This document shows, piece after piece, positions 1-64,000 of a stretch of DNA of 64,000 bases; the stretch's first letter is position 1, and each line of letters opens with the position of its first letter. Source of the DNA: Phaeosaccion multiseriatum (taxonomy: Eukaryota; Protista; Ochrophyta, other classes); contig OZ218954.1 in the NCBI GenBank assembly GCA_965112735.1, positions 2,356,001 to 2,420,000 of the forward strand, read 5' to 3'. The notes under the pieces are model-generated. The model ran no database searches and was not told the DNA's origin. It saw only the letters and a list, made by a program, of their open reading frames with translations. Both the position numbers and the translations under genes were made by a program.

Positions 1-2116
1 CTTCTCGGATGCCCTCCTGCTCTCTCGGCTGGGCCTGGCAGTGATGAGCATTTCGCAGGCCGTGGGGTGGATCGCCCCGACCCCCTCCTCGCTGCGACGG
101 TAGACGGTCTTCTTGCACTTGGCTTGCTTTGTCTGTCCCCGTCTCCTCTCTGCCGTCTGCGGCGCCCTTCGAGGCTCGCTGCTCGAGCCCTCCCCTCAGG
201 TGAGAGTGGCAGGCCGACTGGCTGTGCTGCCTTGGCTGCGGGCAGCGGAGCTCGGCGGACAACGACGGAGGCAGGGGTGAAATAGAGCCCCCCCCTCCGC
301 TCGCGACGGGCAGGAGGCGCTGCTTGCCCCCGCTGCCGCTGCTGCTGCCCGCCCCTCTTTTAGTCTCGCTAGGACGCCCATGACTGTCGCTTCCTCCCGT
401 GCGACACTCTTTACCGTCGCAGCCAGCACGAGACGGTGCAATGAGACAGCACAGAGGGGTTTCAACGGTGGTTAGTGGGTGTGAGTGCCAAGTCATTGGA
501 GTGAAGACAGTCGACGATATAGCGAAGTGGGGAAAGACAATCCCCGGGTAGCTAGGTAGGCTTACCGACGCTTCTGAGGACGAAGGGAGTGGATGGAGGT
601 GCGACGATGCCAGGCGACTGCGGACCTTGCTGCTCCCTTCCTGCTTCCACCTCTGTTGGGAGACCTCCTGCTCGGGGTGGGGCTACGAGAACACGGGGTG
701 CTGGGACTGTGGCACCGTCTGTCAGTGAGTCAGAATCCAGTGCAGCGGTGCCAGTGGTGCCCTTTGGCCGCAGGAGAGGGTCCGACACTGCAAGTAGCAG
801 CTTTTCACACGCGCAGATGGTTCGCTGCAAGACCTGCGGGAGGGATCAGAGTAGCAAGAGCCGCCGTCAGACAGAAGAGACGGCGGACCACGTCAAAGTA
901 TATCCCGAAGCTAGTTGCACTGCAGACATGGCGAGCCAGGGCCACGTCTCTGTGCAGCAGGGCATCTTCGAGCAAGACAAAGGTAAGCACACCGGCGCTA
1001 CCACCGCGTGTCTTTCCGAGGAGCTGCTGCATCACCTGCTTGTAGGCCATTGCGACCTTGTATTGAGTCGCTGTGGTGAGGAGCACGTGGTCGCTCGCGT
1101 CCGTAGACGACAGACCCATGCATCGCTGCAGATCAACAAGCGCACAGGTTCAGTGTTAGCCATCCTTAGAGGACAAGACATGGGGGCTGGCTTGAGGCCC
1201 TGATAGACACTGATCACGCAGATAGCCTCTAATGATTAGACCAAGAGAGCATTGCTTCTCTTCCACGCCCCAGTCACTCTTGTCGATCAGCCGCTCCAAC
1301 CACAATAGAGGAAGGTCTCTCCTCTCACCTTGGCAGCGTCCATGGCGCTCAGTCGGGCATAGTGGAAAGAGTAGAGGTTATTTGCAAACGCCCTGGAGCC
1401 AGGAAGGCGCGCAGCGACCACGGCACGCACCGCCACCAGTCACAGAGCAAGAGAGAGATTCGGCGTGAGAGGTCCCCTCCAGCCATTGATGGGAGTCTCT
1501 TGCCTTCAGCAAGTATCTCTACAATACCACCAAAGAGCATACAGTACAAGCAGTCGATACCACGCACACAAGGTACCACCGCTCCCTGCTCTCGCTCGAC
1601 TCGACTCGTCGAGAAACCGCCATCGCTCCGCACGCACCTCATTTGAAGCCTTGCGGTGGCGCACAGGGCGTCCGCCTGCCTCGCGAGCGCGGGCTTTGAA
1701 GCGGAGGAGGTGCGCGTGAAGCACTCCATGACGGACTGCAGCCGCTCGGCCAGCTCCGTGTTCTGTGAGGTCTGGCGGAAGAGCTTGTCTCGCGCGAGAT
1801 CAATGCGATTCTGAATGACACTGACGTCTTCTGTGCAAGGCTCGGCGGAGGGATGAGGTCCTGTCGGAGCTCGGGCCGCTGCTGCAGCGGCTCCTAAGCG
1901 AGCGCCGCGGTGTGGCGGGGACGTGCTCCTCGACGCGGGAGATGTGTCCGCTGCCGTCTTCTCGGTCCCGACAGTGGGCAGCGCTGTCCGAGGTACCGCT
2001 TTGGCGAACATTTGCCCACTCCGAGCCCATTGGTCCCTCTCGTCTCCGGCGCAGAGACGCTCGGCGCCGTCGTCCTCACCCCCCTCCTCGTGCGCCTTTC
2101 GCTTTCGGTCTCCCAT
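1..2116 (-). CDS. hypothetical multi-exon protein, runs off the window start
   Basis: Long minus-strand ORF 1349-2302 (MGDRKRKAHEEGGEDD...) plus further minus fragments at 805-1119, 552-830 and 196-465 with plausible GT/AG boundaries. No recognisable domain; exon structure uncertain. Confidence 0.4.
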
Positions 2117-3136
2117 CTTTTCCTCACATTCCTCTCCGAGACGCTTCAGGTTACTCCTCGATGGGGAGGATAAGTTCGACTTCTCCTCACCTCCAAGAGT
2201 AAGTCTACGCTTCAACCAGCCCCCCCCAACGCCCCTCGTTATAGGAGTTAGGAGACACGGAGAGCGGAGAGTAGACGAGTAGCTCGGATGGAACCCCGTC
2301 AAAAAAGGGTGCAGTGTGGTGCAGTCTCGTGATGCGGAGGCCTCTCGCTAAGAGCACTCATATTGGCTGAAGCGATTCACACACTCTCCTCCCCCAGACT
2401 TATTTGTGCAAGAAGAGGCGTGCTCAAGCACAATTCGACACGGAGAGAGCGTGTCTCTTTTTTGATGGCCCTGTCAACGTTCCCCAGGGGTGGACAAACT
2501 GGGTGGTGAGGCAGTCACAAGCAGCTTCTAATCGCCTTTTCCGCCTCCCCTCCTTCCTCCACGGCTATCATTCACACTCCCGCCACCTTCTGAGACAAGC
2601 TCTCGCCTTGGCGCCAATCCATGGAGTCAGCTCAAGTGCTTCATTCTGTTCCGATGTTCAGGGCGTGTGCTCGCAACAAGACATACGAGCATCTGCTCAG
2701 CAGCTAACGAGAGCGAACAGGACTTTTGTTGGCGGTAGGAACAAATGTATTTCGTGGGCAGTGCGCCTTGTTTCCTCTTTATTCGCCATCTATACCTTCC
2801 TACTGCCGCTCACCGCACAGCCCAGGCACCCTCCCCCCTACTTGTCAGCTCCGGCTTTCCTCGGCCGTGCCATGCTCTTTCCCCAAGAGAGGACAAAGCT
2901 CACTACCACTCCTCCAGCCGGGTCCGTGGGGTCATTCACAAGCCCCCAAGTCTCAGACCTCCCCACGCCCTCCCTGCTCGCGCAACCCCATTCACTCGAG
3001 CTGCGGTGTGACCTGGTCCTTGCTCAGCTCCTCGTTGCCCACCAGCGTCTTGGCCATGTACACGGCCAGCGGCACGGCGATGAGCAGCCCCTGTGTGGTA
3101 CCTACTACTTGCTAAACGGACCATAACATCCCGTCT

Positions 3137-5663
3137 CTAGCTCCTGTAGTCCGCGTTGATGCGTACGTATTCGGCGGTCAAGTCCCCCCCCCAGCAAGTC
3201 TCTTCGACGGAGCCGAGGCCAAGGTCGATATTAATGTCGATGCACTTGAAGTGCGGCGGATAGAGCAAGTGCGCCCCGTCCACCACCATGTCTGTACTCT
3301 TAAATAGAGTGAACAGCTCGTTCTCCATCTCCTGCACACGGTGGAGGTCAGAGGCAGAGGTTGATTGGTCGACAACAGTAGACAAAAGGGCAGCGCTGAT
3401 GCTGATCAGCCTTCCGACTCTCCACTGCGTAATTAAACAGCGGAAGCGACACGACACGACTCACCTCGTCTATGAGGAATTGCCCCTTCTCGAAGACGAC
3501 CCGGTCACCAAAAGCGAGCGAAGTTGCTTCCGTGTCGGCTGCCGGGCACTCAATCGCAAGCACACGACCAACCACGCCCAGCAGACGCCCCACATTGGGA
3601 TCATTGCCGGCGATGGCGGAGGTGAAGAGCGGCGAATTCACAACCTCCTTACCGATCCGACGAGCGACTCGCGCTGACGGCGAGCCCTTAACGCAGACCT
3701 GCAGGATGAGGGGATGTCCCACCAGGGTGTATTGGGGGGGGGGGTACATTCGATTGAAAACGCACAGCCATCGTATGGGCGAAATACGGTTACAAGACAG
3801 AGGGAGAAAGAAAGGCACGCGGCGCAGACGAAAGGGCTCAACACGGACCTTGAGGACGTGGCCGACTCCTTCGCCATTCCGCACAATGTCCTCTGCAAGC
3901 CCCTGGCAAACGTCCTGTCCACAAGCAGCACAGCACCGGGGCGACAGACACGGAAGGAAACGTTTCAAACAGATCGGGTCCTTTTGCGCGGTGCAGAGCC
4001 TCTCCAGCCTTCCCTCACGCCCACGTACACAGGTGGACTGCAAATGACACACATACCGTCAGGGAGGTCCGAAACGCCTCCACGTCTTGTTCCGTCGCCG
4101 ATACCTGCAAGCACAGAAACCAACAGCGCGTTGTCATTCTTTGGCCGTCTTGTGACTGACGCGCACCCGTATAAATGCATCTCACCTCGCCGCTCGAGAT
4201 GAGGACAACGGTGTCGCTCGTGGAGGTGTCTGAATCCACGCTTATACTATTGAAGGACTTGTCCACCTGGTGGGGAGGGGAGCGAGGGCAGAGTGAGTGG
4301 GTCAGCACCTCCTCGCAAACTCGGTGTCTGTGGACTGACCGAGGTAGCGCAAGAGAAAGCGGGTGATAGAGACGAGCAATAACCACGACTCACCACTTCT
4401 TTGAGCATACTCTGCAGGCTTTCTCGTGGTAGGTCCAGATCCGTGAGCAAAAAGGCCAGCATTGTGGCCATGTTGGGTTCAATCATGCCCGCACCTTTCC
4501 CCATTCCGACTAAGCGGGCTCCACTTCTGCTCGGGAGGGACGAATGACGCCATTTGAGTGCAGCCAAGAAGAAGGCCAAAGGCGAATAGCGGTCCGTTAC
4601 CTTCCTATTGGCGTTCCTCGCAGCTTGGGGTAGCGGTCTGTCGTCATAATCGCCTTTGCCGCCGGGAATAAGGACTCTCTCTGGCTCTTTGCCTTGCAGA
4701 TGCACAAAAACAGGCAAACGGACGAGAGAGTGGGTCGGCATGGCCGGACTGGCGAGCTAGGAGCGCTTGGGGGGGTCCCGTGGGCACGACTCATGCCAGA
4801 TAAGGACCACACTCCACCAAGGGAGCAGCTGGGGGGGGGGGGGGCTGTGTCTCTACCTTGGCGTCTGGAAGAGCAGCGATGATGCTATCGGCGGGCAGGC
4901 GCCATCCGATTACGCCAGTCGAGCTGGGTAGCACCTCACCCTCGAGGCCATAGATGCCTTGCACCTCACTGCACACTCGCTTGGCATCGGCGATTCCGTC
5001 GGGAGCGCAAACGTTGGAAATCTTGTTGTTCACCACCACCGCCTAGCGAAACACAGAGACACACACAGACAGAGAGAGAGAGGGGGGGGAGAGCGAGAGC
5101 AGAAGGAAAGTGGTTCACGGGCGGTACACACCGCACACTGACAGAGAGAGCTCCTCGCACATATAGCAGCGAGGGCATGGATGGGTTGGGCCGACGCACC
5201 TGGATGGGAGCTCCGGAGGCGAGCTGCTCTCTGCCGAGAATCACAGGCGCGCCAGGGAATTTGTTCAACGTGAAGACAGCTGCCCATTTCTCACTAGGCT
5301 GAGCAGCACCATCGAGAGCCAGAGAGGGAGCAGGAAACGACGCACAGCTTTGAGAACGTGCAGAATTGCCCTCGAAAGCTCGCCTCAAGTGGTCTCCTTC
5401 CCCAAGGGCGGAGGTGGGGTCGTACCTTATCGAGGGCGATGACGGTGACGTTCATGGTGGCCGGCTTGGCCACCTCCACCGGGGTGAACTCGAGTCCTGT
5501 CGATCCTATGCTAAAGCCAGCAGGAAGCTCCCCCTGCAGCGAGTATGAAAAGCAAAAAGGCCCCAAAGAATGGGCATAAGATTTGCAAGAACAAGCCAGG
5601 AACTTCGTTAAGGAGTGGGAAGGAGGAGAAAAGGGATGAGAGAGAGAGAGAGAGAGAGAGAGA

Positions 5664-5725
<62 letters not shown>

Positions 5726-6104
5726 GGGAAAACGAGACTGAGAGAAAGAGATGGGCCCACCTGCGCCTGCAAAAAGTCCAAGTACTCCTGCTCGGAGGCG
5801 AAGGACATGCCTAGTGTCACACTTGAGGAAGCTGTGTGCCGCTGTTGAGCAACGCCTGTCGTCGTGCCTGGTGCCTTGGATCTATGGTGCGATGCGGTTG
5901 CTCTCTTGCAAGCGCTACCGCTGCCCGCTCCTTGGTACTGTGGAACGAAAGGTGTCACCCTGCCAGAGAGAGAGAGGAGAGAGAGAGATAAGAAGCGAAG
6001 CGCTCAGCAAGGACTGTTGGAGAAGGCGTTCACGTTTGCGCAAGACGCGTCTACCTTCCAAGAAAGCAGGAGAGGAGTAGTGCATGTAGACATCGATGCC
6101 GCAT
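3137..6104 (-). CDS. argJ: ArgJ ornithine acetyltransferase / N-acetylglutamate synthase, probably plastid-targeted, multi-exon
   Basis: Exon peptides [36 protein letters not shown] (autoproteolytic Thr motif), [50 protein letters not shown] and C-terminal [15 protein letters not shown]. Spliced N-terminus [17 protein letters not shown]|VTPFVPQ reads as signal peptide + F-starting transit peptide. Confidence 0.95.
5637..5722. repeat. (GA)n/(GT)n compound microsatellite in an argJ intron
   Basis: Directly visible. Confidence 0.95.
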
Positions 6105-6290
6105 GGGCAACACCAGCCAAATAGCTGCAAGTGGGAGAGAGAGAGAGAGGAGCTTGATTTGTGAATTTGTTGAAGGGAGGAAGGGCGCCCAGTTTTAGTT
6201 TCAGCTCTTCCCTCCCGCTCGGCCCACACAGACAGATCCTTGTGGATGATGGGTGAGTAGGATCCATAGTGGGAAGGAGATGCGTGGCAT

Positions 6291-7924
6291 ATGGCCTTGG
6301 GGATGATGCAGACCGACCGGCACTTCCGGGTCGAGGAGTCCCCTTCCGTGAGCGAGGGCATGAGTGTAGCCACGGAGCTGGAGCTGCGACGGACCTCGTG
6401 CCGCTTCATCTCGGCGGCTTGCAAACGACTCGAAATGTAAGCTGCAGTAGGGGCTTGTGTGCCCCACAGGGCTCCTTTGTCGATTTCTGTCGAGATGAAC
6501 TCAAGGCCCTAACCCATGCTAAGCTTGCCCTCCTTCCTCATTTCCCCTCCCCTTCTTATCTTGTCTTTTTAAGGCCTATTGATGTAATAGCCACGGCGCA
6601 CGTCTTCTTCCACCGATTCTTCGCTTTGCAGGTAGGTAGCACCGCCAGCAATTTCGTGCACCTGTGGGTCTGGAAGTAGCGCGAGGACCATCACCGAAGA
6701 ACTAGGCTTCTTAACGATGTCTCGCCTCCCCATCTATCCCTTGGTGCTCCCACTGATTTACGCAGTCCTTTGCGCAGCACGATCGCTTCGTCATTGCCAC
6801 CACCTGCGTGTTCCTGGCCTCCAAGGTGGAGGAGTCTGCCCTCAAGATGGACAACGCCCTCGTTGAGTGTCACCTCACATGGATAGGAGTGAGCCACACG
6901 CCTCTGGCCCCCGGTGCCACCCTGTCGAAGACGAGCATTGCGACCAACGCAGAGACCAACCCGTACTTCAACACCAGAAGCGCGGATTTCAAGACCCTGC
7001 GCGAAAAGGTGCTCATCTGCGAGCGTGCCATTGTGCAGACCATCGGCTTCGAGCTCAGCGTCAAGCACCCCCACCACTTCATTCTCTCGCTGGTCAAGAC
7101 GCTCTTCCCTTCGGACTTGGGCGGGGGGGTCAGTGGAGGGGGCGTCAAAAAGAGTAGTGGCGCGGGGAATGGCGGCGCCAGTCCAGCCGCATCCACGGGC
7201 GGGGCATCACCCTACGTGGGTGGACTGATGGGCGGAGCGTCGCCCTACGGAGGCGCTGGGGGGGCAGCGTCTGCGGCAAGCTTGCGCAGGAACCGAAATA
7301 CCGCCATGAAGTCCGTTCTACAGACCGCTACAAAGATCGTCAACGATCAGATGCAGGTACTGTATGATGAGCGGTCTTGGACATTCGCCTCTGTCCCTGG
7401 CGCCCCACCCCCCTCCACGGCAAGGCAGTCCAGGAACACATCAATCTCCTCCCCCTGACCGCTCCTCGTGCCGCTGCGCCGCTCTTTCCCGCTCATGTGT
7501 ATGTTGTCATCTCTTGCGGTGACTCGTGCCCGGTGGTGGTGCAGAGTACGCTGTGTCTGACTGTCCCTCCGCGGCAAATCGCAGCGGCGGCCGTGTACCT
7601 GGCGACTTTAATCGCTGGTGTGGAGCTGACTGACAGCGCGAGGCTCCTGGCCACGGCCTTTGAGGCGGACGGGAGGGCCTTGTTCGGTACGTCATTGAAC
7701 TGAGGGTGGTTTCTGTAGTTGCCAGGTTCCTCTGGTCGGATCCATGCATTGCTTTTTTTCTCCTTCCCTTGTGAAGGGGACCTCTCCCCGTTGTGTATCC
7801 TTTCCCCCTTGACCGTGCTCTGTGTTGGCCGCCTTCCGCAGACGTGTGCGACGCTTTATTGAACGCGTATGAGGAAGCTGGCAGCAGTAGCAGGGAGCAC
7901 GCGAGCGCCACTGGAAGTCAGTAG
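6291..7924 (+). CDS. transcriptional cyclin (cyclin T/K-like), multi-exon
   Basis: Spliced peptide ...LRRTSCRFISAACKRLE|.PIDVIATAHVFFHRFFALQ|SFAQHDRFVIATTCVFLASKVEE...ERAIVQTIGFELSVKHPH, and second box TLCLTVPPRQIAAAAVYLA; typical cyclin T/K boxes. Confidence 0.88.
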
Positions 7925-7993
7925 TCAGTAGCGCTGTTGAGAGGCCCCTCCACTGGAAGTCAGTAGTCAGTAGCGCTGTTGAGAGGCCCCTCC
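7908..7993 (+). repeat. perfect 42-bp tandem duplication spanning the cyclin stop codon
   Basis: ccactggaagtcagtagtcagtagcgctgttgagaggcccct occurs at 7908 and 7950. Confidence 0.95.
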
Positions 7994-8677
7994 GAAAGAG
8001 CAGCCCCCCCCCCTCCGAGCGGCCGCCACCTTGGCTGTGAGCTGCCGCAAAAGGGCGCAGTCATGTTGGGTGCAGAGAGAGAGAGAGAGAGAGAGACTTG
8101 GGGCGGGACGTGTGCTCGGCCTGTTCGACAGGGCTGGGTTGGACCTTGCCCGAGGTCGGATACAAAGCCAAGTCTTCGCCCGAGCCGAACTGATTACCCC
8201 CCCCCCCTTCTACAGTATGAAAGGAGGACGTACACGAAAAGAGCAGGTGTGGAAGGAATGCCACATGATATTTGAGGGCAGGAAAAGGAGTATAATCCCT
8301 CAAAGAAAGAAAGAAATGATATCTTCATCAAACGCCGTGCAAACTATAGGCGAGTGGGACCACTCTGAACCATAAAGAAACCCTTCTTTTCTCGGTCCAA
8401 TGCCAAATGGCACACCGCTTTGCCAGGTGCAGCGAAGGGCCTTCGCCTCCGTTTTACTCCTCGGTATTACTGCGGCTCTCCTCCTCCTCCTCATTCACCC
8501 TCCTCTGCTCACTCCTCCTCTGTCAAAAACGCCCTTGCCCCATCTTCCCCTCCAGCCTCTCCCATTGCCATGACTTTAATGGCAGTTATTCTTGGGGCGG
8601 CCCTGACTACTCATGCCAGCGCGGGACCCTCCGCTTGTCTGCACTTCTCCTTTGCCGTCTCAGAAAAGCACCTCGGC

Positions 8678-11600
8678 CTATCCCACGCGCACCACGTCCG
8701 GCGTGATGCTGCTTTGGCTCTGGCTGGCCATTTCCATCTCCCCCTGCTGTACCGGCAGGTAAGTCTCCGCATCTCCTCCCCCCTTGAAGTGCTTGTACAT
8801 GAGCATACAGAAGCCCAGAGACACGCTGCCTCCCACGAGGATCACCACCGCCCACAGGATATCCATAAACACCTCGCTGGAGCCGGGCTCAGGGGTCTGA
8901 GAGGTAGGGTAGGACAGAGGAGCCAACAGTAGCATTTGCACAGGGCAGGGGGTACACACAAAGTTGGCGTCAAGAGAGAGGCGAACTTCCTGTCGAGACG
9001 AGGACGACAACAAGCGCAAAATACTACTGCTCCCCCCCACTTCAGGTTCTCTGACCCCCCCCCCCCTCACTCACATTCACTGACTCGTGGTTCACAAACG
9101 TCCTCTTGTACACATTCTGGTTGTTGCCCGTCTGCCCCTCCAGCAGCCAGTCGTCATCCCATAGGAAGTTGGAGTAGTCATCTGAGTACCACGACGAAGT
9201 GTAGTAGGCAGTCACATCAGCCGTAAAGTTGGAGCTCCCGACCGGGCCACAGTCCTGGCAATCCGTGCCCATGGCACACACCCCAGAGGACCGCTGGTCG
9301 TCGCAGTAGCCGTCCCGCGCCCACACGCACGTGTTGTCGCAAGTCCCGTCCGACACCACCTGCACCCCGCAGTCGGAGCAGTCCGTGCCCACCTCACACG
9401 CTGCAATGCCTCCGTAGCTCATGTCGTCCGAGCCAAAGTAGGAAGATCCGTAGTAGGAGCTGGAGTACCCTGCATAGTTGTAGAAGCCGTCGTCATCATA
9501 GTACATGTTGGCGTCGTCATCCATACTCCAGCCATATCCTCCCCAGCCGTAGCCGCCCATCCCTCCCCAGCCGGGCTCATCGCACTGCCCATCCATGGCG
9601 TAGATGCAGCTGTCCTCGCACGTCACCTCGTCGCTATCTGCGTGCACAAGGGCCACCTCCACATCCATGCTGATGGGCCCTGCTCCCGTGTCCACCTGAA
9701 TGACCTTCAGAGGCACAGTGTCATCCCCGGTGACGGTTGCCCAGCTACCCTGCTTTAGCACCAGGGTAACCTCGTGGTCCATCCACTCGTAATCATCCAC
9801 CGCGTAGTCGCTGCTCAAGGTGGGGTCCAGCGTGATCTGCGCAGGATGAGAGAGGGCGACGGAAGGTCAAAGTCATGCACCGTACGCGAGAGGCTAAGCA
9901 TTTGGCACAGTACAATACACATGTAAGATGTGTCTTGTCCCTCATGGTTGCAGTCGCGCTGAGACGAAAAGAAATCTATTCACGCCTCATCAGTCCCCCT
10001 AACAAAAGAGCAAAGACCCGCTATCACCACCCCATCACACCTCACACCCACCTCCGGCTGTCTGCTGGGGTTGGACGTACACAGGAAGCCAGAGCCTTGA
10101 ACGGAAAAGCGCTTCGTGTGAGACGCGTAAATCCGCAACTCGGTCTTGGTCACAACGGGGTCGGCCAGAATCGTGGCCACCTGTACGCCAGGCACAGCAC
10201 CGACACAGTAGGACGATACGATATTATAGCGGGGGCACAAGCTTGAGAGCCTATGACTGACTTTCGCTCCTTGTTTAGGCATTTCTCTCCATTCTACCTG
10301 CAGCGTTGTACTCTACTAGTGTGGGAACCTCGTGCCCGACATCCCTTCTTACCCTGATGCCAAAGCCCCTGGCCAGCTTAATAACGGTGTCTTCGTCGGT
10401 CTTGTCGGTCTGGACGGTTAAGCACAGCAGCGAGCCTCCGTACGCGGACCACTGCTTGCCGTCCTTGAGAGACAGCCTCACGGCGTCTGTGCCCTGCGGA
10501 ACAAGGCAGGGTGGGGGGTAGGGTCACAAGTAGGGGAGTCAGCGAGCCAATACAGAAGCCCTCCGCCCCCACCCCCCCCTTAAAAAGTGAGGCACTCCTT
10601 ACTCCTACTCCGTACTTCGCCGAGTCAGTATAACACAGGGCCCTCCCTCACCTCCGCCGTCAAGGTGTAGCCACTGGAGTCCAGCGCAGGGGAGAAGGTG
10701 TACTCGAAAGAGGGGAGCAGCCCCGGGCCGTTGATCACGATGTCCTGCTTCAGCGCGGACTGGTATACAACCTTTTGGAAAGGGGAGGAAGACAACGGCA
10801 AGCCAAAAGGCAAGACACAGCGGTTACGGTACCAGACTCGGGTGCTGCTCTTGGGGTGGACAAACTGTTTGTGAACCCAAACGCAAGCTGCCTACCTACC
10901 TGGTCATTGTTGGGAGTAATCGTAATGCCACTCTCGTCCGTGGCGGAGTCATCTCTCACGACGGCAACTCTCACGGGCTTCGGCAGAACGAACATGCCTG
11001 CGCCAGTGTCCACTCCAGTGATCTGTCCAGTCCGGAGACGCAAGGGCAGGGGACGCACGCGTTGGCGGTAAGGTACAGCAAGTATTTCAAACGAGGTGCG
11101 ATGAAGGAACAGGACGCGCCGGTGCTCACAAGATGCCCCCCTCTCCCCCCCCTCCTCCCCCCCTCTCGTCAGGACTCACCCTGAGAGGACCCTTCTCCCC
11201 CTCGGGCATCCAGCTGGTCACCAGGGACAGCTTGCAGGCCGTGCTGTTCTGAACTTGCACAATGTAATCGACGTTTCGCTGCAGTTTGCCTCCCTCGAAT
11301 TGAAAGTTGGGCGTGTTTTGCAAGCTGAAGCCGGAACCGAAAATCTCAAGCTCGTGCGTGTGCGTACGGAACAACTGCGAGCGGCCAGGGGCGGGCGGGG
11401 GGGGGGTGGGAGTCAGCAGGAGGGAGCAGTCCACAGCAGTGAGCAGAGGAAAGCACCGGTGCGACGAATGGCGTGAGGTAGGTAGGCGAAAGCACACAAC
11501 AGATCTCTGGACCCCCTTCCACAACTCTTCAATCTGTCAGATTTTGCTTTGCTGTTTCAGTTTCATACCTTCGTGTCGCCAGATAGCACAGAGGGGTCCT

Positions 11601-13477
11601 CGTACACAGTCGCCACCTTCCGCCCGGCCTTGGCAGCCGTGGGCCCCAGCGCCACGTAGCCAGCGCCCGCCTCGGCGGCGAGCAATACCAACGGGCCGGG
11701 CAGGGACTCTGCGTTTTGCCTCCACTTGCTGCCGTCAACCAAGTTGAGCACCATCTGGTCCCCGTTGATGGCTGCGGTGGTGTAGTTCGTCCCCGCGCCG
11801 CGCAGGTTGTTGCCGAAGCGCAAAGTGGTCCCTCCGTCTTCGATAGATCGGAATCCTGAGCCCGTGACGACCAGTGTCTTGGCGGACTGGTAGATCTTCA
11901 GGTCCACATTGGTGTCGACGGTGATACCGTGGCCCTCTAGATCAGCCTGTACCTCCGAAATCAGAATGCCCCCGCCCGTTTTCTGTATGGGCAGGAGCAT
12001 CGAGAGCATTGATGGGATTAGAACAAAGACAGAAAGGGAGACCTGCCCTCCCTGGCCGAACAATGAGGGGAAGGGTTTGGCCGATTCGCCACCACCCTCA
12101 ATTGCTCACTCACCCCTTCTTCTGGGGGGTTGAGCGCGAGTCTCCCCCCTCCATTATTGATGGCGATGAGCTTGAGCGGGCCCGGATCCTGCCTCCACTT
12201 CATCTCGAACTTCTTGTCGAGCACGATTTGGGTGGTGCTCACCACAGCCATGGAAAAGTCGGTGCCCTCATTCAGGGGAGGGTCAAAGTACAGCTCCGTG
12301 CGCTTGGTGTTGAAGTTGGTCCCGTTGACCACAAGGCGAGGGGTGGCCGACATGTAAATCACCTTGTCCGAGCCAGCCTGCAGACCCCGAGAGAGGAGGC
12401 ATATCACCGCATCAGCGTCGGGGCAACAAACACTCTCGTGCCCCTTTGCTTGATATGGTGCGCAAATATGACTCGAACGGGTACTGCAATCGGCGCTTAC
12501 CTGCACTGTCGGAGTGGGAAGGACGTTGGCCACCGCCACCGCCTCGTCGAGCTCATTGTTGTCGCCAATCTTCACAGAAGACACGTACAGCGTCTGAGAG
12601 GGGAATGTACGCAAGAGGGAAGAGAGACGAACGTGGTGAGATTGTCATGCTCCGAGCCTATACTACAGCTCTGATGTGGCTCAGGTGTCCCTGAGGATCG
12701 TGTCCTTCCCTACACTCCTGTTCCCGGGATAAACTTTGCCAAACCGCACCTTTGGCACTCCGTCAGACACATCTGCCCAGCGCTTCTTCGGCTTCAGAGT
12801 GCAGATCATGGCTTGGTCCTGAAAGGTGACATCAAAGTCCCTGCCAGACACAAGCTTCGGCAGGAACTGGACCTGGACGGTGGAGGCATCGATACCACTC
12901 CAGCCTGCGTATGCGAGGTGCAAACAACAACAAAAAGGGCAGGGAACCGTGCATAGTAAGGTTTCCACAGACATCGCGGAGGCATCTCGCGTACAGAAGT
13001 AGGCAAAGAGTCACGCCGTGAGTCATACCTGAGCCCTTGATACGCAGCTTGGGTTGGAGGTCATTGACGCCCACAGGAGTGACGGTGTCCAAATGGATCA
13101 ACTGCGCAAGGCGTACGCGGGGAGAACGACGGTATGAGGGAACAAGACGGAGAGCGCAACGCCACACACGCGTCCTCCCCAGACTCTCATTTCCGTGGAA
13201 GGTCCTTCCTTCTGTACCCTTTTCCTGGAGGCGCTTCCCCCCTGTCTTCCCCTCTCGTCCCGCACCACTTCTCACACGCAGTCCAGGAGGATTCTCTGAC
13301 ACTATCAGCAGCTGCCCTCGCAAGGCCCTTCCCGTGCTAAGCCCGTGGTGAAGGAAGGGTTGGCAACGCAAAACCACCACTACTTTCCATGTTCTTCGCA
13401 CTTACCCCGGCGAAAGCGCACAAACAAGACGCCAACAGCACGGCACTGGCCAGCACCGCCTCCGCGAGTCTTGCCAT
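8678..13477 (-). CDS. large type-I membrane/cell-surface protein: signal peptide, six beta-sandwich-like repeats, two Cys-rich CxxGTDCxDCG modules, TM helix, short tail
   Basis: N-term MARLAEAVLASAVLLASCLCAF. Repeats LRIKGSG / LVVNGTNF / LVVTGSGF / LEIFGSGF / IVINGPGL / FSVQGSGF. Cys modules CEVGTDCSDCG and CAMGTDCQDCG. TM ILWAVVILVGGSVSLGFCMLMY followed by KHFK. Many GT-AG introns. Confidence 0.8.
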
Positions 13478-13889
13478 GATGCCTTCCGAAGGAAGGTTGG
13501 AAGGAAGGAAGGAAGGAAGGAAGGAAGGAAGGCGGCGAGAGAGAGAGGAATGAGGAACGAAGAAGGGAGACCAATCACACAGAGCTGCGGAATAAACCCT
13601 TTTGCTTGACCCCCCCCGCGACTCAAGACCATCCACCTCGAACACTCGCAGCTGATTGCACACCTGTTCTTCGAGCAGGTCCTCGGTCGCGTCTCTGCTC
13701 CTCGTTGCGGCCTGGTCCCCCGGCTGGTTCACAGGTACGTCGACCCTGGTCCGTTAGCCCCCTTGGGGGGGGACAGAGCACTTAAATTTTTTCCGGATAC
13801 ATGTACTTCGTCCTAATAGGGCGTGCTGTCTATTTTGTTCCAACCTTCACTTCCTTTGCTGTGGTTCTGATTTGGGCTTCATACACTTC

Positions 13890-15720
13890 ATGAACCCATT
13901 CTACCCATTCTTTATATTTTTCTTGGCGTGCCTCCTCCCCCAAACTCCAGCGTTTCTCGTCGCTAGCCCGCACTTATCCCCCCCAGCGCGCAGTAGCAGG
14001 TCGATGGCGTCCAGGATGTCGGCGTTGCCAGTTTTCCGTTGGAAAGAGACTTGTCTGAAAATTAAGGTACAGAGAGGGAGAGGGAAAAGAAAAAGATTTT
14101 TTCCTCCTTAACCCAGGATCCCTCTGCAAACACAGGATCCCTCTGCCAGTGTCCCCTTCTACAAGGATTTGTTTGGAATGGAGCTGGTGAAGGAAGCGAA
14201 GGAACAAGGCCAGCCTGCTTGCTACTACTTGGCGAGCATCCGGGGAAAGGAGGATGGAGGAACTGGTACGTGTACAAGATGACTGGGTCGCTCTCGTTCT
14301 TCGCTGCTCCTTCGCCAGCCGCCTCTCATAATTTTATTGCTGTATCGATTCTGTTAGACTTTGACATGGAGGCAAACACCCGCCTCAAGCTGGCTCACTC
14401 CACGGAGCCCACTTCGTGGGAAGTAGCGACGGGCAACACGGAGCCCTACCGCGGCTTTGGGCACATCGCGTTTTTGGTGTGTACGTCTACCGAAGCACAC
14501 ATCTGTCGCGGGGCCCTCTCTTTGTTTCATCTTTCTGTCTCACACACACACTCTCTCTCTCTCTCTCCTCTTGGAGGTGGATGACGTGTATGATGCTTGT
14601 GACAAGCTGGCCTCGGCCGGGGTCAAGTTTCAGAAGAAGCCAGGTGGGGCACTTACGCACATTGTGTGTGCACATAGTTTAAACACGTGCCCATGGGCTG
14701 CCCTCACACCTCTTCCTGCTTGTTGTCTGCCGTCTCTGTCCTGCTCTCCAATCCTTCTTTCAGACGAAGGCCGCATGAAGGGACTCGCCTTTGCGCTCGA
14801 CCCGTGAGTGCCGACGGCTCGCCTTTCCCCTTAAAGTGACGCATCACCCTTTCCCTCTCGTGAAGTGCCGTTTCGTGTGAAGATAGCGCCTGATGATTGA
14901 TTGATTGATTGATTGCTGTGGTGCCCCAAACAGAGATGGATACTGGATTGAAATCGTTTCTCGCACGGCGGGCAAGTACAAGAAGTACTACAACCTCGGG
15001 CAGACGATGCTGCGAATCAAAGACCCTCAAAAGTCTCTACGCCTTTACCGCGATACGCTGGGCATGAGGGTGCTTCACGAGAAGCACTTTGCAGAGCACA
15101 AGTTCAGTCTATACTTTCTTCAGAGCCCCAGCAGCGCGGACCCACCGCTCGACGCATCCGCCATCCCTGAGGACCTGTCCTCCGAGGCGGCCAACGAGTT
15201 GATATCATCGGTAAGTCAATTAATTCTTTTGTCCATCTTCTTCTCCTCCTCCCCATAAGATTGTGGAGCGCACTGGGGGTGTTCCACGGCCCAAGGCACT
15301 GAAGCGAGAATGCTTGCCTGCGGTCTTCGCCGCTCTTCTTGTATAGTCCCGTTTGGTCCGCGAAGCGCGTCTCTTGTTCCCCCCTGCCTGATGTGACTAT
15401 GGAATGCAATGTACACCATCTCAGCCTCCCACTTGTGCGTATGTATTCAATCGCAGCTGTGGAACCCCATCCTGGAGCTGACGCACAACCACGGCACGGA
15501 GAATGATTCGGACTTCTCCTACCACAACGGGCACTCCGCCTCACCCGGGGAGCCGCAGGGCTTTCAGCACATTTCCTTCGAGGTGGAGGGAGGCGCCACA
15601 GACGAAGTGGTCCAGGCTGTTGTGGACAGAGTGGAGGGCTGCTCCCCCCTGGAGGAGGACGGCAAGGTGGTGGGCCTCACAGATTGCGACGGCTATCACG
15701 TGCACTTCATCTCCGCATGA
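13890..15720 (+). CDS. GLO1: glyoxalase I (lactoylglutathione lyase), fused two-domain monomeric type, probable plastid leader
   Basis: GFGHIAFL|VDDVYDACDKL..GVKFQKKP|DEGRMKGLAFALDP|DGYWIEIV, then LGQTMLRIKDPQKSL and LELTHNHGTE..GFQHISF; leader MNPFYPFFIFFLACLLPQTPAFLV. Confidence 0.92.
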
Positions 15721-15998
15721 TGATTTTCACTTTTTATTTGAAGAGTAGATGTACTTGTAGATGGAGGGCTTCTTTCTGTATTAGGATTCACACAATATTT
15801 AGCTCGAAGGCACTCTATGGTATTGGAGTGTCCATCTGTTCTCGATCAAAGCCGCGAGTCTGTCTGGAGACAAAAGGAGGCTAATGCTAACCACCGTATT
15901 CTCCTGCTGCAAAACATGGTTGGTGGTATCGTTTCCATTGATTTCCGGTCTCTACAAAAACTAAAGAAACGGGCAGAAGTAGTAGTAGTAGCTGCCAG

Positions 15999-17954
15999 TC
16001 AGTCGCCAGTCCACGCCTCCTCTTCGTCCCCCGCCTCCTCGCCCTCGTCCTCGTCGTCCTCTAAATCGAGCCCTCCGTCCCCCAGCCTGAATCTCTTACT
16101 GCTGCTCACCCTCTCCTCCGCCTCCTCTCGATCCTCTTCGCCCCCCACTACTCGGCTCCTCGGCCAGAGCCTTTGAGGGACCTCCTTCCCCAGCAGGAGG
16201 CATTCGTGGCATAGCCATGTCTCGTCCTTGGGCGCAATGGCGAGCATGGTCTTCCACGGCCCCTCCGGGAGGCACTTGGTGTGGTAAACCCTCGGGCATC
16301 CATCGCAGCAGTTCAGCAGGCCCATCTTCTTGTTGTCGCATATCCTGCAATTGGCTTCGTTTCTCTCGTCGTCACTACTGTCTTGCATCATGCAGTCGTA
16401 CCTTGACGTGTAACCGTCACCACCTTGCCCAGACACCCCTCCCGCCCTTTCCCCGTCCTCGTTTCTCCTTGCATCTACTGCGCCATCCAGTCCTCCCGTC
16501 TTGCCATCTCCAGTGCCCAACTCGTCCTCATTCTCCTCAGGATCAGTATCCTCCTCCTCCTGCTGCTGCAGCCCCTCTCGCTTCGGCGGGGGTCCGAAAT
16601 TCGTCGTACATCCCTCTCCATACACTTTCCAAGCCTTCCGGTCATACGCTGAAGCCGCTTCCGCCTCTGTATGGAAAGAGCCTAGCCAGCGAATGCCCCT
16701 TCCCTTTACCCATAGCTTTGCCTTCCATGCGCCGCCCTTCTTGTTCTTCCCCCCCCCCCCTGCGGCTCCTGCAGCTTCTGCCGCTCCTGCCCCCGAACTC
16801 TGTTGTTGCACTTTCCCCTGCGCTGCGCGATTGTAAGGCACACCGCTGACTCCCAGGTAGGCAGACGACTTCTTGCAGTTCAGTTCCGGAGATCGGGCTC
16901 TCTTGGCACTTTGATGCTTCTTGCTGTGATGAGAACTGTTGTAACTACTACCAGTGTTGGTGCTGCTGCCAGGCGTGGAGGAACTGTGAACTCTCCCCCC
17001 CCCGCTCTTCTTGCCAGAGCCGCTGCTAATGCTGCTAATGTTGCTGTGGGAATAGCCAGTCACGGCAGTTCCCGACGTGGAAATCGCCGCCAGTGCGTGC
17101 GATGCAGCCAGCCTCTGCGAGGGTCTGTCTGTTCCCGCCCGCCCCCCGCCTCCACCTCCTCCTCCTCCTCGTCGCGCGTTTGCGCCAGCGGCTGCCGCTG
17201 GTGGTACGGTGGGCCTTCCTGTGGCCGACGCTACCGCTGCTGGGGGGTGAAGTACCCCCCCTGCTGCTCCACCTGATGCATTAGAAGACGATGATGGAGG
17301 GGGGACGGCCTGCACAGGAGGTACAGGCAACACTGCCCCAGTCCTTCGGACAGCATCGGCTGTTTGGTGGTTCCCGTCTGTCGCCCCGTTTGGCGGTGCG
17401 GCTCCTCCTGGCGCCGCAGTCGCTGCTCCTGCGGCTGCGGGTGGAACAGTGGCCTCGGGGTGTGGCAGCACATCTCCCTGAGGAGTGGGTCTTGATGGTG
17501 TAGGCTGGTCTGACCGAGAAAGCAGAGCGTCCTTCACGTCGTCCGGTGTCGTGGTTAGTCCTGCACGCAGGAGAGGGGGGGGGCTGGGGTGTTACGGGCG
17601 TTGGGTCAAACAGCACACCTACCGCCCCCTTTGCACACCTGATCGATGCATTCCCATCGCAGATCCCAGCCCCTTTTTTGGGTTCGCTGTCTCCCCTTGC
17701 GAGCCCCAGATTACTGAACCTTGCCACCAGCCCCCCGCTCCTCCAATCGATCTACTCGCTCCTGCTTGACCCTGGCGCTGTGCCTTGACCCTTAACGTCG
17801 AGAAAGGCCGAGTTCTTGAGCGATCTTTAGCGCGCTCTGCGCCGCTGCACAACCAAGGCGAATAGGTGCGCCATTTGTGATATTTAATGATCTCGGGCGC
17901 TCCACGACGCAACGTGACATCATCATAAGGTGGTAGGCAGCAGGGCGGAGGCAT
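15999..17954 (-). CDS. AP2/ERF-domain + PHD-finger nuclear protein (start either about 17656 or 17954)
   Basis: AP2: SSAYLGVS...WKAKLWVKGRGIRWLGSFHTEAEAASAYDRKAWKVYG...TNF. PHD C4HC3: CRICD..LNCCDGCPRVYHTKCL...WLCHEC. One intron at about 17566-17640. Confidence 0.85.
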
Positions 17955-18000
17955 TGGTGGAAGCAGGAGCGACGGGGCGCACGCGCCGTAGGAGGGAGGG

Positions 18001-21000
18001 ATGGATGGAAACGATGAGAAGTTTACGCCCCTCCGGAACACGAGAGGCACCCAGTCATATCATCCCATGATATCTCATGCAGGCGAGGCCGAAATAGAGG
18101 GATTCCAGCCGCTTCGCAAGGTCGGTGTAGTACGGAAGGAGCAAGAGGGTGTGTGTCTAAATGCCAAGGGACAAGACAGGATAGTAGGGTTTCTCTTTGT
18201 GCGAAGTTCTCGTGTGCGAGCTGTGACAAGACAGGATAGTAGGGCGTCAGGTGTGCCTCGTGGAATGTCGTCCCCACAAAGCCCTCCTTCACAACTCTTG
18301 TTGATATCTTCTCCTCAGGCGCGGTCCGACGCCCACCAGGACTATACCACCCGCCTGTCCTTCAACGGAGCTGCCGCGAAGGAGTCTCTGAACACCATGT
18401 GGGAGAAGAGGGACCCTTGGAGGATGCTGAAGAAGAACGTCAGCTTCGCTGTGCCTCAAACTGACAAGTGAGTGGATGAAAAGCCAAGCAGGCAGGACCC
18501 AAGTAGCGCGATGGAGAGCCTGGTGTGTGCTGTTGGTAGGCTTGCGTAGTAGACACCACAGGCTCAGGAGCGAGATTGACGTCTCTCTCTCTCTCTCTCT
18601 CCATCTCTCTCCCTCGTCTGGGTTACGAAATGACCGAAAAGACCCTGACCACCATCCCTCATCCCGCCTCATGCCCTCCCTCCCCTGCCATCCCTCAGAG
18701 CTGTGGTTCGGAGGGACGCCGCGGTTGTGGTGGTGGACCCGTTCTCGTCAGGGGCGATTCTCGCCAAGCGGGCTGTCTCGGAGGGCTTTCACTGCGTCCG
18801 CGTGTTCAGCGAGTACGACAGCCCTGTGGCGAAGCTCGTACAGACGGGTATGGCACTGGAGTTTGACGCCACCTTTCAGTTCGACGACAGAAACACGAAC
18901 CAGGTTAGTTGACGGCGTACGAGCCAAGAGGCAGGCAGGCGGGCAGGCAGGCGGGCAGGCAGGCAGGAGAGCAGGTGTGGTAGTGGTGGATGCGAGGTGG
19001 GTGCATTGGTTGTTTCCTCTTTTGACGCTGTCTTGTAATCCGTGGACGCGCCCCTACGTCCACGTACGCACAGGATGAGGCTGTGCACGAGCTCGTGGTG
19101 GAGTTAAAGAAGCTTCCGTGGCCCATCATTGCCGTGTTGCCCGGTGCAGAGACCGGCGTGGAGCTTGCAGACATGTTGGCCTGTCGAATGGACATGCGCA
19201 ACAACGGCATTGAGCTCTCCGCCGCGAGGCGCAACAAGTACATGATGGGAGAGACGGTGCGAGCCGCGGGGGTGAGGGCAGGGGTTGCTAAAATGTGCTA
19301 CACAGACGACGATGTGGAGCACTTCCTCACAGACTTCAACCCTACGCCCTTTAGTGCCGTTGTCAAGCCGCTGGAGAGTGCGGGCTCGGACGATGTGTTT
19401 TTGTGCTCGTCACAGGATGAGGTCCGATTAGCCTTTTCGCATATCAATGGCAAGGTGAATGGTCTGGGATGCGTGAATGAGGGCGCTCTTGCCATGGAGT
19501 ACTTGGATGGCACTGAATACGTCGTGGACAGCGTGAGCAGGGACGGCGTGCACAAGATTATCACCATTTGGGAGTACGACAAGCGCAGCGTGAACGGAGC
19601 CAACTTTGTATACTTTGGAATGCAGGTCAAGTCTACGGAGGGGAGTGTGGAACAGGAGCTCGTAGAGTATGCCTGTAGCGTGCTGGACGCCATGGGCATT
19701 AAGAACGGCCCCGGCCACATGGAGGTCAAGTACACGAGCACAGGACCCTGCCTGGTGGAGGTGGGGGCGAGGTGCCACGGGGGAGAGGGCACTTGGCAAC
19801 CCATTGCGCAGGAGTGTTTGGGTTACAACCAAATCGACGCCACTTTTGACTGCTACGCGATGCCGCAGAATTGGTCCAGGATTCCAGACCGACCGAACAA
19901 ACTGCTCAAGTGTGGGCGCGAGGTGTTCCTGGTGGCGAGGGAGAGTGGCATGCTTCGGGCACTGCCCGGCTTGATAGAGGTGCAAGAGCTGGCGTCGTAC
20001 AGGCGGAAAGAGGTGATGGTGAAGGAGAGGGAGTTCATGTACAAGACCATTGACTGCTTCACCAGGCCGGGCTCCGTGCAGCTCGTGCATCAAGACCACG
20101 ACGCTGTGCAGGTGGGTAGTGGGGAAGAGGCGCGGCGGTCGAAGGGGGGGGTGGGGGGGGGGTAAGAGGGGGGTAGCAGAGAGAGGGGACCGAGGGACAA
20201 GGGGGGGGGGGGGGCGAGAACTTCACAACCACCTGGTGTCTAGGGGAGGAACACCCTCTTTCCGCCACTCGTTGAGGAAGTCTGCAGATCGCAGCTCTCT
20301 CTCTCTCTCTCTCACTTAAGTGTAACCCCATCACTGCAACCCACCGCATGCACATTGTGTCATCGCAGAGAGACTTTGATCGTATCCGACAGCTGGAGAT
20401 GCGGGGCCTGTTCGACTTCGAGATCATCTGCCCCAGTCCGCTTCCCGTACCCGCCGTGGTGGTGGTGGACCCGTTCAGCTCGGGCGCCATCCTCGCTGCC
20501 CGCGTCCTGCAGCACAAGCTACGCTTGGTAATGGTGTTCAGCGAGCTCGACTCTGTCATTGCCAACCTGGTGCAGCATGGTTCGAGCGTCTTGCCCGACG
20601 TGACCATCCAACACGACAACACTCTGGACCCAGAGACGGCCATCCAGCAGACCATGTCCTCCCTCGCCGAGCTGCCACACCCCATCATTGCCGTGTTGCC
20701 CGGTGCAGAGACCGGCGTGGAGCTTGCAGACATGTTGGCCTGTCGAATGGACATGCGCAACAACGGCATTGAGCTCTCTACCGCGAGGCGCAACAAGTAC
20801 ATGATGGGAGAGACGGTGCGAGCCGCGGGGGTGAGGGCAGGGGTTGCTAAAATGTGCTACAAGGACGACGATGTGGAGCACTTCCTCACAGACTTCAACC
20901 CTACGCCCTTTAGTGCCATTGTCAAGCCGCTGGAGAGTGCGGGCTCGGACGATGTATTTTTGTGCTCGTCACAGGATGAGGTTCGATTGGCCTTTTCGCA

Positions 21001-21808
21001 CATCAATGGCAAGGTGAATGGTCTTGGATGCGTGAATGAGGGCGCTCTTGCCATGGAGTACTTGGATGGAACTGAATACGTCGTGGACAGCGTGAGCAGG
21101 GACGGCGTGCACAAGATTATCACCATTTGGGAGTACGACAAGCGCAGCGTGAATGGAGCCAACTTCGTTTACCATGGCATGCAGGTCAAGTCTACGGAGG
21201 GGCGTGTGGAACAGGAGCTGGTGGCCTACGCGCGCCAGGTGCTGGACGCCATGGGCATTGTCAACGGCCCCGGCCACATGGAGGTCAAGTACACGAGCAC
21301 AGGACCCTGCCTGGTGGAGGTGGGGGCGAGGTGCCACGGGGGAGAGGGCACTTGGCAACCCATTGCGCAGGAGTGTTTGGGTTACAACCAAATCGATGTG
21401 TCACTGGACGCCTACATAAAGCCAGACCTTTGGGACGCGGTGCCCATGGAGCCGACGAAGCTGCTGAAACATGGGAGAGAGGTATTCCTGGTGTCTTTCC
21501 AGTCGGGTGTGGTCAAGTCCGTACCGTGTGTGGACCGCATCCGAGCCCTGCCCTCTTTCCGGACTCTGGAGATGACTGTACAGCCCGGCAGCCTGGTGCA
21601 CAGGACAGTGGACTGCTTCACTCGCCCAGGAGCCGTGCAGCTGGTCAACGAGAGCGAGGCGGCTCTGCTAAAGGACTACGAATTCCTGAGGGAGCTCGAG
21701 CAGCGCAAGGGCGTGACCGGGCTCTTTGATGTGGATGAGCGTGACGTGGCACTTCCTCCCGCGCCTTTGGCGCAAGAATCTGCACGACCTCCACCCGTCC
21801 TCATTTGA
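18001..21808 (+). CDS. tandem double ATP-grasp ligase (L-amino-acid ligase / NikS-DdaF-BacD-like), multi-exon
   Basis: Two complete modules, each with VVVVDPFSSG, PGAETGVELAD, RRNKYMM, VKPLESAGSDDV, MEYLDGTEYVVD, GPGHMEV and LVEVGARCHGG. They are joined in frame across the intron at about 20112-20369 (AVQ|RDFDRIRQLE). Confidence 0.9.
19122..21396 (+). repeat. internal near-identical direct repeat of about 715 bp (19122-19837 vs 20681-21396)
   Basis: Long runs of identical nucleotides, including synonymous positions, at offset 1559. Confidence 0.95.
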
Positions 21809-22047
21809 TCAAATTAGGGCTGCGACCGCAAGCGGCATAGGAGTTAGTTTGTTACCTCCAATCGTCCTCATTTGATAGCTTTATTAGGGCGAATTAAGAA
21901 TAAAAGGAAAAAGGAGAAAGGGGAAAAAAAAAGAAGAAAAAAAATCTCCCGCCAGGTCACAGAAATGTTGGAGAACCAATACCTCTCACGTTACTTTTAG
22001 GCCGCCCCCGATGGCTCTTACATTTCTCTCTCTCTCTCTCAAATGCG

Positions 22048-25000
22048 ATGGCCCCATGTCCTCGTCTGGCCATCGTAGCTCTAGTGCTTCCCTTCGCATT
22101 CGCGTATCAACCTTCGGTCTTGAAAGTATCAGGAGGGGGAGAAGCCAAGAATAGGTATCGCTTCGATCGTGGACCCGAAGGGACAGACGATGGGAAGAGG
22201 GCATTTTCCCATTATTATAAACGGCAGAGAGTGTGTGCAAAAGGTTAGTGAGCACTCCTTCTGCTTCCCTCCAGCTGGCGACCCACTCATATGCATTTCC
22301 CTTGTGTCACCTTCACTAATTCCCAGCTGCTTCAATGACCGTACTCCGAGCTCATAAGCTCTAATATGCATCTCCCTTGTGTGTCACAGAGGACTGGGAT
22401 TCGTTCTACGCGTGCCTGCAGCGGCCTCAGCCCATCGACTTCAGGATCAACTTGGTAAGCTCGTGTGGGGTTGTGTATACTAGTGTTGTAGGGGGGAGCA
22501 AGCCTAATGGGGTGTGCATGTCTGAACCACGACCAGCACCACGCGAACAGTCCATGGGTCATCAGTGCCCTGCGGGTAGCTCTGGAAGAGGAGGCGCGTG
22601 GACGAGGGGGGAGCGGGCAATGGAGGTTGACTCCCCTGCCCATACTGAAACAAGGCACGGGCTGGAGATTGCAGCGGTGGCAGGAGAAGCCGGGGGGGGG
22701 GGGTGAAACCCTCCCTATCCACGGGGAGCATGAGCTCTCGCCTGTGCTGGAATTTCTCCATGAGCAGCAGTTGGTGGGGGCTTTGAGCCGGCAGGAAGTT
22801 GTTTCGATGCTTCCGCCGCTGTACCTCGACCCTAGGAATGGTGATGATATATTGGATGCGTGCGCTTCTCCAGGCTCCAAGTTCCTGTAAGTAGTAGGCT
22901 CTTTTTGCCGCAAGACTGAACTGCCAACAACGGCGACCCCTCACAGCCTTGCACTAGCTGGACAGACCAGACAAGCCCCTCTTTTTTTGTCCCGCCAATC
23001 AATCAAACTCGGTGGCTGTTCAGAGTGAGCTTGTCGACGGCACACTCATACACTATTGGCGCTCCTCCTCCTCTTTCATCCTCTCAGGCAGGTCCAATGC
23101 TTGCTGTTTGAGCGGCGTCTTGCTGCCGCTGCAAATGGCCGCGGCGATGAGGACCGGGGAGAGCTTTCAAAGCCTGGTCTGCTCGTGGCAAATGAGCTGG
23201 AGAGGAGACGGGTGAGAGCGCTTTGATTCCCGCCCCTGCCGTGCTCGTGCCCCATCCCCATGCTCAACGTCTACGAAACCCTCGCCCCTCGCCTTTAGGT
23301 GTCTCGACTGAGGGCACGCGTTCAGATCGAAGGCAGTCCCGAGGGAGCGGCTGCTACCGTGCTCTTAAACTGCGATGCCCGATCTCTGCCGGCCTTTGGC
23401 GGACTGCTTTATGACGGCATTATGGTAGACGTGCCCTGCTCAGGTGACGGCACGCTCAGGAAGTGGGCAGCAGGTGACCAGACTCAGGGTGTCGGCGAGG
23501 AAGATGCTTCTCAGAGACAAGGAGACGAAGAGAGCACGAGCGGAGGGCAACGAGGGCAGAAGGCAGCAGATGGGGGCAGTGACCGCGGAGAGAGCGACCA
23601 AGACACGCAAAGCGACGGGTGGGCGAGGTGCGGCCAACAGGGTGACGGGTGGGCGAGGTGCGACCAACAGGGTGACGACATCCTGATCGATTTCTCCTTG
23701 ACTCGCGTTCACTCGTGCCTCTCACAGCTGGGACGGACGAGCAGGGCTTTCCTTGCACAAGATACAGCTAGACATTCTGCATCACAGCCTGGGGCTGCTC
23801 AAGGAGGTGGGTGCCCAGTCAATTGCTGCATGAACTCGGCTACTCCAAGTTTGTGTCTGAAGGTCGCCTCTTGTGTGTTGTGGTCCGCCGCAGGGAGGAA
23901 GGCTCGTGTTTTCAACCTGCACGCTGGACCCATTACAGAACGAGGCAGTCATCGCCGCTGCACTGCACCGGATAGGAGCTGCAGAAGCAGCAGCAGCAGC
24001 AAGCGACGGATGCGGCTCCATGGGAGGCGCGGGCGGTGAAACGAGCCTCGTGCCCATGGAAGATATTGAGGGCATTGCCTCACAGCCCGGCCTCACGGAG
24101 TGGTTGGTGCCAGACCCCCGTGCATCGGACGTGCTCTACCACTCCTGGGAGGAGGTCCCCTTGGTAGTTAGACATACCCACGCCATACAGAGCAACATGT
24201 TTCCTCCAGGACGAGGCGTGGGAGGGGCGCGCGTGAGGGCTCAGCTCGAGAAGGGATGCAGACGCTACTTACCGCATGACAACGATTCGGGTGGGTTTTT
24301 TATTGCAGTCTTTGAAAAGAGGACTGGTGGGGGCAAAGCGGCACCCAAAGAGGACAGGGGGGGGGTTCACAGAGTGGGTGGGAGCAGCAGAGAGGTAGAT
24401 GGCGTGGGAGCGGGCGCCTTGGCGCGAGAGCATCGGGCAAGTAGAATAAAGGAGCTGAGGAGCAAGCTGCGCAGGCATACGCCTCATCAACCAACGGGTA
24501 GGGAGGAGGAGGAGGAGGAGGAGGAGGAGGAGGACGCGAAGGAGGGTGACGCCAGGATTGCAGCACTAGAAGCGACTCCCCTACAAGCCTCCAGTCGGAG
24601 TATTGAGGACCTGTATGTGCAAACGACATCTCCACAAGTGGTGCAGAGCATCTGCGATTTTTGGGGCTTGCCGGGAGGAGAGGAGCAGGGGCTGCGGACA
24701 GTTGCGGGCGGTGACAGAGGGACTACCCGCGCCAACAGTGGCGCAGCAGCAGCGGTGGGCTTTGCGCCATCGAAGCTGCTGTGGGTGTCCACGGATCGCA
24801 CTGCACGAAGCAAGATAGTGCTCGTGTCAGCGGCAGGTGAGCTTGTCTTTCTCACACCCTTCTCTGTGTCGCGTGGTCAACGCCGTCCCTTTCGTCTTTG
24901 ATGCCCCCATTGCCATAGTGGACGCCTTTCTACGCCAGAGGTGGGCACCCAATTCAAAAGTCTCTGCCACTCTTCGAAGGCGCTTGAAGGCATATGGAGC

Positions 25001-25593
25001 AACGGCTTTTTGGAGGATCAAAGCCGGCTATGGCTCCGGAGGACGGGCAAGTCTGTTGGCCTGCGAATGGCAGGTACGACCGCGACACGAGACGATATGG
25101 CAGGGATGGAAGACTTTATATGCTCAGAGCTGAGCCAATTCATTTTTTTCTACGCCATCCTCATTTTTTCCTCTCGGGCTCTGTCGTCCGGTCTACCGCC
25201 CCGTTCCCGCCTGTTTATTTCTGAACAGCTGAGCCAGGAGGCTCTTCCGATTCTGCTTCCTTTCATAACCCGGCGGCGTCTATTCCTGACTTCCCTCTCT
25301 GACTTCGAAGCGCTGCTAGCTGCAAAGGTGAGATCACCTCTGCCTTGTATCGAAGGGCCGCGGCTTTGCTTTGCTGGCTTCGCTATCCTACCACATCGGT
25401 GGGCATGGGGAGCTAGGGCGCTTTGCTTTGTTGGTTCATCACCCCTCCTGCACATCGCTTCATGTGCTTACGCTCCTGCACCTACTTTGGTGGACAGCCC
25501 CGCTTTTCTGCGCTGGAGGTGTTCTGTGCTCAGTCCCTCCCCTCCCTCCCTCCCTCCCTCCCTCCCTCCTTTCTCTCCCTCCCTTTCCCTCCC

Positions 25594-25636
<43 letters not shown>

Positions 25637-26027
25637 TTCCTTCCTTCCTTCCATTCATCCTTCCATCCCTTCCTCCCATTCTCCGTCCTTCCCTCAGGTA
25701 TGCCTTCCCACCCGCCGTCTCCGAGAGATGGCGGTACAAGGTACGGCGCTCGGCCTGGATAGCTGCCTCCTGTATGTGGACCCTACTGCTGCTCCTGCTC
25801 CTACTGGGGGAGAGGGGGAGCGTGAGCTGGGGGTGGGAGGAGTCGTAGTATCGTTCACCATTCCCCCCGCGGAGGGCAGACTCGGGAGTGCCGGCGCTGC
25901 TGCTGTGCCTGAGAGGACAGTGGACGTTATGGCTGTGCTCACGTCACAGCACTTGAGAGTCTCTGCCCCTCGATCTTGCCTCAACGCGCTCACCAGCGTG
26001 CTGCTTCAGCTGCGGCACGGGGAGTAA
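22048..26027 (+). CDS. RNA cytosine-C5 methyltransferase, RsmB/NOP2/NSUN family (NSUN2/Trm4-like), with N-terminal signal peptide
   Basis: SRQEVVSMLPP, DACASPGSK (motif I), ANELERRR, VDVPCSGDGTLRK (motif IV), GGRLVFSTCTLDPLQNEAVI (motif VI), RYLPHDNDSGGFFIAVFEK; leader MAPCPRLAIVALVLPFAFAYQP. Confidence 0.88.
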
Positions 26028-26605
26028 TCAATTTTAAAATGTCTCTCCACATGCGTGTTCCTGCAATGAGGTCCTCATGCTTTTAGGTTTGCGCTTGCTG
26101 CCCTTGGACTTTTGGATGACTCAGCCCTTGCCTTCCCTCGCCTTGTTACTTCGAGTCGCAAGAAGGTACACTGCCTACCATGGCTGCGTTCCGCTGCGCT
26201 GACATGGCAGTTCGCTCCGCTGCACAGCTACCCTTCGCGAATCACTCACCATACCGTAGCGGAACGTCACGGCCGTCGCCACGTCTTCATCCTGTCGAAG
26301 GCTCGGACGAGTATTCAGAGGACCGTCTTTTGCCCCGAGAGACTGAGATAAGCTTGGTAACGTCCTTACGCTTGGAGGTGTAGTCCGGAAGCTCAGCCCC
26401 CAGCCGCAGCCTGAACTTTACCCCTGTCCTCGCTGGCTCACTTTCATCCCTGGCCGACTGTCCACTCCAAGACACCTGTTGCGGCAGACTGGATTCTGCC
26501 ACTACGGCCGTCCAGCCAAGCAGTCACACACTTTAGACCCTCACAACTTTGTGGGGAAAGATCTGTGTGTGCGGGGTGGGAAGGATTTTCTCCTCGTACA
26601 GCCCT

Positions 26606-27400
26606 TCACCACCTTCCAATAAATGGCTCCGATTCACGTTGCCATTGCTGCCAATCCGCCTCACAGCTGTCCTCCGTGATGCACTTGCACACTCCAAGAC
26701 CTTCCTCGTCGCCATAGTACCCGTCGGGGCAACGTATACAATCCTTACTACTCTTCGAGCCAGTTGTGTTCTGGTACGTGCCCTTTGGACAAAGTTCGCA
26801 GTCGAGCACCCCTCTCCCCTTCGTCCTCTCGCGATAAGTCCCCCTGGGGCAATCGATGCAGCTGGACACGGAGATGTAGGACGTGTTGCGGTAGGTGCCG
26901 GCGGGGCACTCAAGCATGGCTGTATCCGAGCAGAAGTAGCCCGGTTGGCACCTCATCATTCCAATGTCACACCCATCCCGGCATTCCAGCCGCGCCTTCT
27001 CGGTGATATCACTAAATCCCACCGATGTGTTGTGTGCGTAGGCAATGTCGCAGAGTGCCTTACAAGAGTTGTTGGTCGGGGCCCCTCCGAAAAAGTACGC
27101 ACAGCCTAGCCCGCAAAAGTGTGTGGTGTTGATGGGGAAACCAGCTTTTGCATACGGATATTCAGCAGTGAAGTCGGGTCTTGTGGGCCCCACCAGGCGC
27201 TGCGTGTCCTCAAGAGTGAGCGTTCCGTTCAGGGACGCGTTGAGGCCGACGGTAGGCGAAGCTCCACAGTCAAGGTAGCACTGCTCCTTGTTGGCAAGCG
27301 TAATCTCGCTTCCGAGGAGACTCAGGAGGAGCAGCAGCAGCAGCGCCGAGAATCCAACGGTAAAGCGCTCCAGCAGTCCTCCTCCCTGCTGCCGCCCCAT
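26606..27400 (-). CDS. secreted cysteine-rich protein with CPxGTY (GCC2/GCC3, ephrin-receptor-like) repeats
   Basis: Intronless 264-aa ORF; hydrophobic leader ALLLLLLLSLLG; repeats CQPGYF, CPAGTY, CPRGTY, CPKGTY, CPDGYY. Confidence 0.8.
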   Translation of the reverse strand: MGRQQGGGLLERFTVGFSALLLLLLLSLLGSEITLANKEQCYLDCGASPTVGLNASLNGTLTLEDTQRLVGPTRPDFTAEYPYAKAGFPINTTHFCGLGCAYFFGGAPTNNSCKALCDIAYAHNTSVGFSDITEKARLECRDGCDIGMMRCQPGYFCSDTAMLECPAGTYRNTSYISVSSCIDCPRGTYRERTKGRGVLDCELCPKGTYQNTTGSKSSKDCIRCPDGYYGDEEGLGVCKCITEDSCEADWQQWQRESEPFIGRW

Positions 27401-27539
27401 GGACCTATCCCTTTCTTTAGGAATGTGGTATCTATTTGTTCCCCTCCTGGCCGTTACATTTTCTGAAAACCCTATGCCAACAAAGGAGCCTTAATTTCTG
27501 CCCTTAATTCGTGCGCGCTGTATTTATATTGGGGGAACG

Positions 27540-29731
27540 ATGGCCTCTGAGGCTCCTCCAACGCTCACCCCCTTACCGGAGGAGTTTGTGGAGGCGATTC
27601 GAGCGTCGCCCCCGAGAAAGGACGAGCTGGCGGGAGAGGTGGGTAGAGAAAGCCCCCCAGCAGAGAGATGAATCGGGCCAAATTGGAAGGCTGTCCTCAT
27701 GAATTCCCTTCTCCCTCGCTTGCATCCAGCAGTTTGTGTTTCGGCATGGAAAACTGAGGGGAGCCCCCGTGTGTCCCGGTGTGGATAAATCGTCGTATGC
27801 TCTGCTGATGAGGTCGTTTGAGGTGAGGCGGGGGGGCAGATCGAAACACAGAACCGGGGAAACAAAACACAACGAAGGGAGGTTCTTTCCAACTGCGTCA
27901 CAAGCTGTGATAATTCAGAGGCCGTTCGCTCAAAAATCTCTCTTTGTTTACTTTGTTCTCTGCAGCATAAAGATGGAGATGTGGTTGTGGCATCTTACGG
28001 CCGCTCATCGGGAGGGCCGTGGGTCAGTCGGATACTGCAGTGCCTATTCCATGCGTCAGCAGAGGAGTCAGCGAGGGAAGCAACAAGTAGTAATAATCGT
28101 GTGAATAGTAGAAGAGGTAGTAATAGTGTTAGAAGTAGCTCAGCTGCTGGAGCTTGCGCCTCTCCGCGGAAAGGGCTTAGCCTGGGAGCGTCTCTCCCTG
28201 TGCTCGAAGTCTACGTGGCCAGGTAGGACCGCACCTTTTCGCGCTGTGTCTCCGGACGACAATGCCATAACCACATTCGTGCGAACTTGGAGTGGGCTGC
28301 CAATCCTAACGACTGTATGGCCCTCACTTCTCGGCCTCTTTGTTACGTTGATGATCGGCCGGCCTCACACAGAACAAAACAGGCAGGAATAGATTCCTTG
28401 GCGTCGTGGAAGCCTGCGTGCGGGAGGAGAGTGTTCAAATCGCATCTGAGCTCTCACCTCTGCCCCTGCTTGTTCTCCGAGGCCAAGACCAAGAGCGTCG
28501 TGGTTGTCAGGGACCCCGGCACTCTCATGATTGATCTGTACCACCTGTACAGAAACGACCCCGTCTATCAGTACGAGGTACGCGAGCGGAAGGAGGTTAG
28601 GGGGTCGGGGGAAGCCGAGCAGTCGACCAGTAGTGCCGTGTACCCCATCCAATGCATGCCTGTGTCGTCTCTCTCGCCTCCGCGCTTCTTACTCGGGTCC
28701 ACCACCCCCTCTGACAGGGGAGCTGGAACCACTTTTTTAGCCTGTTTCTGGAGGGCAAACACCTGCCCGGCGGAGACTGGTTCGACTTTACGGCAGGCTG
28801 GCTGGAAATGGCACAAACAGAGGGGCCAGACAGCGTGTGTATCATCAACTACGAAGATATGCTCTCTGACCTGAAGGGGGTGGTGTGCAAGCTGGCGGCC
28901 TTCTTCGAGGCGCCGTGCGATAGTGGCCTGGTGCGGCGCATCTGCTCCGTGTGCTCGAGCAGTGTGTGTAGCAGCAGTGTATTGACGGCAAGTGGCAGCT
29001 TTGAAGTGAATCTACTCATGAGGGACGACGAGAGCGAGCAGGAGGCGCTGCAGCGAGCGGCTGCCCAAACAGGCCCAATCGGGTCTGTGCGACTGTCTCC
29101 GGAGCAGACGCGGAAGCTCCAGGACAAGTGCCAAAGCAGCTGCGGACAGCGCACCATTCTCACCGACTATTTCCCGCAGTTACCGCAGGGAGGCTTACTG
29201 GAGGGCGTGGCACGAGTCGTGCTCACCCCCACTCGCTCCCCTCGCTCCACTCGCTCCACTCGCTCCCCTCGCTCCCCTCGCTCCCCGAGATTGTCCCTCT
29301 CCCGGGCCCCGTGCTCCCCGTCAGGCATTATGAAGAGCCCCCGGTGGGTGGGGCACCCTCGACAGGACACGGGAGCGGAAGGGGTCATGACAGAGGATGG
29401 AGAAGGGGTTGAGGAAACCATGACCATGTCCATGTCGGTGGGAGCATGCTCGACTGCCACGACATCTCCGGTGGAATCCAGCCCCAGGGCAGTGATAACG
29501 GAAGGGGATATGTTTGGCGAGGAGGACGACGAAGAGGAGAAGGGCGTGAGATCGCTTGGGGACACCCTGGCCTGGAGCGGATACGACGATGACGAGGAAG
29601 ACGACGAAGACCAAGACTTCGACGTGTCTCAGGCCAAGACGTGGCTTGCGGGGGCGAAAAGGCCTCCCTCGCAAGCGAGACGCAGGCGGAGACGAGAAGA
29701 GGACGGGCCGTTGTCAAAGGCGGGGGCCTAG
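27540..29731 (+). CDS. cytosolic sulfotransferase-family protein (degenerate PAPS loop) with low-complexity SP/acidic C-terminal tail
   Basis: Spliced SFE|HKDGDVVVASYGRSSGGPWVSRIL, RVFKSHL, VVVVRDP, FLEGKHLPGGDWFDFTAGW, IINYEDMLSDLKGVVCKLAAFF; same motif order as the Sulfotransfer_1 family. Confidence 0.75.
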
Positions 29732-30575
29732 ACGCAACTGTATCGCCATGAGGGCAACTAACGTCAGCACCATACACGCCTAGCGGCCTAGGCCTATTTG
29801 GGAAAATTGTCCGGCCTAGAGAGGGCCGTAAGCCCTCTGCCTATTTCTAGGCCGCCGCCTAAGCGTAGCTAGGCCGAGGGGGGGGATATGCCCTTGGGCT
29901 CGCCCGGAGCCCGCCCAAGTGTCTTATAGTAGAGTGTTGAAGTCAAACGACAGTACACAGATGCTCATGTATGTATTTTCTTCGTCCCTTCACTCTTGTG
30001 CCTCTCCCTGCCGAGCTCGCTTCGCCCTCCCTTGTACCTCCACCCCAGGCCCACCACCTCTGGCTGGGTGCTGCTCCGAGCGCCACATCCAACCCTCTCC
30101 CCTCTACACCTCCTCATCTCACGAGTGGTAATAGCTCGCCCGCTCGAGCAGATCCCTCTCCAATAATCTTGACATGTACTGATTACTCAACCTGCTCGGA
30201 GCAGGCCGATGACTTGAGTGCCGAGAGACCACACCACGAATCGATTGAATCGACACGAAAGCAACTCCAAAGCAACTCTGCGTCATCATCGTCGCCCTGC
30301 AGCCCTTTGAAGCCGTCCAGCCCGGAGTATGTACACAGCGTGCACACGTCTGTGTTGTCTCTTTCCGCCTGAGTGCATGCTTAATGCCTACACTGTGCTG
30401 CTGCCACTGGCTGGGCGGCCCCCCTCACGGGGAGGCTGCCTAGAGGCTACCCAGAGGCGGGCTAGAGGCCGCCTAGGACTGAAAAGTGAGCGGCATAGAG
30501 CGGCCGGAGGCCGCCGGCTTAGGCCTAGATCGGCCGAAGGCCGAGCGGCCTAGCGGCCTAATGCGGCCTAGACCC
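29724..30575. mobile_element. putative non-autonomous element or repeat island with GGCCTAG-rich ends
   Basis: Dense clusters of (G)GCCTAG/CTAGGCC at about 29724-29877 and 30438-30572 around an unrelated core. Hairpin tcggcc-gaa-ggccga at 30530-30544 followed by CTAA|T at 30558-30562. Confidence 0.4.
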
Positions 30576-31053
30576 AAGCGAAGGTAGGTGTTTTCATTTC
30601 CTCCCGGGTTGTTAAAAGATCCCTCCTCTTTTCATTACCAACCAAACCAGCCTTTGGGTGAGTGTGTAGCGCAACCTATCGTCTGCCGCTGCTGTATCCC
30701 ACCCTTGTTGTGTCAGTTTGCTCTCTTCCCTTCCCCTCCCTCCTATCACTGTTGCTCTGCGCTTCCTCTATGCCGACTCCTCGTGGCCTCCCTTGTTTGG
30801 CCCTCTCTCGTTCACACGCTGTATGTTGTATCTCCTTCTCCTCATTCTCCTCCTCCTTCTCCTTCTTCTTTCCCCTTCTTCTCGCTCTTCTTCTTCTTCC
30901 TCTTCTTCTTTGGCGGACCCGCTTTCTTCCTTCTTCATTTTTCTCCCCCCCCTCGTTCTCCTCCTCCCAGGGAACGATTCTTCCTAGAGCAGGAGACCCC
31001 CTCCCGTTTACCCTTTGATCAGCCCTGGAACGGAAAGAGCCTGGGTGAGCACC

Positions 31054-34000
31054 ATGGATTTGCCGGCCATCCTAAGCAACGTAGCAAGCCCAGGTGAGAA
31101 CGGAAAGGCGCGAGGAAACCGAACCGGGGGTTGGTGCAGGAGGGAGGATGGAGAAACATCCCGACTTGTACGGGGGGGGGTGGCAAGGAGTGGTGGGAAC
31201 AGGAGTTTGGGCTGACCTGGGAAGGAGGAGGGGCGGTGATTTGGACGCATACAGACACAAAGAGAACGTCGCCCTTGCTTTCTTCAAACAAACCGTCCCA
31301 CTTCGCCCGGTGCTTGCTTTCCTGCACAGATGCGTCTGTGCGAACCCCGGCTGAAGAAGCCCTTCAGCTGGCGAAGCAGACTAACCTGGTAAGAATGTAT
31401 ATGCTTGTATCCGTACTGTAGCCATGAGCCCAGAGAGGCAGGAGACTGGGGAATGGTGGGAGCATGGTGTGAATGTGATTCTTTAGTAGGGCCCGCCCTT
31501 CACTGGTATTGTGACTTCACCTCTATCGCCTGTGTGTCTTATCCCACCTCCTTCGCCCCAACCTCCTCCCTTTGCGTGCTGCATCGTTCCGCAGGGTCAA
31601 TTGATGCTTGCCCTGACTGCGGAGCTTGCCAATGAGGGGCAACAGGAGACGATCAGGCAGCAGGCAGGACTGTACGTCAAGTTGCTGCTGACCGCAGAGG
31701 ATGAGACCATCCGAGCCGCCAAGACAGAGGAGTGGCAGGCTGTGGATGGCGCCACCAAAGCACAGATCAAGGGCAAGGTGCTTGCGGTGAGTACCATCTG
31801 AAGGGGGCGCCCCCGCGCGGGTCAATGACTCGTGCTTCGCTTACTTCTGATTTTGATCCATCGTTTCTCACCGCGTGCTCCCTGACCCCCCCGCCTGCTT
31901 CCACCGCCCTCTCCCCTCTCCTCTAGGCGTTGCATAGCGCAAACACCAACTCTGCGCACACCGCTGCTCAGATCGTGGGCAAGATGGGGGCCATCGATCT
32001 GCCCAAGGTGTGTCTTGCTTGCAACTCTTGTGAAGCAGTGTCTACCGTGCAGTTCCGTTATCACTCGCCAATTTAGTGGCGTGGCACCACCCGTAGGGAA
32101 TGTGATTAGGGCTAGTTCAACGGAATGAATCAGGTTGTACAAGGTAGCTGTCCCCTCTTACCCCGTTGGATTCTTGACCCCCCACATCTATCTCCCTGCC
32201 TCCCTGCCTCCCTACCTGCGCCTGTGTCTCACTTGTGTTTCCTCAGAATGAGTGGCAAGACCTTCTTCCGGCGCTCCTCGGCAACGTCACGGGCACCTTC
32301 CCCGACAGTGCGTGTTCCCACACTTTCTTTTGTCTACTGAGGGGTGGGGGAAGGGAAGCATGTTTGAGTGATCACAACTTGCCGTATGATGCGAATTAGT
32401 GCATTTTTTCCTTCCACCTCAAGAGTCAGAGCTCTCTGACCCCTGACGTAGCTGCGGCACACACATGGAGTCCGCGGGCAGCAGTCAACGCTCTCAAGCG
32501 CAAACTTGACTAAGCACACGGTCGTGTCTGCCCCCCCCCTCTGGTGTCCGCAGGCGTGAAGGTGGTGTCGCTGCAGTGTTTGGGATATATGTGCGACGAT
32601 AAGGACTTGGAAGAGCTTGAGGAGGCACAGACCAACCAAATCCTCACGTGCATCGTGGACGGCATCAAGGTACTGCACACGCGAGGGGAGAGGGGAGGAG
32701 AGGGGAGGAGAGGGGAGGAGAGGGGCGCAGCACATCTCTCTGGAAGCACAGCTCTGGAAGCACAGCTCTGGAAGCACAGCTCTGGAAGCACAGCTCTGGA
32801 AGCACAGCTCTGGAAGCACAGCTCTGACGAGGCTCCTTGCCATCAAGTCATTCTCCAAATATGTGCCTGCACGAAGGCCTTATGCTGGGGCGTTCTGTGA
32901 CTGACCTCTGTGCCCTCCCTGTCTATCTGGCCTGTTGGGTGTTGTGTGTCTGTTTGTGCCTTGCCCGAAGGATGAGAACCCCGACGAGGTGCGTCTCGCT
33001 GCGGTGACTGCCCTCGTCAACTCGCTGTACTTCACGGAGAAGAACTTCGAGCGCGCCCAGGAGAGGGATTACATCATGACGGTGAGAGGAGAGGGGAGGA
33101 GAGGTTTACGGCATGGGGGCGGAGAGCCCCCACGGCAGCGTAACTCGAGGCAAGCAGCAGGATACATACCATCATGTCATGTCAACACTTTGATACCATC
33201 ATGTCAACACTTTGATACCATCATGTCAACACTTTGATACCATCATGTCATGTCAACACTTTGATACCATCATGTCAACACTTTGATACCATCATGTCAA
33301 CACTTTGCCCCCGCCCGTCTTTTTCTCCCCTCCACCTATTTATACATACACCGAAAACTCAAAACTGCTTTTTGTTGCTCCCAGGCGGTGTGCAAAGCGA
33401 CACAGTCACCAACCTTGGGCCTCCGCGTGAAGGCCTACGAATGCATCGCTGACATCGCCAAGCTATACTACGACAAGCTTGAGCCGTACATGCCCATGCT
33501 GTTCAGCCTTACGCTTGGCGAGGCCGGCACCATCCTCAAGGACGAGGAGTCAGCGGTGCTCATGGCCATCGAGTTTTGGACAAGCATCGCTGAGGAGGAG
33601 GCAGAGCTGCGGGACGGAAGCGACGAGGAAGTGGCCAAGTACAATCAGTATCAGTACATTGTTAAGGTCAGTGTGAGAGGCAGCAGGCACCAGGGAGGAG
33701 CAGAAGCAGTCCCCACGGCACTACCCTTGCCCCTCCGTCGTCACAACCTGCCCGAGCTCCACGAAGGGTGCCATTCTCTGACTCCTCTCGTCTTCCATCG
33801 TCTTGAGCTAGTGACTGACCCCCTGCCTCGACTCTGTCAACCCCTCCTCGCGCAGGCTCGCGACCATTTGCTGGAGGCCCTGCTCAAGACCATGACCCGG
33901 CAAGACGAGCACGCAGAGCCTGACGACTGGGGCATGGCCAGCGCCGCCAGCATCTGCCTCACCGCCATCGCGCTCGTGGCCAAGGACGACGTGGTGGACT

Positions 34001-34058
34001 ATGTAATGCAGTTCGTCACTCAGTTCATAGAGAGTCCAGACTGGCGCTACAGGTGAGG

Positions 34059-34105
<47 letters not shown>

Positions 34106-37100
34106 GGGTGGCGTCTCTGAGGAGCACCCATTGGCATCCATCGCCCCCCCTCTCTCTGTCTTTTCTCCTTTGGTTCGTTTCGCCGCAGAGAGGCCGCAGT
34201 CATGGCGTTTGGGAACGTTCTGGAGGGGCCCTCCGAGGACAAACTCCACATGTTCGTACAGAAGGGCACCCCCGTGCTCATCGCCAGGATGCAAGACCCG
34301 CACCCCCAGGTATGTATGTATGTATGTATGTATGTGTGTTGTGCGGGGCTTGGGACTTCCTTCAGAACGATCGGAGGCGGACGGGCACTTCAAGACTCGC
34401 TATTCTTTCTCTGACAGAAGAATTGGTTTGTTGACTCGCTGTTGCCTGGCTGTGGGTTGGCCTTTCAGGTGAAGGACACGGCTACATGGGCGCTGGGGCT
34501 CATTTGCGAACATCACCTCACAGCCATCCCCACGGAGGTACGCGAGACGGAGAGGGACTTAGGGTGGCAAGGTGCCCTGATATGTGGTGTGTGCTGTACC
34601 CCTTGTGCTGTACCTCTTCCAAGAGAGATGTGGGCGTAGTTCACAGTCCTCTCCGTTGTGCCTCACCCCATCCCCCCCCCCCTCCCCACCCAACCCCTCT
34701 TCATGCAGCTGATCCAACCGCTGCTCCAAAACCTGCTGGCTGCGCTAAACGAAGCGCCAAGCCTCATCCGACATGCGTGCACGGCGCTCGTCAACTTTGG
34801 CTTCGGCTGCGAGAGCGCCAAGGACGAGCCAACCAACGGCCTTAGCCAGCACTTCACCGCCGTCGTCGGACAACTGCTGCAGGTGATGCAGAGGCAGGAC
34901 CTGGACGACGAGAACACACGCCAAGCGGCGTTCGAAGCAGTCAACGCCTTCATCACGTGCAGCGCGGAGGACAAGAAGGAGGATCGCATAGAGGTTCGTC
35001 GTAGGAAGGAGGGGGTTGTCCCGCAGTGGGGCAGACCGCGGAATGGAACCCGTGCAGCGCGTGTTCGTTTGCCTTTTGATTGGAGGACCCTTTTTGGAAG
35101 GGTTGACAGACATTATTTGGCTCAGTTTGGATGTACAAACGCGATGGCGGGTGCTGGTGGCGCGCAAATGGCTCAACGATTTCCCCTCCCCCCCCCTTGC
35201 TGCTGCAGGTATTGAAGATCGTGCTGGGCATGCTGGACACCACCAACAAGATGACCATCATTTCGGCAGACGACAGGGCAACGCAGAGCTCGCTGCAGCA
35301 GCTCTTGTGCGGCAACATCACGGTACGGAAGGAAGGAAGAGAAGAGTGCATCGAACACCTCACCTCAATCTTTTTCTCTCAGGCAACTAACTGATTCGGT
35401 TGCTGTCCTCCTCCTCGCCGTCCAACACGCTTCACAACTCTAATCTCTCTTCCGTTCCGCTCCGTTCCGTCCGCCTCTCTACTCTCTCTCTCACCCTTTA
35501 GTCTATTTGCCAGCGAAGTCTGGCGGACGTGCGGCCACATGCAGACACAGTGATGCAGCTGGTGCTTGGCCTGCTGCAGTCCAGCAACAACCTGGTACAC
35601 GAGGAGGCGCTCATGGCGGCAGGAGCCTTGGCGCATTGTGTAGAGCAGGTCAGTGGTGTGGAGGCAGACTGGGCCAGAGGAGTGGAGGCAGACTGGGCCA
35701 GAGGAGTGGAGGCAGACTGGGCCAGAGGAGTGGAGACAGACTGGGCCAGAGGAGTGGGGCCTTGTAGCGGGGGGAAGAGGGGGGGGGACGGAGGTGCCTG
35801 CTCAGGGGATAAGTGAGGGACTTGGGATGTGGAGGAATGGGCCCGGTGTCAAGGCCGAGAACGACTAACGCACCTTGATCTCGCTCTCTCCGTCCCCTCC
35901 CCCTCTTGGGCCGCACCACAGGACTTTACGCGGTACATGGAGCACTTCTTCCCCTTCCTCGTGCAGCACCTCGGCAACCACGAAGACTACCAGGTGTGTC
36001 AAGTGGCCGTCGGCTGCGTGGGAGACCTGAGCAGGACTCTGTGCGACAAGATCCTGCCCTGGTGCGACCACATTATGCAGCACCTGCTCTTCAACCTGTC
36101 CAGCGCCGACATCGATAGAAACGTCAAGCCCCCTGTCCTGGGGGTGCTGGGAGACATTGCCATGGCGACGGGACCGGCCTTCCAGAACTATCTCCTGGTG
36201 AGTTGCGGTGCGGTGCGGGGTGTTGTTGCTGAGTGACCACGGCGCGAGAGGACACAAGAGCCCGTTCGTTGTGTTGTCTGACGCTCCCCCAGGCCCTCCC
36301 CCCAAAGGGAAGACTCCGTGTATTCGTACCCACCTTTGGTCCTCTGCTCTTTTTGTCTGACAACCATATGCTTGCTTCCTGCAATGCCGCCTGCAATGCC
36401 GCCCGCTCACAAACACCAAACACCAAACACCCTCTCTCTCAGCACACAATGAATATCCTGGCGGAGGCGCAGAAGGTGTGTAGAGTAACGCCGGAGACGG
36501 ATCCGGATATGCTGGAGTATGTCAACGAACTAAGAGAGGTGAGTGGGTCTTTTGACCAACTTGGGGCCTGCGGAGTGTGGGGAGAGACGGGAGGGAGGGC
36601 CACACACACACACACACACACATGAACAAGGAGAGAGGTCGGGTAGGCAGGGCATATCACCCACCACGGAGCTCAGCCCCTCTTTTCTCGTTTGTCCCGC
36701 TCGCTTTTCAGGGCATTGTGGAGGCGTACACAGGCATCTTGAACGGCATGTCGGACGAGAAGGACGACGCTGGCAACGTGGTAAAGCAAGGGGCTGTGCA
36801 GCTGCTGCTGCCTTACGCGGAGGGCGTGGCGGTGTTTATCAACATGCTGGGAGAGGTGCGTGAGAGAGAGAGAAAGAAAGGTGTTGCTCTTTTACTTGGT
36901 TGGTGCGCATGTTTATTGCTTCACCGTAGCAGCCGTGTCTCGGAAAGCACGCTTTACTCCGCGTGACACCTGTGAACGGCACTGACTCACCAACGCACAC
37001 GGGTATTCGTCAACGCTTTGTGGGTTGCCTATCTTCCTCCCCTCTCGCTCTTTCTTGATGCATCCCCTGCAGCCAAACCAGCAAGCAGACGAGGCGGTGG

Positions 37101-37291
37101 TGCGGGAAGTGATTGGTCTGATTGGTGATATGGTGTCGCTGCTAGGGGCCAACTCCACCAAAGTACTGCAGCCGCAGTCCATTATGCACCTCCTCGACCT
37201 GGCAAGGGGGCAGGGAGAGGAGGACGTGACGGCCACGGCAAACTGGACGCAGCAGAAGCTCAGCTCTGTGGGGCTGTTCCGCCCAGCGTAG
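31054..37291 (+). CDS. KPNB1: importin subunit beta-1 (karyopherin beta), many exons
   Basis: MDLPAILSNVASP|DASVRTPAEEAL, IRQQAGLYVK, LQCLGYMCD, QTNQILTCIVDG, TEKNFERAQERDYIM, MAIEFWTSIAEEE, DWRYR|EAAVMAFGNVLEGP, VKDTATWALG, HEEALMAAGALA, RNVKPPVLGVLGDIAMA, YVNELRE. Confidence 0.96.
32738..32826 (+). repeat. intronic minisatellite, 14-bp unit ctctggaagcacag, about 6 copies
   Basis: Directly visible. Confidence 0.95.
33166..33307 (+). repeat. intronic minisatellite, 22-bp unit ataccatcatgtcaacactttg, with 27-22-22 higher-order structure repeated twice
   Basis: Directly visible. Confidence 0.95.
35657..35757 (+). repeat. intronic minisatellite, 24-bp unit gtggaggcagactgggccagagga, 4 copies
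   Basis: Directly visible. Confidence 0.95.
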
Positions 37292-39155
37292 AGGCGCCGA
37301 GGAGAGAGGCCTCACAATCGAGTCCGTCCCAATGAGGGGACGCGGAGCGAGCTCACCAACGAGTGGCGAAAGGAAAGAAGGGCGGGGGTGGGGCCGAGGG
37401 GGGGGAGAGAGAGAGTTTGGTTGGGCCTCGGTGGACCTCGACGGATCCCAACCTCTGGCATTGGCATTGCGACGTGGGAGGGCGTAGCAGGCTGGACTAT
37501 TGCCTGGAGAGCTGCGCTATGTGGAGAGAGAGAGGGAGAGACAGAGCCTTGGAGCTATCGCGGGCCTCACTTATGTCTCTCACGACTGCTTCTGCTCCCA
37601 GTGAGTGCCTCGTGGCGTGCGCAAGGAAGGCTTTCCACTTGCTACGGCTTCTTCCCTTCGGAGGACGTCCACGCTGCATCTGGGGAAGTCCCTGGCGCGG
37701 CGCCGCATGTGGCAGCAGTGCTGGGATATCAGTGGGGAGAACATCCTCGGCATCGGCAGAGGAAGAGTCTTGGCCGCTTCTGGGCCCCGCACTGACGGAA
37801 GGCGCTTGGCGTATCATCGCCGGACAGCGTCCTGCGAAGAGACAGACAAAACCGTGGCTTTGTCTGAACCCCCCTGCCCCCTCCCCCCCTCTCCCCCCCC
37901 CCCTCTCTCCCCCCCACGTTCCCTCTACACCCCCCACCCCACCCCACCGTCAAAGTCGGGTACCCCCCGTGGCGTTCACCCCCCCCCCCCCCCTGAGTGG
38001 GCGAAGGCACCCTGCCGGCCCCCAGCCTGCCGGCCCCCTGCCGTGTCCCTCCTATCTCTAGTGCGCTTTCCCAAAGAGCACTTTTGCTGGCGTCTACTCT
38101 TCCCTTCCCCTCTTCCTCCCCCCCCCCCTTCCCCCCCCCCCTCTACCCCCCTCCCTTTCTCCCTCCGCCCCCCCATACTCTTTTGTTTGAGGAGGTCACG
38201 GCAGCGGAGCAGTGAGGAAGGCAAAGAGAAGAGAAGAGTACACCTCTATCTCTGTGTGGGCTGCTTGCTGCTTGCTGACGAGAGGCTCCCGAGCCGCACA
38301 GGATGATGACATCTGTGGGTCGGGTCTCAGTAAGTCTATAAATACACACCTCGCTCACCCCTCCACCTTGACCTCAAAACCCCACGAGGACCCCTCGGGG
38401 CGTTTCCTCGACTCGACTCCTTCCCTCCCTCCTTTGGGACGGTCAAAGCTCTCCCTGCCCCCCAACACGCCCCGTGGTGCAACGCGGGAAGGCAGCAGAT
38501 GTACTTACGAGAAGTTTCCCACGGTCTCTCTGCAGGCGCGCTGGTCGCCAGCCTGTGATTGTGGCGCGCGGCGCACTGATCCGAAGTCCAGCGTCGGCGG
38601 TGGTGGAAGGGAATGACCTACCTGCTGGCCTACCTGCTGGCCTACCTGCTGGCCTACCTGCTGGCGGACGAAGTTGTTATCTCGCCCCCCGTTCTTCTTC
38701 TGCTTCGTTTCCTACACGAAGCTTCGAAGCTTTTGTGTTTTTTTCTGAGGCTCCTGCCGTGCTACAGACCTTCAGTAGCATGCTACGGTAACGGGTCGGC
38801 AGGCCGGCTGATGCCGGCAGTGGCAGGTGGCAGGAAGGACAAGTGGGATAGGGTCGAGTTGGTGATACGCAGCCCGAAAACACCTGCGCTCCCTACCCTC
38901 CGCCTCCAGTACTTCGTGTTTACCCGACTATTTGTGTTTACCCGACCACCTCACCAGCCATAGCCAGAGCTCTACGCTCCATTTATACCTCAGTTTACTA
39001 ATTGCCTCTCCCTCCTGCTTCTCCAGCCCAAACGTCTCCCGAAAGTGTCCACCCGAAACCGCAACCGATACCCGAAACTCCTCCTCACCACTTGTTCGTC
39101 CTCCCTTCCCTTCGCGCTCCCACATCTCGCTGCCGTGTCTTCGTATTGGAGAAAT

Positions 39156-40647
39156 ATGGCACTTTCAATGATGAGGGGTGCTGCGCACAGGGCTGGGAGG
39201 AACGCACTACAGTGTAGTGCTTCTGGGCAGGCGCAACTAGGTAGTCGGGCGGCGATGTCGGCCTCGGCCAAGGTGTGGATCAATCAGGATACCAAGGTCA
39301 TCGTGCAGGGCTTCACCGGAAAGCAGGGAACCTTTCACTCCGAGCAGGCACTCGAATATGGCACAAAGGTGAGGCAAGAGCGAGCCAGAACGAAAGAAGG
39401 GTGATGCGGCACCTGTGTCCAGAAAGCAGAGAACGACAAAAATGGAGAATGAGGAAAGGGGGGAGGGAGGGGGGGAAGAGGAAGGGGAAAAAGGAAGGAC
39501 AACCGAGGGCTGGAAGAAGAGGGGCATGAGCGGGAGAGGGGTGGATTAAGGGCGCAGAGAAGGGAGTTTGCGTGGCTGGCTTCACCAACGAAAGGAAGAG
39601 TGTGTAATTTTACGAAACGTGGAGTGCAACTCTGTGAGAAGGCTTGCACAGAGGGGGAGGGGCAGGTATGAAGTGAAGAGGCCGCTTTCCTGTCTTGCTG
39701 CGCTCTGCTATCCACGTTGTTGGGTCAATCGGCTTGGCTTTCCGAGACCCTGTCATTCGCTCTCTGACTCGCTGCTGGCTCCTGCCCTTTCTGTCCTGCT
39801 GTTGCTGTGGGTTGCTCCATTCTTTCTCCTACTCTGTGCATCCTTCGCTGCTGCTGTAGCTTGTCGGAGGAGTGACGCCAAAGAAGGGGGGCCAAACACA
39901 CTTGGGTCTACCCGTGTTTGATACTGTGCAATCAGCGGTGGCTGGTGTGAATCCCGATGCCAGTGTCATCTATGTGCCCCCTCCCTTCGCTGCTCAAGCC
40001 GTCATCGACGCGATCGAGGCCGAAATCCCGCTGGTAGTGTGCATCACAGAGGGCATTCCGCAACTGGATATGGTCAAGGTGAAGCAAGTCCTCAAGACGC
40101 AGAGCAAGACGAGACTCATCGGACCGAACTGCCCCGGCATCATCAAGCCAGGGGAGTGCAAGATTGGAATCATGCCCGGCCACATTCACCAGAAGGGCAA
40201 GATTGGGGTGGTGAGCAGGAGCGGTACACTGACCTACGAGGCTGTGTACCAAACCACTGTAACTGGACTTGGGCAGAGCACGTGCGTGGGAATCGGAGGT
40301 AAGGGAGCAGCCAGGGGGGGCGGACGACAAGTATTTGTCACTCGCTAACCATGCCGCCATTCTTTTCTGCTCAGGCGACCCCTTCAATGGAACCGACTTC
40401 ATCGACTGCCTGGAGCGCTTTACCAATGACCCCGAGACGGAGGGCATCATAATGATTGGAGAAATCGGGGGTCAAGCAGAAGAAGATGCCTGCGACTGGC
40501 TCAAGGCCAACGGGGATCCCAACAAACCCGTGGTGGGCTTCATCGCGGGCAGTACGGCACCCCCAGGCAGGCGAATGGGGCACGCAGGGGCCATCGTGTC
40601 GGGCGGGAAAGGGACGGCGGCTGCCAAGGTAAGGGACGGGTACTCGT

Positions 40648-40678
<31 letters not shown>

Positions 40679-40885
40679 TCACTGATGGAGACAGAGTCGC
40701 GGGCCGTCTCTAATTTGCTATCGCTCCTTCGCTTTGTCTGTTTCTGTTCCTCTGCTTCGTTATCCCTCCCTCGGCAGTTCTCCGCGCTGGAGGACGCGGG
40801 TGTGTACATTTCTCGATCTCCCGCCCAGCTGGGGGCAACCATGCTTACCGCGTTTAAGGAGAGAGGGATGGACGTTGGGGCGTGA
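39156..40885 (+). CDS. SUCLG1: succinyl-CoA synthetase alpha subunit, mitochondrial
   Basis: Arg/Ala-rich presequence; [51 protein letters not shown]|[19 protein letters not shown] (phospho-His). Confidence 0.97.
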
Positions 40886-41609
40886 GGAAGAGGCAGCAAG
40901 GGAACGACTCCCTGGTGAGGACGGGGGGGGGGCCTGCGTTGTTTTTGAAGCTACTTCTTGATTCAAAAGAGTGGGCTAACAAGACGTTACAGTCAGTCCT
41001 TCCACACCTTCCAGGAGGGAAAGTTGGGGAGGAGAGGGTGGTGTTGAGAGGGAACGTTCATTCCTGTGGAGAGAGTAACGATCTCCAGGTGTGGAAGCGA
41101 AGCCGCGATGTGCCTCTCCTCGTGGTCAGCTCAGTCGGACGCCTTGCGGAAGCGTTGAAGCGTCCAGCGCAATTTTGAAGGACGTTGGGACGAGTTTAGA
41201 GACGGAGAGGACTGTGACCTGACCCGATGGCATGGCAGGAGCTTGCGTATAGACAGGGGCGTGTGATATCAGTCCGACGGCAGGAGCTTGCGCTAAGTCC
41301 ATCCCGGCTTAGGAGCCCAGTCAGACTTCCGAAACGCCAACGAGTGCTTGTGTAGTGCGACGTGTTTCTGAAGCCAGGAGGAGGGGCGCAGGCATCAATC
41401 ACGTGACTAAGTGAAGTATTTAGTCGGGCCGGGCCCAAACGATAGCCCCTTGTGCGCACCCCCGCCCGCTATAGTAATGTTTTGGAGCGTCAGTCAAAGG
41501 TTATCATGTTATCATCATTATGTTATTTATCATGTGGAGATGTACCGACAGTGAGGGAGCATGGTGAGGAGCAGGTGTATATAGGAATGGTCCTGAGTCT
41601 CACCTCCGC

Positions 41610-44600
41610 CTACCAGCAATAGCGCGGATAGCCACCCCCCGCTGCGGTGGACCTGCTGCCGCCGCCACCACTTGCTTCCCGCCACTGCCGCCGCTGCTGT
41701 GGCTGTGGGGCAGTGTTCTGCGCGTAGAGGTTGGACAGTCCTCCACCTCTGCAACTTGTCAGGGTGCGGTCGTATTGGCCTTTCTTACCCGGGGAGGAGA
41801 GCACGCAATAGGCCGCATTGACCTTTTTGAAGTACTCCTCCGCCTCCTTTGCCTTGTTTCGGTCAGGATGGTACTTCAGTGCAAGCTTGCGATACGCTTT
41901 CTTAATGGCCGGCAATGTCGCGCTTGAATCAAGTCCGAGCACGTCATAGTGGCCTGAGTACTCCGCTGTGAGCGGCACTCGCGAGGGCGAAGCCGTCTTT
42001 CCTCCTGGGGCGGTGCATGCCTCCTTCTCCTTGGCTTTGGCTTTCCTGCTCACTGGACTCCTTTTCTTGCTTTCCTGCCGACTATTGTTCTCCTTCTGCT
42101 CGTGTTGCGCCCCAGTTGTCGCCCCCGCTCCCACCTTGTGACCTTTGCCCAGCCCAGAGACTCTTCCGGGTCGACCTTTTGCAGTCGCTCCTCCTGCCGC
42201 GGCTGATGCTGCTGCTGCTGCTGTTGCTGCTACTGCTGCTGCTGCTGCTGACGTCCTACTCCTGCTGCTGCGTCCAGGCTTCTCCGCTGCGCCTCTTCTT
42301 TTGGAGGAGATTTGCTCGAGCTCCTGACGCATCCTCGCCACCCCGTCCCGCTCTGCTGCGACGCCTTTGTCCTGCGGGTGCGCATTTACGTACTCCTCAA
42401 AGTCCGCCAGAGCCTCTGCCCATCTGGCCAGTCTCACGTTGGCTCGAGCACGAAGAAGATGAGCATTTTCGCCCCCATTAGTGCCCGTGGCCTTCGACGC
42501 TGCGGTTGCCATGCCCCTGCCCTCCTGGTCCAGCAGCAAGATGAGCTGAATTGCCTCCGTGCAGTCCCGAACGACGTCACGGAAGCGCAGAAGGGCCGAC
42601 AAAGCACTGGCCCTCTGCATGAGCACGTCAGCGCGGAACCGCTCTGCTCCTGCTTCTCCTGCATTTCCACAACAAACATTAAACGTTGACGATTTCGAGA
42701 GGGTTCAGTGGCTCGTCTCAGCTGAGGCCTGGACCCCCCCCCAATACACTAGCCTCACCTGGATCAAGAGCGAGGAGATCCCCCAAGGTGAGTACAGCCG
42801 CGTCGAGGTCTCCAGCCGCCCGTTGCGTCTCCGACAGCTCGCTGAGCGCATCTGCCTGCCTCATCCTCGCCAAGTCGTCCTGACACCACGTTGCGGCCGG
42901 AGTCCTGTGCAGCACCGCCTGCAGCACAGATCGGGCCTCGACCCTGCGCCCACACCCCCTCAGCCCAGTGCAATAGAGGGCCACGACCGGCGCTGCCATG
43001 GAGAGTCCTGCCTCCACAGCGGACACCCTCGCCGGGGGCCAGGGCCGCACAATCTCGGGATCTGCCGGAGCGTGCATACAGCACTGCTCGCAGAAGCGCA
43101 CCACGTCGTGCCAGCGTCTGGCCTCCGCGAGACATGCCGCCTTGGTCTCCAACGCAGCGTCGCAGAAGGGCGCCACGCCGAGCACTTGTTCCGCCGCTTG
43201 TGCCGCCCTGTCCACGTCCCCGTGCTGCAGCGTCTGCACAGCTGTGAGTGCAGAGGAGCGAGCTGTGTACGCCGCTTGAATACCGCGCTCGGCGGTCAGC
43301 TTGACTTGACCCTCCACCACTCCCATCACACCTCGGGTAAAGATGTTGTGGATGGCCTGGGCAAACACCGCCTCCGCCTGAGGTTTTTGGTGGTCGGAAG
43401 AGGAAAGAGAGAATGAGAAAACGTGCCGATACTCGCGGATAAAGAAGGCTTCAAAGAAACTTGCAATGAGTCTTTGCCTCCTCCCCCCCCTCCCCTTCTC
43501 CCTCACCTCGTCGAAGCTGCCCAGCGTCAGGAGCGCCTGGCCCAGCACAGCCCCAAGCTCGACCAGGGTACCATCCCTCTTGAGACCTTGGCGGCAGTCC
43601 ACAGCAGCTGCCATGTACCTGCCTTGCCCGAGGAGGCACTTCCCTCTGGCCCCGTACAGGCTTGCTTTGTGCTCCCACGAGTCCGGAGCGACGCTGAGGC
43701 CCCTCTGCAGCGCCTCCTGCGCCTCGAGCAGCCGCCCCTCCGCGTGCAGCGAGTCTGCCAGTCGCGCAAACTCCAGCGCCTTGGCCACGAGAAAGCTGTT
43801 CTGCATGGGGGCCGCTGGAGCAAGCGAGGGTGCCGCTGGTACTACAGTGGGTGCTGCCTTCCCGAAAAGGAAGTCTATGCTTTGCGTCTTCTCTCTCTGT
43901 ACTTCCTCTTCCCCCCCAGCTGCTGGATGTGGCGGCTGCACTGCCGTACTACTTTTCCCCTCAGTCCCTTGTGCTTGATGTTGGTGCCGCCTCCTGCGTT
44001 CCTTCGGCGTCCCTCGCAGCCCCATGCTGAACTTGGATGAAAGCGACGGCGCCCCCGTGGCTACGGCAGGCATGGATGGAGCAGGAGCACGTGTCAACCC
44101 CTCACTTTGGATGCGAGCAGGGTCTCGGAATGGCACGTGCTTGTCTTCCGGCGTGCTCCCTGCCCTCGAATTGAGATTACGCTCCCGCTGCCTCGGGCGA
44201 GCCTGGCGTTTGCCAAACGCCACCGCTTGAGGGGAGGGCACTTTGCGAAGGGGTGATCCTGCGGCGGCTGCTGTCGCTGCCACAGGAAGTTTCTCCTCCT
44301 TCAAAGTGTCAGCTCGGGCACTGAGAGGTGTTGTCTTCGAAGGAGTTTTGAAGTGAAATAACGCACCAGGAGATTCCGACAATCCCTCAACGCTCTCTCT
44401 GTTTGTCCCCGGCGACTTGGTCAGGAGCTTACGCGCCCCCGATGCATCTTCGCTGCTGTTTTCCTTTCCCCGCCCCCCACCCCGTCTTACACCCGGCGTC
44501 GCCCCCACAGACCAGGGCATCCTCCCAGCACCCATCTCAGGGGTCATTGACATTGGTACCCTTCCGAGCGGACTAGAGCGGGAGACCCTTCCCTTGGCAG

Positions 44601-44934
44601 GTGTTGCAAACGGCGCGGAAGAAGCAGAGGTGCTTGCATTTTCTGCAGCACCAGCACCACCAGGGGGAGACACGCCCGGAGCCTTGGCTGACATCTTCCT
44701 ACTGCTCTTCACTTTCTCAGCGCTGGAAGCTGGTGCTTCTCGTGCTGCTGGTTCTTCTTCTTGCGCCGCCGCTGCTGCTGTAGTGACTTGGCTATTGGTA
44801 AGGTCCATCAAAAAGTCTCTCGCCTTCACCTCAAAGTGAGTGCCCTGCAAAAGGTCCTGGATCTCAGACATCATTTTCGCAGCCGCTGCAACATCTCTCC
44901 TGGCAGCGGCAGCCGTAACCTCTGCGGCCGTCAT
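41610..44934 (-). CDS. TPR-repeat + C-terminal J-domain co-chaperone (DNAJC7-like) with long disordered N-terminus
   Basis: J domain HYDVLGL...IKKAYRKLALKYHPDRNK...FKKVNAAYCVLS...YD; multiple TPR-like helices; start uncertain (possible upstream exon near 45177). Confidence 0.85.
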
Positions 44935-45192
44935 CAGCTCCAACTCTTATTCCTTCGCTTAACTTATAAAACCAAACCGCCACTCAGATCCGACGGCCGC
45001 CGCCGGATCAGAGTTACAGAAAAGACAAAAAGGAGGGATATTTTCTAAGGGATAGAAGAGGGAGAGGGAAGCACCAGCTATGCGGATTGTCAAGGTGAGT
45101 GGTACCAACACGAGCGGACTCTCCAGGAGCTTAGTTAAACTGTGCTCCGTGCGCTGTGTGCTTCTTTCTGCCTGCATTATCTCTGCTAAAAA

Positions 45193-48100
45193 TGCACCAG
45201 TGGCAGGACTCCAGACCGGGGCGCCGGAAAACCCTCTTTGGAACCTTGCTGGCGACTGAAGAAGTGCAAGGAGACCGGCATTCCTGTGTAAAGAGACACC
45301 GCCATCGCCACTGGGCTTCATCTACGCGTGTGGAGGCGCAGACGTGGGTAGACAGAGAGGCGGCGGGCACTGCTGATCATGGTGGGGAGGACGATGATGA
45401 GGGCAGCGAGGACGAGGTCCGAATGGCGCGGTCTTGGACTGATCTGGAATGTACGAATTACGAAGACGAAGATGATCTTGTGTTTCAGCGGCATGCTGTT
45501 CTTGAGGTGCGCGCCATGGGCACCACCGCTGAGAAGTCAACAACAGAATTAGCGGCCCTAGAAGAGGAAGAGGGAGACGTCGCGATTGCCTCGAACCGCC
45601 TCGAGGAGCGTGATTTCGGACAGCCAGTCCTCTTTGGAGCTGAGGGAACCGACGCGGGTGTTGATGACGAAGACGACGAACGCGAGTGTAGCCGAGAACG
45701 GGCACTGACAGATAGCTTTGTGGGCAGGCATCGATCGACCAAGCGCAACAGGGGGGGCTTCACCACAGGGGGCTCTCCCTCTGGCGCCGGCCGAAACCTG
45801 CGCGCTCTCAGTTCCGAGTCCTCAGTGGGCCAGCGCGGGAAAATGGGCCGTAGGGGGGACAGTCGGCGACGCTCGTCTGCAAAGGTGATCCTCGGGGGCT
45901 TGACTCGAAAACGTCGCCTCTCCACCAATCACTATGCTTCGGGTTCTGCTCGGCGAAGTGTTCGGTGCAAACGGAGTAGCAGGAAAAGGCGAAGCGTACT
46001 TTCGAAAGCGGATCTGGATATGGTGAAACGTGCAGTTCGTCGTTCGCCTCACACAGACTTGACACCCGAGGACAGAGCCTTTCTCGCCATGTGCGGCAAG
46101 GGATGCTGCGCACACGGCCGCTCGTCGACAGTGGAGCATCACGATCCGCGCAAAGCCACGCCCACCATATCGCCAAACGGCAGCAACTTCAAGGCATTTC
46201 TGCGGCACCGCTACGACCCCCACGGAAGCGCCCCTCCCAATCATCCGCTGTACACTTTCAAGTGCCTTCTTCGCCGAGAGAGCCTCTACTTTCACCCGGA
46301 GATTCAGAGTGTCTTGAATGTCATCATGCACCTCGCAGACGATGACGGAGACTTTTGCATTCAGCTCGGAGAGTACGAGATCATGCACCGAAAAATGTGT
46401 CTTGCCGTCCATGGGCCGTCCTTTCGGAAGCACTCCGTGGAGAAGGTCAAAGCGCTGCTCCTCGAAGACTGGCTACTCGACGCCGATGGAGAGGAGAAAT
46501 TGCACTACAGCTCTTTCTCCTTCTCTTGGTTCATGCTGGCAGATCGCTACACAGACGACATCGAGTTGGAGGCGTATAGAAACTTTCTGTGGACCCTTGT
46601 TCATCGGATGGCAAAGAAAGATGACCATGGCTTGTTTCGGTGGAGGAGCGACACCGACATTGCGCAGAATGAAGCCAAGAAGGAGATGGAGCGGCTCAAA
46701 CTTTCATCTTCACATGGGCAGGACTTGCAAGCGCGGCCAAGTACAGACAATTCCGATGCGGAGAGGAAGATCGGCGCCAATGATGGCAAGGACGGCGACG
46801 TGCTCCTGCCCGCAGCGATGCGCGGAGGGGTACCGCGGCAACGGATCAAGGGCGGCGACGAGAGCTCCGAGAATGGGGGAACCTCCGAACAAGGCGACCA
46901 AGATCTTCCACAGCAGCTTCCATGCAAGGAGGGCAGTGAGGTCGGGCTTGAAGCATCGGGGAGGGGAGAAGAAGGGGGGCACGAAAATAGCACAGTGGGG
47001 GCAGGGAAGGAGGATAAAGGCCAAGGCGCCAATGGGCCAGCAACCGCTGCATTGCCTGAGAACTATAATGTAGGGGAGATGGAGCAGCGTCAGGAGCAGG
47101 GCGAGGGCGATTATCTCGCCCGTTTGCGGCTTGCGGTCTTACAGAGACTCGGAAACAAGTACGCAGGAGAGGATGGCAAGGGGGAGGAGCATGAGCGCAG
47201 AGTCCAAGCTCTCCTTGACCTCCGGCGCGAAAGCAAGCAGCAGCGCTCACACGCTTCACTCGAACCATTCACCGCCGCGAGGGCAGGGCGCGACTTTTCC
47301 CAGACGAAATCGGAATCGGTAAACCGCACAGCAGGCCGACTTGGAGGGCCCGGCGACCAACACGAAGCGCAACTGGTGGGACGCACCTCTTCATGTAGCG
47401 TATCAGCTTCTGCCTATGGGCCACGCGCCCCTAGCTCAATACTTCTTGAAAATCTGGAAGCATTTCTCGGTGACAACGGTGAGATGGGCTCGGCCTCGGC
47501 GAGGGTTCTGGCCTCCTTTTGGACGTCCAGCGAGTCTGTGCGGATCCTGGACACGTGGAGCGCAGCAACAGCTCAGGAGGGCGGGGAGCGAAAGGCATTG
47601 CGTCTGGCTGGACCAGTAGGAGTCAACGAGGACGGCAGACCCACTGGCACCTCACCTCGACGTGCTGAGACACGGTCCTCAAGGCAGGCCTCAAGTCTGC
47701 TGCGACGACACCATCCTGCTGGCCGTGCCCCGAGATCAAAAATGGGTGGAGTGGACGATGACGATGTTCTGTCAAGTCGCGGGCGGACAGTTTGCTCACG
47801 ATGGAAAGGCCAGGCGCCGGCTCGGACGAGGCTCCTCAAGACCAGAACAATGGACTGGACGAATCAGTTCGGTGAGGAGGGTGTGCTTCGAACGAAATCA
47901 ACGAGCGGCGCCGTGGAGCCCCACCCTCTTCCCCTTCTCTTGTGGAGAAGGAGTGGATCGAATGCTCGCCCGCATACCTCTGACGCCGCTGAGCAGGCCG
48001 GGGCCAGAGACACCCAGAAGCACACCTGCAGCAGGACTGGCTACTCCATACGTACTAATCCGCCCATCGCGGGCAACCAAGGAGGCCTACAGGATCTGGC

Positions 48101-48491
48101 CTTGTCATCATCGCTAGCAACGGAATCGTTCAGAGCTGAGCCTCGGGCCTGTTCTGCAGGCCGTCTCAGCCACACCACCTCGGCGGCCTGCCAGCCATTC
48201 CCTCGAACGGCATGCACTCGAAAGGCACTTCAGGGCTTCGACTACCGCAGCTGCATGAGCCTTGGAAACGGAGTCCGCCACGGCAAAAGCACTGCAACAG
48301 GACGGGAGGGAGGGGGGGGGCTCTTCCAGTCATGGACAGAGACCACTCTGCCTCCCACCATCAGCCTCCTCGTTACGAGCAGAGATTGGAGTGCGAAGGT
48401 CCCCAAGACGGCCATGGGGTTAGCCGGTGGCATTGTTTTGCGGGGACGGCCCCGACTCGAGGAGAAGAGAGGCAGAAACAGGGTCGTCTGA
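45193..48491 (+). CDS. hypothetical protein of about 1100 aa, mostly disordered, with a central EF-hand-like pair
   Basis: Uninterrupted 1111-codon ORF; DDDGDFCIQLGEY and DADGEEKLHYSSF loops in a helical island. Confidence 0.7.
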
Positions 48492-49161
48492 CAGGGTATT
48501 GTATTGAAACTTGCCCGAGTTCTACCACCAGATCCACAGCCCCAGTTTGGGGTGGGGGGATCTGCAACATACAAACTCTCACCCCCCTTTTCCCTTAATA
48601 CTCATTCCGCGGTGTACATTCCTCTTCAGCTCGCTCGCACCCGACCCAAGCTGCCACCTTTGGCAGGGTGTGGGATCATTGCGCCGCTGTCACCTGTCCA
48701 CAATGGGGAAAACGCCATACCATACACCCCTGACCGACAGTCGCGAGGTCATCCTTTCCTCTGACAAGAGCAGCGGTGGCCTTGTCTATTTACGCCCGTT
48801 CCTCCTCCATGACAGGATAGCTCCATTCAGGGCACTTTGAGTGACACAGCCCGGCCTGCAAACAGAAGCACCGAGGCCGCTTCTCCTTGGTACTGAGCAT
48901 TCTATCCTCTACCAATCAATTCGAGACACCCCTTGAACGATGGCACCAGGAAAAGTCAGTCCGCAGCCACCCAGGTAGCCGAATCACGCGTCCCATGTAG
49001 GGGCCGACACCGGGGAAGGGACATACCCGCACTCGCAGCAAGGGCAAGGGCAGAGCGCAACGGACCTTCACCCCATTCGAACGGTTACTTCGTTGCGCCG
49101 TCCCCTACAAGGCTGCTGCCGTGAGCCGTGCGTTGGCCGGTCCTGCCTAGGGAAGGACTCG

Positions 49162-50340
49162 TCACCCCAGTACAGCCACCAACAGGCAGGCAACAGAAAT
49201 GGTCGAGACCACAGTCACGACAGCATAGCGGTAGCTCTTCATCACCCCACCGGTCTTGAGCTTTCGCAGCCCCACGACTTCCCCCGTAAAGGTGGACATG
49301 GTTGTGAGCGATGACAGCACACCGGTGGAGAACGAGACCAGCAGAGTACGCCGCCAGCCCCTGTGTGCGTCATACCAGTCCTTCGAGTATCCGTACATGG
49401 CCAGAGCCAGCGCGACACAACCCAGCAAGTTCGCCGCATACGTCCCCAGCGGAAAACCTGCTCCCCACCTGTTGCGCCCCTCCCCGTTAAAGCGCTTTGC
49501 CAGCGTGTAGCGAAGAAGGGCGCCCACGGGCGCCAGCAGAGCGGAAAGGCACCACTGAGCCTCTCGCCTATGGTTTTTCCAACTCAAACCCAGGCCCAGG
49601 AATAGTAGCGCCATCAAAGTGGGGAGAAGACAGAGCACCGAGTGGGCATTCCGACGATGACGTCTTCGCACGCCGCTCCCGCAGCCTCTGCCCCCACTGT
49701 CGGGTTGGCCAATACGGCTGCCATGGGGCCCAGTCTCTGGAGCCCTGTCTAGCAGCTCTCGCGGCCGCTCCAATTTCCTGCCGATATCACTCCCGACAAG
49801 AAAGCTTGCGATGAAGAATGCCAAGAGCGCCAGCGAGACAGTAAAAGCTGCCACCTGTTGCTGCCCCCCCCACTCTTCATCTTCCACAAAGACTTGAGCC
49901 AGACCGAGGGCCCACGTCGAAAAGGTGGTCAGAGACCCACAAAAGCCAGTACTTATGCCCACGTACAGGTACGGCCACAATTCCGGGGTGGCAGCGCGCC
50001 ACGCCGTCAGCACACCAAGCAGGAGGCACCCGAGGGTGTTCGCATACACACTTCCAGTCAAACCCCCTGAAGTTTGAGGAAAGACGTCGACACCCTCGCT
50101 GGTAAAGAGTTCTTGAATAAAGACGCGGGTTAGGCAGCCGAGCATAGAGCAAGCTGCAATGCTAACACACACGACGTGTGCAGCTTCTACGGTGGGGGCC
50201 GGGCCTTTACCCTCCAGCTTCTCTTCAGACTCCAGTTCCTGCTGCTTCTGCTGCTTCTGATGCTGCTCCTTCTGTGCGAGCTCCGCATTTCGAAGGTGCT
50301 CCACCCCCACATACTGCTGCTGCTGCAGCTGCTGCTGCAT
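49162..50340 (-). CDS. FEX-type fluoride exporter (two fused Fluc/CrcB domains)
   Basis: ANTLGCLLLG...GISTGFCGSLTTFSTW and PVGALLRY...FPLGTYAANLLGC...STGVLSSLTTMSTF; polyQ N-terminus; possible upstream exons. Confidence 0.88.
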   Translation of the reverse strand: MQQQLQQQQYVGVEHLRNAELAQKEQHQKQQKQQELESEEKLEGKGPAPTVEAAHVVCVSIAACSMLGCLTRVFIQELFTSEGVDVFPQTSGGLTGSVYANTLGCLLLGVLTAWRAATPELWPYLYVGISTGFCGSLTTFSTWALGLAQVFVEDEEWGGQQQVAAFTVSLALLAFFIASFLVGSDIGRKLERPRELLDRAPETGPHGSRIGQPDSGGRGCGSGVRRRHRRNAHSVLCLLPTLMALLFLGLGLSWKNHRREAQWCLSALLAPVGALLRYTLAKRFNGEGRNRWGAGFPLGTYAANLLGCVALALAMYGYSKDWYDAHRGWRRTLLVSFSTGVLSSLTTMSTFTGEVVGLRKLKTGGVMKSYRYAVVTVVSTISVACLLVAVLG

Positions 50341-50724
50341 AAGCAGCAGCTCAATTGGGGGGGGTGGGGGGGGGGGGGAGGGCTGCAGTTTCAGTTTGTT
50401 TGCTCATTGACTTATATTCATATCGATATCGATATCGTATTCTTGTTCCCCCTCCCCCCCTCCCGTCCTCCTCCTCTCACGCGGCGGACGACGAATGAAC
50501 AGTCGCTGGGGCTGACCAGGCCGGGGAAGCGCAGTCAGCGTAGGACTGTGAGAGAGTGAACAGACAAAAAAGTATATATACACAAGCTGTGAAAGTATCT
50601 TTCACCGTCGTCGAGCCCACGGGTGGCACCTCCGAGCGTCCAGCGCAGAAAAACTGTACCAAGACATTAAGATACCGAGAAAGGGGGGTTTACTGCACAA
50701 AAAGTGTGCGTATTCTGGGGTCTC

Positions 50725-51566
50725 TTAGCTAAGGGAGCAGTTGAAGAGGCAGTCTCCTTTCTCCGCCTGTCTCGCCTTTCGCTGCTGCATCTCGATCTCC
50801 TCAAGGTACTTTCTCCGTTCCTTTGGGCACACACAAGCGGGAAGAGTGGAGACAGCACGCATTAGTGCTATACTTTTCAAGTGTATGCTTTTCAACACGA
50901 GGACGGAACCTTTTGATACCTCACCTCCGGCGACATATTTTTCAATCTCCTAGTGTGCTCAAAGTCTGCCAAGGCGTTGTGCTGGCGCGCTGCAGTCGCA
51001 TCAGCTTCTTCCGCTGCTTTCTTCGCCTCCGCTTCCTCCTGTCATAAATGTAATATTATAACGGCGGAAGAGCAGTGGTAAGGCAAAGAGAAATAATGAC
51101 AAAGGGGGGCAAAGGCTGTTCCAATCGAGCTCCTCATTACAGCAAAGCTGTGGCTCTGTATGCTTACCTCCTGTCGCCGCTGCTCCTCCTTCTCCGTCAG
51201 CATCACTTTTACGGACTCTTGCCTGGCAAACGCAACTCTCTCCCTCTCCCTCTCCTCTCTCTCTTTCTCTTCCTTTTGAAGTCGAGCCCTCTCTGCTTGC
51301 TCCTTCTCAAACTTGGCCATCCTCAATCTCTGTTTCTCGAGCTGCATCTGCCGCGCCTCTTCCTCAGCCTTCGCTGCGGCCTCTGCCTCCTCCAAAAGCT
51401 TTTTCTCCCTCTCCGCCATTTTTTGAGCTGAAATTTGGGCCTTCTTGTAAGCGATCCGCTCATTCGCTTCCATCTCCCGCTCCTTCGCCAGCGCCTCCTG
51501 CCTGAGCCGGTCTTCCTTTTGTTTCTCGAAGGCGGCCAGGCCCTCCGCCCGTACAGAGTCAGCCAT
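50725..51566 (-). CDS. E/R/K-rich helical (coiled-coil/SAH) protein with C-terminal CaaX
   Basis: ORF 51566 to about 51168, spliced via GT-AG to EEAEAKKAAEE...MSPE and ERRKYLEEIEMQQRKARQAEKGDCLFNCSLS*. Confidence 0.7.
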
Positions 51567-51710
51567 GGCCGCAGCTTACTTGTGCGGGCGAGCGAGCGAC
51601 GAGCGACGTATCCAAGCACCCCGAATTTTCCCCAAATGGCGGCCCGTACTTCCAACTCGCATCCTTCCCGTTTTTTGTTAGTTTTTGCCTTCCTTTCAAG
51701 GTTCTTCTTG

Positions 51711-52786
51711 ATGACTGCTGTCCCTTGCCCCATTTGTGGAGGCAAGCCTTCATGTCCACTGCAGGCCCGCTGGGATGACGACGATTCGGTGCACTATCTC
51801 TTCAGGTGAGTTCAAAGGGTCCCGTTCCCCACCCCCTTCGACATCACCCTTCCGCTCCGCCTCTCACCTTTCTCCCTCCCCTTTCTTTGGTCCAGCGAGG
51901 GCTGCTCTCATGACGAGGTGGACAAGAAGGATTTTTGGCAAAGTGCTATTGCGCATCGATGCGGCGCTCGCGCATCCTTGTGCTTTACGAAGCGGAGCTT
52001 AACGCAGAGCCTGCAGAGGAGAGGCACGACGCCTTTGCTGGGCTCGGTGCTGGAAATCCTTGTGCGAGAGGGTGTGCTACTCTTGGTTGGGGATATTCAG
52101 GCGGCAGCAGAGGACAAGACAAAGTCGAGCAAGAGCGGGACTGCCAAGAGGCTATTTAAAGCGGCGGTGGTGTGGCCGACCGTGTTTGCCTGGAGACTCA
52201 TTGTGGGAAGTGATGTTGTAGAAGCGGGCGAGGACGACGTCGAGCAAGACGCCCCCCTGGCCTATCGATCTGTTGTGGAAAGGGTGGGTGCCGTCTTGGT
52301 GGACTACTGTAAGGCGAACGTGCGACCGCACGAGTGCACTTTCCTGCTGTCCCAGCACCACGGCATTGAGAAAAGACAAGAACAAGAACGAGGTACCGGT
52401 CCGAGCACCGGGACTGCGGTAGTGAACCAGTCGCTCCAGGCCATGGCCAAGCGGGCAGCTGATTCGTGTGGTGTGGAATCGCCGGAGACAAGCTGTATCC
52501 TTAGAAGCCTGTCGCCCACGGATGTGGATCTGCTGGTCGCCTATATGGTCCTCGAGGGTCTGGCGGTCAGGGATGGCAACATTGTGAAGATTGTCGTGGG
52601 AGAGAGTGCTGAGGAGACACTACTCACCTCCGCAGATAAGGATGTCCTCTTTCTCCGATGTACAGGTAATGTCAGGCTCTTGCATCTTGTGAATTTGTTT
52701 TCTGGCGAGAGCTCAAAGCAAGTACAGGGCAGAGAAGGTCTTGGCCTCTGCACTAGTCTCTCACGCCCCCCGCTTTTGTCGTCTGA

Positions 52787-52846
<60 letters not shown>

Positions 52847-53719
52847 ATCAGCCGACCAAACGAGGGCAATGTGCAGGAAGCTTGAACAGCAGTCGGGGGC
52901 GGCCAGGGAGGATGCTATGAGGGCCAAAAGGAGCAATCAGACAGGCGTGGCCTTGGCCCACCTTCGACGACACAAGATGTACAGCCGGGCCCTGGAGCAA
53001 CGACTGGGAGGGTTGCACAGTATTGAGGCGGTACTCGGCCAGGTGAGTTGAGTTCGTCTCGTGCAGTCCTCCTTCCTGAGAGTTGGCTGTGCTTCGGTCT
53101 TACTGTGACTGTTCCGAAAGTCTCCTCCCCCCACTTGGAATGTTTCGCCACGTCTTTGCTGAAATGCTTCCTTCTTATGGTGCTGCTGCCGCTGCTCGTA
53201 CCCATCGTACCACCTAAACTTGGTCTTCCACGAACCCCCTTCACTTGCCTGCAGCTTGAGAGCTTGGAACTGAGTAAAGCCATCCTTGGCGCCCAAGAAA
53301 AGTCTGTCAATCTCCTCAAGAGCTTCCGTGAGAAGCATGACTTGAACATCGAGCGCGTTGACGATGCTATCAATGCCCTGTCGGAGGAAATGGAAATCTC
53401 GGAGGGTGTATCAAACGCCATCGCCGGCATGGGAGCTGCCGTCGCAGGTCAGAGCAGTGGTGTGGGGGGCGACGACGACGCAGCGCTGGAGGCAGAACTG
53501 GCGGCCTTGATGCGACAAGAAAGTGACGCTTGCAACTCTGAAGACGGTGTGCAAGAGGACACAGCTGTGCCATTGGCTGTTGTACCAACGGTTTCGGATG
53601 CCCAGGAGATGGAAAGTCTTTCAGCACGCCTGGAGGCGACCGCGGTTCAGGACGACGGAGCAGATTCCGTAGTAGGCGCTCCGACTGCTGCTCGAGTGGC
53701 CATTGCAGCGACGTGGTGA
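51711..53719 (+). CDS. CHMP7: CHMP7-like ESCRT-II/III hybrid protein
   Basis: N-terminal WDDDDSVHYLF / KKDFWQSAI / FTKRSL..RRGTTP winged-helix-like region, plus Snf7 domain AMRAKRSNQTGVALAHLRRHK...LESLELSKAILGA...IERVDDAI...LEAELAAL. Confidence 0.75.
52787..52846 (+). repeat. (CTG)n trinucleotide tract, about 20 units, just upstream of a splice acceptor
   Basis: Directly visible. Confidence 0.95.
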
Positions 53720-54266
53720 CGCTGAGCCCCTCTCCCCCACAGGCTACATACACCAAGCATGTAGTCGGTCCCTACCCTCTAAAGATGCCTTTGACTGCTG
53801 GAGCGAAGGAGCGCACAGAGTTGCGACTAGCGAAAGGGACCGATTTTTATGGTCGCACGGCACTAAGAGAGCGGGAGGGAGAGAGTGCAAGTCAGCGGAG
53901 GTAGAGGGATTGGATTGGACTGGACAGGAAACCTTGGTGAGGTGGAACAAAAACACAAGTGCTTCGGCCGCACAAAAACAAGGAGTTCAGTGACAAATTA
54001 GGCACGCCCCGTCACCGAAGGGTCCATTCTTTCCAGCTGAGAATCGACGCTATTTCGGAGGACGGTGCTTGGGGCTGCTGGGGCCCGAGACGCGGAAGCG
54101 AGCATTCTTTGATTCTTAGTGCGATGTACTCGATCGGACGTGCTACCTGCATCTTCTCCCGTAGCATGCTGCTTGCCCATACGGGTCCGGTAGTTGGTAG
54201 CAAGCCGCTTGATGCCGGCGGTGGCGGGTAGCACACCGCCAGATAGTGTACCCCCGTCCGGCACGG

Positions 54267-55739
<1,473 letters not shown>

Positions 55740-55998
55740 TACTACGAAGTATTACAGAAAGTATGAAGAGGGGAAGAGGGGAAGAAGATGAGTTACAAGT
55801 GTGGAGAAGGGGGAAGAAGGAGAAGAAAAAAAGGGGAGAATATATTAACCTGTGCAATCTATGGTTGTCTAAAAGGGGAGAAGTAAGTGTGTTGGTAGTA
55901 CACGATGGCAGTGGATGCTCGATCCTCACCCAGAACTGTCCGATTCCTGAAGTTGAAAGTGGAAAGCCCTGCCAAGGAGAACAAAGGAGGAGGCGAAT

Positions 55999-57148
55999 AT
56001 GCCTGGCCCAGGAGGGCATGACCCCCGGCCGCACGGTGGGATGGGGGGGATGGGCGGGGGAGGCTTTGGAGGAGGCCGCATGATGGTGCCCACTGCAGGG
56101 AGATTCCAACCAAACCCCAATCCGCTTCAAGTGGCTGGCCAGCAAACACTCGTCGTGACAGTGCACAAGTGCACACAGCTAAAATCTACCCAGCTCCTTG
56201 GCAAACAAGACCCGTATGTGAGGGTAACCCTGTACCGAGGGCAGCAGCGCGTGGCTCAAATCAAGACACAGACCCATACGGTACGAGGAGTGGCTGTTTG
56301 TGTTGACAGGGGGGAGAGGGGGTTGTCTTGTGTTCTTGTGTTTGCTTCAACTTCTTAATATCTTCTCTCTTTCTCTCTCTATCTCTTTCTCTGTCTCTCC
56401 CTTTCTTTCATTCTTTCTTTCCTTCTTTCTCTCTTTCTCTGTCTTTTCTGATCTGTTGTACATCTCAGAATGGAGGAAGGAATCCATCGTTTGAAGACCG
56501 GGGCGCGATCATGAACTTTGTGCTCCCAGATGGGACGTCGCTTGGGGAACTGAGCCTTGTGTTTGACGTCTTCAATGCAAACATGGTGTCAGACGATATG
56601 ATAGGTTCGACCGGCAGAATGCAGCTCGATCCAAGTACCCTTGGAGGACAAGCTGCAGAGTGGAGAGTACAAACTGGCGGGACCATTCAGGTACGAGAGA
56701 GAGAGAGCAAGTTCATGCGATCGGATGCCCCGAGACCAAGGAGCTATTCAAGCGCTGAACTTTTGGCCAGTCTTCAAACCTCTTCCAATCCCCTCTCGTC
56801 TGGGACGCCCATCCTTTCGTGTATTGTGCCTCTACCCTCACAGGTTGATTTCCAGCTCCAAGGGGCGACCAGGCCGCAAGCCCCTCAGGTAGCCTACGGT
56901 GTCCCCTCTCAGCTACAAGGGGCGGTCCCGGCTCAGCCTGTTCCTTCTGAGGCGCTGCTGGGTGCTCAGTATGGTATGCAGCAGCCATACGCACAATCAC
57001 AGTACGTCAGCCCGGAGCAAGTCGACCCCACGCTTCAACCAGTTCATGGGGTGCCGCTCGCTGTTGCCGAGCCGGTGGGCAATGAGCCCCCACCCCCTGG
57101 CTACACACCGCCTGCCGATCCTGCTGCCTTCGGCCTCCCACCCGCAGG

Positions 57149-57179
<31 letters not shown>

Positions 57180-57212
57180 GGCACAAAGTATAGTGCAGCG
57201 AACCCGTTTTGA
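55999..57212 (+). CDS. C2-domain protein with Pro/Gln-rich tail
   Basis: LVVTVHKCTQLKSTQLLGKQDPYVRV...KTQTHT|NGGRNPSF...VFDVFNANMVSDDMIG; tail has PPPGY and ends NPF*. Confidence 0.85.
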
Positions 57213-57283
57213 CTCGACAGGATCGAACAGGAGGGAGGCATGATAAGTATGTAAAGCAGATGTAAAGGTTCAAAGGTTCAGAG

Positions 57284-57506
57284 TCGACCCCTGATACACT
57301 ATCCGCTATCGCCGGCGCAGCCGGCACGCTATCCGCTATCGCCGGCGCCAGCCGGGGGGGGGGGGGTTGTGCTATCCGCCAGCCGGCGCGCTATCCGCTA
57401 TCGGCCGGCGCCAGCCGGCACGCTATCCGCTATCGCCGGCGCCAGCCGGCGCGCTATCCGCTATCGCCGGGGCCCGATAGCGCGCTATCGAGAATGTGGC
57501 GATAGT
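57284..57506 (+). mobile_element. MITE-like element, copy A (right terminus missing), with internal ~31-bp tandem repeats
   Basis: Begins TCGA-CCCCTGA; unit gctatccgctatcgccggcgccagccggc(a/g)c; subterminal hairpin gctatcgagaatgtggcgatag; homologous to 62157-62402 in reverse orientation. Confidence 0.7.
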
Positions 57507-58004
57507 AAAAAGGGGGAGAGAGGAAGCCAAAGCGGTGAAGGAAATTGAAACTTCAACTTCCTTCTCCTTCCCCTTTCCCTTTCCTCACAGCAACTTGCTC
57601 TCCTAATCCAATAACCCATAGGCAATTCCATCCTTCTCCCCCCATACTCCATGTAGACCTCCTCCCCATAGAACGTGTACCATGGAAGGCTGCTACAAGC
57701 ACAGGAGGCTTTATTTGGTGAGCCACACGCATATTCAACGACTGCCCCTCAGTTCGTCTTCCCTACAATCCACCAAGTGCTTGGTCCTTTTGGATCCCCC
57801 GTTCAATGCTTTCGCATGGATCGGGAAATGCTCGACACGTCTTGGTGAGTGAGGGAATATATCGGGAAGGAAATCTTTTGCTGTGTCTTGTAACCGACCT
57901 CCCCATTCCTCGGTCTGGCTCCTCGTCGCTCCTCGTCTCGGTCTCTGGCCTGCGTTTCCGGTCTCCTCTTTGCAGATCGGATTTCGGCAGAGCGGGTTGC
58001 GAAG

Positions 58005-61000
58005 ATGGCAGTGCACAAGGACATGCGGGCGGCAAGCGGTAGTAGCGGCGGCAGCAGTGGAGGCCATCAAGTGATGGTGATCGACGAGAACAGTTGCAAG
58101 AGCTCGGAGCACAGCTCCGAAGTGGTGGCATTCTTAGACCTCATGAAGGCGGCGGACACGGAGGGTAGTGCTGGGGATAGTGGTTGTGGTGATGACGATC
58201 CAGGACACTTGCGGCTCCACAGAGTGCACGTGGACGTTTCGCGAGGCGCGGAGTCCACCAAATGTGAAGCGACAGTGGAGTTGGAGCTGCTGGAAAGCAC
58301 CACTTCTCTACGAGAGAGGTTGGACAGCGCGTCCCTCTCGCAGGCCTTAACTCTCCTGGAGGTCGGAGGGGGCGTGCCCGAGGCCTTCTTGTATATAGGA
58401 TTGGGATCGGATGATGAGCGGGCACACGATGTTGCCATTCAGTTTCTGCGAGAGAGTGGTGGAGGGATGACGAGGGAGAATAGACCGGACGTACTGGTGG
58501 TGCGCCATGGCCAGGAGCCGGTGGTATTTACCGAGCGCTTCGTAACCTCCGGGCCTGCGGGGAACTGGCTCGGCTCTTCGGGGAGGAAGTTCTCGCAGGT
58601 CTCCTCTTTCCGCCGAACAACATCGCAGCGGACGTCTCCTGCTGTGGACGTTGACGACATACTGCAGGATATTGGAGTGGAAGGAAATTGGTTGAAGGAG
58701 GATGGGAACGACAAGAGGAGTCCCACCCAGGAGGCGCTTGAGAGGGATGTGGAGGCACTCTTTTGCGTGGATGAGGCACCACAGAACACGCCTTGGCTGC
58801 AGCTGCACAATGTCGGAGACGACAAGGTGGAGACCATTTCACTGCAAGAAGCCTCGGTATGCGCATCGTGTGAAGAGTCGAGCGTGCGGGTGTGGCGCGT
58901 GGGGCGCGACGAGCGCTATCTGTTGACGGAGGTGCCTGAGGCACGACTCGGAGTCTTTACCTCGGAAGACGCCTACGCCATTTTCTGCAAGTATGCGACT
59001 TCGGCACCAGGGGAAAGGGGTGCCAAGCACGGGGGCGCAGAAGGTGCGAGTAAGGCTATATCTTCGGAGGGGTCCGAGGCGCTGCCGCAAGTCCTCTATC
59101 TTTGGCTGGGCAGGGACACGACAGACGACTTGAAGCTAGCGGCCCGTATGCAGGTCGAGGGACTCGTAGAGGATCTAGGTATTGCAACGGGCGGGAGCAG
59201 CAACACTCGCTTGTTGGAAGTGGAGCAAGGTAAAGAGAGCGCCCTCCTATTGGCCACCTTCATGGCGCAGTCCCCTCCGGCGCCCTTCGTTATTCTCAAC
59301 GGATCGGCGCAGCCACGGGATAAGGCGCGGCAGAAAGGAAGTGCAACCGCTACCGAGGTGCATTTTGACCCGCCTGCACGCGTGCTGGAGCTGAACCAGA
59401 ACGAGGTATTCCCGGATAGCCATGCAGTCATGGCGGCTGAGATTTCGCTGGAGGAGGGAGAGGGGGCCAGGCGCTTCATCCAAGGCTCCGGAAAGAGTTT
59501 CATCATCCTAGAAAATCCCGTGGCCAGTCGGCAAGTGTGCAAGTGTGCCCATGTATGGCATCAGGCAGGGGAGAGTCCAGCCGTGGAGGCCATGGGTATT
59601 GCTCTCTGCCGGGATTTGTCCAAGTTGTTTTTACCGACAGCTGCGATCAACCCTTCGCGCCAAACCCAGAGCAGAATGAAAAGAGACCGGAAGAAGAAGG
59701 TAAGTGGGGGGGGGGGGGATTGGGGGCTTGGGGGAGAGAATTGATGCGTTTGACAAAGGAAGCTGAAGCACCGTTGCTTTGCTCTCCTACGTTGCTCTCC
59801 TGCCGTGCAGAAGGGCATGGGAGATATGCTCATGCGGGGTGTCATTCAGCACATTACACCCCAGTGGATGGCTTCGGATGATCTTTGGCAGTGTTTGGGT
59901 GTCTCCATCACCTCTACACTACAGAAAGGGTGGGACGACGAGGAGATTAAACAAGAGACTGCAACCACCACCGACGATGGTGGGACTGATATCGAGAGGC
60001 GGCCTCCTCGCCTGTTTCTCATTTATCACGAGTCCCAACGGTGTATTGACGAGGCAGGCGCGGGGGGCGCTTTTGGTCAGACCGACCTCACTCAAGAAGG
60101 AGCAGTGTGCTGCTTGGACGGGGGCCGCGACCAGCTCTTCCTCTGGACAGGACTGAACGCCGCTCCGACGGAGCAGCACATGAATCTTGCACGTAAGGCC
60201 GCAGACTCATACTCCTCCAACTTACGGAAGAGGGGCTTGGTCCGCGAAGATGCTCCGCTAACGGTGGAAACAGTCAGAGCGGGGTGTGAGCCCCTCCCCT
60301 TTAAAGTGATCTTTCGTGGATGGAAGGACTTTTCGCTCTGGACGACCCAGTCTTTTGCGACTGCCGTAGCCACCCCAGAACCGTCAAGTCCCCTCCTGTC
60401 ATCCCCGGGTAGCGGTGCGGCGACGGCGACTTGTGGAGCAGCCGGGGGGGGGGTGGCAGAAGGAGATTTACCGCTGTGGCCTGTGGATTCTGAACAAGGC
60501 CCAGCCCCAACCGCCAGTGCCTCAGGGAGGACTTGCATCACCAGGTCACTAGAACCTTTGGCATCCGCTTCTGACTTGCCGGAGCAGGAGCAGCAGACCC
60601 TGCAGGGCATCACCCAGTCGGCTTCAAGCATGTTCTATACTAGTCCATGGCGCTTGTCCCTCGCCCCACAGCCGAAGATCAGGTACGAGTGGCTTGTTTT
60701 TTTTTGTTTTTTTTTTTCTCTCTGTCTTACTGCACTTACTACTTGTGGCAGACAAACTCAACCCACGATAACCCCATACACCCTTCATTTCGCGTCGTCA
60801 GAGCTTCCGTGTCCCCGGGTGCTGGGCCTTGGAGGGACGATGGTCTCAGTACCACAGCCGACAAGGCAGAGGGCGGAGAGCGCTTCCTCGACCTGTCGTC
60901 TGACTCTGGCGATAGTGTGGACAGCTTAGATGCGGATCTGTGCCTAGGCACATTGGACGAAGGAGACGAAGCAGACGCGGACATGCACACTGTTGCTGCT

Positions 61001-62044
61001 GCTGCGGCTGCTGGCGGGACTGCTACACACGAGAGAATGAAGGCAGGGGGGGGCAGGGGAGACGGCGAACATTTCAGGAAGAGTGTGGTCGATCTCGCCC
61101 AGCGGAAGGTGGTGAAGAAGATGAGTCAGGTGAGCGGTAAGACTCAGGGAGGTCCATTGAGTGGCGCCGACTGAATGACCCTTTTCTTAAACATGCCCCT
61201 TCGTCTTTTGCGGCAGACTATGCGTCAGCGCACGCGCAAAGGCGTCAACTTTGCCCCGGCTCGGCCGAGCCTGGCTGCCATACCGCGCGGGCACGTGAGC
61301 ACCCAGTCCAAGCGCTTTGCCAGCTTGGGAAGAAATGACGGGCAAGGACGAGACACTTCCTCAGTGAATACGGAGGACGCACTGAGCGATTCCGCTGAGG
61401 CTGCTAGCGCTCCCAAAACCTCGGGAGGGCCGTCCTCTCCGCCGGAGCAGCGCCCTTTGGAGGAGGGCGACGATTTGGGAGAAGGAGGACGAGGTGCCAA
61501 ATCTATGGACACAGCTTTGAAGGCAGGCTTTGACATCCACGCTGCCGTGCTCTGTGCCAGGCAAGAAGCAGACGGCGCAACTCGCCGAAAGTCGCGTGCC
61601 AGTGTCGCCATGGCGCGAGCCATGAACAGCGCGCTCCTGGCGCAAGCAGTCAATTTGGAGGAGCCGGAGAGCATCCACAGCGAGGACAGCCGGGAGCGGA
61701 TCGCGAGGAGACACACCCAACTCAACCCCGCGGGGCGCGAGAGCGTCTTGGAGCAGCAGCACTCTGGGGACAACCCCGGCGCGCCGAATAGCAAAGCAGA
61801 GGGGGGGAGAAGGCAAATCGAGGGGCTGCCGAACGACGAAAAAGGTCGCGAGCAGCAGACGCGCCCGCTCCCGCTTAGCAGTCAGCCTCTGACGTCGCTG
61901 GTGGAGGAAGAAACTGGTGCCGAGCATGAGCAGCAGCGGCAGCACATTGACGAGGTGGAGCCCTGTCCCATGGGCAAGGAGCAGCCCTTCAGCGGCTGGG
62001 GAGCGTGGGTCCCGACCATTTACAAACACACCACGTGGAGATAA
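58005..62044 (+). CDS. divergent gelsolin/villin-family actin-binding protein with long disordered C-terminus
   Basis: Gelsolin-repeat motifs VRVWRV...GVFTSEDAYAI, LYLWLGRDTT, VEQGKESALL, PPRLF...FGQTDL...CLDGGRDQLFLWTG, VRAGCEPLPFKVIFRGW. Confidence 0.75.
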
Positions 62045-62156
62045 AGTCAACTTCTTTCCATTTTTGAGGCTTTGTACTTACCTCGCACCCAATCACCACT
62101 CCCTCACACTCCTCATGATCCTCACGCACACCCTCGCACGAAACGTGGCCGAAAGT

Positions 62157-62402
62157 TCGACCACTGACGTGCTATCGACCACAGTCTCGATAGCATGATA
62201 GCAGATAGCACGCCCCCAACAACCCCCCCCCCCCCCCAAAGGCCGGCTGACGTTGGCGATAGCAGATAGCACGCCGGCTGACGACGTTGACGACAGCAGA
62301 TAGCACGCCGGCTGACGTTGGCGATAGCAAATAGCTGACGTTGGCGATAGCAAATAGCACGCCGGCTGGCGCCGGCGATGCAGGTAGCACGTCAGGGGTC
62401 GA
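62157..62402 (-). mobile_element. MITE-like element, copy B (complete), about 240 bp, 14-bp TIRs flanked by TCGA
   Basis: Left tcga-CCACTGACGTGCTA, right TAGCACGTCAGGGG-tcga (1 mismatch); internal ~31-bp repeats gatagcagatagcacgccggctgacgttggc. Confidence 0.8.
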
Positions 62403-62420
62403 GAAAAGGGAGAGAAAAAA

Positions 62421-62612
<192 letters not shown>

Positions 62613-62772
62613 CCCGCCCACAAATACAAACTCATTTTTTTCGGACATTCGATAGGTATCTTTTTCTCATCTTCCCGACGACCCTCTTCTTCTGCCGATG
62701 CCTGGTACGTCTATGGCCAAGGACGAGTGAAAGCCTGCCATCTCCTTGCCGTTGTTTGTTTACCCTGACGGT

Positions 62773-64000
62773 ATGAGCCCTTCCGTATCAGCAGCGATAT
62801 ACGACACGCCCCAATGGGCCGACCTCCGCGGCCATGTGGCCGAGGTGAAAGGCACACACCTCAGAGACCTCATGGCCGACGGAGAGCGCTGTGCGGCCTT
62901 GACGGCGAGGCACGGAGACATCCTGCTGGATTACTCCAGGCAGCGAGTCACTGGCGGGACTCTGGTGAGAAAATGAAGGACTGGGAGCGTACAAAACGAG
63001 GTGTGCTCACATGATCGTTGCGTGGTACAGGACAGACTGTTTAGCCTCGCGGAGGCCGCCGGACTGGAGAAGAAGCGTGCCGACATGTTCTCTGGGCAGA
63101 AGATCAACTCCACGGAGAACCGAGCAGTGTTTCACATGGCGCTGAGGGCTCCGAGGGAGGCCACCATGTGTATCGACGGCGAGAACGTCGTCCCTTCCGT
63201 GTACGAGGTGCGCTTGTTTGCTGCGCGCGAATGACGTTCAGTCAGAGGATGCAGCTTCGACTAAACGGTTCCTCTCCTTTCCGACGCCCCCCAGACCCTG
63301 GACAAGATAAGCGACTTCGCCTCTCGCATGAGAAATGGGGAATTCACGGGTGCGACGGGAAAGCCTCTCAAGAACGTCATCTCTGTCGGGATTGGGGGCT
63401 CCTACCTCGGCCCGGAGTTCGTCTATGAGGCGCTCAGGACGGATGAGGAGGTAAGGATCGTGGGAATTGTTTTTCTGAGAGAGGTCGCTTTGTCCTGAAA
63501 CAATTGTGTCTCCCTTTGAAGGCTGCGACTGCCGCCTCAGGCCGTCGCCTGCGATTTTTGGCCAACGTCGATCCCCTCGACGTGGCGAGGGCGACAGAGG
63601 GCCTGGATCCCGAAGAGACGCTGGTGGTGGTTGTGTCCAAGACGTTTACCACCGCGGAGACGATGCTGAATGCTCGTACCCTCAAGAACTGGCTGCAGAC
63701 GAAGCTGGAGGTATGTAAGAGCCCGGAGGGCCGGAGCGAAGGCGGAGTGAGTGAGTGAGTGGGATAGGAGAGCGAGGAAGTTTGTGTGTTTTTTGTCCCT
63801 TACCCCAACTTTGAACCATTGATCGTGCAGGGTATGGCTGCTCCCGAGACCATTTCCAGGCACCACATTGTGGCGGTATCGACCAGCATAGAAAAGTGCC
63901 AGGCCTTTGGGGTGGACGCAAGCAATATATTCGGGTTCTGGGACTGGGTGGGAGGGCGCTATTCCGTCTGCTCCGCCGTCGGTGTGTTCCCTCTGGCCCT
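62773..64000 (+). CDS. GPI: glucose-6-phosphate isomerase, 5' part (truncated by window end)
   Basis: [80 protein letters not shown]. Confidence 0.97.

Follow-up and report, generated by a model that had tools for sequence, protein, structure and literature searches.

A predicted two-module L-amino-acid-ligase-type gene in Phaeosaccion multiseriatum and proposed gene conversion between its catalytic cores

The forward strand of the window (the whole 64,000-nt stretch of Phaeosaccion multiseriatum DNA analysed here) carries at 18001-21808 a gene predicted to be spliced from five exons into 983 codons, the fusion of its two halves being read from homology. With a probability of about 0.6, we consider it an orthologue of a stramenopile family, coding for a cytosolic two-module enzyme of the L-amino-acid ligase (LAL) type that would form two amide bonds in one pathway and whose cores have undergone gene conversion. 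The enzyme kind, a LAL-type ATP-grasp ligase, is known; what is new is its tandem fusion.

Gene structure and the reading of the fusion

The exon model (18001-18120, 18319-18467, 18699-18903, 19074-20111 and 20369-21808, all on the forward strand; 2949 coding nt) contains only canonical GT-AG introns of consistent phase, and each of the four exon junctions yields sequence that is unbroken in two-module orthologues, some of which come from transcriptomes. Exon 1 (18001-18120) holds the start codon and the first section of a conserved N-terminal extension (F.PL..., EGFQPLRK); it ends at the donor aag|GTCGGT and aligns with the N-terminal ends of the orthologous proteins from brown algae, Triparma and chrysophytes. 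Intron 1 (18121-18318, 198 nt, GT..AG, phase 0) is free of stop codons and its junction reproduces the GF.PLRK|ARSE/D of orthologues. The initial annotation had read a single N-terminal open reading frame at 18001-18471 and had not seen this intron, which lies hidden inside it. Exon 2 (18319-18467) carries the second section of the extension (RLSF ... WEKRDPWRMLKKNVSF) and aligns with the W..RDPWRMLKKNVSF of brown-algal orthologues; a Pfam search with this exon matched no family. The N-terminal subdomain of module 1 (VVVDPFSSG...) is encoded by exon 3 (18699-18903), and the ATP-grasp core and C-terminal subdomain of the same module, with catalytic motifs intact, by exon 4 (19074-20111). Exon 5 (20369-21808) supplies the inter-module linker, a complete module 2, a C-terminal tail and the stop codon.

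The fusion hinges on intron 4 (20112-20368, forward strand, 257 nt), which lies between the modules, has stop codons in frame as well as poly-G and (CT)n runs, and is bordered by cag|GTGGGT ... CGCAG|aga. Its spliced junction, AVQ|RDFDRIRQLEMRGLFDFEIICP, is the continuous inter-module linker of orthologues P0001, P0016, P0019, P0004 and P0121-123. One could instead read two adjacent genes with no fusion, module 1 ending at the TAA at 20163-20165 and module 2 beginning with the ATG at 20348. An unspliced reading does meet a stop 17 codons past 20111, that ATG does open a module 2 reading frame, and the four sequencing runs that hold the locus (from one sample and study) are DNA only, as the introns are retained in them and splice joints are absent. 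However, unspliced module 1 would lose a C-terminal helix found in every orthologue and in module 2, whereas the spliced junction matches the conserved linker residue for residue, intron 4 is a canonical GT-AG intron in phase 0 and the transcript-derived orthologues are single open reading frames. We therefore hold the two-gene reading to be very improbable. Both near-identical core copies are real: independent DNA contigs from the four runs show the variants specific to each module and span the junction between module 1 and module 2.

Alignment with orthologues bears out the N-terminal extension that had been proposed: it spans about 90 residues and has conserved short motifs. RLSF, KNVSF and two F.PLR motifs are present in the N-terminal reading frame, and the extension motifs EGF.PLRKA.SE and W..RD.W..L.K..SF fall at the predicted exon junctions. 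In an AF2 model of an orthologue (P0123, described below) the part equivalent to exon 2 has a pLDDT below 50, and the extension is probably disordered; phosphoregulation through it is speculation. Oomycete orthologues begin with MGN, whereas the Phaeosaccion protein does not. The neighbouring genes, a PHD-finger gene and an RsmB/NSUN-like methyltransferase gene, are unrelated, and no pathway clues or partner genes were found among them.

Family assignment and comparison with known ATP-grasp enzymes

The initial annotation described two complete LAL-type ATP-grasp modules in one gene, and profile searches, PDB matches and the full set of catalytic motifs agree with it. VVVDPFSSG, VKPLESAGSDD, EYLDGTEY, GPGHMEV and EVGARCHGG each occur once per module where they had been reported, as do the differences YFGM/YHGM and EYACS/AYARQ, and over a stretch of 345 aa the two modules share 79% identity. 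Pfam ATP-grasp_4 (PF13535) scores 44.5 bits on module 1 (E 1.6e-11) and 43.3 bits on module 2 (E 3.9e-11) against a cut-off of 27, and ATP-grasp_3 is likewise above its cut-off. LAL_C2 (PF18603) reaches 29.7 bits on module 2, barely over its cut-off of 29.4, and gave no match to module 1 at E <= 0.1; the C part of module 1 aligns with that of module 2. The NCBIfam subfamily PRK07206 (NF005543, function unnamed) scores 333.7 bits on module 2 (exon 5) against a cut-off of 302, and 289.8 bits on exon 4 alone, that is, without the 68 N-terminal residues of module 1 encoded by exon 3. Module 2 also matches solved L-amino acid ligases (30vh_A, 6.4e-46; 3vot, 2.6e-9; 4wd3, 1.4e-8). The motifs include the lysine that contacts ATP phosphate (VKP), the hinge E..L.G.E, the Mg-binding glutamates and the catalytic arginine with its GG loop. 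Across 28 proteins (28 + 28 modules) the VKP lysine, E..L.G.E, H.E, E.G.RC.GG and RR.K never vary in either module, and since every ATP, Mg, acyl-phosphate and catalytic motif is kept, both modules look active as judged from sequence.

More specific assignments failed. The DdaF model matches at 1e-51, and on exon 4 at 3e-46 (PRK07206 matches at 1e-99), but the dapdiamide A synthase DdaF equivalog (NF041595) scores 158 and 175.8 bits against a cut-off of 840, and the protein is related to it only. The alanine-anticapsin ligase BacD equivalog (NF053745) was rejected at 14.8 bits (E 0.0068) against a cut-off of 850. Pfam and NCBIfam profile searches gave no match to the RimK or TTL families. Because the DdaF equivalog cut-off is not reached, the labels 'dapdiamide A synthase' and 'ddaF' that some orthologues bear in databases are over-annotations; the names "argininosuccinate lyase 2" and "biotin carboxylase" are, like "dapdiamide A synthase", not supported.

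Known L-amino-acid ligases are small bacterial enzymes with one module, working in antibiotic and toxin pathways. The Phaeosaccion protein is like these bacterial LALs (the DdaF/PRK07206 group; BL00235, 3VOT; RizA/RhiM, 4WD3; YwfE/BacD, 3VMM and 3WNZ; 30vh) in fold and domain order: both have a VVVDP.S.G N-subdomain followed by an ATP-grasp core, LAL_C2 comes next with a borderline score in module 2, and the motifs K, E..L.G.E, H.E and E.G.R..GG are common to both. Each of those enzymes has one module and a length of about 400-470 aa and is encoded in a bacterial biosynthetic cluster, whereas the Phaeosaccion gene is eukaryotic and intron-bearing, encodes a tandem fusion with an extra N-terminal extension and shows no pathway clustering. 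The best bacterial loci encode single-module proteins at most 35% identical to the Phaeosaccion protein; two of them (L001 and L015) are natural-product clusters, which supports the earlier statement that the bacterial relatives are single-module enzymes of ribosome-independent peptide or natural-product clusters. Three loci (L015, L030 and L037) hold two separate LAL genes each. In rhizocticin biosynthesis the free-standing LALs RhiM and then RhiC act in sequence (PMC13579937). Such pairs (RhiM/RhiC and those of L015, L030 and L037) provide two active sites per pathway, the first product being the second substrate, and this sequence is our working model for the fused protein. The paired bacterial enzymes are separate polypeptides and not close paralogues, whereas the Phaeosaccion modules share one chain and have near-identical, converted cores.

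The sequence searches used the separate exons, and orthologues P0001 and P0123 stood in for the full-length Phaeosaccion protein. The structure was approached through P0123, whose AF2 model has a pLDDT of 83 and a pTM of 0.75. One ATP-grasp unit of this model gave TM-scores, normalised by target length, of 0.81 with 3vot (BL00235), 0.76 with 4wd3 (RizA) and 0.71 with 3wnz (YwfE/BacD). The top whole-length Foldseek match was the large subunit of carbamoyl-phosphate synthetase (CPS; E 9e-28). This subunit (CarB/CPS1) is the classic single chain of two homologous ATP-grasp halves that arose by internal duplication and carry out different ATP-dependent steps, and it resembles the Phaeosaccion protein in having tandem ATP-grasp units in one chain. 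CPS phosphorylates bicarbonate and carbamate; its tunnel and its oligomerisation and allosteric domains were not detected in the two-module protein. Identity with CPS was rejected: the TM-score is 0.27-0.28 with an rmsd of about 26 A (26.6) and 12% identity, only the tandem order is common, and no CPS profile of Pfam or NCBIfam was above threshold in the gene.

Stramenopile orthologues and proposed gene conversion between the modules

Relatives were collected with module 2 as query, which gave proteins of up to 838 aa, N-terminally truncated two-module ones, and then with the 799-aa P0001. Brown algae, bolidophytes, pelagophytes, chrysophytes and oomycetes all have two-module orthologues, with lengths of 950-1060 aa; examples are Phytophthora infestans PITG_20994, proteins of Ectocarpus, Undaria and Triparma, and chrysophyte transcripts from MMETSP. 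Both N-start motifs and both catalytic motifs are present in 54 of the 219 proteins retrieved, among which nearly all those longer than 840 aa are two-module; the two-module members include complete MMETSP transcripts (Ochromonas, Paraphysomonas) as well as Aureoumbra. These orthologues share with the Phaeosaccion protein the extension followed by two modules, 43-68% identity, a common linker (the conserved GLFDFE..C between the modules) and common N-terminal motifs. They do not differ from it in kind, and the gene is a further member of the group; in trees of the N and C parts its pieces nest with brown-algal and jgi123 modules. The gene had been put forward as an undescribed system of an alga. 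Uncharacterised it is, as full-text searches by family, organism and PITG_20994 found no paper on the two-module stramenopile family and its database entries are uncharacterised or misnamed, but it is not peculiar to the alga, orthologues being present across stramenopiles in public databases.

The similarity between the two modules is unevenly distributed. A 717-nt tract of the core, at 19122-19838 (forward strand) in module 1 and 20681-21397 (forward strand) in module 2, is about 95% identical in nucleotide sequence between the copies, whereas the flanks differ at about 50% of nucleotides, close to saturation; contigs specific to each copy were found in 4/4 DNA runs. Inside the tract lies a small island of divergence (19659-19703, forward strand, EYACS..K in module 1; 21218-21262, AYARQ..V in module 2) in which 14 of 45 nt differ, against about 3% across the remaining tract. 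At the protein level the modules are 96% identical in the core, 54% in the N part and 44% in the C part. Exon 3 shares 74-78% identity with module 1 of its closest orthologues, against 54% with the gene's own module 2. The core identity of 96% is far above the 53-77% of most orthologues; in a metagenomic orthologue (ena129) the identity between modules reaches 98% for the core and 84% for the C part.

The trees agree with this pattern. In the core tree module 1 pairs with module 2 by lineage, the two Phaeosaccion cores being sisters with a support of 100, and a tree that unites the PX-type module 1 cores as a clade was rejected (p-AU 0.0003). In the N and C trees ochrophyte sequences group by module, and for the C part of module 1 the nearest relatives of the gene form a clade at 95; in an AU test of the short C region (85 columns), a sister placement of the two Phaeosaccion modules was not rejected (p 0.24). 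Oomycete modules 1 and 2 group with each other in every region (core, N and C), and the duplication may therefore be younger than the stramenopiles, or past conversion may have covered the whole module. We propose that an old duplication would have been followed by repeated homogenisation of the catalytic core through gene conversion between the modules, very recently in the Phaeosaccion multiseriatum genome, while the N- and C-terminal subdomains would have retained separate module identities. The pattern noticed in the initial annotation, of modules alike in the middle but unlike at both ends and in a small patch, is best explained as a gene-conversion mosaic; specificity design is not required.

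Proposed function and alternative readings

Taken with the family assignment, we picture a single-chain and probably cytosolic enzyme in which the N-terminal extension would be followed by two LAL-type modules, with a short helix and linker, both conserved, connecting them. LALs use ATP to ligate unprotected L-amino acids into a dipeptide, with ADP and phosphate set free. By analogy, each module would use ATP to convert a carboxylate to an acyl phosphate and then join this to an amine, with the same release of ADP and phosphate. Most likely the two sites would form two amide bonds of one pathway and so make a small peptide or amino-acid conjugate, and what one site makes would serve the other as substrate, in the manner of the paired bacterial LALs. 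Two sequential ligations with different specificity, which might yield the tripeptide proposed earlier, are plausible, but across ochrophytes we counted 1 module-specific conserved column at an 80% threshold and 5 at 60%, too few to argue for distinct pockets, and module-specific residues were rejected as specificity determinants.

Both modules might instead perform one and the same ligation, the fusion simply fixing the dimer of a free-standing ligase as a covalent pseudo-homodimer, with neither assembly line nor tripeptide. Such equivalence would suit cores that are repeatedly homogenised and so interchangeable, the very small number of module-specific conserved residues, the defined packing of modules suggested by the pTM of 0.75 of the P0123 model and the near-identity of the ena129 modules (98% in the core, 84% in the C part). 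Yet the N- and C-subdomains of ochrophytes keep their module identities across classes while being 44-54% identical within the protein, which is unexpected here because equivalent halves undergoing free conversion would not keep them, and bacterial clusters with two distinct LALs offer a precedent for sequential use; we regard this single-ligation reading as rather unlikely. Less probable again, in our estimate, is an iterative or oligomerising ligase, in which one or both modules would repeatedly add the same residue to make an oligo-amino-acid, or would modify a peptide or protein. Iterative addition is known in the ATP-grasp superfamily from RizB-type and RimK-type enzymes, and the conserved disordered N-terminal extension could serve as a docking or primer region, but the best matches are LALs and DdaF, LAL_C2 matches module 2 with a borderline score and there is no RimK or TTL family match.

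Two amide bonds in one pathway is our preferred reading. A more far-reaching version of it, which we offer only tentatively and think somewhat less probable than its opposite, is that the family is a stramenopile-wide, NRPS-independent, two-step peptide synthetase in one chain, present in ochrophytes and oomycete pathogens and making an undiscovered small peptide or conjugate throughout the lineage. Recurrent intragenic conversion would keep its cores interchangeable while the N- and C-subdomains stay module-specific, and the disordered extension, possibly myristoylated in oomycetes, would regulate or localise it.

The family is a clean natural case of domain-restricted concerted evolution within one gene, with the core homogenised and the flanking subdomains kept apart, which has implications for the partitioning of specificity in ATP-grasp ligases and for engineering them towards peptide synthesis. 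A tandem LAL with introns, conserved in organisms as far apart as kelps and Phytophthora, points to a metabolite, unrecognised and probably ancient, of a major eukaryotic lineage to which key marine primary producers belong as well as important crop pathogens, and the two-module family gives a direct handle for finding it.

Gene structure and evidence for a single chain

On the forward strand, ORF pieces between 18001 and 21808 jointly code two ATP-grasp ligase units. By reading the DNA and checking the phases with a script, we obtained five exons (18001-18120, 18319-18467, 18699-18903, 19074-20111 and 20369-21808, all +, the last ending with the stop TGA at 21806-21808) that sum to 2949 coding nt, or 983 codons, and are separated by introns of 198, 231, 170 and 257 nt, all four with GT-AG borders. 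The motifs quoted in the initial annotation were all found in the gene; its unbroken N-terminal ORF is explained by intron 1, which is stop-free and whose length is a multiple of three. Inspection of intron 1 by eye also showed two direct copies of an approximately 20-nt sequence (gacaagacaggatagtaggg) at 18165-18250, about 55 nt apart.

Only four public runs, all from one sample, contain the locus, and since introns are present and splice joints absent these runs are DNA. Copy-specific 169-nt contigs at 19565-19733 and 21124-21292 were present in each of the four runs, so that both near-identical core copies are real, and contigs spanning 19808-20710 place module 2 physically after module 1. 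Intron 4 carries stretches of poly-G and a (CT)n run at 20143-20220, where contigs of all four runs end, and in one run the length varies slightly within 20144-20218. Variable homopolymer length or difficulty in sequencing is the likely cause.

Individual exons served as queries for the database searches and whole-protein questions were answered through database orthologues. The predicted junction between 20111 and 20369 reads ...AVQ followed by RDFDRIRQLEMRGLFDFEIICPSPLPVPAVVVVDP, and this linker is continuous in the two-module proteins of Ectocarpus, Undaria, Aureoumbra (a transcript), Aphanomyces and metagenomic relatives. The remaining three junctions also match orthologue sequence (for instance GFQPLRK/ARSD, the slash marking the junction, against GFVPLRKARSE). 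With intron 4 unspliced, module 1 would stop after 17 intron codons and lose its C-terminal helix, a homologue of which is present at the C-terminus of module 2. Of 219 fetched proteins, 54 combine the two N-start motifs with the two catalytic motifs, nearly all those above 840 aa are two-module, and several two-module proteins are complete MMETSP transcripts from chrysophytes. Homology thus makes a strong case for the predicted single chain with both modules, which bears out the earlier proposal of one spliced gene with two ATP-grasp ligases.

The neighbouring genes, coding a PHD finger and an RsmB/NSUN-like methyltransferase, give no pathway hint. The long PHD-finger ORF (15999-17537, -; Pfam E 1.5e-4, slightly under cut-off) is low-complexity and Gly/Ala/Ser-rich, shows by eye an AP2-like stretch (YLGV...WKAKLW...GSFHTEAEAASAYD) and is divergently oriented relative to the ligase gene. 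Directly downstream, split ORFs at about 22507-24901 (+) with weak matches to RsmB/F (NSUN-type RNA cytosine methyltransferase) are probably one multi-exon methyltransferase gene.

Probable mosaic evolution of the catalytic core

The two modules show only about 5% nucleotide differences over 717 nt (19122-19838 aligned with 20681-21397), against about 50% in the flanks; within this tract, a 45-nt island (19659-19703) with 14 differences corresponds to the EYACS/AYARQ patch noted initially. The modules of the gene share 54%, 96% and 44% protein identity in their N, core and C parts, respectively, compared with 70-78%, 66-72% and 59-66% between each module and the same module of the nearest orthologues. 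In the core tree, modules 1 and 2 pair within lineage (support 100 for the pair studied here), separately in brown algae, chrysophytes, pelagophytes and oomycetes; nine label changes are required and a PX-type module 1 core clade was rejected (p-AU 0.0003). The N and C trees require four label changes and cluster the ochrophyte module 2 sequences (SH-aLRT 81-82), and in the C tree module 1 of our gene, of its near relative jgi123 and of brown algae forms one clade (support 95). Oomycete modules cluster together in all three regions. An AU test in which the two C parts of our gene were made sisters gave no rejection (p 0.24); the N and C regions are short. The best reading of these sequences is an old duplication followed by recurrent gene conversion limited to the catalytic core. 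Core identity between modules reaches 98% in one metagenomic orthologue and 70-77% in Triparma and brown algae; conversion is best read as very recent in our gene and that orthologue, and as weaker in Triparma and brown algae.

Active sites and possible reactions

Pfam places ATP-grasp_4 in both modules and, only just above the cut-off, LAL_C2 in module 2. Module 2 scores 333.7 bits against the unnamed NCBIfam subfamily PRK07206 (cut-off 302), and exon 4 of module 1, scored without the module's 68 N-terminal residues, 289.8 bits. The DdaF model matched at 1e-51, well under its equivalog cut-off, and BacD was barely detectable. By sequence, the matching solved structures all bear the name L-amino acid ligase (LAL): 30vh (6e-46), BL00235 (3VOT) and RizA (4WD3). 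In an AlphaFold model of orthologue P0123 built from 41 aligned orthologues (pLDDT 83, pTM 0.75), one ATP-grasp unit superposes with BL00235 (TM 0.81 by target length), RizA and YwfE/BacD. The sole whole-chain match, the carbamoyl-phosphate synthetase large subunit (TM 0.27, rmsd 26 A), is alike in domain order only.

A pattern scan of 185,579 prokaryotic species genomes yielded 48 relatives at identities up to 35%, every one single-module, and the initial statement that the VVVDPxSxG start and the ExxARxxGG signature mark LALs of bacterial ribosome-independent peptide biosynthesis, normally single-module, holds for bacteria, as illustrated by two clusters. In Sphingomonas sp. (L001:2643-13067) the LAL gene neighbours a CmlA-like diiron beta-hydroxylase, a free-standing A-T didomain, an FkbM methyltransferase, an EamA exporter, a thioesterase, a GNAT protein and a TonB-dependent receptor; these genes form a pathway of hybrid type, carrier-protein and ATP-grasp, leading to a beta-hydroxy amino acid peptide. 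Sphaerisporangium corydalis (L015:448-13764) carries two separate LAL genes with a haem-oxygenase-like oxidase, a LysE exporter, a DeoC-type aldolase with DHQS-II, an arylamine N-acetyltransferase, a P450 and an amidase. The aldolase and DHQS-II pair is typical for aminohydroxybenzoate formation, and an aromatic pseudopeptide is the candidate product. Paired LALs in one pathway therefore have precedent, RhiM and RhiC being another case (PMC13579937).

With 28 + 28 modules aligned, the positions invariant in both modules are the Lys of VKP, S.G, E..L.G.E, W.YDKR, the H.E strand, E.G.RC.GG and RR.K, and neither module looks like a pseudoenzyme from its sequence. By LAL chemistry, each site would convert a carboxylate and ATP to an acyl phosphate and then couple it to an amine. 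We prefer the reading that the two sites would carry out two different ligations within one pathway, given N and C subdomains that have stayed distinct around interchangeable cores. This part of the initial proposal, different specificities, is plausible; it is weakened by the finding that only about five columns are conserved inside each module yet differ between modules, which keeps a covalent pseudo-dimer performing one reaction twice in contention as a serious rival.

The N-terminal extension and the stramenopile family

The extension keeps the short motifs F.PL, EGF.PLRKA.SE and W..RD.W..L.K..SF from ochrophytes to oomycetes, matched no Pfam family and is predicted to be disordered (residues 1-108 of the P0123 model at pLDDT <50), features that fit a putative regulatory or docking tail. 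Phosphorylation of its R/K-x-x-S-F sites is a reasonable hypothesis. No hydrophobic signal-like start was seen by eye at the N-terminus, which suggests a cytosolic protein. Three oomycete proteins (P0214, P0192 and P0189) begin with MGN and have a small residue or Ser/Thr at position 6 (residues 1-8 considered), which would fit an N-myristoylation signal, whereas ochrophyte proteins, including the MDGN... studied here, are without it.

Two-module orthologues of 950-1060 aa sharing the extension occur in brown algae, Triparma, pelagophytes (Chrysophaeum, Aureoumbra), chrysophytes (Ochromonas, Paraphysomonas) and many oomycetes (including Phytophthora infestans PITG_20994, Plasmopara, Pythium, Saprolegnia and Aphanomyces). 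The best matches to our gene come from Chrysoparadoxa (74%, partial), Phaeothamnion (70%) and Ectocarpus (65%), so that its host is most likely an ochrophyte close to the brown-algal (PX) lineage. Single-module paralogues of 440-470 aa (P0075, P0088, P0090, P0117 and P0118, from MMETSP transcripts and Aphanomyces cochlioides) place fused and unfused forms side by side in stramenopiles. A 602-aa record, 'ddaF [Symbiodinium microadriaticum]' (P0028), begins mid-first-module with the second complete; a dinoflagellate may thus have the two-module form too, unless the record is a contaminant or fragment. Orthologue records are named 'hypothetical', 'ATP-grasp domain-containing', 'biotin carboxylase', 'Argininosuccinate lyase 2' or 'Dapdiamide A synthase', and none of the functional names reaches a family cut-off when our exons are compared with NCBIfam. 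A full-text literature search found no paper on the two-module stramenopile family. The candidate system, first noted in this alga, is thus not particular to it and is spread through stramenopiles. We conclude that the gene codes for a known kind of enzyme in a new, apparently undescribed tandem form and belongs to a widespread, unannotated stramenopile family, in which a single chain is shown to hold two intact LAL-type active sites, jointly conserved across a wide stramenopile span.
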